DNA of 64,000 nt. It comes from Octopus sinensis. Its lineage: Eukaryota. The notes beneath the pieces were generated by a model. It was not told the origin of the DNA. It worked only from the letters and a program-made list of their open reading frames with translations, and searched no databases. The position numbers and the translations under genes were made by a program. Of this stretch, positions 1 through 64,000 are shown piece after piece. Where the stretch lies: the NCBI RefSeq assembly GCF_006345805.1, contig NC_043003.1:89652001-89716000 (forward strand). Direction: 5' to 3'. Numbering within the stretch: the first letter of the stretch is position 1; each line of letters starts with the position of its first letter.

Positions 1-1800
1 TGTGGTGATTGTTCACTGACCTTTGTTTTGTTGTACACTTGATCAACTGCTTTAATTTTGAACTTAAGAAACTATAAAACAATTATTAGCAAAATATATA
101 TTAAAAAAAAAATTTAATGTTCTAACAATTCTCTAAAAAAATAATTTTATTGAACTTTTAGTTCAGTGAGATGTTGGATATGTATTTTACAATTCTACTG
201 TACCTTAAAATTCATTTTCATCTTTCTCCCTTTTAACATTGTCTTTGTTTCCAATTTTTGAAAACAGAAAACTAAGAGATATTTAAGTGATTTGCAGAAT
301 AATGTGATCAAGTGAAATATAAGCTGACAACATTACTATTGACAGGATATGAGATACTCTGAAGTTTTAATTTAAAGCGACGACCACAAACGTTTCTTTT
401 TCTGTCTAAAAATCTGCCCAGTAAACTTATTGATCATGAATAGTCGCCTGGGTTAGAAAGAATAATTATTGAAACAGTCTTGACGAATACTGAATGTGCG
501 ATGAGCAATGTACATGAGTTTTTAATAAAATACATAAATCGCACCAAACAAATGCCGAAAATTCAATTAAAAGACTTTCGAGAGATATAAGAAAAATACT
601 TTTGTATAAAGTGTCAACTCAGAGATGACCAAGAATGCGAAATATTGCCGTAGAACGAGCAACTGGTGGAATTATCGCAAGAATTGGGAAGGAAATATTT
701 CAGAATCAAACACTGGGATTCTAAGGCGATCTAAAATCTACGGTCTAAATTTTCAAGGAACTTTTCTACAATAACAAGATATAATAAATGAGAAAAAAAA
801 CGGAAAAATTTTACAAAGTATAAACAAAATATTTTTAAACCAACAGAAGTGAATAACGAAGGTGTGTCTTTCCTACCAATCAAGCAACATATTATAAATA
901 CAATTTTGTATTTTTTGTTTCATTTAAAACTAGTCTGAATAATCAAGAAACTTGGGAAGAAATGAGAAGCCGTGGTGTTCAGAGTTCTCCTTACCAAAAT
1001 ATGTCAAAAAAATTGCCGTCCAGCACCGTCACGATCGTCTACAAACCATATTCTTCTCATGTGACTATCTTTTATAGGATTGTCGATAAGTGCTAGCAGG
1101 AGAAAAACTATAAAGAAAGAAAAAGAAAAGAAAACGGATGCAGGATCTAATCAGTGAAGGGACTATTTATTGAGGTCACAGTAAATTCTACGGAAGTATT
1201 TCGAAATGTAAATATGGATAACTAAATATATTAGTTAGAGACATAAACTGTAAGGTGACAGCTGATAGTTCTTAAAATAAATATCAAACAATCATTTTAT
1301 TTACTTACACAAAGTCAGATTTTAACAGTGTTGTTCATATGAAAATAGATGGTGTATTTACGCATGAATAATAACAGGATGTGTAAGATAGTTCCCTCCA
1401 AGAAATAGTGGTCAACATCTAAAGCCTGACTAGCAGATCTCTTACCACAAAAGGAAGGCTCCCTTTACTTCCCTTCTCGCATCAACAGTAACTGGGGTTT
1501 TAAACAGGGATAAAAATAACGTCAATATCCAGATCGATGAAAATATCAATAAATCACCCCCCCCCCGCAAACTGTAACTCTAATACTAACAATATATATA
1601 TATATATATATATATATTGTTAGTATATAAATATATTTATATATATTGTTGGTATATAAATGTATATATATATATATTGTTGGCATATATATATATATAT
1701 ATATATTGTTGACTTATGTAAAAAAATAAAAGTTTTTTACGGAAATCTGAGCTACGACATGCGAAACTTCGCCTAATATATATATATAATATATATATGT

Positions 1801-2025
1801 AGAGGCGCAATGGCCTAGTGGTTAGGGCAGCGGACTCGCGGTCGCAGGATCGCGGTTTCGATTCTCAGACTGGGCGTTGTGTGTGTTTATTGAGCGAAAA
1901 CACCTAAAAAAGCTCTACGAGGCTCCGGCAGGGGGTGGTGATCCCTGCTGTACTCATTCACCACAATGGCGGTGCCCCAGCATGGCCACAGCTCAAGAGC
2001 TGAAACTGGAAAAACAAAAACAAAC
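1801..2025 (+). mobile_element. tRNA-derived SINE
   Basis: A-box-like TGGCCTAGTGG and B-box-like GGTTTCGATTCTC in the head. Tail 1965-2010 is shared with the LINE 3' end at 40243-40288 and is followed by A-rich repeats. Confidence 0.85.
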
Positions 2026-2079
2026 AATATATATATATATATATAATATATATATATATATATAATATATATTATATAT

Positions 2080-2146
<67 letters not shown>

Positions 2147-2182
2147 CCAACAATATATATATATATATATATATGTATATAC

Positions 2183-2226
<44 letters not shown>

Positions 2227-2287
2227 CCAACAATATATATATATATATATATATTATATACCAACAATATTATAATATATATATGCC

Positions 2288-2330
<43 letters not shown>

Positions 2331-2610
2331 CTGCATGTATGTGTGTGTGTGTATGTATCTGTGTATGTGTGTGTATGTATGTATGTGTGTATGTATGTAT
2401 GGTCGATTCAGTGTAATTTTTTACTCGGTGTATGTGTATATGTATGTCTGCATGTATGTGTGTGTGTGTATGTATCTATGGTGTGTGTGTGTAAGTATGG
2501 TGTGTGGAGTATGTATGTATGTATGTGTGTGTGTGTATTATCTATGTGGTGTGTGTGTATGTATGTATGTGTGGCCGATTCATCGTAATTTTTTACTCGG
2601 TGTATGTGTA
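2026..2610. repeat. compound (TA)n/(TG)n/(TATG)n microsatellite with repeated CCAACAA units
   Basis: Direct reading. The YI/CV-repeat ORFs here are artefacts of the repeat. Confidence 0.95.
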
Positions 2611-2875
2611 TATGTATGTCTGTCTCTTCGCACACTAACAGAAGCACTTCACTTACACAACATACTGTCTGTCTCCCCACACCCATCAAACACACACAGG
2701 CCGACTTCAAAGAGAAACCTTCTCGTCGTAAAATCGCTTCCTCTTAGTCTCTTTCGCTCTCATTACTTATGTAAAAAAATAAAAGTTTTTTACGGAAATC
2801 GACGGAAATCTGTGCTACTACAACGAAACTATGCCCGGATGGCGAAGTTGCTACTACAACCGAAACTATGCCATA

Positions 2876-4000
<1,125 letters not shown>

Positions 4001-5446
4001 AAGTTTTCTCTTCCAAAATGTTTTGCATTAATAAACTTTGATTTAAGCATTTGGAAAGGAACCACTGGAAATTTTCGTTTCCATTCTCTCTTCTGGAGAA
4101 ACTAACAATTAAAATTTCCTATAAATTATTAGATTGTAAAGTATAAAACGATATTTTGGAAGAAAATATAAGACATTACTAGTTACAAAGTGAGGGATCA
4201 ATATTTAGGCTTCTGTTTAGATTCATAAATGTTCGATGCGAATGTATTTGAGGGTGGACCCAGGAAAAGCTAAGAGAATGATTAGCAATTAAGAAAATCC
4301 ATAAATAGTAATTGATTAACAAATAGACAGTGTTTCTTTAATGAGAAAAACGATGTGTATTTAGTCATAAAAAATTATTGAAAGTTGTCAAGAGAAACAG
4401 AGACATCGTCTCACGGCTTCATTTGTATTCTTTAAGAATTAGTTAATAGTTTGGTTTGTTAATAAATCTGCTCGGGTGAAAAACAAAAATGAAACCAACA
4501 AAATCTGAAATATACACTTTAATTGTTTCTAGATACAAATTAGCAGTCAGAAAGGAAATTCTGCGTAAAAAAAATTGCGTTAGGATATTCCAAAACTATA
4601 TGTAATGACTGTTGAAAACATTGTTGAGCATTGGACATAATTGTTATAACTGTGCGTGAAAGTAACTCACCAAGGTGCGACAGTATTCCGTGAAGTGTTG
4701 AAGTTAGCGGGCAAAGCAGGTAATGAAACATTACGATACATGTCGCCAACGAAAACTAAAACTATGGACACACTAAAGTGTTATAATAATCACATGTTTA
4801 TCAGATTTTATCTTGAAAAGCATTCTCTGTAGTTATTTATAGTGAAATGTGTCTGCACTTTTGTTGCTGATTCATTATTTCCTTTTAATTATCCTCTTTT
4901 TGTTACTAGTATATAAGTATTTTGTCGGACATTTATCTACTTTATCACAGAAACCCCTTCTTTCTCTTTTTCCCTCTCTTTGTTTCTTCCTCCCTTTCTC
5001 TTTTTTCTCCACTATCGGTCGATAAATTATGAAATATAATTATACATTATTATTCATTAGCCATAACTATTATTTGTAAATAGGGCATTTAAAAGTTATG
5101 TAGGTTCCAAACTTACCAATTTATGCCCATCTGAATACTTTTCACTCCACCTTTTTTATGGTTTATTCAGGGAAAAGATGTTACGCCCCTGACATTCAGA
5201 GGTCCCCTGGGACTTGTTAGATTGACGTAACTGGTTTTTATCTTAAACAACACACACACTAAATCGAGAATTTCCTTTGTATATTGTTTCATATGCCCTT
5301 CCCTATTCGTCTTTGCTGTTTCAACGCATGCCACAGGCCATTGAGTTATCTCTTAGCTCATCTTCGCTTTATGCATGCATGTGTGTATGTATTATGTATG
5401 TGTGTGTGTGTGTGTGTGTGTACATGAAATGCACATTTATTATATA

Positions 5447-6290
5447 CTAGCAGAATTGCCCGGCGTTGCTCGGGGCTGAATTGCTTGAAAGTACTGTTAA
5501 TGATTGCACTGAATTATGATGATTATTCAGGCAAATATTGATATAAGTTTACGGTGGGAGATAAGGACTTAACGATAAAACGTGTGCCATTGCATTGTTT
5601 TGGGGGAACCAAATTTCTGATGAGCATTATAGGGGCACCAACTTTAAGTTTGAGAAAGTTGTGTGGTGGTAGTCGGGGTGCTCAAAGGAATTGAGTACTT
5701 CTATTGGATAGTTGATGACGTCCTCTGGGTCAGGAGTTGTATCGATAGACTGATTATACATAGACTTCCCCAGGAATGAGTTTTAGCATTTCATCATTAA
5801 TATGGTGAACAGTTTTATTCCTCGGGGCCAGTATAGCCTTTTTGCCAATCCAATCCATATTCTGATAATTAGCTTGTAGATCTGGGAACACTGCATCTCT
5901 GAGATCAGAAGGCGTCTTAACAATGGTACAAATGGATCGATGGCAATATTACCATTTTCATCCCTGGTATTTTGCCTTCGCCAAGTGCAAGGAGGATGTG
6001 AGGAAATGCTGGTGATGTGATATTACGTCGCATATGAGCACGCATATTGGTGTGAAGTTTGAGAGTTACTTCCCTTATTTAAAAAAAATATGCATTAAAA
6101 TGAAAAAAAATGATGGTAAATTATTTGTAAAATCATAGACTCATCGTAGACGCGCGCTAATACCCAGAAGGGCTCGATATGAATCACGACTATAAGATAC
6201 CCGGTTTTGGTTAAACTGCATTGCAAAATGTGGGAGTAGTTAGGAATCTAAATCGGAGTAGACAGACACACAACCTTTCTTTTATATTAA
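5447..6290 (-). mobile_element. Helitron internal-deletion derivative with PIF1 helicase fragment
   Basis: 3' CTAG at 5447-5450 and hairpin CCCG-AGCAACGC-CGGG at 5459-5474. Minus-strand 6060-5530 translates with frameshifts to KLHTNMRAH..AILAPRNKTVHHIN..YPIEVLNS..LKLKVGAPIMLIRNL..CNGTR, which are RepHel helicase motifs. Confidence 0.88.
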
Positions 6291-7472
6291 TATTTTCGTC
6301 CTAAAAAACTTTGTATGGATTGAATGGAATATATACACGCACATTATACATACATCTGTGTGTATAGATGAATATATAAATACATTTAAATATCTATATA
6401 CACTTTTGGGCGATCTTTCTTTTTCTTAGAGATAACTTTAGATCTTATATTCGTCCTAAAAAACTTTGTATGGAGCGAAAGGTTACCTCTATGGAAATAT
6501 ATACACACACATTATACATACATCTGTGTATAGATGAATATATAAATACATTTAAATATCTATATACACTTTTGGGCGATCTTTCTGCTACTTGGATATA
6601 GGTCTTATATTCGTCGTAAAAAACTTTCCTGTCACACACTCACGCACACGCACACACACACACACACACGCATCCTCACACACACACGCACACACACACA
6701 CTCACACACACGCACACACACACGTTAGCTTACAATTTTATTTATATATTTGCGTGTCTATGTGTGTAAAGTGGAAGTGGGAATGTAGAGTGAAATAGTC
6801 ACTCACTACAGAAAGTGAATTAGTTTCATTTATTCGTTGCACATGTGTGGTGCGTGCGTTTGCGTGTGCTGTATCCCACACTAAGAGAAGCATTTGACTC
6901 ATACACCACAATGTAGTTTCTCTAAATTTTGCTTAATTGGGGTTGAAATTTAAAAAGTGGACCTGTCACGACCCGATGCATTCTACTCTTAAAAATGCTA
7001 GGTAAATTGTAATTGAAGAAATCCTATATTGTAGATTTCTATAAGATACAAAGGGAGGCAGATAAAATCTGCCTTTTATAATAAGAGATCCATTATGGTT
7101 GATCTTAATCGCTTTCACATTAAGGGTTCAACGAAGTATTAGGTAACAGTCCAATTAAGTAACTCTGCGCTCTAAACACACACACACACACACACTCACA
7201 CACATATACATAAGGTGTGTCTGTTGTTAGTTCGTGGGTCGGCTGCGTTTTAGGCATAAGAGAATATATTCTCAATGGCACCTGGTGTTAAAAGCAAGTC
7301 TCTTTTCGGATTGACAGACATCGATGCTTCGTCATTGTTGTCACTTTTCAATGCTACGGTACCAAACAAGGCCTGCTGGAAGCTATAGCGCCGACTGTGG
7401 CTATATGCTAATTGGTTTAAAAACCATCTGCTGTCTTGTCCCAACGTTTCATGCCACAGAAACAATTCAAAT

Positions 7473-7818
7473 ATGAATTAGAAGCAGCTCCAGGTATATA
7501 AACAAAATCAAACACACATACACAAGGTGTATGTTGTTAGTTCGTGGGTCGGCTGCGTTTTAGGCGAAAGAGAATATATTCTCAATGGCGCCTAGTGATA
7601 AAAACACCTGAAAGTAAGTCGTAAGAAAGCAAGAGTAAGTCATAGGCAGGTGAATTGTCTTGCTTGCCTATGACTTACTTTCAGGTGTTTTTAACACCAG
7701 GCGCGTTGAGAATATATTCTCTTACGCCTAAAACGCAGCCGACCCACGAACTAGCAACACACACCTTGTGTATGTGTGCTGGATCTTGTTTATATACCTC
7801 AACTTGCCTCTAATTCAT
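7473..7818. repeat. imperfect inverted repeat (~170-bp arms) plus a third direct copy at 7212-7292
   Basis: ttagttcgtgggtcggctgcgttttaggc at ~7537 and its reverse complement at ~7726. Central stem gtaagtcataggca/tgcctatgacttac. Confidence 0.85.
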
Positions 7819-7823
7819 GTGTG

Positions 7824-7869
<46 letters not shown>

Positions 7870-7871
7870 TG

Positions 7872-10800
7872 CTAACTGAATGGCCCGGCGTTGCCAGGGT
7901 TACTGCTGTTCTTATTCAGATTAGTAAACAATAAATATAAAGATATATTCTCAGAATTATTTCAAAATATCTATATTTTGTTCTTAAATATCTAAATTGT
8001 AGTGATAATAGAATTTAGAACTGAAAATCTGTCAATCTTGAAGCACCTCAGGGTAAACAATGTTCATCGTGTAATTTTTTGTTGATGTCCAAATGAATAA
8101 ATTGTTGCTGCTTCCAACTCACGAGCAAGCAACATGGAGTTGGCCATTGAAGAAGCATGTAGTAGAGAGATCAAGTGCAACTACCTTGAGGGACTGACCG
8201 TGAGATTTGTTCATTGAAATACCAAAACTTAGTTTGACTGGAAACTGCAATGTCTTAAATTCAAATGGAAATCTCTAAGTATGAGAGGAATTTTTGGAAT
8301 GAAGACATTTTCTCCTTTGTGACTACCTGTTATGATTGCTGCCTGGAGGACATGGGGCTTCATGGAAGTAACAATCAAGCGAGTTCCATTACACAGGTGA
8401 GATGGTTCAAGATTCCTAAGCAACATGATGGAAGCACCCAGTTTTAGTTTCATCCCAGTTTAGTGACATCCCAGTTTAAGTGTGTTCAGAAATTCAACGG
8501 GGTATTGAACAACCTGATCTTTATCGACTGTTAACTTTTGAAGAAGTTCACGATTGAGTTGATCAACCATTTCATTAGTTGGAGCTAGTGTGGCTCTTTC
8601 ACACAGCTAGTTTACATCAGTGTAATTGACAGATAAATTAGGAAATACTTTATCCATAAGATCCCTAAGAGAAAGTATAATTTGACTGCATGTAAATTCA
8701 TGTAGCTGAAGTCTTGAGTTGAATGTTAATATCACATTACCAATCTTAAGAAGCTCATATGATCACCCTGTACTTTGATGTTGCTTGTAAGATTAAGTTT
8801 TTTCACATGTCTCCAAAGGTACCATTTTTTGAAGCATGCATTGACCTCATCAGCACTGACCTCCTATGAGCGTGCTATTGTTTTTTATACCTTAGAGGGT
8901 ACGGTCAAGTACCTTTGGAGTTCTACGATGTGACAGTGCACCCATCCCAAACAACGAGGCAAGTTTGTTGGAGAACTATTGCCATTGCAGGGTTTTTGAA
9001 AATGCTGCACATTTGAGATTCTTTCATGGCAAGGTTTAGAGCTTCAAGATGGTATGAGCAGTTCTTCCTCCATTGAGGAGGGCAGCTGCAATACCAGAAG
9101 ATGCAACACTGGAAGACGGTTAGATTTTATTTCCTCCCATTTAGGATTGCAGGTGAAAGTGACAAAAAGAATTGGTTTTCCATATGTCATAGCATCTTGT
9201 GTTTGTTCGTGCATATATCAAGGACCACCTGTGAATTAATTATAATGGGAGGATTATAAGTTGCCCCATGTTTTGAATATCACCATCGGTCTTCAGAGCA
9301 TCTTGGAAATGAACATAATTTTTAACCCTTAACTTTTTTTGATTGTTACGAATGTAGAAGAGACGCTGACTCTCAATTTTAGCATACATACCAACCGGGT
9401 ATTGCTGAAATAGATCATGATACATGTGTAACTGATTTGATTGTTATGGTCTTAACATCAGTTGGTAAAAATAGAAGTCAATTGACATATTTTTGTTTGT
9501 AATTAGCTATCATGTTGCAGGTTCAGTCTGTGGAATATGGAAGTGATACCCATCTTGTCCATTCCACAAAATAAGAAGATACTGGAGAGCATCATAAGAG
9601 GGATGAGTTTCTGAAACACGTTTGAGGTTGTTATCTCGAGTACAAAAGAGAATATCACGATTTTCATAGGGATGGCTACTTCATTAGATGTGGACTCATT
9701 AAAACGACGTAAAATGTCCTTTACTATTGTTTACTAAAGACGTAAAAAATGCAGAAATACACACACACGCACACTCGCAGACACATAGACACTCGTAGAA
9801 TTGATATTGAAAACAGCAAAACATACACACACGAAGTTCAAGCGAAAGGAAATGTAGTCAATATAGTTGCAAAACATACTTTCTGTAGCATAGTTACGCT
9901 ATAAAAAATTTTTTAGGGAATATTTCCAAAAGAAATATTCTAGTGTCTTTATTTGGAACATGTACTAAGTGTTATAAAATTCAGGATTGAATGCCACAGT
10001 GAAGAAAATCAAGCTCCAAAAAAATTCAGAAGGCATAATTCAATTTTTCATACAAGAATAATTTATTATTTTACAATTTTTAAACGAACGCTGAACCAAA
10101 TGTGTAGAAAAGAATATGTTGCTGTTGTAAACGTTAATTAACTAAAAACATTTGCTGAAGGATGTTTAGAGCAAGACAAATTAAATTCGACATCACTTGC
10201 TATATATTTTAACTGTGTAAGGTTACATGCTGTAGACTAACGCAGTAAAAAGGTTGCGTGGCGTTGAATACTCACACTGACAAAGCAGTGTAGCAGGAAT
10301 ATGTTAAGGACGCTAGGACATTTTTAAAAATCACTATTTTCAAACTGGCTATAAGGACTGGAATAACATTTCTGCAATTATATTGAAAGAGCCGCTAAGG
10401 CTTTTTACTTCGCCAACTTTCCGAATTTGTTATAATAACCAGAATAATATTTCAGCACATAAGTAGTGATAATCGTTAATGCTGTTTAAACCGCAACTCT
10501 CCATGATGAAGAGGAAAATTCAAATAGGCGTAGGACTGGCTGTGTGGTAAGTAGCTTGCTTACCAACCACATGGTTCCGGGTTCAGTCCCACTGCGTGGC
10601 ACCTTGGGCAAGTGTCTTCTACTATAACCTCGGGCCGACCAAAGCCTTGTGAGTGAATTTGGTAGACGAAACTGAAAGAAGCCCGTCGTATATATGTATA
10701 TGTGTGTGTGTATATACGTTTATGTGTCTGTGTTTGTCACCCTACATCGCTTGATAACCGATGCTGGTGTGTTTACGTCTCCGTAACTTAGCGGTTCGGC

Positions 10801-11470
10801 AAAAGAAACCGATAGAATAAGTACTAGGCTTACAAAGTCCTGGGGTCGATTTTCTCGACTAAAGGCGGTGCTCCAGCATGACCACAGTCAAATGACTGAA
10901 ACAAGTAAGAGTAAAAAGAGTTGTACTTCAAAGTGAATGCTTTTCAACGTCCAAGCCGCAACTAAACTAAACTCTTTCAAAATCGATGCGTTTCAGTTAG
11001 GCAGTACAGTCACATACATATACTAAGATAGACACACAGAGACATACATTCACGCACACCTCAGGCCTATCTCTGACCCTCTGTATGTCTGTCTCTGCCT
11101 TTAGATGTGTGTGTGAGTCGTCACAAAAATGTATGTATACTGACAGACACATACACCCTTACATACGCACTTATACTTGTCAGTCATCGGCCTAACTTAC
11201 GTAACGAACGCGCGCATACACACACACACACACATAGTGACACATACACGCTCATATAGAAAACGTGACGTGGTAGTGGTGATGGTGGTGGCGGCGGTAG
11301 TATAAAATGTCGTTTACGATAGGTGACTTATACAAAAACAGTAACGTTAAATTTTTGCAACGCAAATATGTAAATGAAAATAAAGTTTATTTGGTAGCCG
11401 AAAGATTACTGAATCTTTTGATACCTGTTACGTTAAAATTAGCAATTCAATTTCCGAATCCATAAGGAAC
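7872..11470 (-). mobile_element. degenerate autonomous-type Helitron remnant (Rep N-terminal and PIF1 helicase fragments, long 5' leader)
   Basis: 3' hairpin with TTAG end at 7872. Helicase motifs KLKLGASIMLLRNL..LCNGTRLIV and SQGQSLKVV at 8030-9100. Rep motifs LFQQY..KIESQRLFYIRNNQKKLR (9240-9425) and SETHPSYDALQY (~9600). The leader 9730-11470 aligns with 48650-49800 on the opposite strand. Confidence 0.88.
10527..10920 (+). mobile_element. tRNA-derived SINE (second family) inserted in the Helitron leader
   Basis: TGGCTGTGTGG and GGTTCAGTCCC boxes, internal microsatellite, tail GGCGGTGCTCCAGCATG..CAGTC-AAAT-GACTG-AAAC. Confidence 0.88.
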
Positions 11471-11481
11471 ATGCGCGCTCA

Positions 11482-11525
<44 letters not shown>

Positions 11526-11599
11526 ACACACACACACACACGCACACACACAAAATCCTCCTTTACATATTAAGATACATATATATATATATATATACA

Positions 11600-11890
11600 C
11601 TAGCAGAGATACCCAGTGTTGCTCGGGATTAAAATGGCATAGTTTTTTTATTGTTTTACTTGTTTCAGGCATGTGACAACGGACATGCTGGAGCACCGCC
11701 TTTAGTTGAAGAAATCGATCCAAGGATTTATTCTTTGTGAGCCTAGTGCTTATTCTGTCAGAGTGTTTTGCCAAACGGCTAGGTTATGTGGGTGTAAACA
11801 CAGCAACATCGGTTGTCAAGTGATGGCAGGGGTACAAGCACAGACACACACACACACACGCGTGCATGCACGCACACACACATACACACA

Positions 11891-11930
<40 letters not shown>

Positions 11931-12074
11931 TATACATATATATATATATATATATATAATTTAAATATAGGATGAAATCTTTATAAGAATTTATCAAGTA
12001 GTTAGCGTGAAAAACCCCATAAGAGAAAAGTCCTCCAATTTATCTCTTAAATATATTTTTTTATATTATATAGA
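11600..12074 (-). mobile_element. non-autonomous Helitron carrying a SINE 3' half
   Basis: CTAG at 11600-11603 with hairpin 11612-11627, putative 5' TCTATATAATATAA at 12074, and a SINE tail at ~11650-11830. Confidence 0.65.
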
Positions 12075-12364
12075 GGGCATTACTATACATAAATGCCACA
12101 CGCTAGGAGGGACTCTTAAAGTCAAAACTACTAAAATAAATAAACACATTGTACCGAAAGTGAGGGAATGCAACTCTCGAAGCTAACAAATTAATAACAG
12201 AATTCAGCTGCAAATCACGTGATTTCACAATTAGTGCAGAAATGCACTCTTTAATCGTCAGAGCACGCATAATTCAAGATATATAATGAATGAACAAAAA
12301 TCAACATACCAGACGAACACCCAATGTATCCTGCATAGCATATAGAATTGTTCACCTCTTATTC

Positions 12365-14108
12365 CATGGCACGACTTCGCGAACGAAGATCAGGAAGGCT
12401 GTCCACGTCGCGTGCATGCACGCTCATGACTGACAAGTCCGATATGGGAAAGGCAGGTCCGTGAGCAGTGTCCACAGATGAAGGTAACATCCAGTATGGT
12501 GTGAGAGGCGGCTCGCACCTTCCTCCTGCGTCTCTTGTCTTTAAGTGCGTCTCTTCTTTGTTACTCAAACTTGCTGACTGCGTTGAAGATCGTGTGGTGC
12601 CAGACATCACGGTCCGCAGCCAGGTCTGACCAGCATTGGTGGTTAATATGACATGCTGTTAGAGACTTCTTGAAGCAGTCTTTGTAGCGCTTCCTCGGAG
12701 CTCCTCTCACTCGGTGGCCGGTGGAGAGTTCGCCAAACAAGGCAATCTTTGGAAGGCGATGGTTCTCCATTCTGGAGACATGCCCTGCCCATCGGAGGTG
12801 GTACTTCAGTAGCGTGGCTTCAATGCTGGGGATCTCGGCCCGCTCCAAGACTTCAATGTTTGTGACGAAGTCACTCCAGTGAATGTTGAGGATGGTGCGG
12901 AGACATCGCTGGTGGAAGCGCTCGAGGAGACGGATGTGACTGCGGTAAGTGATCCAGGTCTCTGAGCCGTAGAGAAGAGTGGTGAGAACCACGGCCCTGT
13001 AGACACTGATCTTTGTTTTGTTCTTCAGGCCACCATTGTGCCAAACACGTTTGTACAATCTGCCAAAGGACCTATTTGCCTTGGAGAGTCTATTGTCAAT
13101 TTCTTTGTCGATCCTTGCATCGGATGAGATGATGCAGCCCAGGTATTAAACTGCTGTATTGATTTCAGTTCGGTACCGCAGATAGTGATGTGGGGTGGGG
13201 GGTATTCCTCTTGGGGTGTAGGTTGGTGAAGTACCTCCGTCTTCTTGAGGCTAACCTCCAGGCTAAAGAGCCGCGAGGCGTTTGCAAAGCAGGACGTGAT
13301 GCGCTGCAGAGCTCGCTCTGTGTGGGCGACAAGGACAGCGTCGTCTGCGAAGAGAAGGTCTCGGATCAACCTCTCCTGAGTCTTGGTGTGGGCTTGGAGG
13401 CACCGTAGATTGAAGAGACCGCCATCCAGACGATACCTAATATACACCCCATCCTCATCCTCCATATCTTCAGTTGCATGCTTGATCATCATGCTGAAGA
13501 AGATGCTGAAGAGAGTCGGTGCCAGGACGCAACCCTTCTTCACGCCGTTGGAAATAGAGAAGGGCTCCGAGAGGTCAACATTGAGTCTGATCTGACCACG
13601 CTGATTCTCGTGCAGCTGGATCACCATCTGTAGAACCTTGGTGGGACAGCCAAGTCGTTCCAGGATGAGCCATAGTCCTGTCCTGCTCACTGTGTCAAAT
13701 GCTTTTGTAAGGTCGACGAAAGTAGCATAGAGTCCCCTATTTTGTTCTCGGCACTTCTCTTGGAGTTGGCGGAGAACGAACACCACATCCGTTGTGCCTC
13801 TGTTGGAGGTTTTCTTCAGTGATGGTTAGTACTAGCCTATTGAGCATGATCCTGGCAAGTAGTTTGCTGGCGATGGAGAGTAGGGTGATTCCCCGGTAGT
13901 TGGAGAAGTCAGACTTTTCACCCTTGTTCTTGTACAGGTTTATGATGACGGCGTCGCGAAGATCCTGTGGCAGCTTGCTCTGCTCCCAGCAGCAGACAAG
14001 AAAATCATGGAGCTTGTCATGGAGCATCGGACCTCCATTCTTCCAGATTTCTGGTGGGATGCCGTCAACTCCTGCTGCTTTGCGACTCTTGAGCTGTCCT
14101 ATGGCTTT
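12365..14108 (-). mobile_element. 5'-truncated RTE-clade (BovB-like) LINE, disrupted ORF
   Basis: ORFs 13737-14261 (3' part), 13025-13786 (FVDLTKAFD, LFADD) and 12561-13058 (LLYGSETW, LRWAGHV). A C-terminal CxxC..H finger lies in a shifted frame near 12480. Confidence 0.92.
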
Positions 14109-14830
14109 AAGGTAATTCAGATTATTTAGTTTATTAATATATTTATCTAAAATATATTTACTTAATTTCCCTAAATCTGATTTACTGGGGCATATGAATC
14201 TAACTTTAGGGTCCGAGTAAAAATTGTCTTTATGGTCCTTCAAAGTAATTCTAGGGTGCATTGGTGCATAAGGTTCTGTTTTATTGTCTTGTATTTTTTC
14301 TATGATTAACCTAGAAGCTTTATTAATATTATAAATGGTATTTTCCGGGACAATTTTATATTCATTTCCTTTTCTAAAAGGTTATCATATGATTATTTAT
14401 CTACTTATACAGGTTGCCAGTTTTACCTGATTGTACTGCGATTCCTTCAATATTACGTATTTCTTTTATTTTGGTTGCTAAATATCTTAAATATTCGTTG
14501 TGCCTGTTTGGGTATTTTTAAAATTTAATGTTTTTAAACACCTTCCAAATGTTGTCTTCCAAAGTCTGAATTTCCCTAATATATGGGGGGGGGTTCCCTT
14601 TTAGATTTTAATTTTGAGCTTATGTAATTGGTATCCTCCACATTTTTAATGTTGACAATATTACGATTATTATAGTGGACTATCCCTTTTATTCTATTAA
14701 TGAAATCCTTTATATTATTAATAAGTTTAAGAATATATTCCCTTTTCGACGGAATGGGGATGTCCCTCAATGATGAGTCCCAGATTAGTGACTCTATCTT
14801 ACCTATCTTTCCATAACAAACGAAAATTGA
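14109..14830 (-). mobile_element. Penelope-like element, N-terminal/RT fragment
   Basis: SLRDIPIPSKREYILKLI (14576-14770) and ITLKDHKDNF..PSKSDLGKLSKYILD (14261-14110) match motifs I recognise from Penelope-like ORFs. Confidence 0.75.
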
Positions 14831-14908
14831 AGGTTAAAACTAAACAATATTCGTTAATTATAATTATATTAAAAGTATTATAATAATAATATTAGGGAAT
14901 AAATTATT

Positions 14909-15655
14909 ATTCCAACCTTACGACCTGGCAGTGTTATAGGAACGCTTTACCTGTTCGAGATAAGTTATCCAGACACGGAGTACCAGTGCCACCGACGCGT
15001 CCAAGATGCGGGGTGGACAAGGAAACTGTCCAGCACGCTATTGTACAATGTCGGGAGCTATCCAGCTTAATAAGTTACGTCGAACACGTACTGTTACATC
15101 TGGGACAAGTACAGCTGTCAGCTGAATCTATAATAAAGATGATACCGCCAACTGGACTCCCAAAGGAAGGTAAGGCTTGTTTTTACTGTATGGTTGCAAT
15201 ACTGAAAGAGTGTGTTTGGAGAAGGAGAACGGAAGGTTCGGTGAAAGGGTCCTTCATCTCTGACCCCGGTTTGCTGTCTTACCATCTGAAGAGCAAGATG
15301 GGGTTGGAGAAGAGGACTCTGCCACCGAGAGAATACGAGAAACGATGGAAGGATGTGATGAGAAAGGTGGGTGTTAGTAACCCAGCTTAATCATTGACGA
15401 AAGGAAAAGATCGTTGCTGGGCCTTATAGGCTGCCGGGTTCGATCTTTTTGAACTTTTATTCGTTTTCTTTCTTTGTTTTCGTTTTTTTTTTTTAAAAAA
15501 AGTTCTAGTTAAAGGGAAAATGAATCATTATATAAAATATTTTAAAGAAAATTTTTAACAGGTAACTCATTCGAACTCATATAACATTTTTTGTTTTTGT
15601 ATTGTCTTGTAATGTCCCTTTCTATGTACGATCATTTTGATCATAATAAAGATTC
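14909..15655 (+). mobile_element. 3' end of an L1/Tx1-type LINE
   Basis: TWQCYRNALPVRDKL..(C>R)PRC..ETVQHAIVQC C-terminal CCHC region, stop at 15390, T-rich 3' UTR, AATAAA at 15645-15650. Confidence 0.85.
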
Positions 15656-15675
15656 CAACTAGCAGGTCTCACTAT

Positions 15676-15721
15676 CCTGGACTGATGACGGGCAACACCC
15701 AGAAACATGCATGTCTTCAGG
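15676..15721 (+). ncRNA. type I hammerhead ribozyme
   Basis: Stem I CCUGGA/UUCAGG, core CUGAUGA (15682-88), stem II GGG/CCC with loop CAACA, GAAA (15702-05), palindromic stem III ACAUGCAUGU, and a GUC cleavage triplet ending at 15715. Confidence 0.88.
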
Positions 15722-15875
15722 TGCTAATCCTAGCTGGTGGGGGTGCTTGCCTCCCCTTCGCAAATATAAGGACACGGGAAATGTGTCAAAGCCGACAGGA
15801 AGCGTCGATGCTTCCTAGGGCTAAATAGCGGTGGTGTAATCCCCTTTACGGGACTGTCACGTTATGTTGACAGTA

Positions 15876-16204
15876 AAAAAAAAGACTCCGCCGGTTACGA
15901 CGACGAGGGTCCCAGCTGATACGATCAACGGAACAGCTTGCTCGTGAAATTAACGTGCAAATGGCTGAGCATTCCACAGACACGTGAACCCTTAACGTAG
16001 TTCTCGGGGATAATCAGCGTGACACAGAGAGTGACAAGGCTGACCCTTTGAAATACAAGTACAACTCATTTTTGCCAGCTGAGTGGACTGGAGCAACGTG
16101 AAATAAAGTGTCTTGCTCAAGGACACAACGCGTCGCCGGGAATCGAACTCACAACCTTACGATCATGAGCCGAATGCCCTAACCACTAAGCCACGCGCCC
16201 TCAC
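15876..16204 (-). mobile_element. tRNA-derived SINE (third family) with 12-bp TSD
   Basis: Minus strand reads TGGCTTAGTGG..GAGTTCGATTCCC with a poly-T end. TSD ATGTTGACAGTA at 15864-15875 and 16205-16216. Confidence 0.92.
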
Positions 16205-16554
16205 ATGTTGACAGTATACAACCACTCTATCGCTCCACCACCGCTCATGTCTCTTTGAGACATTTAGAAATTCAATATTTCTAATTAACCATATCTCTCT
16301 ATATATACTACTATGAGATCGTGTACACACATATACAGGCCGAAATTAACTTTCTTTACCCTACATGCTTTACAAACTGTGTTATACTATTGCACTAGCC
16401 TACCCATCGTGGTATAGCATATATTAAAGTAACGGCAAATAAATATTTCTTTACAACTTCAATCACTGTTCTGTTATCTTGCACACTGGCAACCGACATC
16501 TTAACAACAACTGTTACAATTAGTGACTCTCGACTGCAACGAATATTATTGCCG

Positions 16555-16623
<69 letters not shown>

Positions 16624-16920
16624 TAAGATTCAGTTGAATTAGGTACTTAAATTGAGATAAATTAGATCCGAGTAACATGCATACTCAACAATATTAAGTG
16701 AATATTAAGACTTGGTGCATAATTGCCGGCCACATGATATCCTTGCAGTGTATGCAGATAATAAGACCCAGCTGAGTGAAGAAATCCGCTCTTAGCTATT
16801 CCGACTTATACTTTATATTAAAAATACTGTCTATAATATTTACGAAGCGTAGATTCCAGGATAGGTGAATAAAACATAAGTGAGTAACAAAGAGGTACAG
16901 GTATCAATTCATTACGGCCG

Positions 16921-17609
16921 TTTCTAACAAATCTTTTAATTGATTAATGAGAACATTACATCATTGCAATCAAACCGTTTTCGTCAGATGAATTCACGAT
17001 CTTCAAACAGTTCAACTTATTCAAAACTAGCAGTATCGCCCGGCGTTGCTCAGGTTTGTAAGGGAAATAACTATAAAGCATTTTTAGAGAGTTATAGCCA
17101 AAAGATAGCAAAAAAATGGAAAAAAATTATGGTAAATTTCTTTTGAGAGTAAAAAAAGGTCGAGTTGCGTCCCCTAGACGGTCTGTGGTTTGGGCTTCTG
17201 ATTCTCGACCCCATGTCGAATTTATCGATTTTTTTCAGAACTGGGGGAACTTTTCAAAATTTTCGCTGCGTTAGTTTTGAATTATGACATTGGGCTATGT
17301 GTGTGTCAAGTTTCATCAGAATCGGTTGAAAGCCGTGGTCAGGGTGAGGGTACGAGAAAACAGACACACAGAAACACACACAGACAAACTGCCGTTTATA
17401 TATAGAGAGATAGTTAACAAATTCAGAATGTTTCTGCCAACTGAATGGTAGCAGGATCAATGTAAATATTTTTACTCCGTGAATTTGTTAACTATGTTGA
17501 ATAAATAGAATTGTCCTTTATGCTTGAAGATCATGAATTCATCTGACGAAAACAGTTTCTTTGCAAGGATGTAATGTTCTCATTAATCCGTTAAAGGAGT
17601 CGTTAGAAA
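16921..17609. repeat. old inverted repeat (~105-115-bp arms) enclosing a Helitron insertion
   Basis: gattaatgagaacattacatc..ttttcgtcagatgaattca (16942-16996) recurs inverted at 17533-17588. Confidence 0.8.
17027..17410 (-). mobile_element. complete non-autonomous Helitron (384 bp)
   Basis: 5' TC at 17410-17409 preceded by A, and 3' hairpin plus CTAG at 17030-17027 followed by T. This is the canonical A|T insertion without TSD. Confidence 0.9.
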
Positions 17610-17868
17610 TGACAGTAATGAATTGACACCTGTACTTCTTTGTTACTCCCTTACATTATATCTTATTAAATATAATTATCAATCATCAATTTTATGTCCA
17701 TTTTCTCTTTTTCTTTAAATATAGATAAACTTCAGTTTATTCTTGCCATTACCTATCATTTTTGAGCATTAATACTAATACTTATAATCACATATAAGTA
17801 ATACACCAGTTCATTCATTGAATACAAGTATCCCTTAGACGGTTGTTATAACCTTTAACTTAACTCAC

Positions 17869-17927
<59 letters not shown>

Positions 17928-18150
17928 TGTGTGTAAATGTAAAATCCAGGGATCGAGGTGTAGGAAGAAAGTTAGCTTCGAGCAATCCGTAGTGAATATA
18001 AAAAGCAACTTTCAGGAACAAGAGTGGTTTATTGAGAAGAAAGGGTGTGGATTTTTTTCTTTATCGAAGAATGATGAGCTGAAAAAAGTTCTTTTTATAT
18101 TCCACGATAGGCGACCAAGGTTACCGAGTGTGCGAAAAAGAATACAAGAG

Positions 18151-18474
18151 TAACAGAATGGAGTATGGAGAATCTGGGCTTCATATGATTCATAGTGAGT
18201 GTAACCTCAGAAGTGGTAAAATCCAAGTGAGGCGCATACCGCCGGCTACTCTTCAGGCCAAGGATATCTTGATTAGATTAAAGGCTACATTGTTGCAAGG
18301 ATGTTCTTGCTTCAACATGTACCTCTTTGCGGCAATGTAGTCTTTAATCTAATCAAGATATCCTTGGCCTGAAGAGTAGCCGGCGGTATGCGCCTCACTT
18401 GGATTTTACCACTTCTGAGGTTCCACTCACTATGAAACATATGTAGCCTGGATTTTCCATACTTCATTCCGTAA
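18151..18474. repeat. 150-bp inverted repeat with 24-nt loop
   Basis: Arms 18151-18300 and 18325-18474, 13 non-Watson-Crick positions by hand alignment, perfect over 18203-18283. Confidence 0.95.
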
Positions 18475-18484
18475 TTTTTCTATG

Positions 18485-18517
<33 letters not shown>

Positions 18518-18529
18518 ATACATACATAT

Positions 18530-18616
<87 letters not shown>

Positions 18617-18642
18617 AATATATATATATATATGTATATGTA

Positions 18643-18975
18643 TCATCATCATCGTTTAACGTCCGCTTTCCATGCTAGTATGGGTTGGACGATTTGACTG
18701 AGGACTGGCGAATCAGATGGCTGCACCAGGCTCCAATCTGATCTGGCAGAGTTTCTACAGCTGGATGCCCTTCCTAAAGCCAACCACTCCGAGAGTGTAA
18801 TGGGTGTTTTTACGTGCCAAGGCACGAGAGCCAGTCAGGTGTGGTACTGGCAACGGCCACGCTCAAATGGTGCTTTTTACGTGCCACCTACACAGGAGCC
18901 AGTCCAGTGGCACTGGCAACGACCTCGCTGGAATGTTTTTTCACGTGCCAGTAAGGCAATGCTGGTAACGATTAC
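18643..18975 (-). mobile_element. RTE LINE 3' UTR fragment
   Basis: Same sequence as the 3' UTR of the RTE at 53303-53790: (CAT)n-cgtttaacgtccgctttccatg..tctacagctggatgcccttcc. Confidence 0.85.
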
Positions 18976-18976
18976 A

Positions 18977-19085
<109 letters not shown>

Positions 19086-19202
19086 ATATATAATATATAT
19101 ATATATATAAATATTGAGGAGATAAATTAATATTAATTTTAATATCAATTTAAAACCAGTAGTCCAGCATTCAAAAATCTGAGAAGTCAGAGAAAATTCA
19201 AA

Positions 19203-19522
19203 TATATGTGTATATTGGCAGGGCTGGCCTGCTAGGTAGCCGGCCGAATGCTAGAAGAAGGTCATCAACGATCAAACTACAAGGGAAATTCTCTAGAGGA
19301 AGAATTCAGCGAACACCAGAACCAAATTTGGCGGGCAGGACATGTGAAAATTTAAATAAAAAACAGTTTTATTTAAATTTTCATATGTCCTGCCCGCCAA
19401 ATTTGGTTCTGGTGTTCGCTGAATTCTTCCTCTAGAGAATTTCCCTTGTAGTTTGATCGTTGATGACCTTCTAGCATTCGGCCGGCTACCTAGCAGGCCA
19501 GCCCTGCCAATATACACATATA
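19203..19522. repeat. near-perfect ~158-bp palindrome, 5-nt loop
   Basis: Arms 19203-19361 and 19367-19522, with one substitution (19344) and one 3-nt indel. Confidence 0.97.
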
Positions 19523-19527
19523 ATATA

Positions 19528-19560
<33 letters not shown>

Positions 19561-19562
19561 AC

Positions 19563-19966
19563 TAATTTAGAGACGAACCACCATTCCACAACTCAGTCAA
19601 TGAAGAACGCATCCAAAACCATGCTGTGAGATGTATACCATACAAATACTAATCTAAAATTTTAATAATATATAATATTGAACAGTAAGGTTATTACAAC
19701 CATATATTATATAAGAGTAAATACTTTTAAAATCACAGCGAATACCATACAAATAAATTCACCGGCAGATAAGTCATGTTTTCTAAATTTATTCTAAACA
19801 ATATCAACATAAGTTTTTTATCAATTTTATACACTAACACGTATTTACATTTATTTACCTTCTCCATAATGAATTAATCATGTTCACAATAATACTCTAT
19901 TTGAATATTTTCGTTCGTAGCTTTTAATAATATTGTCTTTAACTTAGGGATTACATTACAGGTTTC

Positions 19967-20049
<83 letters not shown>

Positions 20050-20509
20050 TATTCTTTATCATATTATGTGGTAAGTTAAACTTTTAGTTTTAGTTTTTTT
20101 CAGGAATCTGACCTGAGGAGTGACTGCTTTTGGGAGTAAAATCATTTTTCCGTTCAAATGAACTTGGATATGGTTTGCTTATATGATTTTATATAGTTCT
20201 AATACAGCCATGAAACGCGCGTAGTCGATGTACAAGTACTTACTTCTATACATTATATTATTGTATTACTTTTTATTGTTCAATTTTATACTTTATTTGA
20301 TTTTGTGATGAATGTTTCTTTGTATGGTATTCGCTGTGATTTTAAAAGTGTTTGCTCTTATATATTATATGGTTGTAATAATCTTACTGTTCAATATTAT
20401 ATATTATTAAAATTTTAGATTAGTATTTGTATAGTATATGTCTCATAGCATGGTTTTGGATGCGTTCTTCATTGACTGAGTTGTGGAATGGTGGTTCGTC
20501 TCTAAATTA
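19563..20509. mobile_element. Penelope-like inverted terminal structure (~190-bp arms) around a (TA)n tract
   Basis: Arms 19563-19753 and 20319-20509. It contains a hammerhead motif and an ATGGAGAAGGTAAAT (MEKVN) start-like remnant on - at ~19868. The PLE assignment is inference. Confidence 0.6.
20109..20227 (+). ncRNA. type I hammerhead ribozyme with 78-nt loop II
   Basis: Stem I UGAC/GUCG, core CUGAGGA (20113-19), stem II GUGACUG/CAGCCAU (one mismatch), GAAA (20212-15), stem III AC-GCGC-GU, and a GUA triplet ending at 20223. Confidence 0.65.
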
Positions 20510-20540
20510 CTTATATACATATATTATATAGTATATATTA

Positions 20541-22878
20541 TGAAATTCGGGTCCGCCCTGCCCTTCAAGGACAGAGGCCTTCCAGACCACTTCCGTACTA
20601 TGACCTCCACCTTGTTCACTACCTCGCCCCAATTCTTCTCCGCCTGGGAGTCCGGACCAAACTAAACTCCGAGCAACTTAACAGGACCATCTGTCCAGTG
20701 TCCGATGACACTGGACGATATCGTCTTGTTCCTCCTTGTTAACTTTTGTCCCTGCCACCGCTTCGTATCCCCGGAGAGCACCTTCTACACGAGGTAGTTG
20801 TGCTTCGTTGGACACAATGAGAGTGACGTCATCCGCATAGGCAGAAACAGACCTACCGCATCCGATTTCGTTTGGGTTGCCTCCTAACTTCTCCAACTCA
20901 AGTAATGACTCAAGAGCCAAAACGAACAGAAATGGAGACAAGGGACACCTTTGACGAACAGAACGCTTAATCGAAAACGGCTCCGTTCGGTAGCCGTTTA
21001 TCTGGACTGTGGACTTGATGCCGTTGTACATAGCGGAGACCCACCCGCGAAAGCCAGGGCCCAGCCCAGACCAGCCGCTACTAGGACCGCCCCCAGGTAC
21101 TGATGGTCTACCCGATCGAACATTTTACTTTGGTCTAAATGGACCAATGCCCCTCCTTTACTGGCTAATTTCCCAACCCTATCCAAGGTGTAGCGGAGAA
21201 GGTGAAGATTATCCTGGATCGACCTGCCTGGGATTGCGCATGTCTGCGCCTTCCCGCAAGTTTCTCCACGACAACCGTCAACTTTTTTGCTAGCACCTTG
21301 GCCAAAATCTTTAACTCTACATTAAGTAGAGTTATGGGCCTATAATTACTGATACTATCCCCCTTGCTCGGGTCTTTCTGGACCAGTGTCACAACTCCCC
21401 GGATCACAGAACTGGGAATCCTCCCATTCTGTTGCCAGTTTGCATAGACACCTGCCAGTAATTCCGCAAACAAGTCCGGTATACAACGATAAAACTCGTT
21501 GGGCAGACCATCTAGCCCCGGCGCACTCGGCCAACACCTCTTTTACCTCCTCGGTAGTGATCGGTCCTTCACAGCATTCAGCCTCACGTGTCGAAAGTCG
21601 CGGCCGACCGGCTAGGAAGTCCTTTAAGGGACCCCCCCCACCTCCACCCCGCTCAAGCAGACCACTCTCCCCGAATAACAGAGCAAAATGCTGGTGAAAG
21701 GCATTCTGCATCTCCTCCTGTCCATAGATCTTGTGCCCTCGCTCGTCCGTTAAAGACTTTATAGAGGACTTTCTACCTCTCTGACTCTCCACACGACGTG
21801 CCCATCCGGCAACATTAATACCTTCTCGCTTCCCTGCACGTAGCTTGGCTCTGGCTCTGCAACCTTCATGTTTGGCGTTGAGGTGGCGGTACAAGACCGT
21901 TCTCGCTGCCAACACTCTAGATGCACAGCCAGATTTCATTGCCTCATCTAAGTTCTTAACTAAATCGCCCTCTATTCTAGTCTTATCTAAACTTAGCTGC
22001 TTGATAAATCTAATGGACTCTAAACGGATGGCTCTTTTGATGGTGTGCCACCATCTATTGTTAATGATGGTTCCACATAATGCCCTCTGAACTAACTCCT
22101 TAATCCGAGTACGGAAAGCTTCACAAGTCAAAATAGACTTGTTCATTTTCCAGTACCCGGGTCCCTGTCTATGACATTTATCTACATGTACCTCACACGT
22201 CACAAGCTTGTGATCCGTGTAAGGCACAATACAAAATTGTGGACAACTGACACTATTCTTATCTCTTTCCTTAATAAATACCCTATCTAGGTACGATTTG
22301 CATGAGCCGTTGTTGTTACTCCACGTCCACTGTGGAACGCTCGGTTCATCCAGTCGGTAACGGTCTACTAGATTATAGTTCTCTAGTAGACTCTTGATGC
22401 AAGGATTCCCTTCCCTATCAGTTGAGCCCACACTATCGACCCGTGCATTGAGGATAGTGTTGAAGTCCCCTACCAAAATTAACGTTCTAGACGTTACTAG
22501 AAAGTGCTCCAGGTTCCGGTAGAACCCGGTCTGCCTACCCTCCATAGCAGCGTAGACAGCTACCAACCTGAAGGACTGTTTACTCACATGAGTCACATCT
22601 AGTACAACCAGCCTGCCTTCTGGGTCCAGAAAGACACTACTTATCTGTAAGTCTAAGTCCTTCCTGATAAGGATTGCCACGCCTGCGCCCCCTCCTCGGC
22701 TAGGAGAAATAAATTTCTCGTAACCATTCAGAAGAGACGAGAGCGCTTGAGGTCCACTCATCTTGGACTCGGTTACAATAACAACATCTATTCTGTGTGT
22801 CGCGAGGTCGTTCAGAAAACAAGTTTGTTTCCATCTCGACCCCATTCCACGCACATTCAAACAACCTAACTTAATCAT
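20541..22878 (-). pseudogene. L1/Tx1 ORF2 (APE-RT), frameshifted and truncated
   Basis: ORFs 21355-22878, 21165-21473, 20998-21186 and 20678-21031. Confidence 0.9.
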
Positions 22879-23599
22879 TGAAGAAAAGAAAATAATTTAC
22901 TTACGGTTGTGAGAGGGAGCATGGCAGTTTTTGTCTGCCAGCTTCCCCAGCACTCCCCGTAGCTGCTGGGCTTTTCACCGGCGTTGCCACCGGGCTCTAG
23001 TTTGGAGTGGCTGCCGGGCTGATAATTAGCTTCCCAGCTAATACCTCCTGGGTAACATCTTTTATGTTTTTGTTTAGTAAGTGTTCCTGGAGGAGCTTTC
23101 CTTTCCACTCCTCCTCTCCGACTTTTGCGTATCGTGTGTCGTAGTCCCCACCATTCACTTTAAAAAACTTTAATACGGCTATTAGCCTTGATTAGTAGTA
23201 AAACCTTCTCGTTTTTGTCATTGAACGCAATGATTTTATCTGGGGTTTTTTTTATCCTTTTAACACAGGGGGGTGGGGTTTATTAAAAAGCTGACCTACA
23301 AATGTAGTGTTAGCTGGGAGGGATTGGGGAATTTTTTGGTGTTGTTCTTGCGTGTTTGCGGTTTTTCTTTTTGCTTGGGGAAGGGAATCCGGGGTGATTT
23401 CTGTTTTTCGTTTGTATGTCACAGTTGTAAATTCCATTTGGTCGCTTTCCTTTTGTATTTTCTCTTCTTCTCTCTGTTCTTCATTATGTTTATCGCTTTG
23501 TTTTTTTTCCTCCTTTTGTTTTTCATTTTGCTTATTTTTTTGTCATTGTCATTTTCTTTTGTACCGCTCTCCTGTCTCACTGCATTTTGGGGAGGGACT

Positions 23600-24384
23600 T
23601 CAATTGTTGTTTTTTTTCGTACAGGTAGAGCGAACGTGGCCCTTCTGCCCACACTTGAAGCATCTGGGCCTACGTCCCTCCACCGACACACGAATTGTAT
23701 GTCCCTCCCCTACGGAGATCCTATCGGGCAAACTTTCGAGGGTTTGGTTGTCCCTGTGGACAACCATCTCTAAACTCTGGCCCCTCCAGTTTGTTGCCTC
23801 CTTCATTCTCATGGTCAGGATCAATATCTTCCCCTCCACGTCGTATATGACTGCCGTCGCTGCCCACATAACGTCGTACCCAGCCGGGATATCTTCTACT
23901 GTGATTTTAGCCGTTCGTCGGCCCAGATAAGTGGGCAGCAACATTATTTCGTCGTTTTTGAGAGTTTGTGTTGATATCTCCTTCGCCACGCCAGCCGACT
24001 CGAAAAGTGCTTCCGCTGTAGCACTTCTTACACCTCGGCTAATGTGGCGTACTTTATCCCATATGGGAACCATGCAACGCTCCACCACTTCATTTTAAAC
24101 TTCGGCAATCCTTTGTTCCTTTATATTAAACACCTTGTAGACTACAGTCTTTTCACGTATTGCCTGTACAGTTTCCTGTGGCGGTACCAGTCTGGTCTCT
24201 TCGCCATTTTTTACTATGATATTCCTGAACTGGAAGAGCTTTCCATTGCCACTTCCAGTTCAATTACTTTGCCTCCTACGGCTGCCGAAAAACTTGGTTT
24301 GTCCCTTTCAATTCCATTATTTCCGTTGTTATTGCTTGTTCCCACCTCGGGAAAATCTTTTCTCGACGCAGGGTCGCACTCCAT
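23600..24384 (-). pseudogene. L1/Tx1 ORF1 (gag-like, CCHC zinc knuckle), disrupted
   Basis: ORF 23600-24088, with an upstream ATG at 24384 separated from it by stops. Confidence 0.8.
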
Positions 24385-24600
24385 GGTAATCCAAAAAGAA
24401 ACTTGTCATAAATGACAAGAAATAAATTTTACAAATGCAAAAATTTTCTGACCCGTGGGGCGAAAATTACTGTATGTCACAAGACAACAGTTGAAATGAC
24501 ACAAATAACAAAAACAGAGACGAACTCACGATAACAAATAGGCAGCAATAGAAATATACGCGCAACGAGAATAAAGCAACCGACACCGAGGCTCTGAAAA

Positions 24601-25025
24601 AAGTCCTGCTAGTTGAGATACCTGCCAAGCCCTCGCAAATATATATATGTACAGTGAAATCTATTCACTGGTCACCGTAATATGAAATATTGAATTTCTA
24701 AATGTCTCAAAGAGACATGCGCGGTGGTGGAGCGATAGAGTGGTTGTATAAAGTCAACATAACATGACAGTCCCGTAGAGGGAATTACACCACCGCTATT
24801 TAGCCCTAGGAAGCATCGACGCTTCCTGTCGGCTTTGACACATTTCCTGTGTCCTTATATTTGCGAAGGGGAGGCAAGCACCCCCACCAGCTAGGATTAG
24901 CACCTGAAGACATGCATGTTTCTGGGTGTTGCCCGTCATCAGTCCAGAGTAGTAAGTCCTGCTAGTTGAGATACCTGCCTAGCCTTCGCAAATATATATA
25001 TTTACAGTGAAATCTATTCACTGGT
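24601..25025 (-). repeat. retrozyme-like tandem unit, 1.2 monomers (period 353 bp)
   Basis: gtcctgctagttgagatacctgcc starts at 24603 and again at 24956. Confidence 0.92.
24903..24948 (-). ncRNA. type I hammerhead ribozyme
   Basis: Reverse complement UCUGGA-CUGAUGA-CGGGCAACACCCA-GAAA-CAUGCAUG-UC-UUCAGG, with predicted cleavage between 24909 and 24908. Confidence 0.88.
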
Positions 25026-25210
25026 CAACTAGCAGGACTTACTACCCTGAACTGACGACGGGCAACACCCAGAAACATGCATGTCTTCAGGTGCTAATCC
25101 TAGCTGGTGGGGGTTCTTGCCTCTCCTTCGTAAATAATAAGGACACAGGAAATGTGTCAAAGCCGACAGGAAGCGTCGATGCTTCCTAGGGCTAAATAGC
25201 GGGACTGTCA
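25026..25210 (+). repeat. retrozyme-like monomer copy 3 (partial, head-to-head with copy 2)
   Basis: Starts at CAACTAGCAGGACTT and has a ~19-nt internal deletion near 25200. Confidence 0.9.
25046..25091 (+). ncRNA. type I hammerhead ribozyme
   Basis: CCUGAA-CUGACGA-CGGGCAACACCCA-GAAA-CAUGCAUG-UC-UUCAGG, with a perfect 6-bp stem I and cleavage after 25085. Confidence 0.88.
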
Positions 25211-25656
25211 CGATATGGTTAATGTTACAGAGAAAAGAAAGTGAGCTTGTGAAAGTTATAGAGTCGAGGGAAATTGTGTCTCATAGTTGGCTGGTTGAAA
25301 CCTTCTTTGTCCCTCTGGCCAATTTTCTTTGGTAGCTGCCTGCTTGTCACTATGGCTCTAGTAGCCTCACCAAATTCTGGTATTTATAACTATCCAAACT
25401 AATTAGAAAGATACACATATTGTTGAGAATACTAGATTTCGTTGGTAGTACCTGTTATCTCTATTCTAACTTTTGCTGAAATAGAAAAGGTTAGATGGGT
25501 CAAGTGGCAAAAACATTCTTCTGGTTAGCGAAGGCATTTGGTAAATGTAACTGCTGTCACTCACAGAAAAACTGTTGTTTTACCGTGAGAAAAGTGCTGC
25601 TGAACTGTTAAGTGAAATTTTGGCGATCAAGGATCGAATCCACGCTATGCCTGCAT
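25211..25656 (+). repeat. unclassified interspersed repeat (possible solo LTR), copy 1
   Basis: Diverged inverted copy at ~43730-44200, and both end GCCTGCA..CAACA. Confidence 0.55.
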
Positions 25657-25661
25657 AAAGC

Positions 25662-25713
<52 letters not shown>

Positions 25714-25989
25714 TTTCGAAACACGCATGGAGTCGAACTAGGGACAGCTGATGAAGGGGAATTTTCCTTGTATTGTTTGTCTTGTACTCTGTTTTTTCGT
25801 TGTTAAAAAAAGTCCGTTTCCATGTTTGTTTTTACGTTTTCGTTTCTCGTTAAGTTCTACGTCTATTTGTGGTGTCCTGTACTCACATATATATATTTAT
25901 ATATGCATGTATATATACATGTAGATGTAGGTACGTACATATATGTATGTATGTATGCATATATTTTATTTATTAATTTATATATATAT

Positions 25990-27261
25990 ATCATCTTGAT
26001 CCCCTTGACCGACCAGTCCGTCAGGCGTCCATTTGACACCGCTAGTCACATCACCCTGTCCACTTCTCTCTGGATCGCGCTTTTCTCATCCACATGATCC
26101 CAATCGTCCTCCTGAAATCGTAACTCCACCGTCGTGGAGGCCTTCCGGTTGGTCGTTTCCGCTCGCGCGGGTCCACCGACGTGAGCCGGGCGACGTGTTC
26201 AGCCCATCTAAACTTGCTGCGTGTATACTCTGCGATGACATCCCTCATTATGGACTTCTTTCTGACGATCTTGCTACTTATGTGCTCTCTCAACGAGATA
26301 CCGTTACCAGTCTCTGCTCTTCTCTCTTTGTGGTAGCCCATGTTTCACTACCATATAACATTGCAGGTAGAACTGTACTGTTGAGGTTGGCGCGAGTTGT
26401 ACTGTCCAACCTTCCCTTGAGTTCATCCCTTATGCCATTAAACGCCTTCCATCCGGCCCTTACTCTCCGTGAGATCTCGTTTTCGATATCTCGGCACATA
26501 TTCACTTCCTGTCCCAGGTAGACATATTCCTTTACCTCCTCTATTTCATCACTGCCGATCACCATTCGACCTGTTGGTACGTTGTCTGACCGCATGAACT
26601 TCGTTTTCATGCGGTTCATCTTGAGACCTACTGCAGAGCTTTTGATGTCGAGCTCCGTCAGCATGGTCTGAAACTGATCCATGGTTTCAGCGATGAGTAC
26701 GAAGTCGTCAGCAAAACGGAGGTGGGTGAGGAGCTCGCCATTGATGTTAACACCGCCTTGCCAATCGATGCCTCTGATGATCTGTTCGAGACATGCGGTG
26801 AAAAGTTTTGGGGAGATTGTATCTCCTTGCTTCACTCCCTTCTCGACCGGCACTCGTACGGGTGATGACAGTAGAGCTATGTCGGTGGTGTATCCGGAAT
26901 TTGCCTCCCTGAGCAGTTGCACATATTGCGCCTCGACTCCTTGCCTCTGCAGCGAGCTCAGCACTGCGTTGGTTTCGACGCTATCGAAGGCCTTCTCATA
27001 GTCTACAAACGCAACGCAAAGAGGCAGCTTGTACTCATTCACTCGCTCAAGCAGTTGTGTTAGAGTAAATATATGGTCCATCGTGGTGTAGTTCTTCCGG
27101 AAGCCGGCTTGTTCCCTCGGTTGTTGTTCGTCGAGATGACGTGATAACCTGTTCAGAATTATCTTCGTGAACAACTTGTACACGTGAGACAGCAGGCATA
27201 TGGGTCGGTAGTTCTTTAGATCTTCTCTATCAGTAGTTCTTTAGAGAAGATCTAAAGAACT

Positions 27262-27266
<5 letters not shown>
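25990..27266 (-). mobile_element. 5'-truncated RTE-clade LINE
   Basis: ORF 26290-27183 (QPREQAGFR, FVDYEKAFD, GVKQGDTISPKLF, LRFADD, YGSETW) and C-terminal ORF 26051-26341. Confidence 0.93.
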
Positions 27267-27330
<64 letters not shown>

Positions 27331-27420
27331 ATGTATCTGTCCCCCACCACTGCTTAACAACCAGTTTTGGTGTGTTTACGTTCCCCTGACTTAGCGGTTC
27401 GGCCAAAGAAACCGATATAA

Positions 27421-28689
<1,269 letters not shown>

Positions 28690-29375
28690 TTAACCAAAAT
28701 AAGCACTGGGGTCGATTCGTTCGACTAAAGTTTTTCAAGGCAATGCCCCCCAACCCACCCACCATAGCCACAGTCTAATGACTGAAACAAGTAAAAGATA
28801 AAAGATATAGTGACGGGAACAATTAATAACCAAATAACTGAGGTTTTAGATATGATGATCTCATTTTAAGAAATACCAATAACTTTACTGTTTTTTATTT
28901 ATTGTCTGAAATACTTGTAGTGACTATAAAGTTTTTAGAAGAAAAAAATACAGTGAATTTGAAACACTTTCTCCTACTAGGAAAAATGTTTAGTCAAATA
29001 AACAGCAAGAATTTGATGTTTTGCGATGAAAGTATCTCGATCAAGATATCATAATTTTAATTAATCGATCGGTTATGTTTGTCGAAGTCCTTTCATTGCC
29101 ATTCGCAACTTCATCACTAACATGCTCTCTCTACTATAGGTCAACTTCATATCTAATATTTTCCGTTCAGTCAGTGATGATTCAAATATATAAGAATTCT
29201 TTACCTCTTAGGCACAACCTATTGCTGGTATAATCTCGATAATTACTGTACATCAACCAGCGATTAACCATACATCTTGATTTAAGCAAGCACCGATAGT
29301 TCTTGCTATTTAAATACAACCTTAATTTGTGGTTAACTCCCCGCATAACGCACACTCTCTTTATCTGTTATAAAC

Positions 29376-29665
29376 ATGAACGTTTCTGTGAGTCGGTACT
29401 TTTATCTTCGAAAAAACTGGCGAATTGTATCTTTTAAAAAGTTTTACAGGAAACTTTCTTTCATCTCTTCTACTGATCGGAATCCAGACCGACTTTATTC
29501 ATTAATCAAGAAACTTACCGAAATTTCTACTGATCATTTAACTCCCGAAATCCAATTAAGACTTATCACTTCCGATTGTTATCTATGGCACTCTAAAGTG
29601 GAAGATTGTCTATTCTCCGATCCATATTGGGCATTTTACTGGCCGGGAGGTCAATCATTAGCGAG
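29376..29665 (+). CDS. ETFBKMT: ETFB lysine methyltransferase (METTL20), exon 1
   Basis: ATG at 29376, basic N-terminus resembling a mitochondrial presequence, HLTPEIQLRLIT and DPYWAFYWPGGQSLAR motifs, donor AG|GTGAG at 29666 (phase 2). Confidence 0.93.
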
Positions 29666-30261
29666 GTGAGTTAAAGATCATTTAGCAAGATCGGATTGGA
29701 ATTTATTTATTACTATATTATTCAATTTGCAGTATATTGTTCTCCTAATCTACAAGTTATCGATAATGTTGAAAATATAAGGAGAAAACAAATGTCAATC
29801 AATTTGATTTTTATGTTTTTCTCAAGCTGCAATAAAACATTAATCGAGAGTCCTACTCCTGTCATGTTTAAAAATAAACGCTACTAGTTTGTCTACCTTA
29901 CAATCATACACGAACATCTAGTCTATCGCGTGTAGGGGGTTTAAATGATGGTAATTAGTTAAATACACAAACATAACTAAACCCCGCCCCAGTGTGTGTG
30001 TGTGTGTTGTTTAACCACAAAGTCAGGCATTTCAGCAAAGGCATTTCAGCTATACATTTTGCCATCTTTTTTTTTTTTTTATCAGTGACTACAATTGTCT
30101 TTCCTTTCATAAGATGACATTCAAAATGAGATTTGGCTGCTATTTCTAGCAGGTCCACCAGGATGCTCTGCCAGTTTACCACACACGTAGTGTGTGGTAT
30201 ATGTGCATGTATGTATGTATGTATGTATGTATATTTTGCGATGGTTTTCTGTATTGCATTC

Positions 30262-31610
30262 AGAAACTGCAGATACGGTGTTTACATCCATTATCGAACC
30301 TCTGGCAGCATATTTAATATCAGGCGCTTTGCTGCAAAAACAAAGGTATTTACCTCTATCATAAGAGACCTTTTGTATGCAGATGATTGTGAGCTAGTAG
30401 CACACACAGAGATTGATATGCAACACATTTTGAATGCATTCTCTGATGCTTGCACTGCCTTAGGATTGACAGTCAATCTCAAGAAAACTGTTGTCATGTA
30501 CCAACCTGCCCCTGGTAAGCAGTATAGTGTACCAAATATCTATGTGTATGGTAAACGACTTGATGTAGTTGATCAGTTTGTCTACCTGGGAAGCACTGTT
30601 AATAGATGTAGCACTTTGGATGATGAAATTCCAATCAGAATTAGGAAAGCGAGTGATGCGTTCGGAAGGCTAAAAAGGCGCCTCTGGAGTCGGCGAGACA
30701 TATGCAGAAAGACAAAGATAAAGGTGTACAAGACATGTGTGCTCCCTTCTCTTCTCTATGCCTACGAGACGTGGGTCACATATCGATACCACCTTAAACA
30801 ACTGGAACGTTTCCATCAGATGTATCTCAGACGGATCTACGGCATTAAGTGGGGGGACCGCATCAGTGATCTTGAAATATTGGAAGGCTCTCGGTGTGAA
30901 AGTATAGAAGCTCTTGTGTTAAAGCAATGGCTCAGATGGAGTGGTCATCTGGTCAGGATGAAGGATTCAAGGATGCCAAAACAACTATTTTATGGAGAGT
31001 TAGCTAAAGGAGAACGACCTCCACATAAACCAAAAAAGAGGTATAAGAACTTGCTGAAGGCTTCCTTAAGAGATGCTTGCATCTCTCCTGACACATGGGA
31101 AGGCATAGCTATTGATCATAGCAGGTGGAGAAGGATTGTGCACGAGGGGACAGCTACTTTTGAGAAATCTCGAGTTGCGCATGAGAAAGTAAGGAGGGAT
31201 GTCAGGAAGGGCGTCGCTGTTACACTTCCAGATGGGAAGGGTCTTCCTATGATGCTGACATGCAATGTCTGTGCAAGACCCTGCCTCAGTAGAGCTGGAC
31301 TCAAGAGTCATCTTCGTAGTCATGAAGCGAGGCAGATGAGAGACAACCTGGCCACTGGTGGTGGTGTAACACACCATACTAATATCTGTCAGGCATGTGG
31401 AAGAGAGTGTAATTTGGCAGGAGGACTTAAACGACATGCAAAGGTACATGAAGCCCAGTTACAACTACAGCCGGCTATTACCGGTAAAGGCTTTAGTTGT
31501 CAATTCTGTACAAGACATTGTAGATCTTCTGCTGGGCTAAAAAGTCACATTCGATCACAGCACCAGTAACATACTCGATAACATGGGGGCAGCCATCATG
31601 TATGTCTGTA
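30262..31610 (+). mobile_element. 5'-truncated RTE (BovB-like) LINE with uninterrupted ~435-codon C-terminal ORF and three C2H2-like fingers, in ETFBKMT intron 1
   Basis: LLYADD, FVYLGS, LLYAYETW and LRWSGHL motifs. Fingers CNVC..HLRSH, CQAC..HAKVH and CQFC..HIRSQH. Stop at 31569. Confidence 0.92.
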
Positions 31611-31734
31611 TGTATGTATACATATACAATGTATGTAAGTATATATATACATACAACATGTATGTGTGTATACATATATACAAAAGAAGAAAAGAAAATG
31701 GAGATAAGAAAGTTTAATTTTCAGTAAATATATA

Positions 31735-32290
31735 GTTTAACACCCGGTCACCAAAACAGACAAAAAAAAGGCTAAAATGTGTAGAAAACGAATATGAAAA
31801 CAAAAAGTTGCGCAAACTTTCGGAAAATTCACACGATCCGACGTTTTCCCTCATAACTTTCAGGAAAATGGATATCTTTTACTGAAATTTTATAGAAACA
31901 CCTTTCAAACAGCATAGATTACGGTTATTAAGAAATTTTGCTGGGGAAAGTTGTTTTTTTTTTCCGAAGGGATGAGGAGAGGACTGCCGAAAAATTCACA
32001 GGATCCGGGGTTTTTTTCTTCATAACTTTCAGGATCTAGTTTAGCAAACGGTCGCCAAAACAATAAAAAAGTACCCCCAGTCTACTAGCTATTTAAAAAA
32101 ATGTGTAGGAAACGAATGTGAAAACAAAAATTTGCGCCAACGAACGGGAGTTGGGGAGGACTTTCGGAAAATCCACACTATTCGATTTTTCCCTCATAAC
32201 TTTCAGGAAGAGGGATATCTTTCAATGAAATTTTAAAGAAACACCTTTCAAACGGCATAGATTACAATTATAAAGAAATATATGGGGGGA
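31735..32290. repeat. two tandem degenerate modules of the foldback family
   Basis: aaatgtgtag.aaacgaat.tgaaaac..ttcggaaaat..tttccctcataactttcaggaa occurs twice and is related to 27421-27760. Confidence 0.7.
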
Positions 32291-32303
32291 AAATATATAC
32301 ATA

Positions 32304-32410
32304 TTAGCCCAGATACCCGGCGTTGCTCGGGTTTTAAAATGACAGTTTTTCTTTATTGTTTTACTTGTTTCAGTCATGTGACTGCGGCCATGCTGCAGCA
32401 CCGCCTTTAG
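32304..32410 (-). mobile_element. Helitron 3' end fused to SINE tail
   Basis: CTAA end plus CCCGGCGTTGCTCGGG hairpin, with the same arrangement as 11600. Confidence 0.65.
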
Positions 32411-32860
32411 TCAACAGGTTTCTACAGCTAGATGCCCTTCCTAGTGCCAACCACTCTGAGAGTGTAGTGAGTGCTTTTTACATGCCACCAGCACAAGAGC
32501 CAGTCAAGTGCACTAGCATCCACCACATCCAAATGGTACATTTTATGTGCCACCAACATGGGAGCCAGTGAGGTGGCCCTGGCATCGACCAAGGTCGAAT
32601 GGTGGTATCTATATGCCACTGGCACTGGCATCGATTACGACTACAAATTCACTTGGCTCAACAGGTCTTCTCAAGCACAGTATATTGCCCAATGTCTGAA
32701 GGGTACTTTTAAATGGGCCAGTTATGCAACACTGGCATCAGTCATGACTATGATCTCACTTGGCTTGCCGGGTCTTCTCAAGTACAGTATATCTCCAAAG
32801 GTCTCGGTCGCTTGTCTTGCCTCTGTGAGACCCAACATTCAAAGGTTGTGCTTCACTACC
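32411..32860 (-). mobile_element. RTE LINE 3' fragment with minisatellite
   Basis: Aligns to 53410-53930. Confidence 0.8.
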
Positions 32861-32872
32861 TCATCATATATG

Positions 32873-32939
<67 letters not shown>

Positions 32940-32940
<1 letters not shown>

Positions 32941-33190
32941 CTATTATATAAAATCTGATCTGTCTGTCTGTCTGTGTGTCTTCTAGGATCTCGGACATCC
33001 TCCATCCGATTGCACTCAAATTTGATAAGTAGATACTGATGGTATCAGAGCATGTATAAGCCTTGAAAAAATTACAAAAATCGATTCCAGGTGAGAATGC
33101 GATCGATAAAGCCGTGGGAACGTGCATTTGTATGCGCAAGTACATCAGCTGTTGCAATCGATACTACATGTACACGAGAAAAATGCACGG
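32940..33190 (+). mobile_element. probable Helitron 5' terminal segment
   Basis: aTCTATTATATAAAA followed by (CTGT)n, a common Helitron 5' pattern. No 3' end was seen. Confidence 0.45.
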
Positions 33191-33548
33191 TGTCTCAAAT
33201 TTAGATTAAGTCAGTGTTTCTCAAAGGGGAGGCCTATGGGACAGTCAGACAAGTTGTTTTGAGAAAATTTGGTTTAAATGTTTGACAACTCAGCACCATC
33301 CGTTGGACGGGGGGGGGGGCGTTTTGCTCGTATATATATATATATATATATATATATGTTTAACTTATTTTTCAGCATGTATAAAACATTATTTCTTTTT
33401 ATGTTAGTATAATTTACTATATTATTATATGTTTTGTCTTGTACATCTCCTCTTCTGTGTAACTTCACAGGTAAAAATCACATGGAGCGAGATCTGGACT
33501 TCTTGGAGTTCTGGACTTCTGGACTTCTGCAGTCACAGCCTTCAAGTT

Positions 33549-33920
33549 TTAGCTCCTGCACATAATGGGCAAAATTTCGCATGAACAAAAATTCAATTCT
33601 TTATGCAACACCGCACATATTGTGTGCCTTGTTAGTCCACTTTCATGAGCTGCTTGCAGGCTGCTATTAAACATTTGTTGCACTGCTGCCACATTTTCTG
33701 GTGACTGGAATGTGGTTGGATGGCCACTTCTTTTTGCATCATTCACAGAGCCTGTGGTCATCAACTTTGCATTACAGCTTTTTATTGTCTCTGGACATAG
33801 TGTTGTATGCTTACCTTTCCATGCATGCCACCATCTGTGAACCAAAACAATGGAATTCCACACTTCATAGTGTGCTGCTATCTTAGCTTGCTCCTGAACA
33901 GTCAAGTGACTGGCCATCTG
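33549..33920 (-). pseudogene. Tc1/mariner transposase N-terminal (DUF4817-like HTH) remnant
   Basis: LTVQEQAKIAAHYEVWNSIVLVHRWW..TGSVNDAKRSGHP, preceded by a TTTCCAG acceptor. Confidence 0.75.
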
Positions 33921-34094
33921 GAAAGTAAGAAATAAGAAAATAAGAAATCCCCATTAGTGTTGTCTGTTTAAAAAATGTTTTTGTCATGACTTCAGTGATG
34001 GTAAAAATTCTATAAGCAATTTCTAATGCCTAGTTACTTTCCCTGTATGTGTGTGTGTGTGTGTGTGTGTAGGACAGCTGCATAAAGAAGTGTT

Positions 34095-34615
34095 GATCTT
34101 TAACTGTGGAGGGAACTTGTGGAAGAGGATGACCTAGGAAGACATGGGACAAGGGGTGAAGCATGATCTTCAAACGTTGGGCCTCTCAGAGGTGATGACA
34201 AGTGACTGAGAACTCTGGCAATATGCTGTGTATGAGAAGACTTGTCAGGCCAAGTGAAATTGTAGTTGTGGTTGTGCCAGTGCCATGTAAATGGCACTTG
34301 TAAATCATAGTCATGGTCATTCACTGCCAGTGCCATGTAAATGACACCCATGCATTGTAGCCATGGTTGTTGATGGCACCATGTAAATGACATCTGTGAA
34401 TCCTCGTGGTTGATACCAGTGCCATGTAAATGACACCTGCACATCTTGGTCATGGCCATGACTATGGTGCCATGTAAATTGGTACCCCGGAATCATGATC
34501 ATTGGTGATGCCATGTAAATGGTATCTGTGAGTCATAGTTGTTGCTGGTGCTATACAAATGGCACCCATTAATCTTAGTCATGGTCACTGCCAATACAAT
34601 GTAAATGGCATGATG
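34095..34615 (+). mobile_element. RTE LINE 3' fragment with 8-unit minisatellite
   Basis: The 5' part matches the RTE ORF end (GR.RKTWD). GTGCCATGTAAATGGCAC-like cores follow at 34280, 34330, 34376, 34419, 34467, 34508, 34548 and ~34594. Confidence 0.8.
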
Positions 34616-35388
34616 ATCCTACTTAGATTATAATTAATCAAATACCTACATGGTTGCAACACTATCGTTATTAAATGAACACCATTATGCCTTTTCTTCT
34701 CATGGTGATGGAGTTAAGCACTGGGTAAAAAAATATATTTAATTAATTTAACTTATCTAATTTCTTCACTGATTTACTTATATGATATCTATTATGCATT
34801 ATTACTATATTTGTTTCATCCCTGGGCCCTATAATTTCATTCTACTAGAACTTAGTAAAAACAGTTTTTATTTAAATTTGTTTTTTTTTGTAACTGTAGT
34901 TACAAAAAAAAATTAAATAAAAACTTGCTTTATCGTAGTTCACCTATTTTGCACTCAGTACACTACAGTTCACCTATTGCACACTCAGTACATTGCAAAT
35001 TTTTCTGGCTAATATATGTAAATTTATATTGTGAACTCCTCAGTATATCGCAAGTTTCTATGGCCATTATGTATTTATATTTTTTACATTTTAATTATTT
35101 CTGTGGGAGGTTTTAGAACGTAATACCCACGATAGTCAAAGTATTTATGTATTCCCAATGAGCATACATTTTCACTAACACTACAAATTTTAAAATTTTA
35201 ATTAATATTATTTGTATCTATATCTAACACCATTGTAACCTGGTGAGCACTAAATCTTCCCTCACTGCTAATCGTATCATGCTCACTGTAGTTAGGGCTA
35301 TGTATGTATGCATGCTTGCAGGCATAATTTTTGTCAGCTCTTCGAATAACAAAATTCATTAAATATTTTGTATTATCATATTATTTAG

Positions 35389-35519
35389 ATTTTTACTGGA
35401 TAACAGTGGAATCATCAAACATCAATCTGTGCTTGATTTGGGCAGTGGTTGTGGAGCACTAGCGATTGTAAGCAAACTCCTTGGAGCATCTCATGTTGTT
35501 GCAAATGACATAGATCCAG
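35389..35519 (+). CDS. ETFBKMT: ETFBKMT exon 2 (SAM-binding motif I)
   Basis: Acceptor TTTAG at 35388, translation FLLDNSGIIKHQSVLDLGSGCGALAIVSKLLGASHVVANDIDP, donor G|GTAAT at 35520 (phase 1). Confidence 0.93.
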
Positions 35520-35674
35520 GTAATATTCCTTTAACTAAAGCTATCCTGTCAATATTGCTAATGGCTTTAAATGAGTAGCATGATGTTTCTGAACTATTTA
35601 GTTCAATACTAAACAGTACAGTATTCTTTGAATCAGGCACCCTACTTATATCAATATGTATATATGTATATATG

Positions 35675-35757
<83 letters not shown>

Positions 35758-35761
35758 AGAG

Positions 35762-36333
35762 AATAGTAAAAAGTGAAAAAACTACAGAAGGCTTGTTTTA
35801 GAAGGTTAAAAAATATATATTTGAGTCATTATGTCTGAAGAATGTTATAAATTGCATTCCCAGAATACAGAATGATACCCTTTAGTGAGCACATTGAGAA
35901 ATGCGCAAAGCAACTACTACCACAATTTTTAATCTTTCCATTTTACCAATGTGCTATCGGAACACCAACACAAATTAGACTAAACAAGGAAACATTCTTC
36001 ATTGAAAAATACAAGCCCAAACTTAACCATTCCAACATTCTTATACAGAGAAACTCACTCCAAAAGAAAAGCAAGAAATATTAAGCGATTATCTCCCTTA
36101 CACCGGAAGAAATCACTTATTACCTCCCCTTATCTGGAACTCACTTTCACTCTCCTTCACACTTCTCAACGATGTAAGAAATTTGAAAAGCTGAACGCGA
36201 AACCGGTCTTTCTTCAAAAATTATGTCATTGTATGAAAAAAAATTTATAACATTCTTCAGACATAATGACTCAAATATATATTTTTTAACCTTCTAAAAC
36301 AAGCCTTCTGTAGTTTTTTCACTTTTTACTATT
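35762..36333 (+). mobile_element. Penelope-like 3' fragment (GIY-YIG C-terminus) between 92-bp inverted repeats
   Basis: FSEHIEKC..FLIFPFYQC..RLNKETFFIEKYKPKLN (35872-36030). Arms 35762-35853 and 36242-36333 appear identical, with microsatellites on both sides. Confidence 0.78.
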
Positions 36334-36398
36334 TTCTGTATATTCAACCATGTGCTTTCACATACCAACTTTCTCACCTATATATGTATATATATATA

Positions 36399-36451
<53 letters not shown>

Positions 36452-36453
<2 letters not shown>

Positions 36454-39400
36454 TTCCGACTTTGTAGAAGAAAGACGTGTTTCTTTCGCTCTGTGAAAAA
36501 AAAAAAAGGGGCTGCATAAATCAACAAAATAATCTACTAAAACTAACAAAAACATAGAACTTGTTATCTCATAACGGTCTACTAAAATATATTAATTAAA
36601 AACCGTAATATATTTCGCTTCGTAATATATATGCTGATGAAAGATGTCACTCCCACTTGGTAGACACTCAGGAAAACAAAGAAGATTCGAGTGAGAAACC
36701 TTCCTGGAAAGTACACCCAAGTACAAGTGCCCCTACCAGCATCAAAACGCAAAACCATGGAGATGAAAGAGCCAAGAAAGAAGTAAAAGAAGGAAAAACT
36801 AAAAGAAAAACAAAAACAAAAGATGGAACAGCCAAGAAAAGAAGCAAACCTGACTATCCATATAACAAAAAGCACAGAAAGAGACAGCACACACAAATGT
36901 GCAAATTCTACCTGAAAGATGTCTGCTGGCATGGAGAGGAAGGTGCAGGCTGCCGTTTTGCATGCTAAAGATCCCACCACATAAACATGAAACAGGGTGG
37001 AAACCAACTGCCAAAAGAAAAAGGAAAGGACTATGCACCACCTTCCCCAAAACGGAGGTACGCAGATGTAGTGTGTGTTACAAACCAAACCCATCAACAT
37101 GTTATTGAAAGGGCAGCTGCTGAACAAGAATCTTTTTTGTGCGTGGCACAAAAGATTGTACAGCAGCTGACCTGGCTCCATCAATCTCACAGATGGGACT
37201 ATCCACAATACACAAGACCACCACAGCAAATAGACCCAAGGTGGGCACCACTGGCAACAACACACACATCACATCAGTGCTCCTACTGAACATCAGAGGA
37301 CTGCTAACACTCAGTAACAGGACAAAAATCCCTTTCTTGAAAGACCTTGTTGCATGCAATCAAGCCTTATGCATAGCTTTTACGGAAACACACCCGAAAC
37401 CAGATATAGCAAATGCAGAAATACACATACCACAGTATGTTGTATTACGGACCGACAGAAAAGAAAGGAGTCATGGTGGAGTTGCTATGTACATCCGCGA
37501 AGACCTCACACCCCAGGTCCTTTTGTCATACTCAAATTCGGTGTATGACACACTTATTGTACATATAAGGCAACTCGGTGTAGTTATATGTGTTACATTT
37601 CGCCCTCCAGATGCTCCAAGTCATGTAGGCATTTTTGAAGACTGCCTTACAAAAATAGAAGAAGTTCTAGGCACATTAGAACAACACATAAGTGTACTTC
37701 TTATGGGAGACTTCAATCTGCCCAATGTCAGATGGCCCGAAGGCCTTTCTCTCCCAGGAATTACACAATGCGAATGAGGACAGGTGAGGTCCCTCCTGAA
37801 CCTCATCAACACTTTGTACATGGAGCAAATAGTAATCCAACCAACCAGGGCAGGTAACATACTGGATCTCTGCTTCACAAATAATATGGAACTCATCCAT
37901 AATGTGAAAGTGACACCGATGCTACTCTCGGATCACAACATGGTAGAGCTGACCATGTACGGGCCAAAGGAAAGCATGGACATGCAGCCTACAAGAAACT
38001 CTCAGAATCTTTCCAGCTTGAACTTCCATAAGGCAAACTGGAAACAAATTGAGAAAGAGCTCCTCAAACAAAACTGGCCTAAATGTCTCTCCTCACCAGA
38101 CATCGACATGAAACTTCAACAATTCATGTCTGTAATGCAAGCCATATGCTACAAATGTGTCCCAGAGAGAAAGGCCACTGTACACAAGAACAAAATCCCC
38201 AGAGAGAGGAAAATTCTAATGAGACGGTGTACAAAAGTTTCAAATCGCCTAAACAAACAAATTGAAAGCAGTGAAAAGTCCCGCCTGAAAATAAAACTGT
38301 TGGAAATTGAAAAATGTCTGCAACTCTCCCATGAAAACGAAAGAGCAGACAAAGAAGCCTGGGTTATAGATAACATAAAATCTAACGCCAGAGCTTTCTA
38401 CAAGTTTGCCAAAGAAACAGCTACAGTGCATTATAGGATAGGGCCACTCCTTGAAAAAGATGGTACACTCACAGGAAATCCAATGAGGATAAGTGAAATA
38501 CTAAATGAGCAATTCAAGAGTATTTTCATTCCACCCCTAGGGCATTTTCAAGTCAGCAATCCAACTGACTTCTTTACCACTGCAGATATAAAAACAAAGG
38601 CAATGATGATTGATTACATCAATATAAAGGAAGACGATATAATAAGGGCTATAGATGAAATGAACCCAAACTCAGCTACTGGCCCTGATGGTTTCCCAGC
38701 AATCCTTCTAAAAGTATGTAAGCGAGTCCTAGCAAGACCACTGCAGTTTCTCTTTCAGAGCTTCCTTGCAACTGGCAAACTTCCAAGAAAACTGAAGGAG
38801 GGTAAAATATGCCCTATTCATAAAGGAGGTAGCAGAGCAGAGGCCTAGAACTACAGACCTATCTCTCTGACCTCACACATCAGCAAGGTCATGGAACGAA
38901 TAGTCAGAAGGAAACTAATCGCCTTCTTTGAAGAAAATAACTTGCTGCCTGACACCCAACATGGTTTCCGACCAGGAAGAAGCTGCCTAACTCAGCTCCT
39001 ACAACACTATGACTGGGTGCTGAAACAACTGCTCAACCACTCAAATGTGGAAGTCATATATCTCGACTTTGCAAAGGCCTTTGATAAAGTTGATCATGGA
39101 ATGATATGTCACAAACTGCGTGATCTTGGCATAGTTGGAAAATTGGGAGAATGGGTTCAAGACTTTCTGAAGGATAGAAGTCAGTTGGTAGTAGCCAAAG
39201 GGGCCACCTCCATGCAAATAGTGAGCGGTGTTCCGCAAGGCACTGTTTTGGGACCACTGCTGTTCATAATGGCCCTCTCAGACATGCCCTCAGCCACGCA
39301 GAGAGCCACGATCACAAGTTATGCAGATGATACAAAAGTTTCACAGGTAATACAGAACCCTGAAGACACTATGCACCTGCAATGTGAGCTGGACGAAATA

Positions 39401-40300
39401 TACAAGAATAGCATGCAGTTCAATGCTGAAAAGTTTCAAGCTTTTTGCTATTAGCATGCAAAACTAAATGCAATACCCAATAAATACACTGGACCTGGAG
39501 GGATTGCAATCCCAGAGGCACAATCAGTGCGAGACCTGGGTATTTACATGAGTAATGATGCAACCTTTCATGTGCATGTTGCTAAATTGGCAATAAAATG
39601 TAGGTGGCTGAGTGGATGGATTCTTAGAGCTTTTAGAACAAGAGACCAGGAAACCATGATGGTCCTCTGGAAGACACTTGTCCTAAGCCACTTTGACTAT
39701 TGCTTTCAGCTATGGTCACCAACCAGTGTCAAGTTAATCACAGAACTTGAGGCGATCCAACAAAGCTACACAAAGAAGATAGCCTCTATGCAGCATATAA
39801 GCTATTGGGAAAGACTCAAGAAATTAAGACTCTATTCCTTAGAGCGTAGGTGAGAAAGATATGCCATAATATACATCTGGAAGATCCTGGAAGGACTTGT
39901 CCCAAACTTTGGCATCGAGAGTTTCACAAATACTAGAACTGGACACCACTGCACAGTGCCAAGGACTCCAAATTTGCCATCAAGATGTAGGACAAGATAC
40001 TGTGATAGCCTGGGCTTCAGAGGTCCACAGCTCTTCAATATCCTCCCGAAGGACCTGAGAGGCCTGCATGGGGTGGATGCAGATGTCTTTAAAATAAAAC
40101 TGGATCTCTTTCTGTCAGGTGTCCCAGATAAACCAACTTCACGACAGGAGGTGCAGATGAGGGCAGCTGCATCAAACTCTCTCATGCACCAAATGTCAAT
40201 TGCTAAAAAGCATTCGTGATGTAAAATCCTGTAGCAACACCGAATGGCGGTGCCCCAGCATGGCCACAGCTCGTGAGCTGAAACTAGATGAAATGAAAAA
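36452..40300 (+). mobile_element. near full-length CR1-group LINE (ORF1 with Cys/His motif, APE-RT ORF2 with stops), in ETFBKMT intron 2
   Basis: 5' AGACGTG motif at 36473, ORF1 remnant CKFYLKDVCWHG, APE LLNIRGL..ETH..MGDFNLP, RT YLDFAKAFDKV, VPQGTVLGPLLF and YADDTK, C-terminal YWERLKKLRLYSLERR, and a stem-loop/A tail at 40243-40300. Confidence 0.9.
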
Positions 40301-40354
40301 AAAAAAAATTAAATATATATATATATATAATATATATATATATTATATATATAT

Positions 40355-40578
40355 CATCATCGTCATCATCATTTAGCATCTGCTTTCCATGCTGGTATGG
40401 GTTAGACAGTTTGACTGGAACTGGTAAGCTGATGAGTTGCACCAGGTTCTAGTCTGATTTGATATGGTTTCTACAGCTAGATGCCTTTCCTAATGCCAAG
40501 CACTCCAAGAGTGTAATGGGTGCTTTTTACATGCCAGCAGTTTTGAATGTTTTTATGTGCCAATGCCAGTTATGTGAC

Positions 40579-40617
<39 letters not shown>

Positions 40618-41270
40618 TTTCTACTATAGACACAAAACCTGAAATTTTGGTGAAGGGACATTGACCCCATTGCTTGACTGATACTTATTTTATCAGCCCC
40701 AAAAGGATGAAAGGCAAAGTTGACCTCAGTGACATTTGGACTCAGATGAATGAAATACGGCTAACCATTTTGTCCAGTGTGCTTATGATTCTGACAACTT
40801 ACCATCCTAATAATAATGATGACGACGACGACAATGACAACAACAACAACAACCTCATCATCGTCATCATCATTTAGCATCTGCTTTCCATGCTGGTATG
40901 GGTTAGATGGTTTGACTGGAACTGGTAAGCTGATGAGTTGCACCAGGTTCTAGTCTGATTTGACATGGTTTCTACAGCTAGATGCCTTTCCTAATGCCAA
41001 GCACTCCAAGAGTGTAGTGGATGCTTTTTATGTGTCACTGGCACAGGTGCCATATACATGGCACTGGCAACAGCCACAACTATGATTTCATGGGTGCCAT
41101 TTATATGACACTGGTAACAACCACCACTATGATTTCACTTAGCTTGACGAGTCTTCTCAAGCACAGCATATTGCCAAAGATTTTGCTCCCTTGTCATCCC
41201 CTCTGTTAGGTCCAACATTTGAAGATCCTGCTTCACCACCTCAACCCATGTCTTCCTGGGTCTACCTCTT
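40355..41270 (-). mobile_element. two RTE 3' UTR fragments (40355-40560 and 40855-41270)
   Basis: (CAT)n-ttagcatctgctttccatgctgg.. occurs twice, nearly identical. The second copy extends into the RTE ORF end. Confidence 0.8.
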
Positions 41271-42281
41271 GCAAATTAATTTTGAACTCAGTTTCTCTTC
41301 TACTATCCACAATTCTATAGTCCCCCTAAAGCAGAATAATATTTCAATACACTGGCTTGAGCATGGCTATGCAATCAAGAAGTTCATTTATGAACCATGT
41401 AATTTCAGATTCAGTCCCATTGTGCAGCTGCTTAGTCAAGTGTCTTCTGCTATAGTTCTGGGCCAACCCAAAGCATTGTGAGTGGATTGCATGCATGTGT
41501 GCATGCTTTGAGGTTTTATCATGGTACTCTGTCCAAAAATGATTTCATCTTTGCATAATACTCTTGGTACTTCCAATGTTTTACTTCCTCCTTTCATCAA
41601 TGCTTTCTTTCTGTGCTAGTATATCAGAAGTTGATAAAACTTTCTTATTCAGATTTATCCCTCATCTCTATAAAATGAGTGAAGAAATGATTTACTAAAA
41701 TGGTTTATGTTTGCCTTCTTCAGAACTTCAGATAAAAAATTGCAAACTAATAAATCACTTCAACAATATATAATGCTACTATTTGCAGTGGCAAGCAGTA
41801 CATCTTCATGGGGCCTGTTTACAGCTTTTTCTTACCCCTATCTCAGCCCTGATTTGGCTGATCAGAGGCATTCTAGCCATGATTGTCCTATCTTTTATTC
41901 AGTCATACTATTCAATATGTTTTCTTATTTTAAAATGGTATGATCTGAGGAAGATTTGGCTGTTATTTTTTGCAGTTTGAGCAGTCATGCTGTGGCCCTC
42001 TTATTGGCTCCTATTTCTCAGCCCTGATTGTGAGAATAGAGGTATTCCAGCTATGATCATCTTGTTCTTTTAGCAGTATGTAGGATGATATCTTCCAGTA
42101 TATCTTTTCTTTTAATAGGATGCTATTTCTTACAGGTCAAGAGACCATATAAAATTCTGTTTGCAACTCATATAGGCTGATTGAGTGCTGTCCTTCCTAT
42201 GAGCTCCATACATTATTATTATTGATGAATGTACTTTGTTTCATTTCATTTACTAATCCATTCCAATTTTTGTATTTCCAG

Positions 42282-42646
42282 TGGCAATTGCTGCAATCAG
42301 AATGAATTCTGCATTAAATAATGTTACAGTAAACACAGATAATAGAAACTTGTTTCATGAAAAGACATTGTCTACAAATGTTGTGCTTCTTGGGGACATG
42401 CTTTATGACATCGGTCTTACAGTAAATGTAGCTAGGTGGATGAAGAATTTACCAAATAACACTTTGGTTTTAATTGGAGATCCAGGCCGTTCAGAATCTC
42501 ATCTATATCTCAGTAAAATGAACTTCAAAAAAGTTGTAGAATATGAATTAACCCCCACTGCTAAAATGGAGAATAATGGTATCCACTCTAGTTCAGTATG
42601 GATTTGGGAGAGATGGAGAGCAAGTCCTTTTGTAGAGAAGATATAA
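42282..42646 (+). CDS. ETFBKMT: ETFBKMT exon 3
   Basis: Acceptor TTTCCAG at 42281, motifs VVLLGDMLYD, VLIGDPGR, KVVEY and ENNG..VW. The joined CDS is 290+131+365=786 nt, 261 aa. Confidence 0.93.
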
Positions 42647-42686
42647 AAATTATAGATATGTTTTATTCTAATATTTAAATTTATGA

Positions 42687-42692
42687 AATAAA
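42687..42692 (+). promoter_or_regulatory. putative polyadenylation signal of ETFBKMT
   Basis: AATAAA 41 nt after the stop codon. Confidence 0.55.
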
Positions 42693-43729
42693 GTTTCTCA
42701 AATGTTTCTTATTTCACTTTGATGATGAAGTTCACCCATTCCACTTTTTCATCACACCATCTAAATACTGGAAAATACTGTAGTATACAAAATAGTTTAT
42801 CCTAGTTTTCATAGAAATGAGCTGACAAGTTAATATTAGGAATTGCAATTCCTACTAATTCCTATTAAAGGAATTTGAACATCACTGTAATAGAGTGATC
42901 AATTTGATGTTCACATATCTCTTAATAGATACAATACAGAAACTATAGTTCTTTACTGCAGTATATTGGATATTAAGATAGTGACTATTTCCAGTAAAGA
43001 GCCATAGCTTCAGAATGGTACCTAGGCAAACACCAAATTGACTACATAAACTACAGCCCTGAATCATATCTTTGAAGCAAGCTATGAAATTTCACTGGTG
43101 ATAGCAAAAAATGGGAAAAATCATACAAATGGAGAAGGATCTGATATACCTGCAATATCTGTTTTTCTCAAAACAGTTCTTCAAAAAGGCACCAAAGACA
43201 TCCAAAATAAGCCATTGAGGCAGCAACAGAATAAATGACATGGGGCAATATGCTGAAAAACAACTTGTTGGAGAAGTTGAAATCATAAAAGTTCTGAAAA
43301 CAAATAAATGAATCTACTTTTTGAGAGATTGAAACTCTGTTATCGATGCATCGTGTTGACATGGAAAATTTTCAAGGACAGAGTTTAGCAAAACGTGGTA
43401 TTTATACTCCTTACTCACACACAGGCCATTAATATGTTGTTCTAAATAGATTTGGAGATCCATTGCACATACAGATTTTTACCCATCAAAATCAATTTGC
43501 TGGATTGGAGGTGGGGCGCAGGTGAACTAATTACAAAATTGTTAAATTCACTAATTAAATGTTGCCTACACAAACATTGATTGTCAAAATTTCCTGTTTA
43601 GGAATTTTGTATATAGAAATAAAAGAAAAGATAAGAACTAATCAGGATGTTTTTTGTTTTTTTATTTAAACACTATTTTACTGTCTTCTACATATCTCCC
43701 TCTTGAATATATATGTTGGATCTTGCAGG

Positions 43730-44200
43730 CATGAAGTGGATTCGATCCACCATAGCCAAATTTAAATTAACAGTTCAACAGAACTTTTCTCACAGTCGAA
43801 CAATGGTTTTTCTCTGATAGCAGTTTTACATTTGCCAGATTGCCTTTAGCTAGGCCGAAATAATGTCTTTGCCACTTGGCCCTTATAACCTCTTCTACTT
43901 CACCAAATGCTAGAATAGAGTTATCACAGTACCACCAACGAAGCCCATTGTTCTCAACAATATGTCTATCCTTCTGGATAGTCATAAAAGCAAGAGCACC
44001 AAGCAAAAACGAGTAGTCACTTGGTGACAATTGAATGAGTCGGCTCATGACAACTCAATCAGTTAGGGAATGGACTACTAGAAGCATGATCATAAGCAAG
44101 GCAGCTACTAAAGACAACAGTCAGACAGAGAAATGAAATTTACTGTCAGCAACTGTGAGACAATGTCCCACGACCCTACAACTTTCACTAGCTCTAATTC
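43730..44200 (-). repeat. unclassified interspersed repeat (possible solo LTR), copy 2
   Basis: Homologous to 25211-25656. Confidence 0.55.
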
Positions 44201-44505
44201 TGTTCTCTTACAACATCATTCTATCAATATCTGTGGATTACTACTAACAGCGTGTACACAAAACTATACAAAGAAAAATTCTCCCACATCTAACTTTCTT
44301 TCGCATGCTCTCAGATTTTACAATCTGCCTGACGAGGCAAGGTATTTTCAATGTAACGGTAAATAAATACTTTCTTAAAGTTTCATGCATTGTCCATCTT
44401 TCACATCCTACAACATGCCATTATAACAACAAATTTTTATTGTTACAATTGTTGACTTCAACATTTCATATTATTGTGTACCTAATCAATCTTAACCATT
44501 ACATA

Positions 44506-45095
44506 TACAGGTCAAAATAATGGAAACACCTTAGCATCATAATTTTGAAATATCTATAAAACCATCAAAAGCTTGTTTATTTTTATATTTTTTGATTTAT
44601 TATTAGTGTTACTTAATATGTTTTGCTGAAATTGCTGTCAGATATCATCTAAAAAATATAATTAAAATTCATTAACATGATAGATCTATCGGACTTTCAA
44701 AGAGGTTAAATTGCTGGTCCTCGTATTGCAGGCACTAGTTTAACAAAAACAGCCAAAATGTTTGGTGTATCAAAGAAGTACTGTCTCGAAAGTAATGACA
44801 ACCTTTGAGAAAGAGGAAAAAACCTCCTTGTTGAAACAAAACTCCGGAAGAAATTACATGAATTGTTTGAAAGGATCACTAAAGTACAGCTCCCAAAATT
44901 ACTGCAGAGCTTAATGACCACCTTGAGAACCCAGTTTCCACAAAAAACTGTTTGTCAGGAGCTGCACAAAGCTGGATTTCTCAAGAGAGCTGCAATCAGA
45001 AAACCACTACTTTCAAAAACAAACATTGCAAAGCGTTTAGAGTGGAGTAAAACCCTACAGAATTGGTCCCTGGAGCATGTTGATATGTTCAATGT
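44506..45095 (+). mobile_element. Tc1-like transposon 5' half
   Basis: TA-CAGGTCAAAATAATGGAAACACC end-like motif, then MIDLSDFQRG..TKTAKMFGVSK and AAIRKPLLSKTNIAKRLEW. Confidence 0.82.
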
Positions 45096-45250
45096 TTGAT
45101 ATATCCCACATTATAACAACGTATTTTGTCATCTGCTTGACTAGCCCATATGGCGTACCTTGCCAACTGACCCTGTTTACTGTGTCTGTCTACTATTTAT
45201 CAGTAGTGGAACAGCCCACTTTTTACTTGGGAGTGTCTGCCACAACACCT
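45095..45250. repeat. uninterrupted copy of the unit into which the ORF1-only element is inserted
   Basis: 45099-45167 matches 45602-45670 and 45166-45249 matches 47412-47493. Confidence 0.85.
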
Positions 45251-45670
45251 CCCCACTTTGAGATTTTTTTCTCTTCTTTTACACAGCATTATTTACACAG
45301 AATGCCGCAGGTAGTACCAGTATACATTGTTAACTGGTATTGCTACTAACACATAGCAATCTGACTTAAATCCTTCATACAGATTTATATTATATTTCAC
45401 TGTGTGTAGTTCAGTTCTGTGTTAGAGTTCCAGTTTTATCAGACATTTTTTCAGTAGAATTTATATATTTTTCACTGCATGTATATTATTTTTTATTGTG
45501 TGTATTTCTTCCATTTTGACACTCCTATGAGTGTTCATAAACTCGTATGCTGCTGTTCTAATGACACCATTATGCAGTGGAAGGTATTCTCATTGCCACA
45601 GATATGTCCCACATTATGATGACGTATTTTGTTGTCTGCATGACTGGCCTGTATGGTGTACCTTGCCAAC

Positions 45671-47411
45671 CGTATTTCCTTTATTTGGCATGCAGGCCGT
45701 AACACAGAGGGGACATCACAAGGACAGACAAAACACCACAGTGGGAACAAGAAACACAGAACGAACGAATGAAGGATGGATAACAACAATGAGGATGAAA
45801 TGGCTTACCTGCTCCCCACTCACAGGCAGTATCATTGAAATGCTTTTCATTTAACGTTTATAAATCAGTTCTTTTTTTCCCCTTTTTGCATCTATTTTTA
45901 CAGTCATTTTAATTTTTTTAATATTTACTTACTTTTTAAAATTTTTTTTATTTTTACCATTTTATCTACGGCAACAGGCTGTCGTACTCTACTACTGGCA
46001 GCAAGTTGTCAAACTCGACGAGCACTCCCGTTGGGTCTATCTTATTTCCAAACAGTTCTCATAGTTTTTCACATCTCTTATCATCAATAACAATTGCTTT
46101 GGTGCTTTCTGGATAGTATTCCATCGTTATTTTCACTATTACTGTTTTCATTTTTGTGATTTTCTTCTCTATCTCTGTACTTTACGTATATGTTACCATA
46201 TGCCATTTTTACGTTTTGGTTCTTTTTTATTTGTTTGTTTCTGTAGTCCCACTTGTTTTTCTGCATTGGCTTCCTTTGATGTTGTTCGTATCTCATGTTG
46301 TGCTTCTTGTTTACTCTCCTTTCTTTTCTTTAGTGGTCTCTTTGGCGGTGAGTCCATGTCTTCTTTCCTTTTCTTCTTCCTATTCATTCCTCCTCCATTT
46401 TCTCTGGACACTTCTCATATACTGGGTTTGTCACTTTGGCATTTTGCTCCTGCTCGTTACCCTGCTGCTGTTGTTCTTTTTCACCTTTATCATTGTTCTA
46501 GGGACACCTTGCTCTCATGTGTACCCTTATGCCACACTTGTAACAGGTTGGAGGTCTTCCCTCCACCACTACTCCCAATTTCACATCCTCTGGTAGTATT
46601 ACCTCCTCCGCTATCTTATGCAAGTCTTGTAAACTGACTTGGATGGCCACTTTGAGGCCATAGCCCCATTCTTGTCACTTTCAACACCTTCACATCCTCC
46701 TCCATATTATACAGGATCGCTGCCACCAGCCACACCTCCTCAATCTCCGGGGGTACTATGCCAATCCTTACCCTGGCCACTCATTTGCCTCAGTAAGTCA
46801 GCAGAAGTACCCACTCCGGTGTCCTTAGCACCACAATGGAGTGGTTTATCATTTCTTGTTCACTAGCGAACCTCATCTCCACTGTGCCATGTTTCCTCCT
46901 TCTTGTGTAAAATGTTGTGGGGCTTTTAACCTCCTTTAAGTATTCCTCTGTAGCCTCTACTGTAGCTATTTCTATTTTTTCGATGTCGTGGACAGTGTTC
47001 TATACACTACTGTCTACTTCATCACACTCACTGTTAAATTTTCTGGCAGTGTCAACCTCAAACTGGTTCCATCTTTCTCTATGAGTCTGTTGAACTCCTT
47101 CAACTTCCTCTGCTCCATCTTTATCTCTCGTACCTGCAACATATCAGCTGTCAAACTTCTTCCAGTGGCTGAAGCATAGCTGCCGGCTGGAACTGGTTTG
47201 CACTTATCCTCTGCTTTTTGTCTACTTCACCCATGAATGGGGAAGAAAACAATTGTAATTTCACAGAAAAAAACAGCAACAATTCAGCAGTTTAACAATG
47301 ATATTCAACAAGTAAGTAGGTTCACCCTTATGGAAGACCTTCAACAAGTATATAACAATTTAACTCACAGGGATTAAAAATGATTAAGAAAACACCAAAA
47401 ATAGCTCACTG
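45671..47411 (-). mobile_element. ORF1-only (HAL1-like) L1/Tx1 derivative
   Basis: Minus strand WGYGLKVAIQVSLQDL..GVVVEGRPPTCYKCGIRVHMRARC is homologous to ORF1 at 23600-24088. No ORF2 is present. The 3' tail gtccttgtgatgtccc..aataaagg resembles 15605-15655. Confidence 0.75.
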
Positions 47412-48384
47412 ACTGACCCTGCTTGCTGTGTCTATTCACTATTTATCAGTAGTGGAACAGCCCACTTCTCACTTGGGGCTGTCCACCACAACAATGTTGT
47501 AACAGGGCTGGTTGTTGCATGTTTGAATGTAACAATGTCCCAATATAACATGGAAATAAGTGAATGCAGAAATAAATGTCAGAAGGCTTGTTTTGCTTTT
47601 AAAGCATAGTAATTTATTTGGGATTGTTGACAAGTGCTGAAAAAAGTGAGCATAGATATGTAGGAGTCAGGGAGATCCATGAAAACTTACATAAGTAGGT
47701 TAGAAGTTTGCAGTGCTAAGAATGTAAGAAAAACGATCAGGCAGTTGCTGATGTGAAATGTCAAGATCTGTGCGCTGTTGGTTGTGGAGATCTGTTCACC
47801 AGTCAACGAGATCTGTTCACTGATGGTTATAGCATCAAGATCTGCTGACTGACTGCAAAAAGGCACACTCTTTTTCTTTTGTAGAGCTAGCAAATCAGGC
47901 ATCTATGCATGAGGCAATACAACTGGCTGTACACTAGCTACATCATGCATAGATGGAAGACCACTATGCCAGAAGTAGTTCGACTACACTACAAAATTCA
48001 ACATTGCCTTTCATTCCAAATTGGGTTGATGAACCAAAGTGTCAGTAAGTAAAGGATCATCTAACCTCACCCTTGAAAATGTGCCTTGAACCAAAATTAT
48101 AAACAATTATTTCTATTTTAGGGTGTCTAATGGACAGAAAAATAAGAGTATTGGACAAAATGCCAAACAAGATTTCTTCTAGGTTTTTTACATTCTCAAT
48201 TCAAATACTGCCAAGGTCAACTTTGCTTTTCATCTTTGTGGAGCTGAAAAAATAAGTACCAGTTAAATACCTTTCCTCGTCTCACGCAAACTTATCTTAT
48301 TTTACAAATTTTAATTAGAAAAAATAGTTTCTAATTGAATGAAATGGAATATAATGCAAATGTGTTTTAGCTGAACAATATATA

Positions 48385-48550
48385 TAGCCACAAGCATAAC
48401 TATGTGGATAAGAAGCCTGCTTCCCAACCATGTGATCCCTGGTTCAGTTCCACTGAGCAGTACCTAGGGCAAGTGTCTTCTATTATAGCTCCAGGCAAAC
48501 CTAACCTTTTTAAGTGGATTTGGTAGATAAAAACTAAAATAAGTCTGTCA
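48385..48550 (+). mobile_element. degenerate SINE 5' half
   Basis: Aligns with 10527-10680. Confidence 0.7.
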
Positions 48551-48620
48551 CAAACACACACATATCTATCTATCTATCTGTCTGTCTGTCTGTCTGTCTA
48601 TCTCTCTCTATATATATATA

Positions 48621-50190
48621 TCTATATATAATAATCTATCTATATCTTTTATATAGATATACTCCTTAGGCATTCCAAAACAGAGTTGCCGATTTTAACG
48701 TATGGGGTATCAAAAGATTCAGTAGGCTTTTGGCTACCAACTAAACTATATTTCCATTCACATATTTGCATTACAAAAATTTAACATTGTCATTTTTCTT
48801 TTAGTCACCTATTGTAAACAACATTTTATATCACCACCACAATGATGATGACATCACATTTTCTATATGAGTGTGTTCGCGTGTTCGTTACCTACGTTAG
48901 GCCGATGACTGACAAGTATATGTGTATGACGGTGTATGTGTCTGCCAGTATACATACATTTTTGTGACGACCGACACACACAGGGACAGTGATAGGCTTC
49001 AGGTGTGCGTTAATGTATGTGCGTGTATGTCTGTCTCTTAGTTTATGTATGTGACTTTCTCCCATCCGACAGTGAAACATGCCGATATTGAAAGTTTACT
49101 TGTGGTCTTGACTTTAAACAAACAACAGCGTAAACTTTGAAGTACTACCAACATGAAGATTTGGCTGATTTAACACCACTCACAATACTCACAAATATAT
49201 CTGAAAAAAATGTTGTTTTGGTTATTATAACAAATTCGGAAACTTGGCCAAGTAGAAAGCCTCAGCAGCTCTTTCAATATAATTACAGAAACCAGTCCTC
49301 CTAAGCTTCATCACTGTGAGTATCAACGTTGCACAACCTTTTTACTGCGTTATTATTTATTCTACAGCCTGTAACATTACACAATTAAAAAAATATGTAG
49401 TAATGTCAAATTAATTTATATCTTGCTACATTCATCCTTCAGCAAATATTTTTGATTAATGTTACAACAGCATCTTCCTTTCTATACACTTGGTTCAGCG
49501 TTCGTTTCAAAATTGTAAAATAAATTATTTTTGTATGAAAAATTGAATTAAGCCTTCTGAATTTTCTTGGACTTTCTCTTTCTTCACTGTGACGTTCAAT
49601 CATGAATTTTATAACATTTAGTACATGTTCCAAATAAATGTTGACTTTCTGTACTTTCTTACATTGGTGACGCATAGTAACTTTTGCTAAATTGGTGACT
49701 TTCCATTTTTTTATAGCATAACTATGCTACAGAAAGTATATTTTTGCACCTATATTGACTACATTTCGTTTCGCTTGAACTTCCTTATGTGTATATTTTG
49801 CTGTTTTCAATATTATCAATTCAATGACTGTGTGTTTCTGCGTTCCTTACGGCTATAGTAAACTATAGTACAGAACATTTTATGCTGTTTTAACGTGCCT
49901 ACATCTAATGAAGTAGCCATCCTTATGGTGATCCCCATGAAAATCATGATATTCCCATTTGTGTTTGAGATAAAAGCCTTAAATGTGTTTCTCAGACACA
50001 TTCCTTTTATCATGCTTTCCGGTATACTCTTGTTCTGTGGAATAGACAAGATGGGTCTCATTTCAATATTCCATGGATTGAACCTGCAACAAGATAGCCA
50101 ATTACAAACAAAAAGGTGTCGTCAAATGACTTCTATTCTCACCAACTGATGTTAAGACTAGAACAATCAAATTAATTACACATCTCAAAT
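48621..50190 (+). mobile_element. Helitron 5' leader plus Rep N-terminal remnant
   Basis: Homologous to 11470-9400 on the opposite strand. NVPTSNEVAILMV..KKVSSNDFYSHQLMLR at 49890-50160. Confidence 0.85.
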
Positions 50191-51099
50191 AAAATTTTTA
50201 TTCTCATTTACATATTTTCTACGTTATCTCAACAACCAGCTATAGTTATTTTCAACTTCTCTACAACGACCACGTTTCATTAGGAAATGAAAATAGTTTC
50301 TCACTTTCAATTTGAACCAAAATTACAAAGTGTTGCATTATGAGAGTGACGATCTGTGAATAATAAAAGTAATGTTTCTCCGAATTAGTCACATGTGTAT
50401 TATAATAAAGAAAGCTGCTTATTATATATCTACCAAATAATCTATGTTTTTAACTTGGCAACTCTTTTTTACAACTAAAATAACCTCAGCAACTAGGTTG
50501 GGTCGCACAATTTTCAGGTCATATTTGGGCAATATTCCGATTTGCTTCCAATGTTTCACTTTCGTCTGATGCGTAGATTTCTACTCAGACAAACATTTAT
50601 GAAAATGTACACATAAATATTGTATTAAAATAAGTCACAACAAAAAAAGTGCATTAAAAGACATCCATTTCTCTATATGTTATCAGGAAATACAATCACA
50701 CACTCTCTCTCTCTCACGCACAAAAAAAGATTATTTTTGGTAATCCATGGAGAAAAAACAGAGTACAAATTCTTAAGAATTTTACCCATCACCTCACCAC
50801 TTTCAAAAAGCTACACACTCCCAATGTTTCACTTTCAGCTTTTTGGAAAACAGGGAAGTTTCTTCAGAAATAATGCCATTTACCTGTTGTTTCTAGCATG
50901 TCAGGTTTTCTGGTGGTGGTCTGGTATTTTTAAGTTTACTATTTCAGTAGAATTCTACGCATGCAGGAAACATCAGCCAAAAGTGAAAGATTGGGAGACT
51001 TTAACTTTTTGAAAGCTGGTAGGTGATGGGTGGGCGAGATGGAGGAAGGGGCATTGAATGCTTCATTAAGAAAAAGTAAACTATAAAAAATATACAAAA

Positions 51100-52450
51100 A
51101 CACCCTACTAATATCCTTCAATGTAGTCAAGCTCTATTCTAATATCTCCCACAGCCTAGGAATAGAGGCAATTCAATTCTGGCTAGAGAATCACGCCAAC
51201 AAACTCCCACATTGCATCAAAAAAGAATTCGTAATAGAAGGGCTAAAATTCAACTTGGAGAATAACTACTTTGTCTTCAAAGACAACTTCTATCAACAAA
51301 AATCAGGGACTATCTAGGATCAGTCTCTATCGTAAGGTACTAGAAAAATACGGCAATCCATTCTCCCTATACATAGAAAATAACTGGAAGAGGTATCTGG
51401 GTGACTGTTTCATTCGTTGGCATGAAAGTATAGAGAGACTTAAAGAATTTCAAGCACTTATAAACGGACTTGATGTAAACATTCAATTCACGATGGAATA
51501 TAGCCAGCAACAACTTTCCTTCCTTGACATCCTCATTAAGAAATCTAACAACGTAATAGAAACAGATATATACTATAAGCTCACAGAATCCAAGCAATAT
51601 CTACTGTTCACCTCATGCCACCTCAGACACACTAGAATGAATATCCCTTTCAACCTAGCAAAAAGGATTTGTACTATAGTTTCTAATACAAGCACCAGGG
51701 ACACACGACTACATGAACTAAAGGATACAATCATTAACAGGAACTACCCACCATCACTAATTGACATGTGCTTTTTGCTAGGTTGAATACATACATCTCC
51801 ACACACAACCCTCTTAACAATGAAGCCTTTGACACCATCCTCTTCGAGAACATTCCCCTACTAAAGAGGGATCACAGAATGAATTTAATCCTCCAAATGC
51901 ACACCATCATAAAGAGCAAAAGACAGCCCAAATCTATGAAAAGTCTCTTAACACAAGCCCGAATGCATTGAACAACAATGTAAAAAAATGCAGAAGACAA
52001 CTGTGGTATATGCGTCAACATAATTGAAGGATCAGAGTTCTCTTTCAAACAGGGTCAACGTTTTACAGTAAAAAGCAACTTCACATGCTTCAGAGAACCT
52101 GATATATGTATTAATTTGTTCTGGGTGTCGAGAGCAATACATAGGCCAAACCAAAAACAGTTTACATCAAAGGATCACATTCAGCAAATACATCGACATT
52201 TGCACCAATAACAAACAACCCAGCTTCAGAATGTTACCCCTCTATCAATTCAGGGACGATGCAACCTGTAGGTAGCGCATCAGTAAAGGGTCATACTTTA
52301 TCACAAAATATAAACCCCTTTTGAATGCGTCCATCATAAATGACACTTGTACAAGGGCCTTAGAATAATACCCACGCAAATATTAAAAATGATATATTCA
52401 GAACAGTGACTTCTCATGAAGGATACATCGAAGGATACTATACAGAACAA
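51100..52450 (+). mobile_element. Penelope-like element (RT + GIY-YIG), decayed
   Basis: SFNVVKLYSNI, WKRYLGDCFIRW, LSFLDILI, DIYYKLT, IPFNLAKRICTI, and LIYVLICSGCREQYIGQT. Confidence 0.88.
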
Positions 52451-52852
52451 TTACAACCACAATGGGTTACTATTAGGTCACTTGACCATTTAAGAGGATT
52501 CCACCAACATCCTACTACTGTCATACCACTCCTGCATTTTTATTATTCTTTCTCTTCTTCTTCACCACCTCCTTTCTCAACTACTACTGCTGCTTAAACA
52601 ATCAAAAGCAAGAATTCATATCAAATATTAGGATTACTACTACTACCAAGAACTCAAATGAGTAAAAAAGAGAGACAGAGACAGATAGAAAAAAAGAAAA
52701 TGTCCCTTGCATTTGAAAACTATGGAAATATTTAATTTTTCCACAATTTAATTGTTTTTCATGCTTTACTCTAAGTTGAAAAAGTTGCAAAGACTGAAAC
52801 CAATACTAAAATGTTCTTCATGATAAAATTATTTTAGCATTTTCTACCTTGT

Positions 52853-52899
<47 letters not shown>

Positions 52900-53242
52900 C
52901 CCAGATTTGTAATCTGTATTTTTATATGTAGATAACAAAAAAATTTTTTTTTAAGTCAGAAATTAAGAAATTGCGGTGGAGATAGGGGGAAGTTTAAATA
53001 TTGAAAATGTGATTTCTGGATAAAATCATATTAACCCGCTTTTATACGATGAAACGCTACCTAAGTTCTGATCCTTCTTAAGAACAGAAAGCACTTTCAT
53101 CCAAATTGTACCCACACCCTTCACTATTAAACAAACAATAGAAAATAACTGGAAGAGTTATTCCATTAACTATATATCAGCAGTGCCGATTCTGCTCATA
53201 AGAAAGGAGCAAATAATACAATGTGCTTGTAGGTCATAGTAC

Positions 53243-53269
53243 CAGAGCAACGCCGGGATGCATTGCTAG
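53243..53269 (+). mobile_element. Helitron 3' terminus
   Basis: CAGAGCAACGCCGGG-8 nt-CTAG|T. Confidence 0.65.
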
Positions 53270-53302
53270 TGTGTGTATATTATATATATATAATTAGATG
53301 TT

Positions 53303-55670
53303 TCATCATCATCATCATCGTTTAACATCCGTTTTCCGTGCTAGCACGGGTTGGATGGTACGACCGGGGTCTGGGAAGCCAGGAGGCTGCACCAGGCTCC
53401 AGTCTGATCTGGCAGTGTTTCTACAGCTGGATGCCCTTCCTAACGCCAGCCACTCCGCGAGTGTAGTGGGTGCTTTTTACGTGCCACCGGCACAGGTGCC
53501 AGGGGAGTCTGGCAGCCGCCACGATCGGTTGGTGCTTTTAATGTGCCACCGGCACAGAAGCCAGTCAAGGTGGCGCTGGCATCAGCCACGCTCGGATGGT
53601 GCTTTTTATGTGCCACCGGCACAGAAGCCAGTTGAGGCGGAGCTGGCATATGGTTCAGATGGTGCTTTTTATGTGCCACCGGCACAGGTATCACAACTAC
53701 TATTTCCATTGATATTTATTTCGATGTTCATGTACTTGACTCAATAGGTCTCCTCAAGCACAGCAGGTTGTTCTGAAGTCCAAGGTACTTTGAATGGGCA
53801 GGGGCTATGGGGAACTGGTGCAGGAAGCAGCCCAGGTCTTTGCAGTTACAGCATATCTCCAGAGATCTCGGTCCTTCGTCATTGCCTCTGTGAGGCCCAA
53901 TATTCTGAGGTCATGCTTGACTACCTCATCCCATGTCTTCCTGGGTCTACCTCCCCCCCTGATACCTTCAACTGTTTGGAAGCGGCACTTCTTCACACTT
54001 CTCTCCTCATCCATCCGCAGTACATGACCATACCATCGCAAGCATCACTCTTGCACACCACATCTGATGCTTCTTATGTCCAGCATTTCTCTCAGGGTGC
54101 TTACACTCTGTCGTGCACGCACACTGACATTACACATCCAGCGGATCATGTTAGCTTCATTTCTTTCAAGTCTACGCATGTCCTCTGCAGTCACAGCCCA
54201 TGTTTCACTACCGTGAAGCATGGCAGTTCACACACATGCATCATACAATCTACCTTTCATTCTGAGCGAGAGACCCTTTGTCGCCAGTAGGGGTAGGAGC
54301 TTTCTAAACTTTGCCCAGGCTATTCGTATTCTAGTGGTGACACTCTCTGAGCATCCACCTCCACTACTAACTTGGTCACCCAGGTAGCGGAAACTATCAA
54401 CTACTTCTAGTTTCTCCCCCTGGAGTGTGATGGAATCTGTTTTCTGAGTATCTGTGGTGTGTGCTGAGTTCACCTTTCTGCTTACAATAACTTTGGTCTT
54501 TGCTACATTTACTCTAAGGCCCCTTGATTCTAACCCTTGCTTCCACACCCGAAATTTCTTTTCTAGTTCCGGTAGTGATTCTGCTATGAGAGCCAGGTCA
54601 TCAGCATAGAGGAGCTCCCAGGGGCAACCTGTTTTGAATTCCTCTGTTATTGCCTGGAGGGCTATGATGAATAAAAGGGGACTGAGGGCTGAGCCTTGGT
54701 GTACACCTACTTCTACCTGGAATTCTTCACAATATTCATTGCCAATCCTAACCTTGTTGACAGCCTCTCTGTATAGAGCCTGTACAGCCCTTATTAGCCA
54801 TTCGTCAATCTCCAGTTTCCGCATCGACCACCAGATAAGGGAACGGGGAACCCTGTCAAAGGCTTTCTCCAAGTCCACAAAAGCTATGTAGAGGGGTTTA
54901 TCTTTAGCTAGGTACTTCTCCTGCAGTTGTCGGACCAGGAATATAGCATCAATGGTGCTTCTACCCGGCACAAAACCAAACTGCATCTCATCTAAGCAAA
55001 TTCTCTCCCTAATGAGATGGGTTATGACCTTCATCACCTGATCCAACAGATTAATACCCCTGTAGTTATTTCTATCTAGAGCATCACCTTTACCCTTGTA
55101 GCAGTTGACTATGGTGCTGCTACGCGTCATTGGGTATGACTCCATTATGAACTACCTGGTTTACAATGCGGGTGACTAGGCCATAGCCCACACAACCAAC
55201 TGTCTTAAGCATCCCAACAGTGATTCCTGATGGGCCGGGGGCTTTACCTGGTTTCATACCCTTAATTGCCTTAACTACAAGAGAGTTTTCTATTCGGATA
55301 GCTAGTCCCTCTACTGAGTCAACACTTGGCAGGCTCTCCTCCTCCCATTCATCAGTCTTTCATAATGGCTTCTCCAAGCCTCTTTCTTTTCACCATCATC
55401 CATGCGGACACATTTCTCTCCTGTAACATCACTATTTTCTCTCACACACTGTCTAGCAATCCGAAATACCTCAGTTCTTTGGTCCTCACGTCGTTGGACA
55501 TTGGCAAACTTCTTTTCTGCTACATCTTTGGCTATGTATACCTGCCGCCCAGCCTCCCTTTTGGCTACCTGGTACAGTTCCCTGCTACTCCCATCCCTTC
55601 AGGCCTGTTTCTTTGCACTAATGGCTTTGTCTACTGTACTATTCCACCACAGATGTATAGTCTTGTCTTG
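53303..55670 (-). mobile_element. RTE-clade LINE, 5'-truncated, with minisatellite-containing 3' UTR and (GAT)n tail
   Basis: ORF 54228-55145 (FVDLEKAFD, VHQGSALSPLLF, LLYADDL) and ORF 53805-54041 (RWYGHVLR). The 3' UTR carries GAAGGGCATCCAGCTGTAGAAA. Confidence 0.92.
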
Positions 55671-55689
55671 ATATCACATGGCAGTTGTA

Positions 55690-55860
55690 AATAAGCCAGT
55701 CTTCTATGAAAACAATATCTGATCATGGGGAAGTATTACCTTACTTGGAAACTGGTGAGGTTTGCCAACAAGAAGGGCATCCAGCCATAGAAAATCTGTC
55801 TCAACAAATTTCATTTAACCCATGAAAATATGAGTAATTTTCTAAATAATGATGAATTTA
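55690..55860 (+). mobile_element. RTE-type 3' tail fragment (different subfamily)
   Basis: GAAGGGCATCCAGCCATAGAAAA motif ending in AATGATGA. Confidence 0.6.
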
Positions 55861-55898
55861 ACAATAACAGAACAAACAAATGTACAAAATATGTTTTA

Positions 55899-56191
55899 TT
55901 ATACTTTATATAAATGTGTGATACAGTAAATTAAAGCAGCAAATTTATTATCCTTCTTAAAGTGAGACCGCCAAATAAATTCAGCTAAGAGAGACTGAAA
56001 TACAGCTTTGTCACTAGTTAGATGTTTCCGGCGCAATTTTCCCTTGACTCTAAGCCACATCCTGTCAATATCACTGGTTTGATTTTCTGAATCTCTTTCA
56101 ATTAGATTTATATAGTCGTGAGTATATATGCCTTGTTGGATTTGACTAATTTGAAGGTATTCAGCCCAAACACCTGACACAATGTGAGTAC
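55899..56191 (-). CDS. Merlin/ISXO2-like transposase-derived gene, last coding exon
   Basis: Acceptor TTTATTGTAG|GT at 56192/56191, in frame with the upstream exon. Translation THIVSGVWAEY..IDRMWLRVK..LLAEFIWR..FAALIYCITHLYKV*. Confidence 0.85.
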
Positions 56192-56789
56192 CTACAATAA
56201 AAATAAAGATATTTTGTCATCTCTAGATAATAATAGCCAATATAGATGTTGGCCCATTGGTTGGTTGATTTCTCCAGTTACACTTTATATAACATAAGAG
56301 GTGAAGAAAGATAATATAAGATAAAACAGCAAGTTAACATAAAAGATGCAGGACAAGGGTCCTGCAACTTCTTTGTTTAACTCAGAAAAATACATGTTTT
56401 TTTAAAATGAAATTTTGCAGAGATAGGTTTTCAATGGACTCAATTGCAACTATGTTGATAAAAAGAACAACATATATTTATTGCAAATATGAGAAATTTT
56501 CAAAATTTAATTAAGGTAATAAATATTATTCTTTTAGAAATTAGTATTCCATTTCTAAATTTTCCCAGGCATACCCATTGGGGAAAAAGTATACTTCCAT
56601 AATACCTATCAATATGACGAGTAACACTCTAATCAACAATCAGCAACAAAACGAAAGGTAAATAATTATAAAACCTGATTTTGTGTTGCTATTTATCCGT
56701 GAGCACAGATGATTTAGAAGCCAAATTGGAGCCTAAAATGTCCAGTTACTGAATTCATATACAAAAAAAAAAAAGGCACTGTTTTGATA

Positions 56790-57645
56790 GCCATACATGA
56801 AAAGTGAAAGTCTTTCTTCAGCAATTTCTGTGACAATATTCACTATCTGAGTGACATTGCTGTGTTTACTTTGCAAGTTGTGAAATTTGTATTTTTGTGA
56901 TCACGTGTGTCTGCTGTAGTCTGTGATTTTGTTGTGGACAGGAACAAAGAGTCAACGTGAAACTTTGTGTTAAACTTAGGAAGTCTGCTACAGAGGTATT
57001 GAGCATGCTTTGGCAAGCTTACAGCGAAGAGGCAATGAGTCATATACAATGTTTCGAGTGAGACAGGCACTTCAAAGGTGGAAGAATGTCCCTGGAAGAC
57101 CTTCCACAAGCGTCACCCGTGGAAATGTGCTAGTGTGCATTGGAAATTCGTCCCCCAGGGCCAAACCCATCGATTGACAATTATACTGCAACGTTTTGAA
57201 GCATCTGAAGGAGGACAGTGAGCAAAGACAACTGGATCCATGGAGCATGAAGAATTGGATTCTTCACAATGACAATGCACCCTGTCACCAAGCTCTCCTC
57301 ACTCGTGAGTTTCTCACCAAAAACAACATGGTATCACTTCTGCACCTACCCTATTCACCAGATTTATCACTTGTGGACTTTCATCTCTTCCCCAATATGA
57401 AAAAGCTACTCAATAATCATCATTTTAACACCACTGTTGAGATCCAGAGTGAATTGCAAAAGGTCCTCAACTTGCTTACAGAAAACAAATCCCAGGCCAG
57501 ATTTCAAAAGTGGCAGGAATACTGGGACTGGTGTATTGCTGTGCAAAGTGACTATTTTGAAAGAGATGATGTTAAAACTTAGAACTTAGGCAAATAAGTT
57601 ATTTTTTTTTTATCAAACATAACTAGTCCAGGAACTTTTTGATAT
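56790..57645 (+). mobile_element. mariner transposon, internally deleted
   Basis: WILHNDNAPCH, PYSPDLSLVDFHLF and KWQEYWDWCIAVQSDYFE. Confidence 0.88.
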
Positions 57646-57684
57646 CACTTTTGATATGCACAGAAATACATACACACACATATA

Positions 57685-59315
57685 CAGAGTGCCTCAAAAA
57701 GATTTACCTATGTTTAAAACTCTTCCTAAAGAATATCGGTTGAGGTAAAATTATTGCAAAACATGACCAGATTGTCGCTTTGAAAACAGCCAGAGTGAGC
57801 AACAAGGACACGACAAAACAGTTGAATGTGTGCCATAAAGCAGTGGTCAATACCTGGAAACAATATATGGAGTCTGCTACTACCTTTAGCAAGCTAACTC
57901 CTAGTAGGAAACAATCAGTTTGTAACAAACAAATTGTTGAAGATGTGAAGAAGCAAATGAACCGAAATCCCTGCAGGAGTGCAAAAAAAAAAAAAAACTG
58001 CAAAAGCTCTTGATATTTTGAAATTGTCAATGCACAGGATTTTTAAAGAGGATTTAAAGTTAACTGCATACAAGAAATAATCCCAGTAGTTAATTTCACC
58101 AGCTCCCAAGAAGAAACGGCTTGGTAGGAGTAAAACCATGTTAGCTGAGATGAAGTGCACCACTAACAAAGTGTTGATCTGGTCTGATGAGAAGATCTTC
58201 ACCATAGAGGCAGTTACCAACAGGCAGAGTGATAGGCTTTATGCATGTAATGCAGGAGACTTGCCTGAAGATAACAGGAATCGTTTACACTGTCAGAAGA
58301 CAGCTTCACTCATGGTGTGGGGCGCAGTTGCATCTGATAGGTTCAAGTCTCCCTTGATCTTCATCAATGCTGGTGTCAAAGTCAACAGTGAAGTTTATGC
58401 GGAAATGTTGGATGACAAGAGTGTTACCCTGGGTCACAGAAACCTTTGGTGACCATTATGTCATGCAAAGAGAATTTCAGTGGTCTTTGAGACAAGACCA
58501 TATGGCCTCCCTCCAAGTCCAGACATCAATTCCATGGACTTTGCTATTTGGTCCATCATAGAAATCTTTCTGCTTGCTCCTATTCAAATGTGTCAGATCT
58601 GAAGAAAGACCTTCTCTCTTCATAGGTCAAGTTGACTGAAGAGGTGGTATGGCACTCATGCAACTCAGTGACCACTCATTTGCAGGCTATGGTCAAGGAG
58701 AAAGGTGGTCATTTTGAAATGTAATTACTGCAATGGATTGACAATTTACATTAAAACACATGTGCCAAATTTCATTATCCTACCTTAAGTTTCATCGTCA
58801 TCGTTTAACGTCCGCTTTCCATGCTAGCATGGGTTGGATGATTTGACTGAGGGCTGGTGAACCAGATGGCTGCACCAGGCTTCAATCTTGATCTGGCAGA
58901 GTTTCTACAGCTGGATGCCCTTCCTAATGCCAACCACTCCAAGAGTGTAGTGGGTGCTTTTACGTGCCAGTCAGGCGGTACTGGCAACGGCCTCGCTCGG
59001 ATCTTTTACACATGCCACCGGCACAGGTGCCAGTAAGGCAATGCTGGTAATGATCACGCTCAAATGGTGTCTTTTATGTGCCACTGGCACGGAGGCCAGA
59101 TAGCCACTCTGGCAACAATCATGCTCGGATGGTGCTCTTAATACCCTACTAACACGGGGCTCGAGTGCCAGTAAGGCGACGCTGGTAATGATCACACTCG
59201 AATGGTGCCTTTTAAGTGCCACTGGCATGGAAGCCGGTTAGCCACTCTGTCAATGATCACACTCGTATGATGCTCTTAAAAAATATCAATGGGTAAATGT
59301 TTCTGGGACACCCTG
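57685..59315 (+). mobile_element. Tc1/mariner (maT/DD37D-like) transposon with TIRs and TA TSD
   Basis: TA|CAGAGTGCCTCAAAAAGATTTACC at the left end and GGTAAATGTTTCTGGGACACCCTG|TA at the right end. Motifs IWSDEKIFT, MVWGAV and WPPSSPDINSMDFAIW. An RTE tail is inserted at 58793-59278. Confidence 0.88.
58793..59278 (-). mobile_element. RTE 3' UTR fragment with minisatellite
   Basis: Same family as 53303-53790. Confidence 0.85.
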
Positions 59316-60790
59316 TATACACTAAAGTACATCAAGATAAGCAATTCAGAAAATTAAAGAAATAAAAATTTTTTACATCAATTGCTGAAGAAACTTTTAC
59401 TTTTCATGTATGGCTATCAAAAGAATGCCAAAAAGTTTCTAAGCAAACAACAAAACACATTGAAAGTTGCTGTCCACAACTCATGTCAAAAACTGTCCAA
59501 GACAGAGTTTGGTTTTCAAATTTTAGGACTTCTAGTTATTAGAGGATTGGTGGGAGGGACAAAATGAGTAACTTCTGTTTTTTTTTTTTTTTCCCTACTA
59601 GTCTGAAATCATTAGATTGCAAATAATGGATCATCGTTTTGTATTATTATATTATATTTACGAGTTAAAAATTGGTCAGCATAATTGTCGTTGGAGTCCA
59701 GAACATGGCAGGTCCACTTTTTTCAAGAAAAGTTTCAACTTTGACCTGATTGTAATTGAGATTGCTAACAAAATATCTGGAAAATTTTTGGTGCTTAACA
59801 ATCAATATTCTGTTTTCTAAAGGATTCCAAGTCAATTTTTCCCACATGTTCAAGTTGATAATTTTCAATGTCTAAAATGAGTAACGACTAATTTCAATGA
59901 TTTCTTCTCTTTAACTACACGGTGTGTAAATATATCATGAAGGGGACACTCCAGCAGATTGTGAAGAAGCTATAGAAAATATTTTATGTTGAATTTTTTT
60001 TTTCATTTAGCCAAGTTCCATAGATTTCATATAATGTCCTATTTTTCCCTGATTATTTTTCATTTTACCTGGATATTTAAAATTTTTGTTGCATTTCTGA
60101 TATCTTAGGACGGATAATCATGTGTATGAGTCTGTATCCTGGAGAATTGAAGCGGCAAAATTACTTTATTTTGCCCCAGCCAAATTTGCCTTTTATATGC
60201 TTTATAAGAGAACGGCAATAATTTTCTAAAACAATGATCAGATTGTTATAATGCTTTTAATGCATTTAGGGAAGCAATTTGCTTGGCTGATATAGTTTTG
60301 AAAGGTAGTGAATATTTGTAAAAAAAAAATTGTAAAAAAAAATATTTTGTCTCTAATGCAGCAAAAACACCTCATTTTACCCCACCCACCCCTATATAAA
60401 CACTATAATTCATTTCAGACGAAATAGGAGGCATTTCTCTAGAATCGAATCGGAAATCATTCAGTTTGCCCAAAACTACTTTCTTCGGATGAGTTTCAAG
60501 TATTGTAAAATACTATTCTGCAGTAAATAAATTAATAATAAAATAAAAAAGGAGGGTAAATTTTTACTATTTTATACCAGTCAGCAGATTCTGATATACC
60601 CTCGGCAATAGCTATAGTAACCTCATGGAGAAGGAAATGAACAAGGAATTGGGTGATTGTTTCCTTCAGTAGAATTTTTGTACCCCAAAATAAGACGTTT
60701 TTACATTTTTACTTCTACCTCCACCCCAATTCCGTGTCCCTTTGCCATAAAGATTTACTACTGCATTACTATATTATTACTATATTATTT

Positions 60791-62723
60791 GGTTAATATA
60801 GGGCGTAACAAATATCAGAAAATCAAAAAAAAAATGTGTGTAATAGGTGTAAAACAACTTCCTATGAACGAATATGAAAAAAAAAATTCGCGCACGCGAA
60901 AGGAGGGTGGGGGAGAGGCCTCGGAAAATTCACATCGGGAAGTTCCGAAAGCGTCTGAGGAGCTGACCCGGGCACCAAAACCAAAAAAAAATAGTGTAAT
61001 ATGTGTAAAACAACTTGCTCTAAACGAATATGACAAAAAAAAATGCGCTCTCGCGAAAGAGGGGTGGGGGAGAGGCCTCGGAATATTTATATCGGGAATT
61101 TCCGAAAGCGTCTGAACCGGGCACAAAAACAAAAACAAAAACAGCGTAATAGGTGTAAAACAACTTGCTCTAAACGACTATCATGAAAAAAATGCGCGCT
61201 CGCGAAAGGGGGGTGGGGGAGAGGCTTCGGAAATTTCACATCTTCAGTCCACGGCCTTTAAACTAAGAAAAAATAGTGTAATTGGTGTAAAACTACTTGT
61301 TCTAAACGAGTATCAAGAACACACACTCACACATGAATCATAAACTCCGTATTTCGCAAAAAAAAAAAAATAAAGAGAAGAAATTCTGGAAAAAGTGAAG
61401 AAATGTTGGATCTCCGCCATGTGAATCAAAATACGTGTCAGAAACATCTTGAAATACTACAGAAATTATGTTACGAAAATGATAATGTATACATACCTCT
61501 TTGAGTGGTCCATCGATAATGATGATAAAGAAATGAGTTGGATTTAAACTCAGAATATTGACTAACACAACTACATACTACAAGACTCAAAATATTCAGC
61601 CAAGTCACCACCCTTTAACTAGCAATAATAATAACATCAATAACATAACAGCCAAAAGATTTATTTGTTCTGAAAATAACAATCATAGTAAATAAATATG
61701 TTCTTTAATATTCACATTCATGTGCACAGTTAAACACACTTACATACAAACAGTCACGCATGCATAATACAAAACGGAACACATAAATGAAGGATGCATT
61801 ACTTAGTATATATTACATCTAGAGAATTTTGATTAATAAGTCAAATATGCAAATTATAAAGATAATTAATTGCTTTACTAAACAGTGTTGTAAAGGTGAA
61901 AAAATAAATTTGGGAAAAAAATACACGCCAAAACTAATTAATAAAGGATAATTAGGGAAGGATTGACACAAAATAATAATTTTTTCTGTCTCTTTTTTTC
62001 TGATAAATGCATCTTAATAAGTGAGAAGAATTGCATATATCTGAACTATTTCAAAGAAAAGCATAAATTTAATGTTTAAAATAGCTTTAACCAAGGAATG
62101 AGATCTAACATTTCTTCACTTTTTCCAGAATTTCTTCTCTTTATTTTTTTTTTTTGCGAAATACGGAGTTTATGATTCATGTGTGAGTGTGTGTTCTTGA
62201 TACTCGTTTAGAACAAGTAGTTTTACACCAATTACACTATTTTTTCTTAGTTTAAAGGCCGTGGACTGAAGATGTGAAATTTCCGAAGCCTCTCCCCCAC
62301 CCCCCTTTCGCGAGCGCGCATTTTTTTCATGATAGTCGTTTAGAGCAAGTTGTTTTACACCTATTACGCTGTTTTTGTTTTTGTTTTTGTGCCCGGTTCA
62401 GACGCTTTCGGAAATTCCCGATATAAATATTCCGAGGCCTCTCCCCCACCCCTCTTTCGCGAGAGCGCATTTTTTTTTGTCATATTCGTTTAGAGCAAGT
62501 TGTTTTACACATATTACACTATTTTTTTTTTTGTTTTGGTGCCCGGGTCAGCTCCTCAGACGCTTTCGGAACTTCCCGATGTGAATTTTCCGAGGCCTCT
62601 CCCCCACCCCCCTTTCGCGTGCGCGAATTTTTTTTTTCATATTCGTTCATAGGAAGTTGTTTTACACCTATTACACACATTTTTTTTTTGATTTTCTGAT
62701 ATTTGTTACGCCCTATATTAACC
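60791..62723. mobile_element. foldback-like element: ~623-bp near-identical modular inverted repeats with 687-bp spacer
   Basis: Arms 60791-61413 and 62101-62723, each with three to four ~120-bp sub-repeats and GGTTAA ends. Confidence 0.9.
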
Positions 62724-63087
62724 GATTTACTACTGCACTAGTCTCACGAGACGGACGTAAAAAGCTTTTTCCTGTCCGTAACTTTTCATTTTCGAACTTC
62801 TTTTGGAATTTTTTTTTTTTCAGACTTTAAACATCTGGGATTATGATTCCTATAAAAATTTTAAAATATGCGTAACCTTTTAAATTTGAATTTCGAAAAT
62901 AAAAAAAATTGAAAAAAAAAAAACAGGAAAGACGGGGTTGGCAAATTTTCTCTTTTGTGTGTGGCGCCATAATCTACGATTCTTAAAACATAATAGTAAA
63001 AAAAAGGGCGGGGAGTTTTTTGGCGTACTAGACATTTTCCGAATATTCTACATGAATGTCGAAATGTGGAATTTTATTAAATCATAC

Positions 63088-63787
63088 CTGGCAAAACCCA
63101 ACGAACAATTGCAGCTTCGAAAGCTTCTTTATTTCGATGTTCAATTGGCACTAGAAAACATTTTTCACTTCCTCGTTCAATTCCTCCAAAAACCTTATAT
63201 CCTTTCACATGTTTTTTCCCGTTAGGTTTAGGTTTGGAAATTGTGGTCACATCTATTTCGACGACTTTTGGTTTACCAGTTTGTGAATCGAAACCGCCTA
63301 TCTCCGGTGGGTCGTCACCTAATTCAGTCGGATGGTCTTCTAAGAATCCTTCCAATAATTCTCGGATATACTGACACAAATCATCGATAGTGTTTACATT
63401 GACTTTTGTTTCGTGAGCTATTTCAGAATTTAGATGCTCTCTGGACCACATATACATAAGCCATATAAATGTTGTCAGTGAGACGTCACTATCCTCAAAA
63501 ATCGATCCGATGCGGACTGACTGAGTGAAGGAGTCCAGATCACATTTCCATCTCTTTCCGTCAATATCTTCCGGATGATCGACCAGTGTACATAAATTGC
63601 TACAGGTGGAACACTTCACGCAATTGCTAATTAGCCGGTGTTTGGCTAACCATGTAATTGCTACTTCATTTGTGTTAGTTTGGGGGATTAGATCAAAGAA
63701 TTTCCATGTTTCTTGTCGAATTTCTTGGTCATTCATGACATCACTGCATATTGTTGTTGGCTCTGCTTGTCCGGCAGGATCAATCAT
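63088..63787 (-). CDS. Merlin/ISXO2-like transposase-derived gene, main coding exon
   Basis: Open 233 codons from ATG 63787, with a possible acceptor at 63803 so an upstream exon may exist. CSTC..DGKRWKC, GSIFEDS, VVEIDV, VFGGIERGS and WVLPG motifs. Donor CCAG|GTATGA at 63087 (phase 1). Confidence 0.88.
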
Positions 63788-64000
63788 TTCAGAAGAAGTC
63801 AACTTTTATAAAACAAATAATTCATGTGTCAACTACAAGCAATGTGTTTATATGGAATTTTTGTTTTAGTAGTGTTAGTTTCGTATTGCTTACCGGCAGA
63901 GCTTTTGTCACATTTTGTATTACAGGCTGTTAGCTTCGTATTATTTCATTAAATTTCATTGCAAACCAGGACATCAACGAATCCTTCATATGTTTATCAA

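What the first reader, a model, noticed from the sequence alone, without database searches (positions are those of the whole stretch)
55899..63802. Intron-containing, catalytically altered Merlin/IS1595 transposase: probable domesticated host gene
Seen: two ORF-track fragments 6.9 kb apart join through canonical phase-1 splice sites (CCAG|GTATGA at 63087 and TTGTAG|GT at 56192) into one stop-free ~330-aa ORF, ..WVLPG|THIVSGVWAEY.. The intron has accumulated mariner, maT, RTE and foldback insertions while both exons stayed open, and I see no TIRs. Against ISXO2/Merlin consensus as I know it, VEIDE became VEIDV, SDxW became SGVW (second Asp lost), IE.xW became IDRMW, and the second CxxC of the zinc ribbon became CDLD. 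Inference: this is an exapted, catalytically dead DNA-binding or chromatin protein, in contrast to all other transposases in the window, which are shattered.
Basis: partly seen in the sequence, partly recalled or inferred. Interest (0 to 1): 0.8.

Follow-up and report, generated by a model that had tools for sequence, protein, structure and literature searches.

The report
Octopus gene derived from Merlin transposase
This is a real two-exon octopus gene that descends from a Merlin/IS1595 "jumping gene" enzyme, has lost a catalytic residue and its transposon ends, and has been kept by natural selection in several octopus species, so it is a domesticated transposase of still unknown function.

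Summary
On the minus strand, exon 1 (63787-63088) and exon 2 (56191-55899) join through GT/AG sites in phase 1. The product is 330 aa and 100% identical to NCBI's model XP_029639343.1 (LOC115214311, Octopus sinensis).

O. bimaculoides has the orthologue in collinear synteny, with the same splice sites and the same altered motifs. A third, unnamed octopod has exon 1 with the same donor site.

- dN/dS is 0.20-0.24 (p = 6e-4 to 1e-8).
- The CDS is 97.5% identical between species, against 84-90% for intron and flanks.
- There are no terminal inverted repeats and no second copy in the window.

The second triad Asp is Gly, the Glu next to the first Asp is Val, the third residue is Asp instead of Glu, and the fourth zinc ligand is Asp.

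The gene belongs to a monophyletic Octopus family of eight paralogue lineages. Each is 1:1 across species. The three lineages read at DNA level share this intron position and have dN/dS of 0.07-0.24. Three lineages have each lost a different triad residue.

Best reading: a domesticated, non-catalytic Merlin-derived protein, probably DNA-binding. Function and expression are untested. It is a new member of a known kind.

The parts
63088..63787 (-). Exon 1 coding part (Met1 to the first base of codon Gly234). It encodes the N-terminal helices, the Cys cluster/zinc ribbon, a helical (HTH-like) region, and strands beta1-beta3 plus helix alpha1 of the RNase H-like core.
   Evidence: An in-frame stop lies 6 codons upstream of the ATG.
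56192..63087 (-). Phase-1 spliceosomal intron of 6,896 nt (GTATGA...TTGTAG). It holds transposon debris.
   Evidence: The orthologous O. bimaculoides intron is 4,687 nt and aligns at 85-90% identity. The position and phase are the same in paralogues.
55899..56191 (-). Exon 2 coding part (the last two bases of codon Gly234 through Val330, plus the stop at 55901-55899). It encodes beta4, beta5 and the C-terminal helices.
63533..63613 (-). Zinc-ribbon-like Cys cluster, C59-x2-C62 ... C82-x2-D85. The fourth ligand is Asp, where relatives have Cys.
   Evidence: C59, C62 and C82 are Cys in 85-87 of 89 relatives, and position 85 is Cys in 78/89. The paralogues have His or Asp there.
63251..63253 (-). 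Codon of D179, the first triad Asp, which is kept (VEID). The next codon is V180, where relatives have Glu.
   Evidence: D179 lies on beta1 (175-183) of the model.
56172..56174 (-). Codon of G240, the position of the second triad Asp. The Asp is lost (SGVW).
   Evidence: D in 81/89 relatives. D in all seven other paralogue lineages, G in this gene and its O. bimaculoides orthologue. The position lies directly after beta4 (236-239) in the model.
56064..56066 (-). Codon of D276, the position of the third triad residue. It is Asp here, where relatives have Glu (IDRMW).
   Evidence: E in 80/89 relatives. The position lies on helix 273-288 of the model.
60791..62723 (.). Foldback (long inverted repeat) inserted in the intron. 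It is specific to O. sinensis.
   Evidence: arms of 387 nt at 100% and 201 nt at 99% complementarity. Window 60768-62864 has no counterpart in O. bimaculoides.
57178..57579 (+). Tc1/mariner-type transposase fragment inside the intron (open stretch of 134 aa).
   Evidence: Pfam DDE_3, E = 7.6e-4, 19.8 bits, below the cut-off. The HNDNAPCH...YSPDL..DFHLF motif is read directly from the translation.

Best explanation
LOC115214311 is a host gene of octopods that descends from the transposase of a Merlin/IS1595-type DNA transposon.

Shown:
- It is a single-copy, TIR-less, two-exon gene at an orthologous, syntenic position in O. sinensis and O. bimaculoides. Exon 1 is also present in a third octopod.
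- It evolves under purifying selection.
- It belongs to an Octopus family of eight old paralogue lineages (dS between the paralogues measured about 1.2-1.4). Each lineage is 1:1 across species. The three lineages read at DNA level have the same phase-1 intron.
- The predicted protein keeps the whole transposase architecture: N-terminal helices, a Cys-cluster ribbon, a helical DNA-binding-type region and an integrase-like RNase H fold.
- The acidic triad reads D-G-D instead of D-D-E. The Glu next to the first Asp and the fourth zinc ligand are also replaced.

Inferred:
- Without the second Asp the site cannot hold the two catalytic metal ions, so the protein no longer cuts or joins DNA.
- What selection preserves is the non-catalytic part of a transposase's job: sequence-specific DNA binding and/or oligomerisation.
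- It most likely acts as a DNA-binding regulator. It could instead be a binder or repressor of related Merlin elements, which are abundant in octopus, or a non-catalytic partner of the paralogues that still have three acidic residues.
For: Gene model: the joined ORF equals NCBI XP_029639343.1.

Orthology: the O. bimaculoides gene (XP_014784396.1) has the same GT/AG sites. L001 9788-25678 is collinear with window 64000-34841, including the downstream methyltransferase gene.

Selection on this gene:
- 13 synonymous against 12 non-synonymous changes, dN/dS 0.235, p = 5.6e-4.
- Exon 1 against the third octopod: dS 0.25, dN/dS 0.20, p = 1e-8.
- CDS 97.5% identical, against 84-90% for intron and flanks.

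Selection on the family: orthologue pairs of two other paralogues give 0.114 and 0.065. Paralogue-to-paralogue comparisons give dS 1.2-1.4 with dN/dS about 0.2.

Not mobile: no inverted 11-mer is shared by the two flanks. There is one copy in the window. The family tree shows 1:1 orthologues and no species-specific bursts.

Triad: position 240 is D in 81/89 relatives and G here and in the orthologue. Two other paralogue lineages lost the first Asp (to G) and the third residue (to S/N) independently; the first of these, the one measured, has dN/dS 0.114.

Fold: AlphaFold pLDDT 85, pTM 0.81. The three triad positions fall on beta1, just after beta4, and on the following long helix. The best PDB fold matches are retroviral integrase cores and TnsB (Foldseek probability 1.0).
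Against: - No transcript or splice-junction reads could be examined. The only support for splicing is the identical NCBI model and conservation of the splice sites.
- Loss of catalysis is inferred from one residue. No IS1595/Merlin transposase structure exists to confirm the triad assignment.
- A family-specific invariant Glu (E244) sits four residues after the lost Asp and might substitute for it.
- dN/dS of this gene (0.235) is the highest of the three paralogue pairs measured, so constraint may be partly relaxed.
- DNA binding and nuclear localisation are untested.
- Genome-wide copy number was judged only from annotated proteins and read-assembly fragments, not from a whole-genome DNA search.
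Confidence: 0.82

Rival explanations
1. The gene is domesticated but still catalytic. The remodelled site (D179, D276 and the family-specific E244, or residues supplied by a partner paralogue) supports nuclease or recombinase activity, so the protein cuts DNA for the host.
For: E244 is invariant in all eight octopus members examined and is Glu in 0 of 89 relatives. Five of the eight paralogue lineages keep three acidic residues, D-D-D. The RNase H fold is predicted with high confidence.
Against: Three paralogue lineages lost three different triad positions; the two of these that were measured (this gene and LOC115214035) still show dN/dS well below 1. That is what one expects if the triad is dispensable. 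The Glu next to the first Asp, kept in 85/89 relatives, is lost in every family member. Gly at 240 offers no side chain.
Confidence: 0.08
2. It is an old, immobile Merlin relic that is simply decaying slowly. The open frame and the GT/AG pair are chance, and the NCBI model is an annotation artefact.
For: The window is full of transposon debris. Octopus bimaculoides has many Merlin-like sequences (191 reported in PMC8101967). The Pfam score is only just above the cut-off.
Against: The frame has been open and under purifying selection over dS 0.07, 0.25 and more than 1.2. The exons are far better conserved than the intron and flanks. The splice sites are identical in orthologues and at the same codon in paralogues.
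Confidence: 0.03
3. It is a still-autonomous Merlin transposon whose transposase gene carries an intron. Purifying selection would then act on transposition competence.
For: Intron-bearing transposase genes exist in eukaryotic DNA transposons. The closest non-octopus relatives keep the full D-D-E triad.
Against: - There are no TIRs.
- The chromosomal position is the same in two species, with collinear flanks.
- There is one copy per species among annotated proteins.
- Intron length differs between species through nested insertions.
- The second Asp is lost.
Confidence: 0.02

Closest known systems
Merlin (eukaryotic) / IS1595-IS1016 (bacterial) DDE transposases, Pfam DDE_Tnp_IS1595 (PF12762)
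   Same: The C-terminal domain is homologous. A profile of the octopus family finds 11,267 relatives, 504 of them below 1e-30, mostly about 320-330 aa with the same layout. The conserved blocks VEID, S-x-x-W and I-x-x-x-W..K align column for column. The fold is integrase-like RNase H.
   Different: There are no TIRs or TSDs, the gene is single-copy and syntenic, and it has a 6.9-kb intron. The triad is D-G-D instead of D-D-E. The Glu after the first Asp and the fourth Cys are lost. It is a descendant of the family, not a transposon.
Putatively domesticated Merlin-like genes of protists: Stentor and Perkinsela (PMC8101967), and the macronuclear DDE_Tnp_IS1595 genes of Oxytricha and Blepharisma (PMC3558436, PMC9942806)
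   Same: These are TIR-less, conserved Merlin-type transposase genes at syntenic positions, interpreted as domesticated.
   Different: They are in unicellular eukaryotes and are independent events. In the papers found, no animal Merlin-derived host gene family with orthologues, an intron, dN/dS estimates and triad decay is described.
Animal host genes derived from other DDE transposases that work without transposition (pogo-derived CENP-B and relatives, mariner-derived SETMAR). This comparison rests on my own knowledge of the field. Octopus CENPB, THAP and HTH-Psq expansions are reported in PMC10027918.
   Same: The pattern is the same: a transposase ORF kept under purifying selection, transposon ends lost, catalytic residues altered, and the DNA-binding part retained.
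   Different: The source superfamily is different (Merlin). No fusion to a host domain is seen. The survey in PMC10027918 does not mention Merlin or IS1595.
PiggyMac and its catalytically inactive PgmL paralogues in Paramecium (own knowledge, not tested here)
   Same: This too is a family of domesticated transposase paralogues in which some keep the acidic triad and others have lost it.
   Different: The superfamily is different (piggyBac). There is no evidence of programmed DNA elimination in octopus, and no evidence that the octopus paralogues interact.

Membership tests
Merlin/IS1595 transposase protein family (homology) | Significant match to the DDE_Tnp_IS1595 domain | tested here: met
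   Pfam PF12762 scores 30.4 bits against a cut-off of 27, E = 4.6e-7, residues 197-309. A profile search recovers thousands of relatives.
Merlin/IS1595 transposase protein family (homology) | Intact D-D-E catalytic triad | tested here: not met
   D179 is kept, position 240 is Gly (D in 81/89 relatives), and position 276 is Asp (E in 80/89).
Merlin DNA transposon (mobile element) | Terminal inverted repeats (5'-GG...) flanking the transposase gene | tested here: not met
   No inverted 11-mer is shared between the 2.5 kb upstream and the 2.5 kb downstream in the O. sinensis locus. None of the 25 longest inverted pairs brackets the gene.
Merlin DNA transposon (mobile element) | 8-9 bp target-site duplication | not tested
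   Without TIRs there are no element ends at which to look.
Merlin DNA transposon (mobile element) | Multiple dispersed, similar copies | tested here: not met
   There is one copy in the window. Each annotated Octopus species has one protein at 90% identity or more, and the paralogues are 59-67% identical with dS above 1.2. The whole-genome DNA copy number is not testable with these tools.
Domesticated (exapted) transposase gene | Orthologues at a syntenic position in different species | tested here: met
   The O. bimaculoides locus is collinear over about 16-29 kb, including the neighbouring methyltransferase gene. Exon 1 is present in a third octopod.
Domesticated (exapted) transposase gene | Purifying selection on the coding sequence | tested here: met
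   dN/dS is 0.235 (p = 5.6e-4) and 0.20 (p = 1e-8). The exons are 97.5% identical, against 84-90% for intron and flanks.
Domesticated (exapted) transposase gene | Transcribed and correctly spliced | not testable with these tools
   The support is indirect only: NCBI's model is identical and the splice sites are conserved. The read-assembly fragments found are unspliced genomic read-throughs.
Domesticated (exapted) transposase gene | Host function (phenotype, DNA binding) | not testable with these tools
   No experiment or publication was found for this gene or its paralogues.

The most novel reading that the evidence does not exclude
The eight-lineage Octopus family may be the first Merlin-superfamily domestication described in animals. 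It may also work as a system rather than as eight redundant genes. Under this reading, the paralogues that keep three acidic residues (D-D-D plus the family-specific E244) would retain a host-directed DNA-cleavage or recombination activity. The triad-defective members, including the window gene, would be their non-catalytic partners or regulators, as in the PiggyMac/PgmL arrangement of ciliates.
Probability: 0.1. Interest if true: 0.85.

Novelty: new member of a known kind. Interest (0 to 1): 0.5.

Why it matters
Domesticated transposases are a recurrent source of new regulators and of programmed DNA-rearrangement enzymes. Merlin is one of the superfamilies for which the papers I could find describe no animal host gene.

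This case offers a small, old, octopod-restricted gene family. It has clean 1:1 orthologues and a shared intron. Three of its paralogue lineages have each lost a different catalytic residue, which makes a natural series for asking which transposase functions are kept after domestication.

Octopus genomes are rich in Merlin-like sequences. A TIR-binding, non-cutting relative is therefore also a candidate transposon repressor. If the family proved to bind specific DNA sites in neural or developmental tissues, it would add to the list of lineage-specific cephalopod regulators.

Tried and rejected
- A protein search with the exon-2 peptide alone, meant to find exon 2 of the third octopod and see whether Gly240 is older, returned no candidates. 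The age of D240G beyond the O. sinensis / O. bimaculoides split stays unknown.
- I looked for spliced transcript contigs among the read-assembly (Logan) members of the protein clusters. P0013, P0010, P0029 and P0030 are all unspliced read-throughs of the donor site, so they give intron-position evidence but no splicing evidence.
Scans of the ten longest open stretches gave only one weak DDE_3 hit, so 'maT' and 'RTE' are unverified.
- I tested whether P0075, a triad-defective 322-aa protein from an unnamed sequencing run, is a distant cephalopod member of the family. Neighbour-joining puts it next to the octopus clade, but it is only 33% identical and is closer to other relatives (42%). This is unresolved.
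- A paper search for the run accessions, to name the third octopod, found nothing.
- A profile search of solved structures found no IS1595/Merlin structure.
- The idea that the 'intron' is one transposon insertion with an AGGTA target duplication was rejected. The interruption lies at the same codon and phase in paralogues that diverged at dS above 1.2, and part of its content differs between species.
Full report
**What is in the sequence.** On the minus strand an ORF runs from 63802 (first ATG at 63787) to 63088 and ends CCAG|GTATGA. A second open stretch begins after TTGTAG at 56191 and runs to the stop at 55901-55899. Joining 63088 to 56191 gives a phase-1, stop-free reading frame of 330 codons from the ATG, reading ..WVLPG|THIVSGVWAEY... 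An in-frame stop lies six codons upstream of the ATG, so no upstream coding exon is needed.

The 330-aa product is 100% identical over its whole length to NCBI XP_029639343.1, 'uncharacterized protein LOC115214311' of Octopus sinensis. The window is the reverse strand of chromosome CM016865.1 near 89.7 Mb. Pfam finds the ISXO2-like/IS1595 DDE domain at residues 197-309, at 30.4 bits against a cut-off of 27.

**Orthologues, synteny and selection.** O. bimaculoides encodes XP_014784396.1 (LOC106879382). It is also 330 aa, with 11 amino-acid differences, the same two exons and letter-identical donor and acceptor sites. Its intron is 4,687 nt, against 6,896 nt here.

The O. bimaculoides locus is collinear with the window from 64000 down to about 34841, including the downstream methyltransferase gene. 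The coding sequence differs at 25 of 993 positions (97.5% identity). The aligned intron and flanks are 84-90% identical.

Nei-Gojobori counts are 13 synonymous and 12 non-synonymous changes. That gives dS 0.066, dN 0.015 and dN/dS 0.235, with a binomial p of 5.6e-4 against neutrality.

Read assemblies of two runs from a third, unnamed octopod (SRR11869384 and SRR11869391) carry exon 1 with the same CCAG|GTATGATTTAA donor. Against both Octopus species its dS is about 0.25 and its dN/dS is 0.20 (p = 1e-8).

**Not a mobile element.** No inverted 11-mer is shared between the 2.5 kb upstream and the 2.5 kb downstream of the gene in O. sinensis. Shuffled controls often do share one. None of the 25 longest inverted pairs in the locus brackets the gene. 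The window holds no second copy at protein or DNA level. Each annotated Octopus species has one protein in the 90% cluster.

**The motif changes.** A profile of the octopus proteins found 11,267 relatives in 1.84 billion representative proteins, 504 of them below 1e-30. I aligned 89 roughly full-length non-octopus relatives. The named ones come from arthropods and a sponge, and many are unnamed metagenome or read-assembly proteins.

| Position in this protein | State in 89 relatives | State here |
|---|---|---|
| 179 (first triad Asp) | D in 82 | D (kept) |
| 180 | E in 85 | V |
| 240 (second triad Asp) | D in 81 | G |
| 276 (third triad residue) | E in 80 | D |
| 283 | K in 85 | K (kept) |
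| 59, 62, 82 (Cys cluster) | C in 85-87 | C (kept) |
| 85 (fourth ligand) | C in 78 | D |

The O. bimaculoides orthologue has the same states.

**Predicted structure.** AlphaFold2 with a 22-sequence alignment gives a confident model (mean pLDDT 85, pTM 0.81). It has N-terminal helices, three short strands over the Cys cluster, a helical region at 104-151, and then a beta1-beta2-beta3-alpha-beta4-alpha-beta5-alpha core. D179 sits on beta1, G240 directly after beta4, and D276 on the long helix at 273-288. These are the canonical places of a DDE triad.

The best PDB fold matches are retroviral integrase catalytic cores and the TnsB transposase (Foldseek probability 1.0, E about 1e-5 to 1e-4). No solved structure of this family exists by sequence.

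**The gene is one of a family.** Searches return seven further 90%-identity clusters, all from Octopus and 59-67% identical to this protein. Consecutive locus numbers (LOC106879047/48/49 and LOC106868236/37/38) suggest local clusters. In O. bimaculoides, LOC106879047 lies within 10 kb of LOC106879048.

A neighbour-joining tree shows a monophyletic octopus clade of eight lineages. Seven have orthologues across O. bimaculoides, O. sinensis and, for six of them, O. vulgaris; the eighth (LOC106879049) was seen only in O. bimaculoides. There are no species-specific bursts.

The phase-1 intron lies at the same codon (LPG|T), with the donor GTATG, in every family member examined:
- the two paralogue lineages read at DNA level (LOC115214035/LOC106879048 and LOC115219899/LOC106877799);
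- LOC106879047, as judged from its exon-1 boundary;
- the read-through fragments P0010, P0013, P0029 and P0030.

The nearest outgroups are intronless at that codon.

| Comparison | dS | dN/dS |
|---|---|---|
| This gene, O. sinensis vs O. bimaculoides | 0.066 | 0.235 |
| This gene, exon 1 vs third octopod | about 0.25 | 0.20 |
| LOC115214035 / LOC106879048 orthologue pair | 0.111 | 0.114 |
| LOC115219899 / LOC106877799 orthologue pair | 0.149 | 0.065 |
| Paralogue vs paralogue | 1.2-1.4 | about 0.2 |

Every family member has lost E180 (to V, I or M) and the fourth Cys (to H or D). All have E276 replaced by D, except one lineage that has S or N there. All carry a Glu at position 244, which is never Glu in the 89 relatives.

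Three lineages have each lost a different triad position:
- the first Asp, in LOC115214035/LOC106879048 (VEVGM);
- the second Asp, in the window gene;
- the third residue, in LOC115219239-X3/LOC106868237.

Independent loss of different triad residues, with dN/dS staying well below 1 in the two such lineages measured (this gene and LOC115214035), is the strongest indication here that selection does not act on catalysis.

**Interpretation.** The shown facts are those expected of a domesticated transposase: orthology, synteny, constraint, no transposon ends, an old stable family and a broken triad. The mechanism is inferred. A DDE site lacking its second carboxylate should not hold the two metal ions needed for DNA cleavage and strand transfer. 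What is preserved is then the DNA-binding N-terminal half, with the RNase H-like core serving as a scaffold or oligomerisation module.

Three roles are candidates. I rank them in this order, but none is tested.
1. A sequence-specific DNA-binding regulator.
2. A repressor that occupies the ends of related Merlin elements. O. bimaculoides has 191 Merlin-like sequences according to PMC8101967.
3. A non-catalytic partner of the paralogues that retain three acidic residues.

The window gene has the highest dN/dS of the three pairs measured, so some relaxation on this lineage is possible.

**The intron.** The O. sinensis intron is longer mainly because of a foldback at 60791-62723, with arms of 387 nt at 100% and 201 nt at 99% complementarity. 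O. bimaculoides lacks it. A Tc1/mariner-type fragment at 57178-57579 gives only a weak DDE_3 hit. The rest of the window is rich in LINE reverse-transcriptase and endonuclease ORFs.

**Comparison with what is known.** Domestication of Merlin-type transposases has been suggested for Stentor and Perkinsela (PMC8101967). DDE_Tnp_IS1595 genes are encoded in ciliate somatic genomes (PMC3558436 and PMC9942806). [quoted passage not shown] No paper in the searchable library names this gene or its paralogues.

The finding is therefore a new member of a well-known kind, the domesticated DDE transposase, from a superfamily rarely reported as a source and apparently not yet reported in animals. The absence of a report is limited to the library searched.

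**Verdict.** Expression, splicing and function remain to be shown.

Noticed in passing
window 56160-56162 (codon E244); alignment: Glu244 (WAEY) is invariant in all eight octopus family members examined. It is never Glu in the 89 non-octopus relatives, where Ala occurs in 57 of 89. This is a family-specific acidic residue four positions after the second triad position.
   Followed up: partly
window 60791-62723: The foldback in the intron has arms of 387 nt at 100% and 201 nt at 99% complementarity, and O. bimaculoides lacks it. It is either a very young insertion or an inverted-duplication assembly artefact.
   Followed up: partly
window 13028-13786(-), 21358-22878(-), 26293-27183(-), 30133-31566(+), 38891-39451(+), 54231-55145(-): There are several LINE-type ORFs. 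Five match RVT_1 (reverse transcriptase) and one 507-aa ORF matches Exo_endo_phos (endonuclease). The 478-aa ORF at 30133 also ends in C2H2 zinc-finger matches.
   Followed up: partly
L010/L011 (Logan SRR32906209/10), protein P0075: This is an intronless 322-aa relative from an unnamed organism. It is also triad-defective (VEIGVT, NIKSLW) and shares the rare Val after the first triad position. Neighbour-joining places it beside the octopus clade, but it is only 33% identical. It could be a distant member of the family or an independent decay.
   Followed up: partly
L005 1-1505 and 10001-15102 (O. bimaculoides CM046607.1): Two family members (LOC106879047 and LOC106879048) lie about 8.5 kb apart on opposite strands, in head-to-head orientation. 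In O. vulgaris, one gene model fuses the neighbouring ribosomal protein S10 gene to a family member (CAI9726404, 437 aa), which is probably an annotation artefact.
   Followed up: no
L001 9130-9572 and 15968-16405: Assembly gaps (runs of N) flank the O. bimaculoides orthologue. They end the upstream alignment artificially at about 425 bp before the ATG.
   Followed up: yes
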